From Octopus vulgaris (Eukaryota), in contig OX597814.1 of the NCBI GenBank assembly GCA_951406725.2, positions 7,006,001 to 7,070,000 of the forward strand: DNA of 64,000 nt. The letters run 5' to 3'. Positions within the stretch are counted from its first letter, which is position 1. Every line of letters begins with the position of its first letter. Below the pieces are notes generated by a model. That model saw only the letters and a program-made list of their open reading frames with translations. It was not told the origin of the DNA and ran no database searches. Shown piece after piece: positions 1 to 64,000 of this stretch. Both the position numbers and the translations under genes were made by a program.

Positions 1-279
1 TTTTCTACCCACAAAACAGGTGGACTTGTGGTGTCTTAACTTCCTCCATATTGCAGAATTTATGAGTGACCAGTAGCAGAATATATAATATTTATGAGTG
101 ATTATTGACAGGCAGAATATGCAGGATTTATGAATGGTGATTAACAATATTCATGATTGATGAATAGTGTTAAACACAATATATAAAATTTATGAGTGAT
201 AATGAATAGATTGTACAGGATTTATGAATGGTTGAATGACCAACGACAGAATTGATAAAACTTTAGTTTAAATAATTTA

Positions 280-430
280 GTTTGTGCTTCCAAACATTTA
301 TATCTTTAATTCAAATCCTGCCAAGTTCAACTTTACCTTTCAGTCTTCTTAGGTCAATAAAATACCTGTTATATACTGGGTTGATTTAATTGATTATATA
401 TGGTTTGTACCTTTGTGCAAGAAATCTTTA
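280..430 (+). mobile_element. Old degenerate SINE, family B-like
   Basis: ttcaaatcctgccaagttcaactttacctttcagtcttctt...aataaaatacctgt...tactggggttgattt resembles the B-box and central domain of the family B copies elsewhere in the window. Confidence 0.5.
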
Positions 431-2211
431 TTATAAGAAAAGCTAAATATTTCCCTCCCACTTCTCTTTTTAAGCTTGACATTTAAAGCAATTGACTGAC
501 TTCTTTCATGCATTCTTGAAAACGCTACACCATCTCACCAGCAAATTTTCCATATATTTGCATTAAAGGTTAAAATATTTCATTCCTCTTCTTCAACAAA
601 TTCAATAACCTCTTAATTAATTAATATAAATTAGTCTTTATTCTTCAAGATTACTCCCAAAGCTGTTCTAATTCCAACATTTATCCTCTTCCAGGGAAAA
701 TACTTCAAGCAGTCAAGAATCTAGCATTTAAAAGTTGCAGTCGTTATTGGTTTGAAGAGTTAATTGAAATCTCCTTGGTTCTTTGCTAATTCTGGATAAG
801 TAGTCATTTGGTTAAAGAAAAAGAAAAAAATCGTATACAACTATATGCATACGTACATCTATATATATGTGTGTATGTACATAGGTATGTATATGTGTAT
901 GTATATATAGGTGTAGAGCTAGGCATAAGTCCGTTAATCCATTAATTGTTAATTAAAGAAGTTAACATTTATGTTAACGATTTAACTTTTAAGCTGACTT
1001 TGAAAATTATTATTGGACTAATTTAATTCTGTTACATTTAGCTTCCATTAACTCAAGTCCGTTAACCCCAAAATTTCATAAAAACCAGAAAACGTTTTAA
1101 CGTTTCTATTGTTTTCTGATTGTCTTAGCATATTTAATATTGTACGGGTAATTCTTTTCAAACCTGATATAATGCAAATTATTATTATAAATAACTTGTA
1201 GGACATCGTTTGGCCCTACCTGGATTTGAAACCAAATTCATTTGCTTGTTGTTACTTGCAAAGACAGTGGGAAATTTCTTTGTCCTGTCAAGAGGGAACA
1301 GTGATTGGTGTGTTTCCACTTGATCTATGACTTCGCTAAGGTGGATGTCAACAGAGAAAATATTGATTTCCATACAGTGGAAAAAACAAATGGAAGCAAA
1401 AAAGTTGGTAAATATTTCGGTGTGAACGCAAATAGCTGTTATGTGGTAGCAAGGGATGCTAGAAATAGTATCCAAATCTTTCCTTTTCTGAAGAAAAGGA
1501 GCCGTTTACCCATGATTTTGATATCACATTTGTTGAAAGCATGCAAAATAACCAGGAAATGAAAACAAAAACCCACGAAACAAACGTCCCTTGGTGGGAA
1601 ACTTTGAGGTCAACACCACCCTTTCCCACCTTTCTTTTCCAGAAAAATGTGGCTTGTGAATGGTTTGGAGGTCAGATATATTGAATACACCTGAAGAAAA
1701 CTGTGGAAAAAAAATTATTCCACACTGAGGTATGAAATATTTACTGAAAGAATAAAATCTTGTACAGATTATACCTGTATTTTAATTAATTCAAATTAAT
1801 GTACCTCATCTTGAAAAGTGGCAAAATTTTTATCGGTTGCCATCTGGGATAATTTCACTAACAAATCAAACAGGTAAGATGCATTAAGAATTTCAATTTT
1901 AGTGTTTTCATCTTAAGGAAGCCCTCAATAATTATCAAGCCTGTCACATGGGAAATCAGTGCTTGTCTCCATTTTGGATCTTTGTCCAGAACTGGCCAAT
2001 GATACACTCGTTCATATGTTAACAGGTCAAAAATATTATGGCATGGAATTTGCTTGAAACCAAATTGAAATTTCTGTGCTGGTGCCATACAAAGAGCACT
2101 TGAGGCAACACCACATTAAAAGGACCCATGCTAGTGCCACATAATAGCATTTGGTTGCTGTTTGGTTGCTGGATTTGATAAATGGAAATTAAAAGAAACC
2201 TACTGCGTGCA

Positions 2212-2255
<44 letters not shown>

Positions 2256-2599
2256 CACTTCTGCTCTCTCTTACACTTTTGCTGTTTCCTACTCTCTCCC
2301 TATTTCCATTTGGTCATTCTCTTTCTCCTCTTGTTTTTCCCTCTGACCAGGTAACCAACTATCTCCTTTACATCAGTACACTTGTTTCTGGCCTCTTTCT
2401 CATACCTCTTTCTCACTCTATCTCTTCTCTCACCCTCTTTCTCTCTCACTCTCTCTCTCTATATCTATCTCTCTCATGGGTAACCATGTATCTCTATAGC
2501 AAGACACCTATTTCTGCCTCTCTGTTTCTCTATCACATTCTAACCTTTCCCCCTCCTCAAATGTCCTTGCCCTTCTCAAAATTCCTTTTCTTGCAAGGT

Positions 2600-2892
2600 A
2601 TTTGGTGACCCTGCCAGTGCTGGTGCCATGTTAAAAGCAGCCAGCCCACATTGTAAAGCGGATCCCATTTGGAAGAGCATCCAGCCGTAAAAATCATGCC
2701 AAAACTAACATTACCTGTGCTAGTGTCATGTAAAAAGCACTGAGTCCACTCTGCTGAGTGGTTGGTGTTAGGAAGGGCATTCAACTGTAAAAACCCTGCC
2801 AAAACAGACAGAGTAGCCTAGGGTAGTTTTTCTACCTGGCTGGCTCCTGTCAACTGTCCTACCCATGCATGGAAGATGGATGTTACATGATG
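2600..2892 (+). mobile_element. Degenerate RTE-LINE 3' end module (family D)
   Basis: ctgagtggttggtgttaggaagggcattcaactgtaaaa ... acccatgcatggaagatggatgttacatgatg matches the younger family D copies. Confidence 0.7.
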
Positions 2893-3119
2893 GCATATAT
2901 ATACATACACATGTGTATGCATGTTTGTGTGTTTGTGTCTCCTTGTCTTAGCATTGCATGACAGCTGTAAATGAGTGTCACTGTCATACAAGCAGTGTCA
3001 TTCATTTCTGTGAAAACATGTCTAGCTGTTGGGTAGTGTTATTACTTTGCTCAGCAGCAACAAGAACAGTCAGCCAAATCAAATTTGCTTCATTAAACTT
3101 TTGCAAACCTGCACTTGCA

Positions 3120-3500
3120 GCATCATCATCATCATCGTCGTTTAATGTCTGCTTCCCATGTTGGTATGGGTTGGACGGTTTGACTGAGGGCTGGCAAGCC
3201 AGCAGGCTGTACCAGGCTCCAATCTGATCTGGCAAAGATTCTACAGCGGGATGCCCCTCCTAACACCAACCACTCCAAGAGTGTAGTGGGTGCTTTTATG
3301 TGCCACTGCCATGAGGGCCAGTCAAGCAGTCCCGGCATTGACCATGCTTGAATGGTGCTTTTTTACATGTCACTGGCATGGGAGCCAGTCAAGTGGCCCT
3401 GGCAATGACCAGCACCAAATGTTGCTTTTTATGTGCCACTGGCACGAGATCAGTCTGTCGGCACTGGCATCGACCAAACTCGAATGGTGTTTTTTAGATG
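3120..3500 (-). mobile_element. RTE-LINE 3' end (family D) with hairpin-unit array
   Basis: (cat)n tail at 3120, reverse complement of the D core, and about 4 gtgccactggc...tgcttttt units. Confidence 0.85.
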
Positions 3501-3934
3501 CCATTGTGAGGTTTCTGTCAGAGTAACATTCTCCGTCCCTTTTTTCCACCCATTACTCTACGTCCCCATCTCATCCCTACAAGTCCTGCACAACTGCATT
3601 ACTTCCCTCATGAGAGTCAGAGCTAGATAGAGAGTTAAAGATAAATAGATAGAGAGATAGATAGATAGAGAGAGAGAGAGAGTGAGGGGGAGAAAGAGAA
3701 TCAATATGACTCAGACAGAACCAGTGTGATACAGTGACTAAGAAGGATGAACCTTTTGAATTACAGGTACAATCCATCTAATGGGCTTCACTACAGTTTC
3801 TGTCTACTATAGAGCATATTCCATTGTGGGATTGAACCCAGAACCTAGAAGTTATCAAGTAAAGTTCTTCACCATTCGGTTATACAAATCTTACATTTAC
3901 TTACATACATACACAACTATGTGTGCATGTACAT

Positions 3935-3960
3935 AATTACATATATATATATATATAAAT

Positions 3961-4045
<85 letters not shown>

Positions 4046-4476
4046 ATACATGTATAACGTATGATTGTATGTCTCTATGTAAATCTTAGTATCTGTGACT
4101 GGATAGGTTTGTTGGTATATAATTGTGCAAGTTAGAAATTATGAATTATATTTAAAGCAGTATAAGGAGATTACTGTTCAAGAATAGATGCTGTTAGTGG
4201 ATAATCCTCTTAATGGATGAGGATAACTTAGATTTACTTAAGTTTATATTATTTGTGTGTATATTATATTTGTGTAGAGAGATACGACTGTTTATACACA
4301 ACATGATAAACATACCCTTGAATAAAGTGTATATGTGGCTGTTTGCCTGCAAATGTATGTGTGTATATATATGTATAAACATATATGTATACACAAATAC
4401 ACATACATACATACGTACGTATGTACGTACGCACGTACATACATACATATATACGTACATATATACATACATACAT

Positions 4477-4507
<31 letters not shown>

Positions 4508-4600
4508 CTTCTTTTATCCCTTTGCATGTTCCAATCAAAACACTATGACCATGTTAGAACACACACTTACACACATACACACACACACACACACGTGTGT
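3935..4600. repeat. Compound (TA)n/(CA)n/(TACA)n microsatellites
   Basis: Visible directly in the sequence; source of the HIYT-type ORFs. Confidence 0.9.
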
Positions 4601-5102
4601 GTGCATTTTGTTATGGGAGACAAAACCAGTATTAAAGTAAAATAGTAATCTGTGTATCATAGTTAATGCAAAGACATCACAAAAAGCCAGATGAACTGCT
4701 GTATTCCCCAGGAGATAATGTATCTTATGGACGTATTGTGTTAAATGACACAAAAATATGTCAGTACTAAATGAAAATTGTCTTTCTCTGATGTATTCAC
4801 ATTAAGCTTGATACACAGATATCGTCTCTATTGCACATAATGAATTTTTATTCTGCTGGTTGGCCAATTACAACATCAGTGATTCTTCAATCACTGTTTT
4901 CTTATATCAGTTACAACAGATACAGACTTAGCATGTGATTACCAATGCGTACTTGCTCCTGAAGAAGCCCAAAAAGACAGAAATACCTGACTAGCAATAC
5001 CACCACCACCACCACCACCACCACCACCACTACTGATGAGTTTAGCCAGCTGCTTATATATTGTTTGTGTTATTTAACACTGCACGTCTATAAGAGAAAA
5101 GG

Positions 5103-5333
5103 CCTTAAAGTAAAACGTTTTGTAGATGTCGAAAAGGTGAAGAAAAAACGACGGAGGCGTTAAAAGGCATCAGTTCGCAAGAGTTGCAGGACTGCTTCGA
5201 ACAGTGGGAAAGGGGTCTGGACCGAGGCATCGCTTCAAATGGAGAATACTTTGAAGGGGATAAAAGTGGGAACGAGTAAAACTAAGTGAATAAAATAGTA
5301 TTGCAAAATTCCAGTTTCTTTGGGGTACCCTTG
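5103..5333 (+). mobile_element. Mariner transposon 3' fragment
   Basis: Translates LKVKRFVDVEKVKKKTTEALKGISSQELQDCFEQWERGLDRGIASNGEYFEGDK (mariner C-terminus); ends ...ggggtacccttg followed by TA. Confidence 0.85.
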
Positions 5334-5526
5334 TATGTGTGTGTGTGTGTGTGTGTGTGTGCGTGAACGTGTGTGTGTGTGTGTGCACGTGTGTGTGTGT
5401 GTGTGTGCACGAGGGTGTGTGTGTGTGGGTGCACGTGTGTGTGTGTGCATGCACATATGTGTGTGTGTGCACGTGTGTGTGCATGTGTGTGTGTGTGTGC
5501 ATGTGAGAGTATATGAAGTATATGAA

Positions 5527-5860
5527 AGTGCATGACTCAGTGGTTAGAGTGTCAGGCTCACAATCATGAGGTTGTGAGTTCGATTCCCAGACTGGGCTGT
5601 GCTCTGTTCTTGAGCAAGATACTTTATTTTATGTTGCTCCAGTTTACTCAGCTGTAGAAATGAGTTGCCTCATCACTGGTGCCAAGCTGTATCAGCCCCT
5701 TTGCCTTTCACTTGGATAACAGCGGTGGCATGGAGATGGGAGGCTGGTATGGATGGGTGACTGCTGGTCTTCCATAAACAACATTGTCTGGACTTGTGCC
5801 TCGGAGAGTAACTTGCTATATGCAATTCCATGATCATTCTTGACCAAAGTATAAAGTATG
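5527..5860 (+). mobile_element. tRNA-derived SINE (family E)
   Basis: A box tgactcagtgg, B box gagttcgattcc, then a ttgagcaagatacttt...ctcagctgtagaaatgag central domain. Confidence 0.75.
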
Positions 5861-5924
5861 TATATGTACACACACACACACTTCAAGTGCTTGTATCTTT
5901 CTAACTTTTGTATGTATGTATGCT

Positions 5925-6172
5925 TCCGTGCCGGTGGCACGTAAAAAGCACCAACCGATCGTGGCCGTTGCTAGACTCCCCTGGCACCTGTGCCGGTGGC
6001 ATTTAAAAAGCACGCACTACACTCATGGAGTGGTTGGCGTTAGGAAAGGCATCCAGCTGTAGAAACTCTGCCAGATCAGACTGGAGCCTGGTGCAGCCTC
6101 CTGGCTTCCCAGACCCCGGTTGAACCGTCCAACCCATGCTAGCAATGAAAACGGACATTAAACGATGATGAC
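5925..6172 (+). mobile_element. RTE-LINE 3' end (family D)
   Basis: gccggtggcacgtaaaaagcacc units, ggttggcgttaggaaaggcatccagctgtagaaa core and (gat)n tail. Confidence 0.9.
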
Positions 6173-6384
6173 GTATGTATATATATATCTGTGTGTGTGT
6201 GTGTGTGTTAATACATACATTTGAAACATTTTTACTGATCACTACTAAAATTCAGGATATTTTTCAAAACAATTTTCTTTTTTGTAGAAGTGAAATTCCT
6301 TTCAATAGTTAGATTTAAGCCCCGAGTACACACTGTGAACTGATTGATGTTAAGGAGGGCCTCCAGCTGTAGACACCATTTTTA

Positions 6385-7160
6385 AGTAGACAGTGGTTGA
6401 GGGAACCTGTGGAAGAGGTAGACCCAGGAAGACTTGGGATGAGGTGGTGAAGCAAGACCTTTGAACATTAGGCCTCACTGTGGCAATGACTAGTGACCAA
6501 GACCTTTGGAAATATGCTCTGCTTGAGAAGACCCAGCAAGCCAAGTGAGACCATAACCCGTGGCCTATGCCAGGGGTGTAATCAGCCCACTTATGCATAC
6601 CTTTCCTTCATTAGACACTAAACTCTGCTTGCGAAGAACTGTTGAAGGAAGTGAAATCGAAATCGAAATCAAATTCAATGACAGCACCGCATGACTGGCA
6701 TCTGTGCTAGTGCAGCGCTAAGAGCACCATCTGATATGATTGTTGCCAGAGCAGCTGACTGGTTCCCGTGCCAGTGGCACATAAAAATCACCATTTGAGC
6801 ATGATCATTAGCAGCGTTGCCTCACTGGCACTTGTGCCGGTGGCACGTGAAAAAGAAATATTTGAGCAAGGTTGTTGCCAGTGCCGCTGGACTGGCTCCT
6901 GTGCAGATGGCACATAAAAAACACCATTTGAGCGTGGCCATTGCCAGTACCACCAGACTGGCCCTCGTGCCAGTGGCACATAAAAGCACCCACTACACTC
7001 TCAGAGTGGTTGGCGTTAGGAAGGGCATCCAGCTGTAGAAACTCCGCCGGATCAGATTGGATCCTGGTGCAGCCTTCTGGCTCACCAGTCCTCAGTCAAA
7101 TCATCCGACCCATGCCAGCATGGAAAGTGGACATTAAACGATGATGATGACGATGATGAG
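6385..7160 (+). mobile_element. 5'-truncated RTE LINE: ORF end plus whole 3' UTR
   Basis: VEGTCGRGRPRKTWDEVVKQDL...EKTQQAK* followed by UTR, 4 hairpin units, D core and (gat)n; colinear with 32660-33290. Confidence 0.9.
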
Positions 7161-7835
7161 TGGAGCATGATGTAGTTCATGGGTCCATTGGACCCTACCA
7201 AAGCATCCAACCAGTGTGGATGTTAAATGATGATGATGATGATGATGATGTTTGTTTCTATTAAAATAATTAGATTCACTTTATTCATTAGCAGAATTTA
7301 ATATTCAGTACTTCTTCCTAGAATATCTTTGAGTTCTTTTTTTACCTTCTTTGGTTTTTGTTTTACATTCTTCAAACGAGGCTCACTGTCACCTTGTCAA
7401 TAATTTTGCTTCTAATTTATGCAATTTTTCTAAAATTATGCAATTAAATTTCTTGCTTTAAAGCAATATCAATCAATTTTTGACTTTAACGATCTGTCAT
7501 TAATTTTTCATAATTACTGTTGCTTTTATTGTTATTTTTTAACCCCAGGCCAGACCTGATCAAACAGATCTAAAATCAGAGATGGTTCAGTGATGACCAC
7601 TCCATCCTCTTCCATGTGTTACTGTAAACAGGACTGGATTATGCAATGATTATGCCATCAGCTAATTAGGAGAAGTCTATGTGGTTGCTTAATTTGCTAA
7701 AAATACAAGCTGAAACATCCTTATATCATATCTAACATTTCCAAAAATGGTAGGAAAGAATATAAAACCATTTAATAGTTTTTCATTCAGGAGATTGTTC
7801 AGTCTACAATGTATGGTCTTTGAGAAACAAATTAA

Positions 7836-8056
7836 CCATTTAGCATTCGGATTATCCTGTCAATTCTAAAGCTTATTTAATTCACATTGTTTTGAATTGA
7901 TTGTGCAGTATATCGTAGCTTTGAGATTTGCGAATGTGATTGGTTATTTTTAGAATGACATTTTAGGTTAGATGTGAGAGGCCAGGTCTGGCCACTTTGA
8001 ACATTAAACAAGGAGAATATTTGGGGCTAGATAGGGCAGATTTAAATTCTAAAGGG
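7836..8056. mobile_element. piggyBac-type MITE (decayed)
   Basis: ttaa|ccatttagcatt ... aattctaaaggg|ttca: imperfect TIR with a TTAA-like TSD. Confidence 0.65.
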
Positions 8057-8729
8057 TTCAGAAATTTTGGTGAATGAGGAATGAATTCTCATATTGGTAA
8101 AGCATTAATCTTGAATAAACAGGCTGCTGCAGAAAAAGGATGTATTTTCACAGAGTTTGATGCCAAGTCTTCAATAACACTGACAGTTTAAAATTTAACC
8201 CATCAAATCTAAAACTTCAGGAAATCTTTGAAATTCTTTTCACTCTCACTTCTAAAATATTTGACTGGAAGGTCAATAAATTTGATAAAGCAGCGACCAT
8301 ACTTTGGCTGTGTTTTCAGCTCTAAAGAGACAACAAATAGTTCCATTTGGTTATGATTTTGCAGTGTTCATTTATTTTTTAGCCATTGCAGTGTTTTGGA
8401 TGTAGAATGTAATTAATATAAACAAAATTTTTAAAGTTTGTGAAACAAACCTAATCTTCTGTTGTACACCCCCAGAAATTGAGGGCAACCCCCATAAACA
8501 ATTATAGTTCTTTTTACTAATACATCAAAGAAAATTTCTTTTGATAGGGCTTGAAATTATGTTTTAGAGGGAGAATCAAAAAGTTATCTTCAGTATTTAT
8601 CAGGATGCTGGTCAGGGTAAATAAGTGTGTAGTTTTAATTATGAAGAGGGACTGGAAATTAGATTTAATGATACAGAGATACCACCAGATGATATCTTTA
8701 GATCACTGAAAAGTAATGAGACACACAAG

Positions 8730-9080
8730 TTCTGAAGAATGCTGTAGGACAAAAGGATTAATGTAAGGAGAAGCGAGAGAGAAAAGTCTGCAAAGAGAAC
8801 CTGAGAAGGATTGAGGAGGTCAGAGCAAAATTAAATGGAGGGATTATCATTAAAGCAATGAATAGTTGGGATATTCATTGTATTAAGGTAATCTGTTCCT
8901 GTTTTTAATAAAGGGACAAAGACAAAGCTACAGGAATTAGATAGAAATGGTAAACTACTCCCAATTCACTGTGCATACAGTGTTACAGTGACAGGCTCTA
9001 CCTACCATAAAAAGAAGGGGTCAGAGGATTGCAAAATCCAGGCAACACCATCAGTCCAGCCAAAATGGGTTTGAAAAAGA
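8730..9080 (+). mobile_element. R4/Dong-clade non-LTR retrotransposon remnant (post-RT region)
   Basis: Frameshifted KLNGGIIIKAMNSW...LQELDRNGKLL...SDRLYLP*KEGVRGL, like the LNGGN..AIN.WA / DRLYLPRKEGGRGL motifs of this clade. Confidence 0.7.
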
Positions 9081-9739
9081 TGATTTGATTATAGAATCTG
9101 TTTAGAAATATCTTCAGTTCCTTACATGTCGGCTGTGAGGAGCATTTTCTGAAACAATAGACTACATTGTGTTCGTGTGTCCCATATGGCGCCTACAAAA
9201 TACATTTGGAGACATTGTAATCTTGCTTCAAAAAACTTAGTGGCTGTGCCTTATGACTTGTCAGGACGGACACACACACACACACACACACATACACATG
9301 CACACACACACACACACATGCACACACACAAAATTCAATGCTTATTTATAGCACAATGTCTCCTTATTAATGCTGATTTTAAAACCCAATCCTTTCTTAT
9401 GTAACTTTTCCCAAAAAGACATTTTGTTTTGATCGCAATAGTAAAATGTGTCTGGAAAAACATGAAGTACAAAAGTCAATTTTAAAAAAAGCAAGAGATG
9501 AGCAAAAACACAAAGAAACTGGTTATGGTTATCAGTTTGAAAAATCTGATAAATATTTATCAACAAAATCTGAAAAAGTTACTTAAGAACGAACTTAAGA
9601 TGCAACAACTTCCTAACAAGTTTCAGAGCAAGCAAGACTTTACTAAATGAGGGCCATGAAGAAGGGCCTCAAATATTGAAGAGTTTGAAGAGAAAATGTT
9701 TGCTTGCCACAAAATATTTCAAAGTTTGAGTAAGCAACA

Positions 9740-9870
9740 GCCTTTTCCATTGACATCTTAAATACAGAAGTCATAATTGTGGAATGTCTGAGAGAGATTG
9801 GTTTGTGTGCAGTGTCAAAAATAAACCTATATTTTGTTTACTGTGTCAACTATTCGGGTAAAGGCTGTTA
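9740..9870 (+). mobile_element. Possible hAT (TTF zinc-finger) remnant
   Basis: Translates ERDWFVCSVKNKPIFCLLCQLFG, resembling RxWLxYS...FCxxCxLF. Confidence 0.35.
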
Positions 9871-10404
9871 ATAAACCAGTTTTGACAATAGAGAATGAAC
9901 GATTTACACAGAAGAAAATTATATAAGTAAAAGTTCCTGTGAATGAATCAAGTAACCAGCATAAATTTGAATTGTGTATAACGGAGGGATGTCAAAGCAA
10001 GAATTTAAACAAATATTTGCCTGGAATATTTTCAGCCGGAATGAATTGTTGCAGAGGAGGATCCATTGAACTAATACTTTATACGGACATTATTTTTTGA
10101 TGAAAAGTGGTTTGTGTTTTGTGGTGCCATTCCTTTGATTGGTAACTGTCTTTGCTTGGTTGGATGCTGTTACACTGGGATCCCACAGGAAGATTAAAGA
10201 AATATGGGTTAAAAGAAGAAGGTTGCAAGAACATTATTTGTTACTTGGGTTACAAAATGAATTTATTTCTTTGTGGTGTGATCTCAATTAAAATCACGCA
10301 CACTATGAAAAAAACCCAACAAAAAACAGAAGAACAAAGGTAGATTACGATTCAATGACAGTTGGTGTAACACTGCATTCTGCATGTGTTGAACAGGTGA
10401 CATT

Positions 10405-10903
10405 TATTATAATAATAATAATAATAATAATAATAAAACATTGTGTACAGTGCTCAGGTGCACTACAACTCATCTAAAATGTATGTATAATCAGGTGTAG
10501 TTTCGGCGGATTTCGGAAAGCATGAGGGCCTTAAAGGATGCAGTGTCATGGCAGTCAACAACTGACGCAGGCAGTTTGTTCCATGCTTCAGCAACTCTGA
10601 GCGTGAAAAAATGTTTCCGAATGTCATGGGAGCTATGCTGTTTTCTGACTTTGTAGGCATGTCCACGTGTGTTGGACACATGGAGATCAAAAAGGTGTTC
10701 AGTGTTGTTGTTGTTGGTGAGGTGGTTGATAACTTTGTGGGTGTTTACCAAGTCCATCGCCAGACGCCGGAGCTTCAGTGAATCCATGCCCAGGGAAACA
10801 AGGCACTCAGAGTATGGTAGGTGTCTGATGGAGGGTATGCGTTTTGTTGCACGTCTCTGAACAGATTCCAGGAGGTCAATGTTCTGAGCAAGATAGGGGT
10901 TCC
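10405..10903 (-). mobile_element. CR1-type LINE 3' end
   Basis: NPYLAQNIDLLESVQRRATKRIP..LPYSECL..L.MDSLKLRRLAMDL...TRGHAYK...FFTLRVAEAWNKLP, with a (tta)n tail. Confidence 0.9.
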
Positions 10904-11328
10904 TATTATATATTACCTTTAAAGTATAAATTGTGAATTTAAGATAGAAATGAAATTTCCATCTTTTGAAAACTTCTGTGGGAGAACAGACATTGCAAAC
11001 TTGAGAAAAGGAGACATTGAGTCAAAATGCATTTCTCATGGAAGATTGCAGAAATCAAATGCTGGCTTATACAAGTGCAAGGCAGAATGGAAGATATTAA
11101 ATGAATATTCTCTCACTGTTTTCTCAGCATGTGGAGGATGTCATATATAAAAATACTCTGCTGAAGAATTACTGAAGTAGTGTCTGTATGTGTTTTCTCT
11201 CTCTCTCTCTCTCTCTGTATATATATATATATATACTACTAATATAGACTGAATTTTTTTTACAGAAAAAAATTTCATCAAAAAAGTGGCAGTATATTAA
11301 AATACCTTTAAAGCCTAAAATTATAAAC

Positions 11329-11714
11329 AACTTATAAACAAGGGCAAAAGAAAATTATTTCTATGCCAATATGCTGATAACAGACTTTTAAATCGTCAAT
11401 TCCCACATATTATTATATACCCGCTACAGAAATACGTTGTGCTGAAATCGAGGAAAGCTAGACAACAGAATTTTTTTAAAAAGTTCGTTATTTCTATATT
11501 GAATCAATTTCGAAATTAATCTCATAATAGATTTTTTTCCTCTTCAGTAGAAAATACAAATAGAAATAAATGAAATACTTACATGCGCCCATGGAAAAAA
11601 TGCCGAAGCAAAAGTCATGAGTACACATAAGTACCCCAGATATATCTAAATATAAAATTCTGTTATCAGCATATTGGCATAGAAATAATTTTCTTTTGCC
11701 CTTGTTTATAAGTT
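11329..11714. repeat. 62-bp inverted repeat pair (MITE-like or inverted duplication)
   Basis: 11329-11390 equals the reverse complement of 11653-11714 with one mismatch. Confidence 0.9.
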
Positions 11715-11728
11715 ATATATATATATAT

Positions 11729-12056
11729 TGCCGGTGGCACGTAAAAAGCACCATCCGTTCGTGGCCGTTGCCAGCGCCGCCCTGACTGGTTTCCATGCCG
11801 GTGGCACATAAAAGCACCATCCGTTTGTGACCGTTTGCCAGCTCCATCTGGCACCTGTGCGGGTGGCACGTAAAAAGCACCCACTACACTCGCGGAGTGG
11901 TTGGCGTTAGGAAGGGCATCCAGCTGTAGAAACACTGCCAGATCAGACTGGGCATGATGCAGCCTTCTGGCTTCACAGACCCCAGTTGAACCGTCCAACC
12001 CATGCTAGCATGGAAAGCGGACGCTAAATGATGATGATGATGATGATGATGATGAT
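11729..12056 (+). mobile_element. RTE-LINE 3' end (family D)
   Basis: 3 hairpin units, D core and (gat)n tail; (TA)n on both flanks. Confidence 0.9.
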
Positions 12057-12062
12057 ATATAT

Positions 12063-13030
12063 ATCTTCCACCCTTTCTGAACCAAACATTTTTGTGAAAG
12101 GAACAAATTTAGAAGTCATTGACACCTTTGTTTACCTTGGAAGCAGACTGTCAAGAGATGGTGGTCTTGATGCAGAGATATACTATTGAATAGGGAAGGG
12201 AACTATTGCAGTTGGAAACCTCGAAAAACGAGTCTGGGTGAATAGAAGTATTTCCCTGCTGACAAAAATCAGTGTCTTTAAAAGGGGGGGTATTGACTGC
12301 ACTTCTTTATTTGAGTAAGATGTGGACCACTTACAGGCATCATATGAAAAGTGCCTCAGACATTTCTTGGGAGACAAGTGGGAATGTTTCATGCAAGATA
12401 CAGAAGTTTTGCGCATGAAACGTAGCTCAAATGAACAATATGTTATCTTGGCTCAAATGAAATGTGCTGGGCATTTTATTAGAATGAAAGGTGAGTGATT
12501 GCCAAAGCATGTTTTTTATGGTGAGCTCAACTCTGGCAACGTAAATCATGGAAAAGGTAAAAAAAACTGTGTGAAGGAAAACCTGAAAAAACTAGATATG
12601 AAGAAAAGTGATTGGCAAAATGATGTTCTGGATGGGGACAAATGGAGAGGTGCTGTTAGTACTGGTTGCAATGCCTGGGAGGAAAAGATGATTCAGCACT
12701 CTGAACTTAAAAGGGCCTGTCACAAAGGAACTTTTGGAACTGTAATCAACAGTGAACATTGGATATGTATTTTGTGTGATCGTGTTCTGTTGTGAAGAAC
12801 AGGAGACGTGAATCATATGAAATCACATGAAAATCAAAATGCCCAGACAGGTAATGATCTTGGACACCAACCACCTCTTACGATTTGTGTCATATGTCAC
12901 AAAAATTCACAACAACAGAATCAGATTTCAAAGGGCAAAGATACCGATGAAACTTGAATAATATCTGTCATCACTTGTGTTTTAAACCCTGTCAGTCGGC
13001 AGCTGCTCTCAAAAGTCATCTGGGGGTTCA
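12063..13030 (+). mobile_element. RTE-clade LINE remnant (second lineage) with C-terminal zinc finger
   Basis: LEVIDTFVYLGSRLSRDGGLDAEI...LPKHVFYGEL...WRGAV...WICILCDRV, with stops and frameshifts. Confidence 0.8.
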
Positions 13031-13352
13031 TTAACAGAGGAATTGTGCTGTGTGATGGGGTGTGGTGTGTGATGGGGTGTGGTGTGTGTGTGTGTTGATG
13101 GGATGGCTATCATCGGTCAACACAAAGCAATCATTGTGTGCGCACATGTGTGTGTGTGCGTCTGTGTGTACATGCACACACATACACACATGTGTATTTC
13201 TATTTTGAATGAAGCAGAATTGATCTTTCGACCAGAATCCAGTCTTGTTCACTCATCCTTTCTGATAAGTGGACATGTTACAGAATTCAGAAGAATTTCA
13301 AAAACCTGACATGCTGATTCTTGATAAATGACATCTGACTTTGTAATGAATT

Positions 13353-13770
13353 TGTAACAGGATCTGGAATCGGTATCACTGGAGGGGTGTCCGATCCGAT
13401 CCTGTCACATTCAATTTTAGTTAAATATAACAGACGAAGTCAGGTTATCTGGGAAAAGACAGCAAATGTTGTTTATTACTCGTGAGGATGTAGATCTGGT
13501 GTATGTATTTCTGAGGGGAACCGACAGCTGAATCTGTTGTACCGCTTCTTGTTGGTTGGTTGAAGTGGTTCGATGTGGTCCGTTGCTAAGTCGGTGCGTA
13601 GTTCTCAGAGACTACCAAATGCACGTCTGTTCACGAGGGCTGCTGGGGCCAGAGAGGCTGAGTGAGTGGACGGTGTTTTAGGGGTCAGTTTCTCGCACAT
13701 GCGCATGGGGAAGACTTCCGGTGGCCACCCGGAAGTAATCCCATTCTGCGCATGCGTGCTGAACCTTACA
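13353..13770 (-). mobile_element. Solo-LTR-like element
   Basis: TGTAA...TTACA termini, about 420 bp, GC/CpG-rich relative to its flanks, AATAAA on the minus strand near 13472; no TSD found. Confidence 0.6.
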
Positions 13771-14128
13771 CAGCAGCATCACTACAAATTTGTCCTGGAA
13801 TAAATTTGTTCCATATTTCACTCAAATTCATTTCTCTGGATATACTTAGTGGCCTAATTAATTTAATTGAATTCTCATTAAGCAGTTAATGATTATTATG
13901 TTAATATGTCAACAGGTGTACAGAGATGCTGACTTGTGACACACCTTCAGTTCTACAGCCAGCATCTTTTCAGTTCTGATTACAAATGCTGCTGATGTTC
14001 CATTCAGCCAAGTGCAGTCTGTACACCCCACCCCACCCTCCGTTTGGCCAGGAGCCATCACAGCAACCACACAGCCCAGCAGCCAGGCACTGCCATCAGT
14101 TTTATCAGCATCCATTGCTACTAGAAAT

Positions 14129-14334
14129 TCTTTATCTTTATCTTTTATCTTTTACTTGTTTCAGTCATTTGACTGCGGCCATGCTGGAGCACCGCCTTTA
14201 GTCGACCAAATCGACCCCGGGACTTATTCTTTTGTAAGCCCAGTACTTATTCTATCAGTCTCTTTCACCGAACCGCTAAGTGACGGGGACATAAACACAC
14301 CAGCATCGGTTGTCAAGCGATGCTAGGGGGACAA

Positions 14335-14398
<64 letters not shown>

Positions 14399-14561
14399 GA
14401 CGGGCTTCTTTCAGTTTCCGTCTATCAAATCCACTCAGAAGGCTTTGGTCGGCCCGAGGCTATAGTAGAAGACACTTGCCCAAGGTGCCATGCAGTGGGA
14501 CTGAACCCGGAACCATGTGGTTGGTAAGCAAGCTACTTACCACACAGCCACTCCTGTGCCT
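14129..14561 (-). mobile_element. tRNA-derived SINE family A
   Basis: Head aggcacaggagtggctgtgtggtaag...gggttcagtccc, internal (TA)/(TG) microsatellite, gaaacaagtaaaag tail. Confidence 0.92.
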
Positions 14562-14899
14562 TTTCTTCCGACTTTTCTACACAAGCTATCCTCTTCCAAC
14601 ACAACATTAACTGGAAACCCACATCTACATATGCAGACTGTATTTCATGTGCAAACATTAATCGTATTTACACATAGATGTATTCACACTCATATACACA
14701 CATGCACATACACACACGCACACACATGTATGTGTACCCTATCAACATAGAATGCCATGTTGACTTTTATTCAAATTTCTTTGGTTATTGTTTGTTGGTG
14801 ATTTGTTGGAAAACCGTTTCCTTTTACATCATCAACATTATTCTGCTGCAGTCTTGGCTGACTGTTAAATTCCTTGCTTGTCCTAACTAAAAAAATAGA

Positions 14900-15180
14900 T
14901 ACTCTCCATTCTGTTGTGTCTGGGGAGAGTCATTTTCTTTTTGTGCCTTATAATGTAACACACTCACCGGTAAAATTTCCACTTATTCTTATTTTTATCT
15001 TCCTAAAATTTGTACATGGAGATCAAAAAGGTGTTCAGTGTTGTTGTCGGTGAGGTGGTTGATAACTTTGTGGGTGTTTACCAAGTCCATCGCCAGACGC
15101 CGGAGTGTTTTCTCAGCATGTGAAGGATGTCATATATAAAAATACTCTGCTGAAGAATTACTGAAGTAGTGTCTGTGTGT

Positions 15181-15257
<77 letters not shown>

Positions 15258-15875
15258 TACTAATATAGAATGAATTTTTTTACAGAAAAAAATTTCATCA
15301 AAAAAGTGGCAGTATATTAAAATACCTTTAAAGGCTAAAATTATAAACAACTTATAAACAACAGCAAAAGGTTCCTTTCCTAAAATTTTCGTTGTGTCTT
15401 GCAACCTTTTCATGATGCAATGAAAATTTTAGGACAATAAAAATAAGAAATAAATGGAAATTTTACCAGTGAGTATATTACATTATAAGGCACAAAAAGA
15501 AAATGACTCTCCCCAGACACAAGAGAATATGCTTCAACACACGAACTCACATAAAGAATCTTGCAAACCCAATCCAAAAACGAAATATATATATAACATT
15601 TACAATATGAATTACAATGAGAAAGATATGGTATACAATTTTTTTGTGCAGGGGTTTCCTTGAGACATGAAATTATTTGAAAAGGTTGCAAGATGCAACG
15701 AAAATTTTAGGAAAATAAAAATAAGAAAAAAAGTGAAAATTTTACCGGTGAGTGTGTTACATTATAAGGCACAAAAAGAAAATGACTCTCCCCAGACACA
15801 ACAAAATATGCTTCAACACACGAACTCATATAAAGAATCTTGCAAACCAAATCCAAAAACGAAATACTCTCCATT
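14900..15875. mobile_element. Inverted and tandem cluster of a non-autonomous DNA-element module
   Basis: One reverse unit (14905-15410) and two forward units (about 15415-15670 and 15690-15875); shares gagaaagatatggtat...gtgcaggggt..ttgagacatg with the hAT-like end at 18008-18060. Confidence 0.7.
15012..15376 (-). pseudogene. Spliced (processed) local copy of 10677-11350
   Basis: Matches 10677-10772 joined to 11117-11350; the missing 10773-11116 reads GTGAGA...CTGAAG on the minus strand; 12-bp TSD ttcctaaaattt. Confidence 0.8.
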
Positions 15876-16075
15876 GTTTTTACTTTAATCTCGGCCAAAT
15901 TACTCTGCATTTCGTCATCTACGTTGACTGGGCCCATAGTTTCCACAACTTCAACAATCCTGTCATTACTGGAGCCCTTTGCATTTGTAATTCCTCTAAT
16001 TTACATCGTTCACAGTTATTACTTCTCCGTCTGCCGCTGTTACTTTGTCAGATTTTGATATCAGCATACAGCAGT

Positions 16076-16107
<32 letters not shown>

Positions 16108-16443
16108 AGGTGGTGGTGGTGGTGGTGGTGGTGGTGGTGGTGGTGGTGGTGGTGGTGGTGGTGGTGGTCTCCTCATACACCGAACCTTTTCTGTCCCTTT
16201 TTGCAGATCAGTGTTTTTCAACTGGGGCTCCCCGGAACCCTAGCATTCCGCAAAAAATTCCTAGGGGTTCTGCGAGAAAGAGTGAGATAAGCTCATGCTA
16301 ATTTCATGAGTGTAATATCACAGCTTATTATTGTAATATTGGAATATAGACATCATCCTATCTAACCTGTTATGTTATCGAAAAAATATTACAACCATTG
16401 GGGATATATTTAGTGATGTCTGTAATATATGGGCACCCTATAT

Positions 16444-16914
<471 letters not shown>

Positions 16915-17605
16915 TTTTCCATGCTGGCATGGGTTGGACGGTTTGACTAAGGACTGGTAAACCAGAGGCTGCACAAGGCCTCAATCTGATCTGGCAAAGT
17001 TTCTACAGCTGGATGCCATTCCTAATGCCAACCACTCTGAGAGTGTAGTGAGTGCTTTTTATGGGCCACCGGCATGAAGGCCAGTCAGGCAGTTCTGGCA
17101 ATGACCACACCCAAAATGTATTTTTACATGTTACCTGCACAGGAGCCAGTCTGGTGGCACTGGCAATGGCCACGCTTAAATGTTGCGTTTCACATGCCAC
17201 CGACACGTGTGCCGGTAAGGTGACGCTGGCAATGATCACACTCGAATGGTGCTTTTCACGTATCCCCAGCACAGGAGCCAATCTGTGGCTCTGGCAATGA
17301 TCATGCTGTCAATGTGCTTTTAATGTTCCACTGACATGAGTGCCAATCAGGTGGTACTCTCATCGGCCACGTCAGCGATTTTGATTTCACTTGCCTCAAT
17401 AGGTCTTTGCAAGCAAGGTTTATTGTCCAATGAACGAGGGGTATTCAGAAATGGGCTGGTTACATCCACTGGCATAGGCCATGGGCCATGGTCTCACTTG
17501 GTTTGTCGGGTCTTCTCAAGCACAGCATATCTCCAAAGGTCCTGGTTGTTAGTGATTGCCTCGGTAAGGCCTAATGTTCGAAAGTCGTGATTCACCACCT
17601 CATCC
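16915..17605 (-). mobile_element. 5'-truncated RTE LINE (ORF end plus 3' UTR)
   Basis: Reverse complement of the 6440-7140 arrangement. Confidence 0.9.
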
Positions 17606-17611
17606 CGAGTC

Positions 17612-17892
17612 AGCACCGCCCCGACTGGCTTCTGTGCAGGTGGCACATAAAAAGCACCAACCGACCGTGGCCGATGCCAGACCCCTCTGGCACCTGTGCA
17701 GGTGGCACGTAAAAAGCACCCACTACACTCGCGGAGTGGTTGGCGTTAGGAAGGGCATCCAGCTGTAGAAACACTGCCAGACCAGACTGGAGCCTGGGGC
17801 AGCCCCTGGCTCCCCAGACCCCGGTCGAAACCGTCCAACCCGTGCTAGCGCGGAAAATGGATGTTAAACGATGATGATGATGATGATGATGA

Positions 17893-17895
<3 letters not shown>
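17612..17895 (+). mobile_element. RTE-LINE 3' end (family D)
   Basis: 2 hairpin units, D core, (gat)n then (TA)n. Confidence 0.9.
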
Positions 17896-17936
<41 letters not shown>

Positions 17937-18699
17937 GTGTGTGTGTGTGTGTGTGTGTGCATGTGTATGTGTGTGATATTTACCATGTGAACTATGTTGA
18001 AAAAATATGAGAAAGATATGGTATCTAATTTTTTTTTGTGCAGGGGTTCTTTGAGACATGTAATTTATTTTAAGGGTTACTCAAGGGGAAAAAGGGTTGA
18101 GAAACACTGGTGTTAATATATATATATGAATGACGTTGGAACATTTCCCTAGATGGCCCACTTGTGGAGCAAACATAATTAATGCTGTGTGCCAAAAATG
18201 TTCTATTTTGATTAAAATTGAACTCAGAATGAGAAAAAAGCCGTTAATGACAAAAGTGATTTGTAACAATTTTTGTCATTAGGGAAAAGAGGGAAAACTG
18301 CTAAATTTAAATTTAGAAAAATTAAATAGACATACTATTGAGAGAGAAATTTATCTTTCATATTCATAAACTACAACTACTGACATGTTTCTTTCTTATT
18401 AGACCTCATCAGGGAAATGTAACCTTTACTACATATTAAAACAATTGAGAAAATTCAATTTTATGGTTGGGAATAATTCACTGATTAAGCAATTTAAAAT
18501 AATGGCATTGGATAACTTTCCAATGGTGTCTTCTGAGTGGAAACCATTGGGTTGAACGTTTTGGCTAGTTTAGCTCAGTTGACACTCTTGGTGCACTCAG
18601 TTTCTGATCTTTAGGGGGTTGTGGGTGGGTACAAATCTTCAAATTTTTCTATACCCACTTTGGTCTGGCCACAAACATAATGAAGATGAAGATCGTTGC

Positions 18700-19210
18700 A
18701 CAGGGAACGGGGAACCACCAGCCAACACAAGTGTCATAAGGCTACACAGCAGTGTCCTGGAGACCATGGAGGCTTTCCTATACCTATTTCTTTACTACCT
18801 CTAAACATAGAGGGGACATACAAGGACAGACAGACACATTAAGTCGATTATATCGACCCCAGTGCGTAACTGGTACTTATTTAATTGACCCCGAAAGAAT
18901 GAAAGGCAAAGTCAACCTTGGCGGAATTTGAACTCAGAACGTAAAGGGGGACGAACTATGGCTGCGCATTTTGCCCGGCGTGCTAACGTTTCTGCCAGCT
19001 CACCACCTTTTAGGCTTTCCTGTACCTCGGAAGTTACCTGTCCAGCGATTGCAAGATTGGTGCAGCCTACATGGCTTTTGGAGAACTCTCAAAACTAGTC
19101 TTCCTAAACCACAACCTCACCTTCCAAACAAAAGTCATGGCATTCCAAATTCTTGTCCTTTCCACACTCCACCATGGTTGTGAGATATGGTTGTTGTATA
19201 GCGATGCTCT
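18700..19210 (+). mobile_element. RTE-clade remnant interrupted by a SINE
   Basis: LETMEAF.YL|GSYLSSDCKIGAAYMAFGELSKLVFLNHNLTFQTKVMAFQILVLSTLHHGCEIWLLY. Confidence 0.7.
18783..19008 (-). mobile_element. tRNA-derived SINE family B (Nin/Deu-like central domain)
   Basis: ggtggtgagctggcagaaacgttagc head, gagttcaaattcc B box, gcctttcattctttcggggtcaattaaataagtacc domain; TSD aggctttcct(a/g)tacc. Confidence 0.9.
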
Positions 19211-19262
19211 GAGCCTGATGAATGTTGTAGGTGTTTTCTATGGAATTCCTGACATGTTTGTC

Positions 19263-19325
<63 letters not shown>

Positions 19326-19470
19326 CGTGTAGGTTGTTAGGTGTGAGGGTCAGATTTACTTGATACTCTTTAACATTACTCGTCAGAAAAGAAATGGCTG
19401 TTGTTATTGTTTAACCACGAGCTGGTCATGATTGAGAAGACCTATGATGAAAGACATTCCACTCATAACC

Positions 19471-20312
19471 TATTTCTTTTACTACCCACAAGGGGCTAAA
19501 CACAGAGAGGACAAACAAGGACAAACGGATTAAGTTGATTATATCAACCCCAGTGTGTAACTGGTACTTATTTAACCCCTTACCCGGCAGAAACGAATAT
19601 ATGCGTTTTGACCGAAATCGTTTTTTTCTGTCTCTGGCGAGTTAACTCGTCAAAAGATAGACTCGCCAAAATCGACAGCAAATGAGTTCCTTTGTCTATT
19701 ATAAACTCTTTTTTGACATATATGAGTATATTCGCTCACTTTATACGTCTGGCAGTGACGATTTCTGCCACCTTTCACTTGAGTAAGGCATTGAAGACCG
19801 AGTATGATTTAGTCACCTGGAGACAGTCGAAGGGTTGGAAGGCACATTTTATGAATAGAAGTATTCACTTTGTTTTTATGTTGTTTTTTATACCTTTATA
19901 TTATAACCCCACCATGTCGAGCTCTGATGATGATAGCGATTATGAAGCTTCTCTTGGAGGGTTGGATACATCTGATGAGAGTGAAAGTTCGTCAGAAGAG
20001 TTTTATTCAAGTGAAGAAACTGAAGATGAGGATGAGGTAGATGCAAAGCGGTAATTTAAAATCAATATTATTGAATTAAAATTCATAATAAATAAGGTTT
20101 GAAATATACCTCGAAATCACCATTCAAAACATAGTAAAATAAAACAATTAAAAAATATGTCTGAAAAAATACATTTATTTTCAAAATAATTGTTGGGTAA
20201 GGATGAAAGGCAAAGTCAACCTCGGTGGAATCTGAACTCAGAACGTAACAGCAGACGAAATACCACTAAGCATTTCGCCCGGCATGCTAACGATTCTGCC
20301 AGCTCGCTACCT
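19471..20312 (-). mobile_element. SINE family B split by a piggyBac insertion
   Basis: Halves 19471-19575 and about 20199-20312; 14-bp TSD ttccactcataacc at 19457 and 20313. Confidence 0.88.
19576..20202 (+). mobile_element. Internally deleted piggyBac element
   Basis: TTAA|ccccttacccggca 5' TIR; 3' end tgttgggtaagg; acidic N-terminus MSSSDDDSDYEASL...EDEDEVDAKR typical of piggyBac transposases. Confidence 0.75.
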
Positions 20313-20673
20313 TTCCACTCATAACCATCACCTCCGTCTCTCAGGAACTGTACATCTAAGATGATATTTTCTGATGGGTTGATTTCTTTTTAAGATAGTA
20401 GAATGGAATTTGAGAAATATTTACCAGTTCCCATAATGGCTCTCCCCCACCCCACCCCAGAGGCTGGAAGGGAGATTGCAAATTACACTGAAGCAGCTGT
20501 AAATCCGTTTTTGAGCCAAGTTTACAAATGATCGACGTTCAGTTGGAAAAGTGAGCCTGTGGGTGTGGTGCCCCTGCGTATGCTGTGAGGGAGATGGGAC
20601 ATCGTCATCCAGGGAGACAAGATGAAGAAGATGATAACTGTGCTGTCTGACACTGTTTATAACTGTAGTAGTT

Positions 20674-20674
20674 G

Positions 20675-20711
<37 letters not shown>

Positions 20712-20749
20712 GTTACTACTACTACTACTGTTACTACTACTACTACTGT

Positions 20750-20795
<46 letters not shown>

Positions 20796-20797
20796 GT

Positions 20798-20828
<31 letters not shown>

Positions 20829-20926
20829 GTTACTACTACTACTACTACTGTTACTACTACTACTACTGCTGCTGCTACTACTACTACTACTACTAGTGTT
20901 ACTACTACTACTACTGTTACTACTAT

Positions 20927-20978
<52 letters not shown>

Positions 20979-21266
20979 ACTACTGCTGTTGCTGCTGCTG
21001 CTATTCTGCTGCTGCTACTGCTACTACTGCTACTGTTGCTGCTGCTACTATTACTGCTGCTGCTGCTGCTGCTACTACTACTGTTGCTACTACTGTTACT
21101 ACTACTACTGCTGCTGTTGCTGCTGCTGTTACTACTACTACTACTGCTGCTGCTGCTACTACTACTACTACTACTGTTACTACTACTACTATTACTGCTG
21201 CTGCTACTACTACTACTACTACTACTGTTACTACTACTGTTACTACTACTACTACTGCTGCTGCTG

Positions 21267-21298
<32 letters not shown>

Positions 21299-21329
21299 AC
21301 TACTGCTGCTACTGCTGCTGCTACTACTA

Positions 21330-21368
<39 letters not shown>

Positions 21369-21378
21369 TTGCTGCTGC
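20674..21378. repeat. Compound (TAC/TGC/TGT)n trinucleotide tract
   Basis: Visible directly; source of the poly-T/L/Y/C ORFs. Confidence 0.95.
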
Positions 21379-21682
21379 CTCAACTTATATGTAACAAATC
21401 TATGTTAAAGATAATGTACAGATACGTTGAAGAAGAAGACTTCCTCCAGTGATTATTGATAAAGAACCAGGTTGTAAATGTCATGATTTGATCAATTACT
21501 TATTGGTTTTCTTCCAAATAGAAACCAATTATTAACAATCCTCTTTGATTCGTTCAATGCAGATTTCTTTCCCCCCCCCCCACATTTTTTATTCTCCTGT
21601 TTAAGTCATAAAAAAAAGATAATGTAAAATAGAATGAAACAACTGTGAAAAATTGAAGACAAAAATATAAAAAAAACCTATC

Positions 21683-22124
21683 GGCGCAGGAGTGGCTGTG
21701 TGGTAAGTAGCTTGCTAACCAACCACATGGTTCCGGGTTCAGTCCCACTGCGTGGCATCTTGGGCAAGTGTCTTCTGCTATAGCCCCGGGCCGACCAATG
21801 CCTTGTGAGTGAATTTGGTAGACGGAAACTGAAAAGAAGCCCGTCGTATATATGTATATATATATATATGTGTGTATATGTGTGTATTTGTGTGTCTGTG
21901 TTTGTCCCCCTAGCATTGCTTGACAACCGATGCTGGTGTGTTTACGTCCCCATCTACGTCCCCGTCACTTAGCGGTTCGGCAAAAGACACCGGTAGAATA
22001 AGTACTGGGCTTACAAAAGAATAAGTCCCGGGGTCGAGTTGCTCGACTAAAAAGGCGGTGCTCCAGCATGGCCACAGTCAAATGACTGAAACAAGTAAAA
22101 AAAAAAAAATAAAAAAAAAAGAGT
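21683..22124 (+). mobile_element. SINE family A with ~150-bp flanking duplication
   Basis: Full-length element; 21537-21685 is repeated at 22125-22293. Confidence 0.92.
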
Positions 22125-22612
22125 AATCCTCTTTGATTCGTTCAATGCAGATTTCTCCCCTCCCCCCCCCCCCCCCCCACATTTTTTATTCTCCTGTTTA
22201 AGTCATAAAAAAAAAGATAATGTAAAATAGAATGAAACAACTACAAAAAAATTGAAGACAAAAATAAAAAATAAAAAAAAAAAAGGTATCGGCTGATTGA
22301 TCTTTGAAAGGTAAATCATTAAATCAACAAATATTACAATAAAAATACAAGAGATTTGCAGTGGAAAAACAATTAGGAACTGTCTGAACGTGGAACCGGT
22401 GGCTTTTCCTTGTTTTTGTGTTTTTTATCCGATTTCTTTTTAACTCTTAGTCCTCTCCTGCATTCAAGCTGTTTAACAATTCTCTCACTCAGCAGAAGAA
22501 GGCCTCAATTGTCTACGGTTGACGCAGATCCGAATCAAGACTTAGAAGTTAAGAATTTTAATTTCAAACTAAGCTTGAAATGTTAGGGACAATTCTCTTT
22601 TCTTAATCTTTC

Positions 22613-22741
22613 CCCATCGTCATCATCAACAACAACAACACCAACACCACCACCATCATCATCGTCATCGTCGTCATCGTCATCATCGTCGTCATCATCA
22701 TCATCAGCAGCAGCAGCACCATCACCACCACCACCACCACC

Positions 22742-22773
<32 letters not shown>

Positions 22774-22951
22774 CACCACCACCACCACCATCATCATCGT
22801 CATCGTCGTCATCGTCGTCATCATCATCACCACCATCACCATCACCAACAACAACAACACCAACACCACCACCACCACCACCACCATCATCATCGTCATC
22901 GTCGTCATCGTCATCATCATCCTCATCATCACCACCATCACCATCACCCCC

Positions 22952-22982
<31 letters not shown>

Positions 22983-23205
22983 CCACCACCACCACCATCA
23001 TCATCGTCATCATCGTCATCATCGTCATCATCATCATCATCATCATCATCATCACCACCATCACCATCACCGTCACCCCTCACCACCACCAACAACAACA
23101 ACAACACCACCACCACCACCACCATCATCATCGTCATCGTCATCATCGTCATCATCATCACCATCATCACCATCATCACCACCATCACCATCATCATCAT
23201 CACCA
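22613..23205. repeat. Higher-order (CAT/CGT/CAC/AAC) trinucleotide array at an RTE tail
   Basis: The block order aac-acc-cat/cgt-cac recurs about 5 times; abuts a decayed D tail at 23205-23300. Confidence 0.9.
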
Positions 23206-23464
23206 TTTAACGGCCATTTTCCATGCAGACATGGGTTGGATGGGTTTCACAGGGGCCGGCAGGCTAGAGAGCTGCACCAGACCTCAATTGTCTGCTTTGG
23301 TTATCTCTCTGTACTGTGGCACAACTTTGTGGCACAGTCCAGTTTCACTCTTTTGTGACTATTCATCTCCCACTATTGCTCTCTACTATGGCAAAAGTCT
23401 GTGACACTATTCTGCCATGATTTATTCCTCACCACCTCTGACCATGTGCTATGACACTTCACTT

Positions 23465-23496
<32 letters not shown>

Positions 23497-23716
23497 GCCA
23501 GCTCTGTCTGGCACCTGTGCAGGTGGCACGTAAAAAACACCCACTACACTCGCGGAGTGGTTGGCGTTAGGAAGGGCATCCAGCCGTAGAAACACTGCCA
23601 GATCTGACTGGGCCTGACGAAGCCTTCCAGCTTCACAGACCCCAGTTGACCCGTCCAACCCATGCTAGCATGGAAAGCGGACGCTAAACGATGATGATGA
23701 TGATGATGATGATGAT
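23497..23716 (+). mobile_element. RTE-LINE 3' end (family D)
   Basis: One hairpin unit, core, (gat)n then (TA)n. Confidence 0.9.
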
Positions 23717-23889
23717 ATATATATATATAAACTCTACTTGGAGAAGGAGAAACGAAACGAAACGAATCGAATCGATGCGAGGGCGCTCAGTCATACAATA
23801 GTGTAAAAAATAAAATATATGCATACATGCATACATACATGTACGTACCTACATCTACATGTATATATACATGCATATATAAATATATA

Positions 23890-24351
23890 TACATGAGTAC
23901 AGGACACCACAATTAGGCGTAGAACTCAACGAGAAACAAAAACGAAAAAACAAGCATGGAGCGGACCTTTTTTTTAACAACGAAAGAACTGTGTACAAGA
24001 CAAACTACACAAGGAAAAATCCCCTTCATCAGCTGTCCCTTGTTCAACTCCAGCGTGTTTCGAAGGTGTGGACAGAACACGACTCGTCGAACTAGCCCTT
24101 CCTGCGAAGAAATTAAATAAAATTACTTCGCAGAGGGGTAAAAACAAGGAAAGAAAAGAATGTGACACAAACAGGACGTAAAAACGATACAAATAAAATT
24201 ACAAAATAAAATACAAAATAAAAATACAATTACAAAAAAATACAATACAAGAAATAAAAACAAACAAGAAAACAAACAAAGAGGGCCTTATGGCCTAGAC
24301 GGGGAGAAATTCAAAGAGCGCAAGAACCGTGTGTTTACAGTTGAGAGGCCG

Positions 24352-24355
<4 letters not shown>
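23890..24355. repeat. Unclassified dispersed repeat, related to 41580-41800
   Basis: Shares a cat(g/atgg)gtacag start and a cccttcatc(a/t)gctg motif with the 41.6-kb piece; CpG-rich; (TA)n flanks. Confidence 0.4.
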
Positions 24356-24392
<37 letters not shown>

Positions 24393-24393
24393 G

Positions 24394-25652
24394 CAGTCAG
24401 TGTTCAGATAAATTTGACAGTGCATAAAAGGAAAAGAATGTACAATATCCCATGCAAAGATAAAAGTATTGTTTCAAAAAATCAAAAGAAGATCAACAAG
24501 ATTACGGCTGGGAGAGGACGGTTTACTCAAAGTCGCTGTCCTCAGCTTAGCATCATTGTTTCAAGACGGCTCCAGAACCTGGCGCATGCTTTCTCCACTG
24601 TGTCCTGGGAAGGTCGTCAAATACCTCCTTGCTCTTGGTCACCAGCTCTGCCCTGATGTTGCAGACAGAGCGATTGATGCATTTCTCAACTGCACCTCAC
24701 ACATAGATGAGATTACAATCAGGGATTGTAAGAGGTCAGAAATTAGGGCTGGTGCCATTTCTGATTCTTTCTGGAGGTTTAGCAACAATGCGAATCCTGC
24801 TTCCACACATGACTTTGCAGTAGCAACCTTCTCCAACCAGGGCATCATCACAGTCTCCAGCAGCCGACTAAGTTGAACCTAACACCCTGTTCAGAGATGT
24901 GGGGTGGCATGACGTTACCTTCCCTAAAAACACATCTAAAGACCATCGCAGTTTGGGGCAACTTGGTTTCATTGATATCCACGTCATGTCTTACAGCCTT
25001 TACAGAGTCCACAGTGGAGACACAATGGCCCAGTGGTTAGGGCAGCGGATTCGCGGTCATAGGATCGTGGTTTCAATTCCCAGACCGGGCGTTGTGAGTG
25101 TTTATTGAGCGAAAACACCTAAAAAAGCTCCACGAGGCTCCGGCAGGGGATGGTGGTGATCCCTTCTGTACTCTTTCACCACAACTTTCTCTCACTCTTA
25201 CTTCCTGTTTCTGTTGTACCTGTATTTCAAGGGGCCGGCCTTGTCACTCTCTGTGTCACGCTGAATATCTCCGAGGACTACGTTAAAGGTGCACGTGTCT
25301 GTGGAGTGCTCAGCCACTTACACGTTAATTTCACGAGCAGGCTGTTCCATTGATTCGGATCAACCGGAACCCTCATCGTCATAACCGACGGAGTGCTTCC
25401 ATCCACCGAGTCCACAGAGCATTGAATGGTAGTCAAGATGTCTGCATTTTGTCCCCTAGTATCAACCATCATGATACACGTAACTCTTTTCCAATATTCA
25501 GACGGGTTCCAGACGTCTATGACAGCTAAATTTTTCTCAATTGCAACTTCAGTTTTTATGTTCTCCAACGATATTGTTCGAGAATGTGCCAAGCTGTTCG
25601 TGGACGAAAAAAGGAGGTATAAAATCTCATCAAATTTAACTGGAACACCCTG
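24394..25652 (-). mobile_element. Decayed Tc1/mariner-superfamily element (maT/DD37D-like)
   Basis: Minus strand reads TKLPQTAMVF..VMPPHI...PWLEKVA...SPNF*PLTIPDCNLIYV*GAVEK...KACARFWSRLE; imperfect TIRs cagggtgttccagttaaatttga / cagtcagtgttcagataaatttga. Confidence 0.8.
25014..25407 (+). mobile_element. tRNA-derived SINE family C
   Basis: tggcccagtgg A box, ggtttcaattcc B box; TSD gagtccaca at 25005 and 25408. Confidence 0.92.
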
Positions 25653-26119
25653 CATGTGTGTGTGTGTGTGTGAAATATAAACAGAGCCTAACTGAAGAAA
25701 ACAATGGCCCACATAAACAGTGTTGTCAATCAAGTAAAAAAAAGAACTGAAGTTGATCTTCCATTTTCATTTTTACTCATTTGTGAAAACTGCTGTTGTC
25801 GTTTAGTGATAGGTTAACTCTGATCCAGTGGAACTATGATGAAAGCTATCCCAGCCATGACCAACCTGTCTTTTTTCTCAGTGTATTAAACTCCAGACTT
25901 CATTAACTATTGTTCTCTTTTCTAAGACGATGGCTTGCAATTTAAGGGAGATATTGATGCTGTTTAAACTATTAGGATGTTTTATAGCTCCATGGAACTT
26001 CTGGACAAAATCTGTGTCCAGAGTGAAGCTAATAATTTAGTGAATATGTCACATAGCGCTTCTTGTAATTGTATATAAAAATCTTAATTTAAACGAAAAT
26101 GTAATTTTATGTAATGACC

Positions 26120-26442
26120 CTGTGCCTGTGGCACCTGTGTCGGTGGCACATAAAAACACCATCCGAGCGTGGCCGTCTGCCAGCCTCGTCTGGCACCTGT
26201 GTCGGTGGCATATAAAAACACCATCCGAGCGTGGCCGTTCGCCAGCCTCGTCTGGCACCTGTGTCGGTGGCACATAAAATCACCCACTACACTCTCGGAG
26301 TGGTTGGCGTTAGGAAGGGCATCCAGCTGTAGAAACACTGCCAGATCTGACTGGCCTGGTGCAGCCTTCGGGCTCCCCAGACCCCAGTTGAACCGTCCAA
26401 CCCATGCTAGCATGGAAAACGGACGCTAAATGATGATGATGA
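26120..26442 (+). mobile_element. RTE-LINE 3' end (family D)
   Basis: 3 near-identical ~62-bp units, core and (gat)n. Confidence 0.9.
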
Positions 26443-26610
26443 CCATAAATATTCCCTGAAGCTTCTCCTGTTTTATGAGATGAGACACTCAAAGACATGT
26501 CTACGAAATTTTCTTCTGATAGCGATCTATTATAGGTTTCTATGACTCATAAAATACCATCCACACATAAAATCACTTTTTTGTGTGTGAAGAAAGATGT
26601 TTTACCTAGA

Positions 26611-26830
26611 GTCATCATGATCATCATCATTGACGTCATCATCATCATCATTGACGTCATCATCATCATCATTGACATCATCATCATCATCATTGACGTC
26701 ATCATCATCATCATCATTGACGTCATTATCATCATCATTGACGTCATCATCATCATCATTGACGTCATCATCATCATCATTGACGTCATCATCATCATCA
26801 TTGACGTCATTATCATCATCATCATCATTT
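26611..26830. repeat. 21-bp minisatellite containing TGACGTCA (CRE) sites
   Basis: TGACGTCA at 26631, 26652, 26694, 26718, 26739, 26760, 26781 and 26802; variant TGACATCA at 26673. Confidence 0.95.
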
Positions 26831-27396
26831 CTATCAACAACAACAATGTCATTTAATGTCTGTTTTTATGTTGGTTTGAGCCGGACAGTTTAACAGGATC
26901 TGGTAAGCCAAAGGACTGCACCAGGCTCCTGTTGCCTATTTTGGCATGGTTTCTGCGACTGGATGCCCTTCCTAACGCTAACCGCTTTACAGAGTAAATT
27001 TCAAAAATTCCTAGAGCTCATAAACGAGATAACCACATACTGCTTCTACATGCACAGATATAATGAATCTTTCTAGCAATGTTATTCATACCAATATTGT
27101 CTTTCTTGCGCTCATCATTCATCTGTGAACTTAACCAAAATATTTATTCTATCTTCACAGTAGTTTATCTTCCCCAAGATCGGTTAACGGACTTAGAGGG
27201 GTGCAATCTGCATCTCAGATACAAAAATATAATGATAAAATAATTCCTAAAATACTTGGCAAACATTTTGAAATGCAGAAAATTGAAAATAAAAACAGGA
27301 GTTGAATAAAATATGTGAATCCCTTTGAAATTATGGCTTGTTTTTAAATTTAATGCCTTTGATACCATTTTAGAGTCTACTTTTCGATGCTTTGAT

Positions 27397-28517
27397 GGGT
27401 GAGACAAGACAAGATAGAATTTGACAGGTGAGACAAGATATGATAGAATTTGACAGGTGAGACAAGACAAGATAGAATTTGACAGGTGAGACAAGACAAG
27501 ATAGAATTTGACAGGTGAGACAAGACAAGATAGAATTTGACAGGTGAGACAAGACAAGATAGAATTTGACAGGTGAGACAAGACAAGATAGAATTTGACA
27601 GGTGAGACAAGACAAGATAGAATTTGACAGGTGAGACAAGACAAGATAGAATTTGACAGGTGAGACAAGACAAGATAGAATTTGACAGGTGAGACAAGAC
27701 AAGATAGAATTTGACAGGTGAGACAAGACAAGATAGAATTTGACAGGTGAGACAAGACAAGATAGAATTTGACAGGTGAGACAAGACAAGATAGAATTTG
27801 ACAGGTGAGACAAGACAAGATAGAATTTGACAGGTGAGACAAGGCAAGATAGAATTTGACAGGTGAGACAAGACAAGATAGAATTTGACAGGTGAGACAA
27901 GACAAGATAGAATTTGACAGGTGAGACAAGACAAGATAGAATTTGACAGGTGAGACAAGACAAGATAGAATTTGACAGGTGAGACAAGACAAGATAGAAT
28001 TTGACAGGTGAGACAAGACAAGATAGAATTTGACAAGTGAGACAAGACAAGATAGAATTTGACAGGTGAGACAAGACAAGATAGAATTTGACAGGTGAGA
28101 CAAGGCAAGATAGAATTTGACAGGTGAGACAAGACAAGATAGAATTTGACAGGTGAGACAAGACAAGATAGAATTTGACAGGTGAGACAAGACAAGATAG
28201 AATTTGACAGGTGAGACAAGACAAGATAGAATTTGACAGGTGAGACAAGACAAGATAGAATTTGACAGGTGAGACAAGACAAGATAGAATTTGACAGGTG
28301 AGACAAGATATGATAGAATTTGACAGGTGAGACAAGACAAGATAGAATTTGACAGGTGAGACAAGACAAGATAGAATTTGACAGGTGAGACAAGACAAGA
28401 TAGAATTTGACAGGTGAGACAAGACAAGATAGAATTTGACAGGTGAGACAAGACAAGATAGAATTTGACAGGTGAGACAAGACAAGATAGAATTTGACAG
28501 GTGAGACAAGACAAGAC
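27397..28517. repeat. 29-bp tandem satellite, about 38 copies
   Basis: Unit gacaggtgagacaagacaagatagaattt, nearly invariant, no spacers. Confidence 0.97.
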
Positions 28518-29405
28518 GGAACAGATAAATGTCCTCCTTGTCACCAGTCCTCACCTGTTTCCAAGCAAAATAATAATTCCTTCAGCCCATCAAACAACAA
28601 ACTGCTTGGAATTGTTTTTACTGAGAGCTGCAAATAAACGTCACCGTTTGCGTGGAAAGTGATTCATTGCTTTACAATCACCATTCACACATCAATACAA
28701 GGGAATATTAACTCAGTCACACACACACCCATGTAATATCTAATCTGGTATTCTTTTGAGCAACCACGTGTATATTTTTACATGTTCATCAGTGGAGAAT
28801 CAAATTTTGTTGGACTTCATTAAGGAACATCACCAAACATCAATTCTGTGCAAAAAGTAGATAACTTGTCTTTATTATTATTACATGAAAGACTCTTTGT
28901 CAGTTCTTATCTCTAAATTACAGCTTTTATTTTATTTATTAAACTTCTATTCAACTAAGATTTCAGGAACCAAAACTAAATATTTTTATATTTGTGTTAC
29001 AGATCAGTTATTATAGATATTTTTCATGATTTTGTAAGTTTTCAAAATATGTCTGATGTTTAAGATCCCTTATCTATAACAGACAAAAGTTTTGTTTGTG
29101 AATATCTGGCATTATATTATAAATAAAATTGGTTTTCTTACTTCAGAGAATAAGCCATTTCACTTAGAACCAAAAAGTTACAGATTCTAATTCTGTTATC
29201 CTAAAGTTGGTTATTTCAATATTAAACCTTGTCAAGTAAATAAATTGCTCTGCTCTGCTTACCATTCTTTTATTCTACCTTCCTAATTTCATGTATTGTT
29301 CTCTGATAAACTGCTTTTAACTTCAAAGACCAAAGCACCTCACAGTATTTGAAAGTTAACTAAAATGAGTTGAGAGTTCCAAGGAACTGGGGTTTTATAT
29401 AATCA

Positions 29406-29704
29406 CTAGCAGTATCGCCCGGCGTTGCTCGGGTTTGTAAGGGAAATAACTATATAAGCATTTTTAGGGAGTTACTTCCCTTATATAATAGCATAAAAAT
29501 GCATTAAAAATGGGAAAAAATTATGGTAAATTTTTTTTTAAATCGAAGACTCATCGTAGATGCATGCTAGTACCCAGAAGGGCTTGATATGAATCACGAC
29601 TATAAGATACCTGCTTTTGGTTAAACTGCACCGCAAAATGTGGGAGTAGTTAGGAATCTAAATCGTAGGAGACAGACACACAACTTGACTTTTATATATA
29701 AAGA
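29406..29704 (-). mobile_element. Non-autonomous Helitron
   Basis: Minus strand a|TC...cccgagcaacgccggg hairpin...CTAG|t. Confidence 0.85.
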
Positions 29705-29998
29705 TAACCTAATATCAATTTCTGCTTATTTCATTATTGTATAAACTTTAATTACTTCTGTTAATAAACTTCTTTAGTATGATTGCTTTAATTACTTACA
29801 TGATTATCTTCAGATTTATTGTTAACTTTAAAATTTGCCGTTATGGGGTTATTGCTATTAGTTGCCTTCCTCACATCACTCTCTCCTTTCTGACCACTCA
29901 ATTTGGGTTTAGATCCAGAGTTTGGATTATTATATGTGTCTATATTATTCTGCAATATGTTCTTAGGCTTGCCATGGTTAATTACAGTATAGCAAGTA

Positions 29999-31244
29999 TT
30001 GAGTCATCCCATAAATAATGCGGTTTTCTTATACTTTTATTTTTCATAATTAAGATAAACAAAGTATTTTTCAATCTAAAATATACTCTCCTTCATTTTC
30101 TACAATGCTCTTCCATCTCTCTGGTAGACTTGCAAGACCCCTCTTCCAAAATTCACTTGTCTGTGAGGAAAAATACTCCTCCAGTACTGTTCTGACCTCG
30201 TCTGTAGAATTAATATTTTTCCATCCAAATCATTTTGACGACTGCAGAATAAATGATAATCAGATGGGGCAATGTCCAGCGAATATGGTGGCTGGAGCAT
30301 TGTTTCTCATTCAGGCAGCTCCAACCTTTGGAATGTTATCCTCGCTGTATGTGGCCGAGCATCATCCTGATGGAAGAGCATCTTTCTTCTTGCAACCAAA
30401 GATGGTCATTTTTCTTCTGGTGCTGACTTAAGCTACTCAAGCTGCTTACAGTAGATTTCATTTGTTATCATTTGGTTTGGGTTTAAAAGTTCAAAGTGGA
30501 CTAAACCTTTCATATCCCACCAAAGAAATAACAACACCTTACGTGGGTGAAGACCTTCTTTAGTCTGGGATGCTGGCGTTTTTCCTTTCCCTACCCACAG
30601 TCTTCGGCATTTGATATTTTTATAGAGAACACATTTCTCCCCACCAGTCACTATATGGTTCAAAAAAGGTCTATTCATGAGACATGACAGCAAAGAAGAG
30701 CACTCATTCACTCTCTGCATGCGATTAAACTTGCAAAGTTTGTGAGGAACCCACTGACCCAATTTGTGAGGAAGCCATTGACGCAGGTGTCGATGAATGG
30801 TTCAATGACCAAATCCAAGCTTCTCTGCTAGTTCCTCAACAGTAACGATGGGATTTTGTCTGACCAGGATTTGCAGAATGTCCTCATCGAGCTCTACAGA
30901 TCTTCCAGTATGAGGCTCATCTTTTAGGCCGTAGTTACCGGCTCAGAATTTCTGGAACTGCTGTTGACACCATAGACTGCATTACTATTCCTCACACTTT
31001 CCATTGCGTTGTTGCCTTTATTGAACTCGTAAAGCAAAATATGCTCCTTTGTCACTTACATTATAGATTTGGAAAAATAATTGTTAAAATCAAACTGCAC
31101 ACTTCAAAACTTGTACTAAGAATAAGGACAAGGTAAAATTACTAACTACTTTTATAGCACGTTGATGCAGTTAGTTAATCCCACCCCGCTCCAACTTTTA
31201 GTTATGCAATTGAAAAAAACCGCATTATTTATGGGATGACCCAA
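29999..31244 (-). mobile_element. Full-length decayed mariner (DD34D)
   Basis: ~28-bp TIRs ttg(a/g)gtcatcccataaataatgcggtttt, TA TSD, WVPHKL and YSLDIAPSDYHLF motifs, several stops and frameshifts. Confidence 0.95.
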
Positions 31245-31368
31245 TATATGTTCACAATTTGTCTTCCTTTAAGTATCTAAATATTAGCCCATTCGCTGTG
31301 TTTTCTACAAGTGATTACACGACTTGCTCACATGATGGTCCGGTCCTTCTAGCTTTATGCGGGCTATC

Positions 31369-31468
31369 NNNNNNNNNNNNNNNNNNNNNNNNNNNNNNNN
31401 NNNNNNNNNNNNNNNNNNNNNNNNNNNNNNNNNNNNNNNNNNNNNNNNNNNNNNNNNNNNNNNNNNNN
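31369..31468. other. Assembly gap (100 N)
   Basis: Run of N. Confidence 1.
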
Positions 31469-31479
31469 ACATACATACA

Positions 31480-32300
31480 TAGCTGAATCACTTCCAGAAC
31501 CAGAGAAGATTATAACCAAATCGTTTCTGGAACTTGAGAAGAAATTCCAGGTGTGGAAACAAGATCTAGAATCAAAGGTGCCTTAAGAGTTAATCTAGCA
31601 AAAACCAAATTCTTAGTATGTTGGAAAGCGGACAAATCTCAAATCCCTTCAGGTAGCTGACCCTGCTCGATCTGTAGAAAAGGCTTAGGTAGAAACTCCA
31701 TAAGATGCACCCAGTGTAAGCTATGGACACATAAGAGGTGCAACAACATCAGAGGAAGGTTAACAGGGAAAATAGTTTTTGTGTGTGGAAGGTGCACAGG
31801 TACAACAAGCACTGAAAATGTACAGAAAATAGACTTCATCAAATGCCAGTGGGGAAAACTAGAAGTAGTTGATAGCTTTCATTATCTAGGTGACCAAGTC
31901 AACAATGAGGTGGATGCTCCAAGAGTGTAGCTGCTAGAATAAGAATAGGCTGTGCAAAGTTCCTGCATCTGTTGGTAACAAAGGGCCTCTCCCTCAGAGT
32001 GAAAGGCAGATTGTATGATGCCTGTGTGTGAACAGCCATGCTACATGGCAGTGAAACATGGGCTGTGACCACCAAAGATATGTACAGGCCTGAAAGAAAT
32101 GAAGCTAGTATGTTTTACTGGATGTGCAATGTCAGTGTGAATGCACAAGAGTGTAAGCATCTTGAGAGAAAAGTTGGGCATAAGAGGCATCAGATGTAGT
32201 GTGCAAGAGAGACAACTGCACTGGTGTGGTCATGTGATGTGTAAGGATGAGGACAGCAGTGTAAAGAAGTGCCAATCTCTAACTGTGGAGGGAACCTGTT
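31480..32300 (+). mobile_element. RTE LINE ORF remnant with a PHD finger inside the RT
   Basis: RVNLAKTKFLV...CSIC..CTQC..HKRC..CGRC...LEVVDSFHYLG...SLRVKGRLYDACV..LHGSETW...LHWCGHV. Confidence 0.9.
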
Positions 32301-32355
32301 CATATTATAGTATTTTATTTCTAATACAATTTTTTTTTTTTTTAATTAATAATAT

Positions 32356-33290
32356 AACAAGGGCCTCTTGCTCAGAGTGAAAGGCAGACTGTACTACGCA
32401 TGTGTGCAAACAGCCATGCTACACAGCAGTGAAACATGGACTGTGACTGCTGAGGACATGTGTAAGCTGGCAAGAAATGAAGCTAATAAGCTCCACTCGA
32501 TGTGTAACATCAGTGTAGATACACGACAGAGTGTAAGCACCCTGAGAGAAATGTTGGACATGAGAAGCATCGTACATGGTGTGCAAGAGAGACGTTTGCA
32601 TTGGTATGGTGATGTGTTGTGTATGGATGAGGACACCTGTGTGAAAAAGTGTCACACCCTAAGAGTGGAGGAAACCTGTGGAAGAAGTAGACATAGGAAG
32701 ACCTGGGATGCGGTGGTGAAGCACAACTTTCGAGTGTTGAACTTCACAGAGGCAATGACAAGTGACCAAGACCTTTGGAGATATGCTGCGCTTGAGAAGA
32801 CCCAGCAAGCCAAGTGAGACTATGACCGTGACCTATGCCAGTGTAGCATAACTGACCCATTTAAGAGTACCCTTCAATCATTGGGCAATAAGCTGTCCTT
32901 GAAAAGGCCTGTTGAGTCAAGGGAAATCATTGTCGTGGCTGATGTCAGTACTGCCTAACTGGCACCCATGCCGGTGGCACGTAAAAAGCACCATTCAAGC
33001 ATGATTGATGCCAGTCACACCAGACTGGCTCTTGTGCCGATGGCACATAAAAAGCATCTTCTGAGCATGGTTGATGCCAGTGCCGCCTAACTGGCCCGCA
33101 TGCTGGTGACATGTAAAAAGCACCCACTACACTCATGGAGAAGTTGGCATTAGAAAGGGGATCCAGCTGTAGAAACTCTGCCAGATCAGATTGGAGTCTG
33201 GTGCAGCCACCTGGTTCGCCAGTCCTCAGTTAAACCGTCCAACCCATGCCAGCATGGAAAGCAGATGTTAAACGATGGTGATGATGATGA
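32356..33290 (+). mobile_element. Second RTE LINE 3' fragment (ORF end, 3' UTR and tail)
   Basis: LRVKGRLYYACVQTAMLHSSETW...RLHWYGDV...GRSRHRKTW...EKTQQAK*, hairpin array, D core, (gat)n. Confidence 0.9.
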
Positions 33291-34499
33291 GGAGGAGGAG
33301 GGGTATTTGGGGTGAATTTATTAGTTTAAGAAGAACTAGTATAAGACACAAGTGAGAATATGTGTGCGTATGTGTGTGTGCATATGAGAAGTGTGTGAGT
33401 GTATGTGTGTGTGCATATGAGAAGTGTGTGAGTGTATATAGATATGTGTATGTGTGTATGAGTGTGTATGTGTGTGCTAGTAAGATGAGCATATCCCTGT
33501 GTATGTGTGTGAGTGAGAGTATGTCCCTGTGTGTGTGTGTGTGTGGGTGTGAGAATGTGTACATAACCACAATACCATCCAACATGTTGAAGCAGACCTC
33601 TGCTGTAAGAATCCCTCAGCTTCTATTTATATTGTTAAATCGCAAAACATTGTTCTATGCAGTGAAGCTAGAAAATTAAGGAAAATAATGTTTTATCATT
33701 CATAAAAAAAAAAAACCAGCCAGAAATCACTTTTAAATAAAAACTTTTCTGCTTAAAGGATTGTAATATAACGAATTCTATGGTGTTGAAAGATAATTAA
33801 TGATGCAGAACAATAAAAAAAATATGTTTATTTAATATTTCAGATTTAATAATTTCTAAACTGAAAACTATGCAATGTGAAACCACCCCCCATACATAAG
33901 ACTTAACGATGACTCTATACATGATAAAGACGGAGCGGATTTGGTTGTGTGCAAGTCTGTCTTGTTATGTGGCTTTAACTCTAATTTCCCATTTTTACAA
34001 CAGCAAGAAGGGGAAGTGAGATAAATAATCCCATGGATAGGAAGCTAAGTAAGCACAACTAACTTTTCCACGAAAGCATTTTGGTGTTCTGCTTCTGTAA
34101 CAAGTTGAGGTTAATGGGGGTGACCCCACCCTCCTCAGATCCTTCCACACTTGTTCTCTTACTCAAACAATTGGCGCAAATAAAATGGTTTGTTTTTAGG
34201 AACTTTGAAACATTTGTTACTGATGTTACTGCTACTATGATGATGATGAAATTAGTGGTGGTGGCCATGGATAGAGGCGGTGATGATGACAGCAATGGTG
34301 ATGATGATGATAATGGTGATTAAGGTGGTGCTGCTATTGCTGCTGATGATGATGATGATGATGGAACTTCTAACAATTTTTACTCGTTTCTTACCAAAGA
34401 TAACAGTGTCAATGTTAATTGTTTCATGAGAATAAATTAATTAGAGTTGACCTACTTATAATTATGACCTTTTTTATAATTATGATGAGAAGATATTTT

Positions 34500-34888
34500 T
34501 TCAAGTGTTGGGCCTCAGGGAAGCAATGACCGAGACCTTTGGCATTATGTCATGCTTGAGAAGAAGGCCCCTCAAACCAAGCAAAATCACAGTCATGGCA
34601 GACACCAGTGCCATGCAAACTGGCACCTGTGCCAGTGGCATGTGCTAAAAGAATTGAGCGAGGTCATTGCCAGTACCGCCTGACTGGCTCCATGCCAGTG
34701 GCATGTAAAAAGCACCCACTACACTCTTGGAGTGGTTGGCGTTAGGAAGGGCATCCAGCTGTAGAAACTCTGCCGGATCAAGATTGGAGCCTGGTGCAGC
34801 CTTCTGGCTTCCCAGACCCCAGTAGAACCATCCAACCCATGCTAGCATGGAAAGCAGACATTAAACGATGATGATGATGATGATGATG

Positions 34889-34890
<2 letters not shown>
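34500..34890 (+). mobile_element. RTE LINE 3' end with shortened UTR
   Basis: gcaatgaccgagacctttgg...cttgagaagaag ORF end, 2 units, D core, (gat)n, then (TA)n. Confidence 0.85.
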
Positions 34891-34930
<40 letters not shown>

Positions 34931-35144
34931 CTATATATGAAGTAAAAGTAGTGCTAATATAATAAATATTATTCAATATTATTATCCTAATGTATGTGCT
35001 TTGTGTATCTCTCAGCATTTGCAACTGCTCGAAAATACCCAAAGCATATCTACATTAGTAAATGTATTTCACAATATTTATTATAGTAGAGCTGCTTTTA
35101 CTTAATGTGTAAATTTTCCCTTGGGTATGCAATTTCCAGGTATA

Positions 35145-35372
35145 CCTATTTCTTTACTACCCACAAGGGGCTAAACAAAGAGAGGACAAACAAGGACGGA
35201 CAAACGGATTAAGTCGATCATATCGACCCCAGTGCGTAACTGGTACTTATTTAATCGACCCCGAAAGGATGAAAGGCAAAGTCGACCTCGGCGGAATTTG
35301 AACTTAGAACGTAGCGACAGATGAAATACTGATGATCATTTCGCCCGACGTGCTAACGATTCTCCCAGCTCG
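35145..35372 (-). mobile_element. SINE family B
   Basis: Matches 39845-40081. Confidence 0.9.
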
Positions 35373-35699
35373 TGATTCTACAAGCTGTGAGCCTACATGT
35401 CGTTGAAATGGCTGGCTGACTTGCCTTCAGCCCAGACGATTAGGTGGTATTGATAAGCCACAAAAATTGGTGAAACCTCGATGTCCATCTCTCATTCATA
35501 GCCCATATCTTATAGTGATGCTGTGGTCCCAATTCGCCAAATTCTCTTTACCAATTTCAGATAACATCCTTCATTCTCCGAATTTTCGTCATTACAACAA
35601 AACACTCTCTCTCCAATTTCACATCAAACTGCTTCACCATATTTTCTAGAACTTGCTATTGTCGTCAAGAATTAGCTCTGAGTCAACTTTGATTCAATG

Positions 35700-36087
35700 C
35701 GTGGAAGCACTCCGTCGGTTACGACGATGAGGGTTCCGGTTGATCTGAATAAACGGAACAGCCTGCTCGTGAAATTAACATGTAAGTGGCTGAGCACTCC
35801 ACAGACACGTGCACCCTTAACGTAGTTCTCGGGGATATTCAGCATGACACAGAGAGTGACAAGGCTGGCCCTTTGAAATACAGGTACAACAGAAACAGGA
35901 AGTAAGAGTGAGAGAAAGTTATGGTGAAAGAGTACAGCAGGGATCACCACCATCCCCTGCCGGAGCCTCGTGGAACTTTTAGGTGTTTTCGCTCAATAAA
36001 CACTCACAACACCCGGTCTGGGAATCGAAACCGCGATCCTATGACCGCGAGTCCGCTGCCCTAACCACTGGGCCATTGTGCCTCCAC
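35700..36087 (-). mobile_element. SINE family C
   Basis: Full length; TSD tttgattcaat. Confidence 0.92.
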
Positions 36088-36971
36088 TTTGATTCAATAC
36101 ACTATATGGCAATCAACATTCCAACAATGACCACCTCATCTTTTTTTTGATTCAATACACTTTATGGCAATCAACATTCCAACAATGACCACCTCATCTT
36201 TTTCTTACCGACAGTGTTTCTTGTGTTATGCTAACCAATGTATCTTACTTTTTCAAAAAGTAAGGTGTAATTTGAGGAATGTTTAGCTGCTATTTCTAGC
36301 ATGTTGAGCAACCATCATATAGTAGTTCTCTTAATTGATTCATTAATATTTCTGTTAATGAAGAAAATTGTGGAAAAAGATGATATTTTCCAGCAGTTGA
36401 AGATGAAAGTTTGGATTAAACATAATGGCTGTGGAATTGGTGAAGGGAATTTAGTGAAGAATATTTGAATTGAAATGGGTTTTAAACTTCCCAAACTGGA
36501 TTAAGAATTTTAAAATTTCATTATGAGTAATTAAAGACTTTACAGTTTAATTTGTTATATATTAACAAATAGACAAACAATTAATTCTGAGTTTCTGCCT
36601 GGCCATGGGTGTATTACTTCCACACCATAAAACGTGTTTATAGGGAGAAAAATACTGAAAAATATCAATATATGTGAGAGAGAGAGACAAAGAAACAAGG
36701 AAGGTGGTCGTGTGATATGCTAAGAACAACAGCCAAATCTCCCCTAAATTACACACCTTTTCACCTGAATATATTTGCAGGTTTTTTTTTTTTTTTTCAC
36801 TAAAAGGGCTTCTTGCAAGGTTTTTAAGTCTGTAGTGACAAAAACAAAATTGGTCCAAATTGGTCCAGATTGGGGTGGTGAAAAGATGAAGTGAAAAAAA
36901 TCATAAATTTTCAAAAATTACAGAGATGTACTTGCATAGCAAGTGACCTGATCTGAGATCGTGTGCTGGAA

Positions 36972-37185
36972 CGAAAACAATTGCAGTGTGGAAGGTGTTT
37001 ATAAACCATTTAAGAAACACACAAAAACCATTAGATGCAGCACAAAGTTTTGTCAGTGAACAGGTTGCGGCCTCAAAGTGATGAAAATATTTTGACAAAT
37101 TAAATTTAAATGTTGAAGTGAATCGAACGGTTTTTGTGTGTTTCTTAAATGGCTTATAAACACCTTCCACGCTGCAATTGTTTTC
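36972..37185. repeat. ~65-bp inverted repeat
   Basis: gaaaacaattgcagtgtggaaggtg...cacaaaaacc versus ggtttttgtgtg...caccttccacgctgcaattgttttc. Confidence 0.85.
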
Positions 37186-38223
37186 AAAAGTTGTTTTTCA
37201 GGAAAAGATGACCCCCATCAGAAGGCTGAGTGGGGTAAAAAATTGGAAAATTCTCCATCAAAACTGAGAAATTCCAACTTACATGGCCACTCTGATCCTA
37301 AAATGCTGAATTTAGTGTTTTGGTAGATGGAAAAGAAAGAGACGAGTTAGTGGGAATGCGTAAGTGAAGACTGTAGAAGAGCAGTCAACAGTGAGAAACA
37401 GAAGCCTTTGAAGCAGCAATGGAAATGGTGGAGTGAGAAGTGATTGTGTGTCTGCAGGGGCGGGGGGGGGCAGCATGTCTGCAAGGGATTTTATGCCATT
37501 CAGTGAAGTGGTCGTTCTTTGGAGGCTGTCAAGTATGCCCAAAATGAATACAATGTATTGAGATGTCATAATAAATTCATTAATTTATTAAAATATTTTC
37601 TTCGTATTTGATTATGGCTGTGACCACAGAATGTTTGGAATTTATTTCTTAATAATTTCTCTCTGGCTTCACTTGACCTCCTTCTTTCTTTTCTCTTTTT
37701 TTCTTCTTTAATTAACATTCATAACGTGGCTTGTCTCTCCAATATTTATTCCCTGAACACTCTCACAGAAGATGCTATCTCATGCAAATATAAATATGCA
37801 GCTTTCAACAATAATGGAAAACAAAGCATTTTTATAAATATTAACAATTCTTGGTGATGATGATGATGATGATGGTGGTGATGATGATGTAGGATGAAAA
37901 TCCTCCTCTTCCTCCTCCTTTTGATAATCATCATCATCATCATTGCTGTCATCTTTGTCATCCAGTCTCTTCTCATGATCAAGCTCCTCTCTTCCTCATT
38001 GACATGATCATAATCATCATCATCAATGTTATCGTCATCTTTATTATCTGACATTGTTGTCGTCATCATCTTCCTTTTTCCCCTTCCTCCTCCTCCTCCT
38101 CCTCCTCATCATCATCATCATCACTGTCATAATTATCATTATCTGGAATGATTTTCCTCATTTCAAGCATGCTAACTTCCAGACTTCCCAGGCTCTCCTA
38201 GCAGCAGCAGCAGCAGCAGCAGC

Positions 38224-38602
38224 GGGAGGCACAATAGCCCAGTGGTTAAGGTAGATGATTGCGGTTGGAGGATCGCGGTTTCGATTACCAGACCAGGCAT
38301 TGTGTATATTTATTGAGCAAAAACACCTAAAGCTCCACGAGGCTCCGGCAGGGGCTGGTGGCGACCCCTGTTGTACTCTTTCGCTCCAACTTTCTCTCAC
38401 TCTCTCTTCCTGTTTCTTGTCCCCGACTTCCTACGCAACCGCTGAGCCTGGATGTGCATTCATCCATCCATCCGTCGATGCTCTTGGTGTCGGGGGTTGA
38501 CCTGCTTTCTCTTCTGTGGGTCTTACGAATAGCAAAGGACCACGTTTTGGACCTCTCCCACTCGGACAAAGACCGCTTCGCTCAACAAACAAACAAACAA
38601 AC
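38224..38602 (+). mobile_element. SINE with a family C head and a different 3' half
   Basis: Aligns to family C up to cttcctgtttct (about 38417), then an unrelated body and an (aaac)n tail. Confidence 0.85.
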
Positions 38603-38794
38603 AAGCAGCAACAGCAGTTAGAACAGCCATCATTGACCAAGCTTCTATGTCCTCAACAGAAATGGCCACCACTTCCACTCTTCACTCGTTTACTGATTCT
38701 ATTCCAACAAGTTGTGCAAAGAGAAACCCTGCCCTTCATGTGATTACATTCCAAGCCCAAAAACTGAAGGATTCAAGAGAAGGGCAGCACAAAG

Positions 38795-39423
38795 TTTTAT
38801 CTTTTATTTATTTCAGTCATTAGACTGTGGTCATGCTGGAGTACCACCCTGAATTTTTAGTTGAATGAATTGACCCCTGTGCTTATTCTATCAATCTCTT
38901 TTGCCAAACTGCTAAGTTATGAGGACATAAACACACCAATACCTATTTCTTTATTACCCACAAGGGGCTAAACATAGAGGGGACAAACATGGACAGACAT
39001 AGGTATTAAGTCGATTACATCGACCCCAGTGCGTAACTGGTACTTAATTTATCGACCCCGAAAGGATGAAAGGCAAAGTCGACCTCGGCGGAATTTGAAC
39101 TCACAACGTAACGGCAGCCGAAATACCGCTAAACATTTCGCCCGAAATGCTAACGATTCTGCCAGCTCGCCGCCTTTAAACACACCAATACCGGTTGTCA
39201 AACAGTGGTGGTGGGGGGGAAACAGGCATAAGGACACACATTGATATATACCTATACAAGTGATGAGCTTCTTTCAGTTTCCATCTACCAAATCCACTCA
39301 CAAAGCTTTGATCAGCCCGAGGCTACAGTAGAAGACACTTGCCCAAAGTGCCATGCAGTGGGACTGAACCCAGAACCATCTGGTTGCAGAGCAAGCTTCT
39401 TACCACACAGCCACAACTGTGCC
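38795..39423 (-). mobile_element. Older SINE family A with a nested SINE B
   Basis: Family A body interrupted at 38944-39176; 16-bp TSD taaacacaccaatacc. Confidence 0.88.
38944..39176 (-). mobile_element. SINE family B (young)
   Basis: CpG-intact, full length, perfect TSD. Confidence 0.92.
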
Positions 39424-39724
39424 AAGTTTACTTTTATATTTTGTCTTTTGTTTTCTTGTAAATGGTCTGAAAAGTGTGTGTGTGTGTGTGTGTTTATTTG
39501 CGCATGTGTGTGTTTGTGTGCACATGTAGTTTTGGCTACATAGGGTTCATAGAGGGTCAAAGCATATCAACTCATAGTACCCCACCAATTGGCTGGACAG
39601 AATCAAGCTGAGCAGACAGTGAAATAATGTATTATCAATTTTAAAGCAACGATGGAGACCAGTCACTGATTTTGGGCAATTTGGGATTCCAATTGTTTAC
39701 CAATAATTCAACGGAATTAGAATA

Positions 39725-41003
39725 TGTAGCAGAGACTCTCCATATATGTGCATTCGAACGTAACAGGAACCAACTGGCCTTTGGCGCCTGTATCCCGTTG
39801 TGTCCACTACTCCGACTGGTTAGTATTGGTACAATTTGTCTCCTTATTTCTTTACTACCCACAAGGGGCTAAACATAGAGGGGACAAACAAGGACATACA
39901 AACGGATTAAGTCGATTACATCGACCCCAGTGCGTAACTGGTACTTAATTTATCGACCCCGAAAGGATGAAAGGCAAAGTCAACCTTGCCGGAATTTGAA
40001 CTCAGAACGCAGCGGCAGACGAAATACGGCTACGCATTTCGCCCGGCGTGCTAACGATTCTGCCAGCTCGCCGCCCTTTTTGTATTGGTACAATTTGTCT
40101 CCTCCTCCGTTGTGCCACCTGACCATGGATAGCCACTGAGAGACTTTAGATAGCATCACGTGAGCAACCTTTTTTGAACCCTATTTCAAGCCTACCACTT
40201 TCTATAAAAACCCAGCTTTTTCCTCAATACATGTCTTTGGTTCTAGACCTTTTAAGGTCTAACTACTGACCCCACAAGACACAGATGGTTCCAGTAAGAA
40301 TACCACGGCAGCCACGTTGAGACTTACCAACTTCGTCCAACAACATTACACCAGCCTCCATCTTCATAACATCGTCAACATCATCTCTCTCTCTATGTAG
40401 ACGGCTCAGCAAGCAACTCACCCAGGCGCCAACTCTTCTCTGTTTGTGAGTTACTTCACCATGGGTCAACAGCGATGATATAACCTGCAAGAACTCCTGT
40501 ACCAAGTGGCCCAGGTAGCAGCAGCAGCATCACAGCCACAACTTCACGTACGACATGTACTTGTCACCAGTTCAGCGTCATGGCTGCAACTTCTCGATAC
40601 AGTATTTCAACTACCGTCTACTAATGACTATGAACAGGTATTATTTATCTCACTTGTGTCTATGAACTCACTTTTCATCTCGACGGCTGTAGACTCCTTT
40701 CACTGTCCACTTCTTCATCGCCATCCTTATACGTTCTTAACACACACATACATCTACGCTTACACACACACACATATACATTTTGTTCTCATGACGGCCT
40801 GTCTATTATTACTGCATACATGACACACACACACACAGACACACATGTTATTACATCAATAAATCTTCTCCTAACCATTCTACGCGGTTGTGTTTCCTTT
40901 TCCCTCTGGCACTTATATGTGCTATTCAATTAATATTTATTGTATCGACTGTGTGATGTACTAAAGAGCCATTCTTGTCACCTCACATCGCGCAGTCTTT
41001 ACA
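39725..41003 (+). mobile_element. Solo-LTR-like element
   Basis: TGTA...TACA ends, TATAAAA near 40203, AATAAA near 40858, CpG-rich; no TSD found. Confidence 0.45.
39845..40081 (-). mobile_element. SINE family B with a 22-bp TSD
   Basis: gtattggtacaatttgtctcct at 39823-39844 and 40082-40103. Confidence 0.93.
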
Positions 41004-41085
41004 AACGCTTGCTCTAGCATGAAACAATAATAAGAAGAAGAAACAAAAAGATGGTTTTAAAACCATTTATTCATTTCTTACTATG

Positions 41086-41117
<32 letters not shown>

Positions 41118-41128
41118 CACACGCACAC

Positions 41129-41195
<67 letters not shown>

Positions 41196-41309
41196 CATAC
41201 ATACTCTATTTTCTTTCTTCATTTAGTGTCTGTTTTCCATGCTGGCATGAGTTGGTCGGTTTGACAAGAGTTGTTACATATATACATACATATATATATA
41301 TATATATAT

Positions 41310-41510
41310 ACTTTATTTAAAGCAGCAGAAAATTCAACAAAACCTGTTACTCTGAGTTTCGCGTTGCCGTTCATCGGACAGTTTTTGCTAGAATATAACC
41401 GATATGTCAATTCTATCCAGACTAGTATAAACGCTACACCTTTAAAAATGGACCTGAGTATTTGCGTACTCTTTTTTCCACCTTGTTTCACATTTATGTG
41501 TTTACTCCGG
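41310..41510 (-). mobile_element. Penelope-like terminal fragment with hammerhead-like motif
   Basis: Minus strand ccgatgaacggcaacgcgaaactc followed by AATAAA; (TA)n on both flanks. Confidence 0.5.
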
Positions 41511-41574
<64 letters not shown>

Positions 41575-44500
41575 TGCATATATGGGTACAGAACCGACGG
41601 TGCAAATAACATGAAATACATAAACAACGGGAAAAAATGAAAAGCAGAGCAAGTAAACACAGAGGAAGGACCCTTCATCTGCTGCTGGCTGTCTATCTAC
41701 TCCTCATCTCGAGCATTCAATGACAATATGAGTCTTCAAAGACAGTTGCTCCCATAAATTCTAAACTAAAATTTAGGATTCATGGAGGGTCAACGTTGGG
41801 AACAAAAACATGACAGTAGAGACACACAAGGAAACCGAAGGAAGACAATCACGGAGGGTCGTTTGACCAGAACGAAAGGAAATTAGTGAACAGCAGCAGA
41901 AACATTTTTTTGAAAGGAGAAGAGGTAGAAGAGAGAGAGAGAGAAAGAATCGCATCCGTTCTTTTGAACGTCCGTGCAGGAAATGAAACATGGTCACGTG
42001 AGGAAAAGATGGACGATGGTCACGTGCGAGCAACGAGAGAGAGAGAGAGAGAAAAAGAAAGAAGAGAGGGGGAATAGAGAGAGATAGAAAACGGTGAAGG
42101 AGCGAGGGAGAAAAGGGAATAGAGAAGGTCGGAGGAAGAAAATAGTGTAGAGTAGAGAGTTGTATCAAAAAGGTGAAGATAAACTTACTTGCAAATGGAT
42201 GTGTCGCGTTTAATTAAATAATAAATAATAAATGATGCAATATATATATATATATATATATATATATTGCCAATTTGACAACTCCACTAGAGTGGACGAA
42301 AGCGCTAATATATGATATATGATTTATAAAAACATGTAACATACTAATAAATATTTGTAAATATAAAACCATCCAGATTTCTGAGTACCTCATTTCTTCC
42401 AATACATATATACATACATACATATATACATACATACATATATACACACACATACACATACTCACACACACACACACAGAAAAGCATAACTATCGCGAAA
42501 ATATAAAGATATATAGGGAATGAAGTAGGGAGTTTGAGGGACACAAGCCTCTTCCAGAAAAAATAGATTCAGATGAAAATTTTAAAATTTTATATATATA
42601 TCAGTATACGTAAAATATTTTTATATATTTTCTAATATTTTTTAAATATCTTTTTAATATCTTTTTAACAACACTCTAGTTTTTCTACCCTTATATGTCT
42701 ATTATATATATGTCTATTATATTTATGTATCTGCAAATTTTTCATATTTTTCAATATATTAATGAGTACATATCTAACGTCTCAGGTTGTCTACTTCAGC
42801 ACTTTATAACACTGTCTATATAATAAACAAAGATGTAATTATATCAGTATATACATGTATTACTCCGCAACTGGCTTCGAAATAGAATGTAAAAAACAGA
42901 CCTTCCTCTAGAATAAGCATGAGCACGGAACTTCAAAGCAGGAAACATCTACTCCAATCGTAAAGAAAATAACATCAGCCAGCCCAGAAACTGCTCGCTT
43001 GAAAGGTTAAGGATGCATAAACAACAAATAAATCATCCCCAATTAAGTAAAATTCGTTCGAAGAGAAAATTTACAAATTTATGGGAACAACAAAGTCAAT
43101 TTTCTTTTCTTACCAATACTGAAGAGACAATCTAATATGTTGTTTGGAAATAGAGACATTTTGCAAAAAGATTTTTGCCATAACTAAATAACTACTTAAA
43201 GAAAAATGATATGATCAAATTAAAAGAATTTTATGTTTTGAAAATTTCCTACGGATGAGATGAAAGTGCTAAATTTAAGTATTTCTTTCTTAATTTTCTC
43301 TATTCGAGAAAAAGAGGTTTCATTTTATTTTTTCCCTAACTGATCACGCTTTTCTTTCTTTTTTACTACCCTTTTATTAATTCTAAACAAGAGAGAGAAC
43401 TTATGATCTTATATATCCATGTACCTACGTGTATCCTTTATGTATGTATGGGCATAAATATATTTGTGTGTCTGTGTTTGCCCGTAAGCATGTAGATATT
43501 TATATATCACAGGCCAATATTCACATGCCCCAACGTATACAGAATCACCCATCCATGCAGACACACTCACACATCTATGCGCTCAGATAGGTTTTCACAG
43601 TAGGACATAAATATTTCACTAAGCTCACTTCAAAATACATTAACTTTAAAATTTTGATTCGTTACAAATTATCACTTGTCACCTGACCTATTCAACAATT
43701 TCTTCACCATATACGTGCATGCATAGGATAAATAATAGGCACTGCGTTTCTAAATCATTATCATCATCATCATCATCTCTACCACCATCACCACCACCAA
43801 CATCGTTTTAAAAAGATTTAACCATTTCATATCTGCCCGAATGTACCTGGACTGTATTGAATGATGATTACAAACCTTCATTGAAATAATAAAAATTTGG
43901 TGATCCTGTGAAAAGTTAGGAATTCGTGTTTTAGTATGACATCCTTTGACATGTACAAAGAAAAATGGAAAAAAAAAACTGATCAAGCAACATTAAAAAT
44001 TAATAAACCGTTTGGTAGAATAATGCTAATCGTTGTTCCTTTAACGTAAGAATGATTGATCGATTAACTAACTACAAAGCCTCTCCAACATTGTTTCTTT
44101 TGCAGACTTCACTAAAAAGCAAAGTCATACTTTTCAAGCCTGTTGCAAGTTTTAATTTAAAGACAACAGATTTAAGCTCATAGCTGAAAATTCACCCGAG
44201 GGGGCACACTCATTATGGCCTTGATATAATATTAACAACGCAACTTTGTATTTCATCGTGTTTTCCCGTTAGTTTTCTTCCTCGTTTCTCTCCTTCCTTC
44301 AACTAATCGCTTGCTAGAGCGCTTTCAAAAGCTGTTTACATTAAGCTAGAGAACTAACAGATTCCAGATATCGCAAGCTGCTAGCTAAAGCTATCACCAC
44401 CAACGTAACAAACATATCGATTAATCGATAATGTAAGCAACAACTGCAAAATCGAATTGCAATGATTAAGTTCACAATTATTAATATTTCAGTAGCTTTG

Positions 44501-44742
44501 TTTTTGTTGCTTGTCTTTCATTGCTCAACAGAGCGCAGCTGTGTGTGCCTTGGATACGTGCAACGTTTTGTTTTTGTTTTCTCTTGCACTGGAACGACTG
44601 TATATAATATATGTGTAGTAACTTTTAGCAATATTTCCTGAATATTGTGTATATCTGTAAGTCCTTGCTGTTTGGTGATGTATTTGTCTGTCACTCTGCA
44701 GGTACTATTATAGACATTGTTTTGTGCCGTAAATTTCCACAT

Positions 44743-44882
44743 AGGCGCAGGAGTGGCTGTGTGGTAAGTAGCTTGCTAACCAACCACATGGTTCCGGGTT
44801 CAATCCCACTGCGTGGCATCTTGGGCAAGTGTCTTCTGCTATAGCCCCGGGCCGACCAATGCCTTGTGAGTGGATTGGTATT

Positions 44883-44939
<57 letters not shown>

Positions 44940-44963
44940 GACGGAAACTGAAGGAAGCCTGTC

Positions 44964-45035
<72 letters not shown>

Positions 45036-45210
45036 CTGTGTTTGTTCCCCTAGCATTGCTTGACATCCGATGCTTAGCGGTTCGGCAAAAAGAGACCGAT
45101 AGAATAAGTACTGGGCTTGCAAAAAGAATAAGTCCCGGGGTCGAGTTGCTCGACTAAAGGCGGTGCTCCAGCATGGCCGCAGTCAAATGACTGAAACAAG
45201 TAAAAGAGTA
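44743..45210 (+). mobile_element. SINE family A with an extra (TA)n insertion
   Basis: Full head and tail; (TA)n tract at about 44885-44936 inside the body. Confidence 0.92.
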
Positions 45211-46740
45211 TTCTGGTACTTTCCTGAGCATTATAGTTGGATAATTTCTCCATTTCTTTTTGAGATATCGATTGTTGGAAGTGATATTTCTATCAGAATC
45301 ACTTCTTTTCTTGCTGCTTTGTTACAACAATACCTAATCGATTACCCCTGATCTCCTTGTCCTTGGGCTTTGTGTCATTTTTCTTGATATCGTCTCCATG
45401 TGACTCACTTGTCGCCCAATTTTAACTCAGACTCACCTTTCACAATTTCTCTCCTTTCTCTTTCAGTTCACTCTTTGTTATTTCTTTTATATTTGTTGGT
45501 TTCCTTCAAAGCAAAAACATTTTCCCTGTTCATGGTTTGCCTATTATTTTTACTTTTGCTAGTTTGTTCTATGTTAACTATATATCCAATATGTAGGCCT
45601 ATATAATATCATTTCTTTGCTATTTCCTTTAAGTATTCCTATTGTAATCTGTATGGTTCATCGATCATTGTCTGTCATCATCTAATTCTCTTATCACTTT
45701 CTTTTTTTTTCTTCTTTATCTAGCATGACATTATCCTCTCTTCAAGGTTGCCTGGGCGGAATTTTCTACCCTGAATCTTGTGTGTGTGCGTGTGCGTGCA
45801 TGCGTGCGTGTGCATATATTCAAGTCAGTTTCTTGTAGATAATGATATATCGATATCTTCCGTGTTATTGCAGTTAAGACTTCGTAAGCTGTAGGCAGCT
45901 TATTAATCCATAGTTGATGGCCAGAAAGATGTGTTTTTTTTTTCTTTTCGAATTGGTGAATAGGTGAATTTTCCTCTTCTCAGGATGTCTTTTCTTATTC
46001 TTTCATTCAGTTATTAACTATTTCTGCCGACATCTCATGTGTTCCCTTTAAATAGGTCTTCTTGGTGCCTTGAATTTTATCATTTCTTCTTATCTCACCG
46101 GTTATCTGTCTTCTGTAGCGCTGGATTACTTCTTGGGTTGAAATGGCCTTTGTATAACGTTCTGAGTTCAAATTCCGCCGAGGTCGACTTTGCCTTTCAT
46201 CCTTTCGGGGTCGATTAAATAGTACCAGTTACGCACTGGGGTCGATGTAATCGACTTAATCCCTTTGTCTGTCCTTGTTTGTCCTCTCTGTGTTTAGCCC
46301 CTTCTGGACAGTATAGAAATATATCTTTTCGCTGTCTGTATTCCTCCCTTAAATTCTTTTAATACTTCGGCTGTTTGGGATACGTTGATTGCTTCCTTAT
46401 TTCCACCCAGTTCCTGATAAAAATGCTTTAGCATGAAGTCGAAATGTTTATTCTGTTCAAAAATCGTTGCTGTTCAAAAATCGTTTCTGTTCAAAAATCG
46501 TTCATAAAGAGGGACTCTGCGATTTAGACAGGATTTCTTGTTTCATACTTATTTTCCTTTTCCCTTTTTTCAGATTCTCCTTTTCTTTTTTTATGTTGTA
46601 TTTCTATTGTATTTGTCACTTTTCCATATCGTCTTTTCGTTATTGATTTCAATATGGATTAAACGATCTTTTCTCCTATTTTCTATGTTTTCCTTTGTTT
46701 GTCTTTCATGTTTGCTCACCTTTTGATATTTTATTATGAG
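45211..46740 (-). mobile_element. R4/Dong-clade retrotransposon remnant (pre-RT region)
   Basis: Minus strand FEQNKHFDFMLKHFYQELGGNKE...EVLKEF resembles QN..F...K.FY.EL...E...FW; boundaries approximate. Confidence 0.5.
46157..46322 (+). mobile_element. SINE family B, 5'-truncated
   Basis: gttctgagttcaaattccgccgaggtcgactttgcctttcatcc...gaaata. Confidence 0.9.
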
Positions 46741-48239
46741 TTGATCTTAGGATGTATGATAAATAATTTATAAACTGAAAATGCGATGTAACACACAGAG
46801 CTACGAAAATAATTTGACTGTAATCGTATCGTCTGGAAACAAATTTTATTAGAAATGTTTCCGATCCACTAATATTGCTTATAACCTAGAATATTATTCA
46901 ATAAATACAGCAACTACATCGACCGTTCAATATCCAGGAACATATATTACTCTTCTGACTTTTACACTACGGTGCAAAATGAAGGAGATAGATTGCTTCC
47001 AGAAATATCTTCTTAACAATGTCACCTATCAACTGAGAAGAACATTTAACGCAATAAAGTTATTTTGCCATAAAATGCTAACAATGTCATACAGGCCAAT
47101 GGCTTTTTGGCAAAGAACTTAGGAATAGTTGTGTAGTTCGGGAGTTGATTTCGAAGTCCTTGATTTGGGGTTTAATCCAGTTATGCAGCAACTGGGATAA
47201 GTGCGTGCTGCCATATCTTGGAGTGGTCCAAACCTTGTAAATAAATGAGGTTGAACGAAAATGTGTTAATGCCTGTCTTATAGATTGTACTTACTATACT
47301 TGGGTTTGAAGACTTAATCTGTCGTTTTCTTTAACATCTCTACAAGGTCCTCAAGTGGAACCCACTCCAACGCTGACCAAATTTGAACTGACAAAAGTGG
47401 AAGATAACCTTTATGCCCAAGAATTCTTTAATTTAAAACGTGTCTTAATATTTCTACCAAAAACCTGGCTGACCCACAATAAACAAAATATATTGCTTTC
47501 TGCCATGGCGCAGATAAGTTTTCTTAAACAGGTAAGTAAGATCTTTGGGAAAATCTACATATTACTGGTACTAGGTAATTTTTTTACATGAATTAGTCAG
47601 AGAAGGATGGCCCGTGTCCCTCGCTCTTTTCAGGACATCTGAGATCGGAGATGACTGCTTCAAAGTGGACTTCACGAAAGATACCCAAGGGCGACATGGA
47701 TGTTAAATCGGATGACAAATTAAAATTTACAAATGATTCTCCAAGAAAGGAGACAAAATTAATTCAGGAGAAAACATGGAACTTTAAAGGGTCGAGGCCA
47801 AGTCTTTGCTGACTCACTCGGCGGCTCCTTCACTCTCTGCTGTAGGTAGATTAAAAACGGTTTTATTAACACAATATTCATTCAATTATGATACATTTAA
47901 AGTGATGTCGTTTAGTACAAATTCGGGTTTGAACGAGTAGGCTATTAATCAAAGGCAATCCAAGCATAACCATCCTGCCTTTATTCTGAGAATAGTGTAC
48001 CTTGAACTACCTTATTCAAATTATGGTTTGAGAGAGATTTGTTTTGTACAGACACTTAAAGATTCGATTGTTGGCACATCGTAATTCATATTTACTAATA
48101 AGACATAACAAAAGGAAGCAGGTTTGTAACTGTGCAACGGTTTCAACTATTGAAGAAGATCTTATTGTCGATATTATCCTTATTAAGGTTGTCAAATAGC
48201 TTTTGGTGAATAACAACACTAATATTTATCTAAGTTCTA

Positions 48240-48440
48240 AGGCTACAAGCTAGCAGAATCGTTAGCCCGCCAGGCAAAAAGCTTAGCAGTATTTCATCTG
48301 ACTTTATGTTCTGAGTTCAAATTCCACCGAGGTCAACTTTGTCTTTCATCCTTTCGAAGTCATTAAAATAAGTACCAGTTGAGTACTGGGGTCGATGTCA
48401 TTGACTTACTCTTTCCCCACAACTTGATAGCTTTGTGCCA
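48240..48440 (+). mobile_element. SINE family B variant
   Basis: gctagcagaatcgttagc head, B box and central domain. Confidence 0.8.
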
Positions 48441-48509
48441 GTATCTATACAAATTCTATATTTTATTCACCTAGATTATTTGCATTTACATATAGACAAC
48501 AGTTGAATA

Positions 48510-48657
48510 AATACATTATTTACAATTGATGGATATTTGTCCTCATCTTGTTTGTTGTTAACACAGCATTTCGGCTGATATACCCTCCAGCCTTCATCAG
48601 GTGTCTTGGGGCAATTTCGAACCTGGGTTCTCATTCCTAAGGTATTTTTCGATGCTG

Positions 48658-48744
<87 letters not shown>

Positions 48745-49050
48745 TCACTGTCTGGAATCGAACTCGGAATCTTGGGGTTAGTAGCCCGCGCTCTTAACCA
48801 CTACGCCATATGCATATTCCGAGTTCAATTCCAGGAAGTGACCCGAATAATAATAATAACAACAAAAACAACATCGAAAAATACCTTAGGAATGAGCACA
48901 CAGGTTCGAAATTTCCCCAAGACACCCGATGAAGGCTGGAGGGCATGTCAGCTGAAAAGGTGTGCGACAAACAAGATGAGGACAAATATCCATCAATTGT
49001 AAATAATGTAAATAATGTAAATAATTCCTCATCTCTTAAATATAGAACTG
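48510..49050. mobile_element. Head-to-head pair of tRNA-headed SINEs (family F)
   Basis: Minus copy 48510-48814 has tggcgtagtgg and gagttcgattcc boxes; plus copy 48815-49050 is 5'-truncated; both contain (aat)n. Confidence 0.85.
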
Positions 49051-49139
49051 AGTTGAATAAATAGGTCAGCATTCGATATTGAATGGAATAAATACAAGTT
49101 TTCACTATCATAAAATGATAACACAATGACAGTTTATAT

Positions 49140-49346
49140 TTATTGGTTTCAAATTCTGGCTGAAGGTCACCAAGTTCGACGGTGAGGAGTCAATTTCATC
49201 CACTCCAGTGTTCAAATAGTATTTATTTTATTGACCTCGAAAGAATGAAGTGCAAAGGCGACCTCGTCGGAATTTGAACCGAGACCGTAAAGACGAATGA
49301 AATGCCGCTAAGCATTTTGCTCGGCGTGCTATCGACTCTGCCAGCT
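49140..49346 (-). mobile_element. SINE family B variant
   Basis: Reverse complement of the family B head and central domain. Confidence 0.75.
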
Positions 49347-49576
49347 TAAGACAGTCCGTAATTCTTTGAGAAGTAGGAAAAATTAGGACGTCTTATCACA
49401 AAAGTAACTGACATAGCTTTGAGCAGCACCTTGGGTCATTCTAGACAAAAAATGTGAAAGTACCTATCATGGCATTGAGTGACAAAGTTTCGTATAGCAC
49501 CAGAGGCTGTTTTGTCAGAGAGTTCAAAACATCAGTTTTCATAACCCCCCCCAACTAGACTTCACCTCACTTAGTT

Positions 49577-49961
49577 GGGAAGCACTCCGTCGGTTACGAC
49601 GACGAGGGTTTCGGTTGATCCGAGTCAACGGAACAGCCTGCTCGTGAAATTAACGTGTAAGTGGCTGAGCACTCCACAGACACGTGTACCCTTAACGTAG
49701 TTCTCGGGGATATTCAGCGTGACACAGAGAGTGACAAGGCCGGCCCCTTGAAATACAGGTACAACAGAAACGGGAAGTAAGAGTGAGAGAAAGTTGTGGT
49801 GAAAGAGTACAGCAGGGATCACCACCATCCCCTGCCGGAGCCTCGTGGAGCTTTAGGTGTTTTCGCTCAATAAACACTCACAACGCCCGGTCTGGGAATC
49901 GAAACTGCGATCCTACGACCGCGAGTCCGCTGCCCTAACCACTGGGCCATTGCGCCTCCAC
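49577..49961 (-). mobile_element. SINE family C
   Basis: Full length; TSD tcacttagtt. Confidence 0.93.
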
Positions 49962-50029
49962 TCACTTAGTTACACACCAGCTGATTAGACTGGCTGATCC
50001 ATATTCGCATAGGTATTAGTGCCTTTTAT

Positions 50030-50290
50030 GGTTATACGGTTGGCCGTGGCCGTGAGCTGGGAAACTGAAGCGCGACGCTTGAGTTTCGGCAGCCACGCTT
50101 TACGATCAGATCTGCATTGCAAGGGAAAGTAGTAAGGGCCAAGAACAAGGGGAAATGAAAGAATGAAATGCAGGAAGTCTGATAATTAAATACGGAAAGG
50201 GTGATTAGTTAATCAGAAGAAGTGCGGTAATTAAATGCAGGAAGTGTGAGAGTTAAATGCAGGAAATGAGGCAGTTCCTACTCCCCTACA
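50030..50290 (-). mobile_element. Possible LTR fragment
   Basis: Minus strand starts TGTAGGGG; repeated aaatgcaggaa motifs; CpG-rich. Confidence 0.35.
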
Positions 50291-50396
50291 TCTAGTTCTA
50301 GATATATTTCAGCTCCAGTACTCAATACCTTTTCTCTTCTCTTCTAAAATATCATCCTTTCCCAGTAGTGACTAAATTTCTTTTAACTGTCATACA

Positions 50397-50835
50397 GGCA
50401 ATCTTTCGTCTCTAGTAGACCTTTCCGTCGATTTCCGTAAAAATTTTTTTTTTTTTTACATATGGGCTTGCGGGAACTTTTGAAGTAATGAGAGCGAAAG
50501 AGACTAAGAGAAAGCGATTGTATGACGAGGGAAGTTCTTTTGAAGTTACCGTGCATGGCAAGCATTGATGTACATGTGTGTGTGTGTGTGTGTGTTTGAT
50601 GGGGTGTTGGAGACAGACAGTATGTTGTGTAAGTGAAGTGCTTCTGTTAGTGTGTGTGAAGAGACAGAGATAGTAATGTGTGAAAGAGAGAAATAACTGA
50701 AATTTTTTACTCGGTGTATGTGTATATGTATGTATATTACTTCAAAAGTTCCCGCAAGCCCATTGGTAAAAAAAAAAAAAAATTTACGGAAATCGACGGA
50801 AAGGTCTACTAGAGACGAAAGATCGCCGTCATACA
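50397..50835. mobile_element. Foldback/MITE element with ~92-bp inverted arms
   Basis: 50397-50489 pairs with 50736-50827; gtcataca direct repeat on both sides. Confidence 0.8.
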
Positions 50836-50875
50836 CCCATTTGCACCTTGGGAATTGGATTCAAAAGAATTATTT

Positions 50876-50921
<46 letters not shown>

Positions 50922-51869
50922 CAGTCTAGTGATAATGAGACATGGGTTGGTGATAACCATCTCCCTTCTATGCAAAAGGCTGAATATTGGTGAGTTACTG
51001 AAGTGATCGTACAGGAATGATATTACCCGGCGCAGGGAGAAGCTGCTGTGTTATCATGCATATAATATGTGAATAGATGACTCTGCTGGAAGAAAACTGT
51101 GTCATAAGCAGATGGGGATGGATAGAACCTAAGGAAGAAATTGAAAGAGGTGGTCCGATCTATTTGAGAGTATTTGGTCGTGAAGAGCAAATGATATTGG
51201 ATTAGGGTGAATAATAAATCTGGCAAACTGTCAACCTTTCCAACCCCCTTGTTAAAACGAAAGATAAGAAGAATATTAACGACACGATCATTATGAAGCT
51301 TGAAAAGTGTTAATAGCAACAGTATATTTCTCTTTTATAGCAGTAAAGTTTAATTGATGAGGAAAGCAATTAGTTCTCAAGTGAGTTCGTCACTCACCTC
51401 TTTTATCAACAGAATAGTTTAATTAACGTTTCCTTGGTAACAAAAAGTTATCAAAATAAATACCAAAATGTTTCCAAAATTATCAGATTTCCTTCTTTTT
51501 GTTTTATATTTTATCAGTTAAAATTCAGAAATTCTTTTATTTTTCATGGCTATTATCATTTTAAAGTGTTGATCCAAAGTGTTCAGCTAAAAGCCTCTTT
51601 GCATCCGTTGGGATTTGAAGAGAGAATTTAGTTTGAACAGATCCCTCAGCTCTTTTATAATGCAAGTTTCTGCCATGAAAAAGAATGTAACATACTAAAC
51701 ATATTAAATTTAATCATCTGAGAAACATTCACAGTGTAGTTGAACGATCAATATTAATTTTTTTTTTTCATGTGGTTCTGTGATTATGACATGAGAATTG
51801 TAAGAGAACAAACACAAGGTCAGAACTGACTATAAACTCAATATCAAAGCTAATGTTTAGTGGAAAGTC

Positions 51870-52230
51870 AGTTTCCAGAAACGGAGACTTGCGCGAACAT
51901 TTCATGTGACTGATCTTGACAGTATTCACTGCGCTCCTGGACTGGTTCATAACCTCGACAAATTCCTCGACTTTGGTCTCGCCTCAGATATATTTCCCAG
52001 CAAACTGCCCCTGCCCTATGCAGAGACTTAGGTTCCCTCTCAAACTCAGCTTGGCCATGGCAATTAACAAAGCACAAGGTCAGTTGCTGGAAGTTGTCGT
52101 TATTAGACCTTCAAACATCGTGCTTTTCACATGGACAGTGCGTTCCAGAGTTGGCCATCCAGACAACTTATTCATCTATACTCCTGAAAGAAAAACAAAG
52201 AATGTCGTCTACAAAGCAGCCCTACAGTAG
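51870..52230 (+). mobile_element. Helitron Rep/helicase (PIF1-like) C-terminal remnant
   Basis: QRLRFPLKLSLAMAINKAQGQ, CFSHGQ (shifted frame), SRVG...TKNVVYKAAL*. Confidence 0.88.
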
Positions 52231-53267
52231 TTATTCCTCTACTGCATTCTTCATATCTACGCCAAACTGTAGCCGTTAGCAATCAGACTTCATGCAAGTA
52301 TTTCATTGATATTTTGCTTCATTTTTCTGATTGCTGTTAACAGTACATTACCTTTAACGACCCTTCTTACTTCACGCACTCTGTTCGCTTATAAGCATGC
52401 TCTGGACGTTTATTTTTGTAAATGCCATTATTCTGTTTTTCCGTTTGATATAAATGTCTGCTTTTCTTTATCATACGTAACATTCATTGAAAACAAGCTT
52501 CAATACGGTTATGTCAGGCATTACGAGAAAAATAAGTATATAATACAAAACGCTTCAAGCTAGGTTGGAGCACCCCACAACCCTGTTTATTTAACTATTT
52601 CTCAAATTATGTTTGAGTGCATCCAAATGCACCAGTGAGGAATTTCTACGATATTTGATATTGAAAAAAACACCAAAACGTAGGAAATTAAATGGAACAT
52701 CTTAATATAAGATTGCCTGTTTATTTACATGAAATTGAATTTATTGTCATTTTCCTATTTTCAGACGTCTCCTTTCTTTTTTGTAATTAAAATAGTTTGT
52801 CTATTTGAAACTAATGTAGCGAAAGATATAAATTGCATTTATTCCTCTCAGCTAATTTATTTGTTTGCCATGAAAGAAAATATGCCACCACTACACGCGT
52901 AGTACATGTAAGAAAATATATTGTATTATCATAATTTGCTTTTCTTCGTTTATATTACGCCTGTCATTCTGTTTATTTAGACTGTTTATTTTTCAGGGAT
53001 TTTTATTGAGATGTAATTATTTTCATTTGGAACATGTCACCTTAATATAGGTATTACTAAGAAAACTGGTGAAGCATTTATTTGTTTTATATTTGATATC
53101 TGATGGTTGATTAATTAAGTTCTTTGTAAATTAAAAAAAATCGTAATATATTTCACGAACGCAAGTAGTTCAAATTTCAGTTGCCCAATTATTTGTTCTT
53201 TCAAGTTCGCTTTTATGAGGTTGGATAACATCATACTTTCTGACAAGTAACAATTATACTGATTTCA

Positions 53268-53649
53268 GTGGAGGCACAATGGCCCAGTGGTTAGGGCAGC
53301 GGACTCGCGGTCGTAGGATCGCGGTTTCGATTCCCAGACCGGGCATTGTGAGTGTTTATTGAGCGAAAACACCTAAAGCTTCACAAGGCTCCTGCAGGGG
53401 GTGGTGGCGAACCCTGCTGTACTCTTTCACCACAACTTTCTCTCACTCTTTCTTCCTGTTTCTGTTGTACCTGTATTTCAAAGGGCCGGCCTTGTCACAC
53501 TCTGTGTCACGCTGAATCTCCATGAAAACTACATTAAAGGTAAACGTGTCTGTGGAATGCTCAGCCACTTGCACGTTAATTCCACGAGCAAGCTGTTCCG
53601 TTGATCGTATCAGCTGGGACCCTCATCGTCGTAACCGACGGAGTGCTCC
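53268..53649 (+). mobile_element. SINE family C
   Basis: Full length; 13-bp TSD tatactgatttca. Confidence 0.93.
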
Positions 53650-54093
53650 TATACTGATTTCAAATTTTGGCACAAGGCCAGCAGTTTCAGGATAGACTTT
53701 CTTGGATCACCAGTTCTGTCTCAGATTTTACGATAACTAGATGTCTTTACCGATCTCTGTCATAATTAATACTTTATGAATCTAAGACTTCTACAATACT
53801 TTATTCTCAAGCCATTTTTCAAATTGATGACACGTAATGTGTCATCACTTCTAACAACACACTCTCTTTATTTCATCTTAATCTTGTACACGCAGGCATT
53901 ATCAACAGGCATACTTATATACCTCAAACCAAATCTGTTCTGCTTCTATGAAGAGAAAGCTTCGAAACAGTTTTCAATTTCAAATATCACAACCAGGTCT
54001 CCTTCAATAGCAACATGACAATATAGCTACAGATGTGAGTTAAACAATCTCGTACCACTCCCTCTCTCACTCTCTCTCATTCTTTCTCTTAAT

Positions 54094-54125
<32 letters not shown>

Positions 54126-54515
54126 AGTCGTTGACAATATTCAATTAAACTTTCAAAAGTCACTACAGACCCAAAGTCTCTAAATACTTGGTAAATGCAT
54201 ATTTAAAGTTTAGCAGCATTTTATCCCAAAGACAAGACTTCTGCTTTACAACTAAAATTATTTCGGTCTTTACAGTTATTTCTATGTTAGAATATAGAAA
54301 CAGTTAAAGTACTTCACATGCGACTATGTCTGCCCATGGAATGCTTTCTGAAGACATTAGACCACGTCCATTCTTTGGTTTCTGGACAAAGGTTTCCTCA
54401 CCAACACACTACAACCACTCACTCACCCGTCTCCTCTTTGTTTCTTCTACCACTGATACAACAACCTCTCCGGCGATTCATGGGTGATAGTTACTTCCTC
54501 TGCTCTTATTACCAA

Positions 54516-54898
54516 CTAGCAGTATCGCCCGGCGTTGCTCGGGTTTGTAAGGGAAATAACTATAAAGCATTTTTAGAGAGTTATAGCCAAAAAATAGCAA
54601 AAAAATGGGGAAAAAAATTATGGTAAATTTTTTTTGAGTTAAAAAGGTCGAGTTGCGTCCCCTAGACAGTCTGTGGTTTGTGTTTCTGATTCTCGACCCC
54701 ATGTCGAATTTATCGATTTATTTCAGAACTGGGGGAACTTTTCAAAATTTTCGCTGCGTTAGTTTTGAATTGACATTGGGCTATGTGTGTGTGTCAAGTT
54801 TCATCAGAATCGGTTGAAAGCTGTGGTCAGGGTGAGGGTACAAACTAACAGACACACAGACACGCAGACAGACAAACTGCCGTTTATATAGAGAGAGA
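54516..54898 (-). mobile_element. Non-autonomous Helitron
   Basis: Same 3' hairpin and CTAG end as 29406; a|TC 5' end. Confidence 0.85.
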
Positions 54899-55097
54899 TT
54901 AGTTAGATAAGAGAATAAAAGAGAAGGTAGACATTTTATATCCATGAAATTTAAGAAATTGTACTGGAAATCAAACTCCACATTTCCATCACGTTCATAA
55001 ACCGTAATTAATAATTAACGAACATTTTGAAAAATATTTATTTATTTGAGTTGTTTGCCCTCACAAACTTTCAGTTTTTACCTTACATTAGTACAGC

Positions 55098-55161
<64 letters not shown>

Positions 55162-55261
55162 ACATGTGCACACATTCTACAAACAACACTCACAAGAAAT
55201 TAGTTTGTCAAGAGTTTGATTGCCTTAAACATCACAGTAATTAATAATTATAGCAATTATT

Positions 55262-55460
55262 AAAGCAGTGAGCTGGCAGGATCATTAGCAAACAAGGCAA
55301 AAATCCTTAACAGCAGTTTGTTCATCTTTATGCTTTTGGTTCAAATTTCATCAATATTGATCCTTTTGGGATCAATAAAATAAGTACCAGTTGAGTACTG
55401 GGGTCAACATAATCAACTCTTAACCCAAAATTGCTGGCCTTGTGCCAAAATTTGAAATCA
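55262..55460 (+). mobile_element. Old SINE family B variant
   Basis: gcagtgagctggcaggatcattagc...aataagtaccagttgagtactggggtc...ggccttgtgccaaaatttgaa. Confidence 0.75.
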
Positions 55461-56699
55461 ATAATTACTGAAATTATTCATTCAGTGTTACACATTTTTG
55501 TTACAAAAAATAAACATGACCCAAGCTTTTGCAAACCCAAAGACTTGTGAAGGAAAAACTGTCAAAGGTATCTCACAGCTTTAATTTCATGGAATATTGC
55601 ACCAAGCCTTGAAACCATTGGGCAATTTTCTGATTAAGGCAGTTTGATCCTCATCCTTCTCTCCTCGATCAGAATTAGAACTTAGTGTGTTCGATTAATG
55701 AGGGCTTCCTGATATCCGGTAGGATTTATTCGATAAAATACAGAAGATGATTTACAGAATAAAGACTGCTTGTGTCAAAGACACAATATTTAGAACACTA
55801 AAAGATCGCTGTAGTCTACAACTTGTGATTATCAGAGTATGGAAGAGAGAAGAGGAAGAGAGAGAGAGAGAGAAAGGAAGGCAAGCAAGCAGAGAAAGAC
55901 AGAAACAGAGAGGTGGAGATAAAGAATGAGAAAGAGAGAGTGGGAGACAGAGAAATGAGTGAGTGACAGAGAGAGAGGGTGAGACAGAGAAAGAGAGAGA
56001 CAGAAATGGAATGGGAGACAGCCAAGATTTGGTAATCTCTGATGACAGAGGTCGAGCAGTAAAGTTGAAATTTGTGAAGGATACTTGTTGAGGTTAGTGG
56101 ACAATGTTGCATTATTTCAGTAATTCTTGTAAAGAAAGAGAATAATTAAAAGGTTTTGGTTGCATTAAAAGTTAATTCTTTGGTGAAATCTTTGGTGGAA
56201 TCAATTTTAATAGTTGAGTCTCCTTGCTGATGATGACAATGATAATGATGGGAAGAAGAAGGTGGAGGAGAAAAGGGGAACTATTTATGGTTTCAAGTTT
56301 GTATTATCTCCCTAATTAAGTTCACTCTGTTATCCTTTAATATGAGTTTATTAGTTATTTCAAAATTGGAAATATAGGTGCTGACCACCACAATAGATGA
56401 TCAAAATTTACTCAAAGATTTAGCTTCATTTTCCAATAAATTTAAGAATTCGTTGCCAAATAAAATGCAATTTATAATCAGTTGTCGTTGTTAACTGCCA
56501 AATCTTATGATAATTGTAGATGAAATGTTTTTTCCCTGGAAAAGTTGGCCTGAAAATGGAGACGTGCTTCAACAAATTTAGGTTCATCAGCTTTATAAGA
56601 CAGTCAAAACCACAATAATTCACAGGCCAGTAAGTTTTGGCTTTTAACAACATTTAAAAGCATCAACAAGAAACTTGAGACGATGGTCTTCACTTCACT

Positions 56700-56905
56700 T
56701 CATTCTGTTGGCTGCTGGTTGCCTCTAAAGACATCATAGCAGAGCTGTTCTATCTCTAGATCTGGTATTTCACTTGGAGCAGGTTGTCTCATCGAAAATC
56801 CCGGTTCTTCTCTATAAATCTCAATCTCTTTCTTTTTCTCATTGCTTTTGTCAGCTAAAACTTTCTGAATCATGCTGGATCTTGCTGAAGGATCTGTCGG
56901 TTTCC
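56700..56905 (-). CDS. Candidate terminal coding exon of an unidentified host gene
   Basis: tttag acceptor at 56906, then an open non-repetitive frame (G)KPTDPSARSSMIQKVLADK...EIPDLEIEQLCYDVFRGNQQPTE*; AATAAA on the minus strand near 56346. Confidence 0.5.
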
Positions 56906-57658
56906 CTAAACTCCACAAACATAAAAGCCATAAGGATTTTATTGTAATTCAATTTACATACTTTGAAGGGGAAATTTTTATGAAGCCATTGTTTTCATGT
57001 TTCATCACCTTCAGTCTTGGAGGACTCTAAGATACTTCTGACTCACTAAAAGATTTCTAAAAAAAAAAGACATTTTGAAATGAAAAAATGGTAATGTTAA
57101 TTATAGCATATTTAATATAGAAAAACCAGGGAATAATCAATTAAAATTATTGCTACAGTGAGGAGAAAGAATCATTAGTCTCATGATTAACTGTAGTCAA
57201 GAATGATAGAGGTGGCAACTCTAAACATTTAATGACAAAAATAATTAAAAATAAAATGTAGACAAGCAATGCTGTGGAGACAGTGAATGTGATGTTTACA
57301 GTAGAAAAACACCTCTGGGCATATTTACTCAGGGAATTGAACCAAGAAGTTCAGTGTCCAGAATAAAGACTGACTCAAAAGCAAACTTAAAATCCAGAAG
57401 GCAATAAAGGCTTTCTAGCAACAGCAATTCTCAATACAAAGAACTTGTTAAACATTAATAATCTCAGCACAATTTGCTTTCATGAGAATTGGTTTCCTTT
57501 GTGAAATAAAGAATACAAGATCAATGAGATTCTAAATATTTATTTGACATTAAAGCAGATAATACACTGATCAATTACAAAACATTTCATTTCTCTATTT
57601 TGTGTGGTTTTTCAATGACAGACGTTGGAACTGCTGTGTTTATAGAATTAGATCATAA

Positions 57659-58080
57659 CGTAGGAGTGGCTGTGTGGTAAGTAGCTTGCTAACCAACCAC
57701 GTGGTTCCGGGTTCAGTCCCACTGCGTGGCATCTTGGGCAAGTGTCTTCTGCTATAGCCCCGGGCCAACCAATGCCTTGTGAGTGGATTTGGTAGACGGA
57801 AACTGAAAGAAGCCTGTCGTATATATGTATATATATATATAAGTGTGTGTGTATATGTTTGTGTGTCTGTGTTTGTCCCCCTAGCATTGCTTGACAACTG
57901 ATGCTGGTGTGTTTACGTCCCCGTCACTTAGCGGTTCGGCAAAACAGACCGATAGAATAAGTACTGGGCTTACAAAGAATAAGTCCCGGGGTCGATTTGC
58001 TCGACTAAAGGCGGTGCTCCAGCATGGCCGCAGTCAAATGACTGAAACAAGTAAAAGAGTAGAAGAGAGTAAAAGAGTAG
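57659..58080 (+). mobile_element. SINE family A
   Basis: Full-length match to the other family A copies. Confidence 0.92.
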
Positions 58081-58454
58081 TCCAAATTTATTTTTCTATT
58101 CAGTATATACATACGTACGTTTGTGCATAACTGTTTGTAAGTATTCTTGTATCTATTACTGTCCCCCGTCTCTCTTTTGAATCATATATATATACACATC
58201 CAAAATTAGGGAACGGAGAAGATAAAATCCAGGCTGTATGTGTTCCAAGCAGAACCTCTGAAGTCATACAAAAAATATGCGGGTGTGCACTAATATGTGC
58301 TTGTATAGTTAAAAAATTTAAGTGATTCACTACCAACTTACCTAGAAGTACTAAGTTTCCCTACTGACCAAAAACATTATCTTCCGCCCCCTCTCCTTCT
58401 CTCCCCCCTCTCCTAACAAATTCTAAATTAATACCACTCCTCCATCTTTTTTTC

Positions 58455-58838
58455 GTTGAATCGAAATCGATCAATGGAAATCGATCAATGGAAATTGCAG
58501 ATGTGTTACCAGTGCCGGTGGCATGTAAGAGAACCTTCCGTTTCGCAACCGTTGCCAGCCTCGCCTGGCCCTCGTGCCAGTGGCACATAAAAAGCACCAT
58601 CCGTTCGTGGCCGTTTGCCAGCTCTGTCTGGCACCTGTGCAGGTGGCACATAAAAAGCACCCACTATGCTCTCGGAGTGGTTGGCGTTAGGAAGGGCATC
58701 CAGCCGTAGAAACACTGCCAGATCTGACTGGGCCTGATGAAGCCTTCTGGCTTCACAGACCCCAATAGAACCGTCCAACCCATGCTAGCATGGAAAGCGG
58801 ACGCTAAATGATGATGATGATGATGACGATGATGATGC
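58455..58838 (+). mobile_element. RTE-LINE 3' end (family D)
   Basis: 3 units, core and (gat)n. Confidence 0.9.
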
Positions 58839-59019
58839 AGTCCGGTATAGACTTTGCAGCACAGCAAGACAAAAGCACTGACGTCGTATATTGTGCTACA
58901 CTTTAATTCTATGGCAGATACGTGTGGCAAAACGATTTTGGAAGACTTGTCATGCTGTCTAAACACATACAACAGGTGCACACATATTTGCTGCATTAGA
59001 AGAGTGTCTTGTTGGGAAG

Positions 59020-60340
<1,321 letters not shown>

Positions 60341-60653
60341 AACAATAAAACCTACATAATCTGAAGATTTAAAGGATGACAGACAAAACAAAATTGCTTT
60401 CCTTTAGACCCTTGCAACCAAAAAGGGGCTCAGCCAAAATTAATTCTAAGTCAAAAAGAGAAAAAGGAAACATACATAATACAGTACAAACATAAGATTT
60501 ATCTAGGCTGATCCAGGGCCCTAAATCTGTTAATCTGGAACTTCCCAAAGACAGCTCACCAGGAATATATCAATTGGATGCAAGTCGATCTCACCAAATG
60601 CCATTTTGATTTTTGTCAGTGGGAGAGAGCAGAAAAAGACAAGTGCTGACAAA

Positions 60654-60815
60654 TGCACACACACAAACATCGACCACACATGCACACACACAAACATCGA
60701 CCACACATGCACACACACAAACATCGACCACACATGCACACACACAAACATCGACCACACATGCACACACACAAACATCGACCACACATGCACACACACA
60801 AACATCAACCACACA
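60654..60815. repeat. 27-bp minisatellite, about 6 copies
   Basis: Unit tgcacacacacaaacatcgaccacaca. Confidence 0.95.
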
Positions 60816-61329
60816 GGCACACACTCATTCATACTTGCACCTACTCAAATAAGTGGTAGATTGGTTTTAAAAATGAAAACAATAAGGCTCTGGGTGGCAT
60901 CCCTACAGGAATGGTAGTGCTGAGTGTCTAATTGTTTAGTAATGGTAAGGAATCTAAACCTCTTTATCACAAAAATAATTAAAACTAACTTCCAACGAAA
61001 TCTTATTAAAAGTTTTCTAGTATACATTAAACTATATTTAGATGCTGTCTCACTAACAGACCTAAGATCAAAGACATTCCTGTGGTGACCCTTTCATTTA
61101 TTTTATATATTTATGACTACATAGTGTAGTATTCTTTTTAAACAGTAGGATGTGGTGTGAGGAAGATTTGCCACTACTTTTAACCGACTGAGCGACTTTG
61201 TGGAGGCAGGAAATATAAAAGGTTTCCAGTCTAAAGCTGGAATCCTGTTTTCTGAAGTCTTACCCTTTTGATCCTTCCTTTTACCAATTATTTTCAGACA
61301 CCCAACTGAATTTTAACACTGAATATGAC

Positions 61330-61371
<42 letters not shown>

Positions 61372-61394
61372 GGCTTGAGTAGTAGAGAGTGAGA

Positions 61395-61428
<34 letters not shown>

Positions 61429-62330
61429 CTGTGGAATTTTCCAGCTGCATTATAGTAAGCTGATGCTGAAAAGCTTCTCGCTGTGACCATTTATGACCAG
61501 TGTTGACCAGTTTTATCTCATAATTCTTGTATCCATGACAAAAACAGAAATGTTACAAAATCAATGAAAGAAATGATTAGTATGAAAGTTTGAAACGAGA
61601 GAAAATTAATTAAGCGTTAAAGGTTGGTGATTCTAGGTCAGAGTAATTAGAGTTAATGACGTAAGTCTAAAGCAAGCATTGTCTGTCAGAGAACTTTTAC
61701 TGGAAGTGTCATTGTGAATATGATATACAGAGAAGGGAAAGAGAGAGAGAGAGAGAGTGTGTGTGTGTAACAAAGGGGGGGGGGTTAAGGGGGGGGAGTG
61801 AGAGGTGGTGTATTAGATGAAAGGGTAAGAAAGAGAGAGAGACAGTATGTGAGTGTGTGTGTGTGAGGAAGAGTTTTTGCGTAAGAGATTGCTCAAATGT
61901 GGGGCAGTATAAGAGATAGAGACACAAACGGACACTCTGTGAGTATGGGGTGTTTTATATATTGTCTGAGCAGAGAATGGAAGAAATGCAATAAAATGTT
62001 CAGCTTTATTTCATAACTGGAAGATGAGAAAGGAAACAAGAAGGATAAAGTATGCATGTAAAGTATCCAGGTGGGCAAAGGCAGGAGTGAAGAGAAAGTT
62101 CCAGTAAGAAAAAGTGTGAGGTTGAATTTCAATTAAAAGTCATATCAGTTCTGAGAAAGAAGATGAGTTACTGTTCCCTTTGTAAGAAATCATGGAAGAA
62201 GTGGTGTTGGAAGCCAAGTCAAAGACTCTGAAGTGTTGAATGAAATACTCAGGAGCGTCACAAGACAGGCAGGCAACCTGTTGCCAAGTGAAATATTGTT
62301 CTACAAACCTGTTTGACAGTTGGCAGCTGG

Positions 62331-62543
62331 TTTACTCTTTTACTCTTTTACTCTTTTACTTGTTTTAGTCATTTCACTGTGGCCATGCTGGAGCACCGCC
62401 TTTTAGTCGAGCAAATCGACCCCGGGACTTATTCTTTGTAAGCCCAGTACTTATTCTATCGGTCTCTTTTTGCCGAACCGCTAAGTGACGGGGACGTAAA
62501 CACACCAGCATCGGTTGTCAAGCAATGCTAGGGGGACAAACAT

Positions 62544-62586
<43 letters not shown>

Positions 62587-62752
62587 TACGACGGGCTTCT
62601 TTCAGTTTCCGTCTACCGAATCCACTCACAAGGCATTGGTCGGCCCGGGGCTATAGCAGAAAGCACTTGCCCAAGGTGCCACATAGTGGGACTGAACCCA
62701 GAACCATGTGGTTGGTAAGCAAGCTACTTACCACACAGCCACTCCTGCGCCT
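62331..62752 (-). mobile_element. SINE family A
   Basis: Full length with an (agagtaaa)n tail. Confidence 0.92.
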
Positions 62753-63275
62753 AACATGATTGAAAATTGCAAAATTCTACCAAATATACTCATAAAGTGT
62801 TGGTCAGTTTGAAGCTATAGTGAGATTGAACCTGAAACCAGATGGCTGCAAAGCAAACTTCTTTACCATACACCCATGCTTTTGTGATACAATGACTGTT
62901 CTTACTAAAATATAGAACATCATACCTACAATAATATATATTAAATGCAAGACAGAGACCCAGTCCTTACAGGATACTTGTATCACCACTGCAGGGATTC
63001 TTTCAATCAAGCACAGATCAGAAACCTTCAGTAAGTCACTGAGAGCGATCATACCTGTAGGAGAGAGGGAGAGCAATGAGCAGGAATGCAATGGTATTGA
63101 CGTTTGGTAATATTGGGTTGGTGAGAAAATAGGGGATATACCCATGGCTCTAAAAGATATTTTGAGATTGGGAGGATCAACTACTGCTGCTGCTGCTCAT
63201 GAGGATGATGATGATGATGACAGTCATTATCATAAGGAGCATCAAGAATGAGAGTGGAAGAGGTAGAAGCCAACT

Positions 63276-63644
63276 CTCTCTTTACTCTCTCTCTTTTACT
63301 TGTTTCAGTCATTTGACTGTGGCCATGCTGGAGCACCGCCTTTAGTCGAGCAAATCGACCCCAGGACTTATTCTTTGTAAGCCCAGTATTTATTCTATCG
63401 GTCTCTTTTGCCGAACTGCTAAGTGACGGGGACGTAAACACACCAGCATCGGTTGTCAAGCAATGCTAGGGGGACAAACACAGACACACAAACACACACA
63501 CATATATATATACATATATACGACGGGCTTCTTTCAGTTTCTGTCTACCAAATCCACTCACAAGGCTTTGGTTGGCCCGAGGCTATAGTAGAAGACACTT
63601 GCCCAAGATGCCACGCAGTGGGACTGAACCCACTGCGTGGTTCA
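63276..63644 (-). mobile_element. SINE family A, 5'-truncated with an inverted junction
   Basis: 19-bp TSD gaagaggtagaagccaact at 63257 and 63645. Confidence 0.92.
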
Positions 63645-64000
63645 GAAGAGGTAGAAGCCAACTAATTAGAAATTATTACAAACTTCTTTCTGATTGGTTC
63701 AACCATAAAAGTCAAGGATTTCCAACCATTTCTAAATAAAAATTAAACCATCAGGTTTTTGTGGTGGTGGCCACAGCAGAAGAAAACCTCCGAAGAAGAA
63801 CTCAAAGAGACCAGTTTGGATCCTAGTCGTCTCATGTGCAAATGCACACAAAAGAATGGATGCTGTTGAGGCGAAGAGAAAATTACTCGAAATGGGAAAA
63901 CCTTTTCTGTGAATATTTGCATTCAAGTAGGAAAAATAAATTCTAAACCATTCCGCTTAAGGATCAAGCATTCCAACATCTTACTTGAATGTTTGTCAAA

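What the first reader, a model, noticed from the sequence alone, without database searches (positions are those of the whole stretch)
10677..15388. Spliced, poly(A)-less RNA-templated copy inserted about 4 kb from its source
Seen: 15012-15376 reproduces 10677-10772 fused to 11117-11350. The missing 344 bp (10773-11116) has an unambiguous junction with no microhomology and reads GTGAGA...CTGAAG on the minus strand, a canonical GT-AG intron with a GTGAG donor. The insert is flanked by a 12-bp duplication (ttcctaaaattt, 15000-15011 and 15377-15388) that is single in the intact sister unit near 15700. It has no poly(A) or LINE tail. The source is non-coding (unique DNA spliced into a CR1 remnant). 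Inference: a cryptically spliced nascent or local transcript was reverse-transcribed into a nearby break in cis (RNA-templated repair or local retroposition) rather than forming a classic processed pseudogene. The host module sits in an inverted, hairpin-prone cluster.
Basis: partly seen in the sequence, partly recalled or inferred. Interest (0 to 1): 0.85.

Follow-up and report, generated by a model that had tools for sequence, protein, structure and literature searches.

The report
Retroelement captured a spliced neighbouring transcript
A 365-base copy of DNA lying 4 kb away, lacking a stretch with exact intron-like ends, sits inside an insertion of a Penelope-like retroelement, likely because the element's reverse transcriptase jumped onto a spliced RNA made next door; two other copies of the element also hold pieces of nearby DNA, but without an intron lost.

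Summary
In detail: 15014-15370 copies 10678-10772 joined to 11117-11350. The missing 344 bp reads GTGAG...AG on the minus strand with no microhomology (0.012% of random local deletions on that strand, 1.0% for any GT-AG).

The 'hairpin cluster' is one insertion (14911-15864, own 12-bp target duplication) of a high-copy Penelope-like family (F1). It has an inverted arm, two direct units and 85 bp carried from a copy 198 Mb away. The copy sits in the inverted arm. Half of the 'unique' exon is the 3' end of a second, hammerhead-bearing repeat (F2) on the same strand as the intron.

Among 210 other distinct F1 loci, 2 clearly hold nearby DNA (0.5-8 kb away) and 3 are ambiguous. None lost a GT-AG intron; one clear case lost 193 bp at a 2-bp microhomology.

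Best reading (0.6): the Penelope-type reverse transcriptase jumped onto a locally made, spliced read-through RNA during integration. Splicing was not seen in RNA, and reads were not examined. An L1 precedent exists, so this is a new variant of a known kind.

The parts
10406..10903 (-). 3' remnant of a young non-LTR retrotransposon (CR1-type; label recalled from its translated motif, no Pfam hit); supplies the acceptor and second exon
   Evidence: 1083 candidates; 8 remote copies 95-97% identical; no Pfam family
10678..10772 (-). source of the copy, downstream exon part (inside the CR1 remnant)
10773..11116 (-). 344-bp segment missing from the copy; GTGAG donor, AG acceptor after a 33-nt AG-free stretch; inferred cryptic intron
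11117..11350 (-). source of the copy, upstream exon part: unique DNA and microsatellite (11117-~11235) plus the 3' end of repeat F2
11227..11721 (-). repeat family F2, retrozyme/Penelope-pLTR-like, with inverted arm 11650-11721; likely origin of the read-through RNA
   Evidence: (2378 candidates)
11491..11553 (-). type I hammerhead ribozyme motif in F2 (predicted cleavage after 11497)
   Evidence: descriptor hit here and in 5 of 7 remote copies; not reported by Rfam
14899..14910 (+). left 12-bp target-site duplication of the whole host insertion
14908..15011 (-). inverted arm of host family F1, left part, starting at the family's fixed internal site
15012..15376 (-). the 365-bp captured copy (2 extra nt, 10678-10772 + 11117-11350, 6 extra nt), flanked by the 12-bp duplication 15000-15011 / 15377-15388
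15377..15412 (-). inverted arm of F1, right part
15408..15587 (+). direct F1 unit B; shares 3 departures from the family's commonest letters with the remote copy L035
15588..15676 (+). 3' flank carried from the remote F1 copy at G000:C1:205.07 Mb (99% over 85 bp; next best hit 88% over 83 bp)
15677..15866 (+). direct F1 unit C, ending at the family's 3' end
15865..15876 (+). right 12-bp target-site duplication of the host insertion

Best explanation
The 365-bp piece is a copy of nearby DNA with a GT-AG-bounded stretch removed, lying in the inverted arm of a Penelope-like insertion, and it likely arose when the element's reverse transcriptase jumped onto a locally made, spliced RNA during integration. 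Inferred steps: (1) a minus-strand transcript ran from or through the hammerhead-bearing F2 repeat into its flank and was spliced from a cryptic donor at 11116 to an acceptor inside the CR1 remnant; (2) a Penelope-type endonuclease cut both strands 12 nt apart at 14899-14910; (3) from the right end the enzyme copied one F1 RNA (unit C), then jumped to a read-through RNA of the remote copy L035 (flank + unit B); (4) from the left end it copied an F1 RNA from the internal 'tail' site, added 2 nt, jumped to the end of the local spliced RNA, copied 329 nt and returned to F1 12 nt back. A second 12-nt-staggered cut by the same enzyme in the new arm would leave the same scar and is counted under this explanation.
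For: Shown:
- Anatomy and one outer 12-bp duplication.
- F1 layout: 57 of 94 other loci have inverted + direct arms, and the inverted arm starts about 57 nt inside the 3' end. Papers describe this 'tail' and inverted pLTR for Penelope-like elements (PMC11167929 parts 1-2; PMC3846280 and PMC8557442 passages).
- L253 joins F1 to a 253-aa GIY-YIG-like ORF end.
- Modal F1 duplication is 12 bp (21 of 48 called among 58 examined, ours included), equal to the copy's.
- The intron lies on the strand that would template a + strand extension from the left end, and on the sense strand of F2.
- Source and copy share letters absent from all 6 remote F2 copies.
- Ages agree roughly: 7 substitutions source/copy (about 2.5%); 3 in about 150 for B/L035.
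- Local capture recurs in the same slot: L141, 304 bp from 7.5-8 kb; L107, 171 bp from 0.5-0.8 kb inside a 13-bp duplication.
- In vitro a Penelope protein cuts and extends both strands and starts without primer homology (PMC11167929).
Against: - Splicing is not observed in RNA and no reads were examined.
- The acceptor is weak (AAG; 59% pyrimidine in the 32 nt before it; 15 of 69 local AGs have an equally long AG-free run).
- Neither other internal deletion seen in a local copy is GT-AG: L141 lost 193 bp at a 2-bp microhomology; L149 is ambiguous. L141 and L107 have microhomology at some junctions and, like ours, are same-strand copies, which DNA templating explains equally.
- 5 of the 6 other inserts that split an F1 arm are known repeats; the 4 SINEs lie in both orientations, two with 9-11-bp duplications, so later insertions into F1 arms are common and a ~12-bp duplication is not specific.
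- Pfam did not call GIY-YIG on the L253 ORF end (best related hit E 0.03); only 1 of 30 GIY-YIG loci matched it.
- 20 short junction patches showed no local templating.
- The finding was picked because of its GT-AG ends.
Confidence: 0.6

Rival explanations
1. Later, independent local retroposition: the same spliced RNA was reverse-transcribed at a new staggered nick made by a LINE or Penelope enzyme in the already fixed, AT-rich F1 arm.
For: Exact 12-bp duplication around the piece. SINEs inserted later into F1 arms with 9-11-bp duplications (L168, L235). Tailless retrocopies with duplications are known for L1 (PMC5322556 abstract).
Against: It leaves the 4-kb distance unexplained in a 2.8-Gb genome. 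It needs two rare foreign pieces to meet in one 950-bp insertion by chance; no remote-flank spacer was noticed in the 57 other two-armed loci. There is no primer complementarity at the start site. L141 and L107 show capture with no inner duplication.
Confidence: 0.19
2. DNA-templated local copying (template switching by a repair polymerase while the Penelope insertion was being resolved), with the 344-bp loss being a jump whose ends read GT..AG by chance.
For: L141 and L107 are same-strand local copies with 2-5-nt microhomologies; L141's internal deletion is not an intron. No host gene exon was found in about 110 kb around. The case was selected for its GT-AG ends among many windows.
Against: Chance of GTRAG..AG on the predicted strand is 0.012% per deletion. 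There is no microhomology at the deletion or at the entry junction. 11116 is one of only 2 GTRAG sites on the minus strand of 10401-11720. The strand agrees with the sense of F2.
Confidence: 0.14
3. RNA-templated repair of an ordinary break by a host polymerase, unrelated to the retroelement.
For: Spliced RNA can template repair in human cells (PMC12065846 passages). RNA-derived patches at breaks are known (PMC5110952 passages).
Against: The first restores the homologous site (whole-intron deletion in place). The patches described come from distant loci and lack duplications. Here there is a 12-bp duplication and the site lies in a retroelement arm.
Confidence: 0.05
4. Assembly artefact.
For: No reads were examined; the region is repeat-rich.
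Against: Source and copy differ at 7 positions with changes on both sides. There are two nested exact duplications. The only N run is 16 kb away.
Confidence: 0.02

Closest known systems
L1 co-insertion of a nearby precursor mRNA by reverse-transcriptase strand switching (PMC10191854, passages read)
   Same: RNA transcribed near the insertion site is copied into a retrotransposon insertion.
   Different: One somatic human L1 case, precursor RNA. Here the element is Penelope-like, the piece is in a genome assembly, appears spliced and sits in the inverted arm, and nearby capture recurs in the family.
Penelope capture and trans-mobilisation of host DNA in Adineta vaga (PMC3846280, passages read)
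   Same: Direct + inverted pLTRs, tail, 8-10-bp target duplication, host sequence between pLTRs, template jumps proposed.
   Different: There introns are retained and the source is not described as local in the passages seen; here an intron-like stretch is lost and the source is 4 kb away.
LINE-1/RNA chimeras by template switching or twin priming (PMC13174262, passages read)
   Same: A second RNA is copied in the same event; opposite-end priming gives antisense pieces.
   Different: Partners are abundant small RNAs, Alu or mRNAs; local origin is not a feature in the passages seen.
Tailless retropseudogenes (PMC5322556, abstract only) and templated sequence insertions (PMC5110952, passages)
   Same: RNA-derived inserts without poly(A); the former with target duplications.
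   Different: L1-dependent or break-repair patches from distant loci; class 1 inserts have poly(A), class 2 have no duplication.
Non-LTR retrozymes (10.64898/2026.07.22.740005, part 1 of 5 read)
   Same: F2 is a short non-coding repeat with a type I hammerhead, often in partial tandems.
   Different: This F2 copy has one hammerhead only; read-through splicing and capture are not in the part read.

Membership tests
Penelope-like element (host F1) | Direct/inverted pLTR layout with a 'tail' missing from the inverted arm | tested here: met
   57 of 94 other loci have both arms; inverted arm starts about 57 nt from the 3' end; longer than the 30-40 bp in the papers
Penelope-like element (host F1) | Short target-site duplication around the whole unit | tested here: met
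   48 of 58 two-armed loci gave a call; mode 12 bp (caller allows 1 mismatch, L091/093/094 are copies of one insertion)
Penelope-like element (host F1) | Linked ORF with C-terminal GIY-YIG endonuclease | tested here: inconclusive
   L253: 253-aa ORF end with GIY-YIG-like motifs by eye; tblastn E 6e-6 to 1 of 30 GIY-YIG loci; Pfam T5orf172 only E 0.03
Penelope-like element (host F1) | Telomerase-like RT domain in the same ORF | not tested
   no full-length F1 copy was fetched
Penelope-like element (host F1) | Hammerhead motif in the pLTR | tested here: inconclusive
   variant core and stem II present, stem I under 4 bp, descriptor not met; same for the 781-aa family's pLTR
Non-LTR retrozyme (F2) | Type I hammerhead | tested here: met
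   descriptor hit in source and 5 of 7 remote copies; 0 of 248 window tiles (a tile edge split the true site); Rfam gave no hammerhead among 29 hits; MFE z -1.0
Non-LTR retrozyme (F2) | Tandem units each with a hammerhead | tested here: not met
   one motif in this copy; partial tandems in remote copies
Processed (L1-type) pseudogene | Poly(A) tail and distant insertion | tested here: not met
   no tail; 3.7-4.3 kb from source
Spliceosomal intron (10773-11116) | GT..AG ends with precise exon junction | tested here: met
Spliceosomal intron (10773-11116) | Junction seen in RNA | not tested
   no reads were laid; no RNA holder listed
RNA-templated break repair (whole-intron deletion) | Intron removed at its own locus | tested here: not met
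   source keeps the 344 bp

The most novel reading that the evidence does not exclude
Penelope-type integration happens at, and samples RNA from, transcribed chromatin: the second, left-end reverse transcription routinely hops onto nascent local transcripts. About 1-2% of F1 insertions would then be fossils of germline non-coding RNA, including cryptic splice events, and would record that Penelope enzymes can use spliced sense RNA despite their known intron retention.
Probability: 0.35. Interest if true: 0.75.

Novelty: new variant of a known kind. Interest (0 to 1): 0.52.

Why it matters
The papers read call the Penelope transposition cycle largely undefined and note that these elements keep introns, with sense-versus-antisense templating left open (PMC3846280, PMC8557442 passages). 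A spliced local RNA inside an inverted arm would show that the arm is made by reverse transcription at the target, that the enzyme jumps between unrelated RNAs, and that it can use spliced RNA. With at least 1,932 exact copies of one F1 39-mer in this genome and local capture in about 1% of those sampled, tens of cases should exist, so the RNA-versus-DNA question can be settled by counting GT-AG losses and strand bias in one assembly. The locus itself has no sign of function.

Tried and rejected
- Fused sequence as a dispersed repeat: rejected. Only the copy matches the junction query end to end among 40 scored of 1083 candidates. A pattern for CR1 copies that break at the acceptor gave 3 hits, ours and 2 ordinary 5'-truncated tailed copies (the pattern would catch under half of such breaks).
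- 11322-11721 as a MITE whose hairpin stopped the RT: dropped; it is the inverted arm of F2.
- 15617-15681 as a capture from 18007-18073: rejected; both belong to a dispersed repeat and the 99% source is remote.
- Host gene on the minus strand: 150 of 278 filtered window ORFs and 150 of 159 further ORFs from the window and 50 kb of neighbours gave only transposon domains and one PHD hit in what looks like a LINE remnant. Short exons could be missed. 150 of 151 ORFs near L141 and L107 gave two RT hits and one weak Cep192-domain hit below its cut-off.
- F1/F2 as the pLTR of the 781-aa Penelope family: no close match in 30 loci.
- Short junction patches as local copies: 0 of 20 stood out.
- Sequencing runs: no RNA holder listed.
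- Local hits inspected and set aside: L152 by sequence; L111, L158, L301, L316 by coordinates outside the insertion; L252, duplication of its own left flank. L149, L246, L293 remain ambiguous.
- Earlier scan findings: none returned.
- Literature: searches found no report of local spliced capture by a Penelope element; the library lacks most subscription papers, and supplements were not read.
Full report
1. Observation. The window is G000:C1:7006001-7070000 of a 2.8-Gb assembly; its repeats look cephalopod to me (recalled, untested). 15014-15105 matches 10678-10772 and 15106-15370 matches 11117-11350. Two extra bases precede and six follow. The 12-bp duplication at 15000-15011 / 15377-15388 is exact, and the missing 344 bp reads GTGAGA...CTGAAG on the minus strand with no shiftable junction. 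The unique part occurs only at source and copy. All 8 remote CR1-type copies shown run through the acceptor site, so the copy lost the segment. Among 119,137 possible local deletions, 1.0% are GT..AG on either strand and 0.012% are GTRAG..AG on the minus strand; a control region gave 1.05% and 0.015%. The acceptor is weak.

2. The source. It is a chain of three pieces. 11227-11721 is a high-copy repeat, F2 (2378 candidates), with partial tandems and inverted arms in remote copies. It carries a type I hammerhead motif on the minus strand at 11491-11553, also found in 5 of 7 remote copies. Rfam did not report it and the free fold was not significant. Downstream on that strand come a microsatellite, about 80 bp of unique DNA, the donor, and the CR1-type remnant 10406-10903 holding the acceptor. 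Source and copy share letters absent from 6 remote F2 copies, and each has private changes, so this locus is the source and both have drifted (7 substitutions). No host exon was found nearby, so F2 read-through is the simplest origin of a minus-strand RNA (inference).

3. The host. 14911-15864 is bounded by its own 12-bp duplication. It belongs to family F1 (2361 candidates; 1,932 exact hits to one 39-mer). I took the first 94 other loci listed: 57 have inverted and direct arms, 13 only an inverted arm, 24 only a direct arm; the inverted arm starts about 57 nt inside the 3' end; 12 bp is the commonest duplication (21 of 48 called among 58, ours included). This is the tail, inverted pLTR and tandem layout described for Penelope-like elements (PMC11167929, parts 1-2 of 4 read; PMC3846280 and PMC8557442, passages). 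L253 links F1 to an ORF end with GIY-YIG-like motifs, weakly supported. GIY-YIG frames up to 781 aa are plentiful in the genome (148 of 150 scored), but F1 is not the pLTR of the 30 loci examined. Unit B plus 15588-15676 matches a solo F1 copy and its flank 198 Mb away (99% over 85 bp; shared letters). The insertion is therefore a composite of at least three templates.

4. Does local capture recur? I examined 212 other F1 loci (94 + 40 with 5 kb flanks, 78 with 1.5 kb flanks); L093 and L094 repeat L091, leaving 210, and 12 repeats of earlier loci were dropped. Two are clear. L141 holds 304 bp inside its inverted arm, copied at about 100% from 7.5-8.0 kb away; it lacks 193 bp at a 2-bp microhomology, not GT-AG on either strand, and has no inner duplication. 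L107 has, in place of an inverted arm and inside a 13-bp duplication, a 171-bp 97% copy of DNA 450-620 bp beyond its 3' end. L149, L246 and L293 are ambiguous. The rate is a lower bound: flanks were short and many loci gave no duplication call. Inserts splitting an arm fell in inverted arms 7 times and direct arms 0 times among 170 other loci (p 0.004); one of the 7 (L211) is F1-internal, 5 are known repeats with SINEs in both orientations, none appeared in the 40 further loci, and the test is post hoc. Twenty short junction patches were not locally templated.

5. Mechanism. Shown: the anatomy, the strand agreement, the family signatures, recurrence of local capture. Inferred: that the template was RNA, that it was spliced, and that capture and host insertion were one event. 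A Penelope protein in vitro cuts and extends both strands and starts without primer homology (PMC11167929). A + strand extension from the left cut would copy F1 RNA to make the inverted arm and would copy a minus-strand local RNA with the same polarity, as seen. Entry has no microhomology and 2 extra bases, which fits a jump to an RNA end (recalled from R2-type enzymes). The 12-bp duplication could be re-entry 12 nt back, as partial re-copies occur in other F1 loci, or a second staggered cut. I put this at 0.6, later independent local retroposition at 0.19, DNA templating with chance GT-AG at 0.14, host RNA-templated repair at 0.05 and misassembly at 0.02. The main evidence against is that no other capture lost an intron and that no RNA or read data were examined.

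6. Known relatives. One somatic L1 insertion with a co-inserted nearby precursor mRNA is reported (PMC10191854, passages). L1-RNA chimeras (PMC13174262, passages), tailless retrocopies (PMC5322556, abstract), templated insertions from distant loci (PMC5110952, passages), whole-intron deletion by RNA-templated repair (PMC12065846, passages) and intron-retaining Penelope capture of host genes (PMC3846280, passages) each share part of the picture. PMC13282606 (passages) lists active Penelope and CR1 families in an octopus genome; PMC13526784 (passages) added nothing. Searches found no local spliced capture by a Penelope element; supplements were not read.

7. Verdict. Real feature, new variant of a known kind, interest 0.52. 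It is a single spliced case, but it points to a countable class in this genome that can test how Penelope-like elements integrate.

Noticed in passing
L141:4690-4993 (G000:C1:108923765-108924068); source C1:108915770-108916261: Very young 304-bp local capture inside an F1 inverted arm, with a 193-bp non-intron deletion and microhomology junctions.
   Followed up: yes
L107 (G000:C1:34071736-34081735), beside the F1 unit: 171-bp 97% copy of nearby downstream DNA fills the inverted-arm slot inside a 13-bp target duplication.
   Followed up: yes
L149, L246, L293: Ambiguous local duplicates next to F1 arms (direct with a 69-bp gap; inverted; direct 128 bp at 98%); no reliable target duplication.
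   Followed up: partly
L097, L168, L198, L235, L263: Later repeat insertions split F1 inverted arms but none split a direct arm; unexplained, post hoc.
   Followed up: partly
L057, L062 and other GIY-YIG loci: Many 781-aa open frames of one Penelope-like family, whose pLTR carries a hammerhead-like core with a U3/A8 variant (by eye); F1 has a similar core.
   Followed up: partly
L026: Six short re-copies of the F1 5' end in tandem, suggesting repeated re-initiation by the reverse transcriptase.
   Followed up: no
L091, L093, L094; L027, L028: Same F1 insertion and target duplication at several places: segmental copies.
   Followed up: no
window 27391-28516: 58-bp tandem array at about 98% identity.
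   Followed up: no
window 30436-30801 (-); 31661-31927 (+); 31369-31468: Mariner-type transposase fragment; PHD-finger hit in a probable LINE remnant; a 100-N assembly gap.
   Followed up: no
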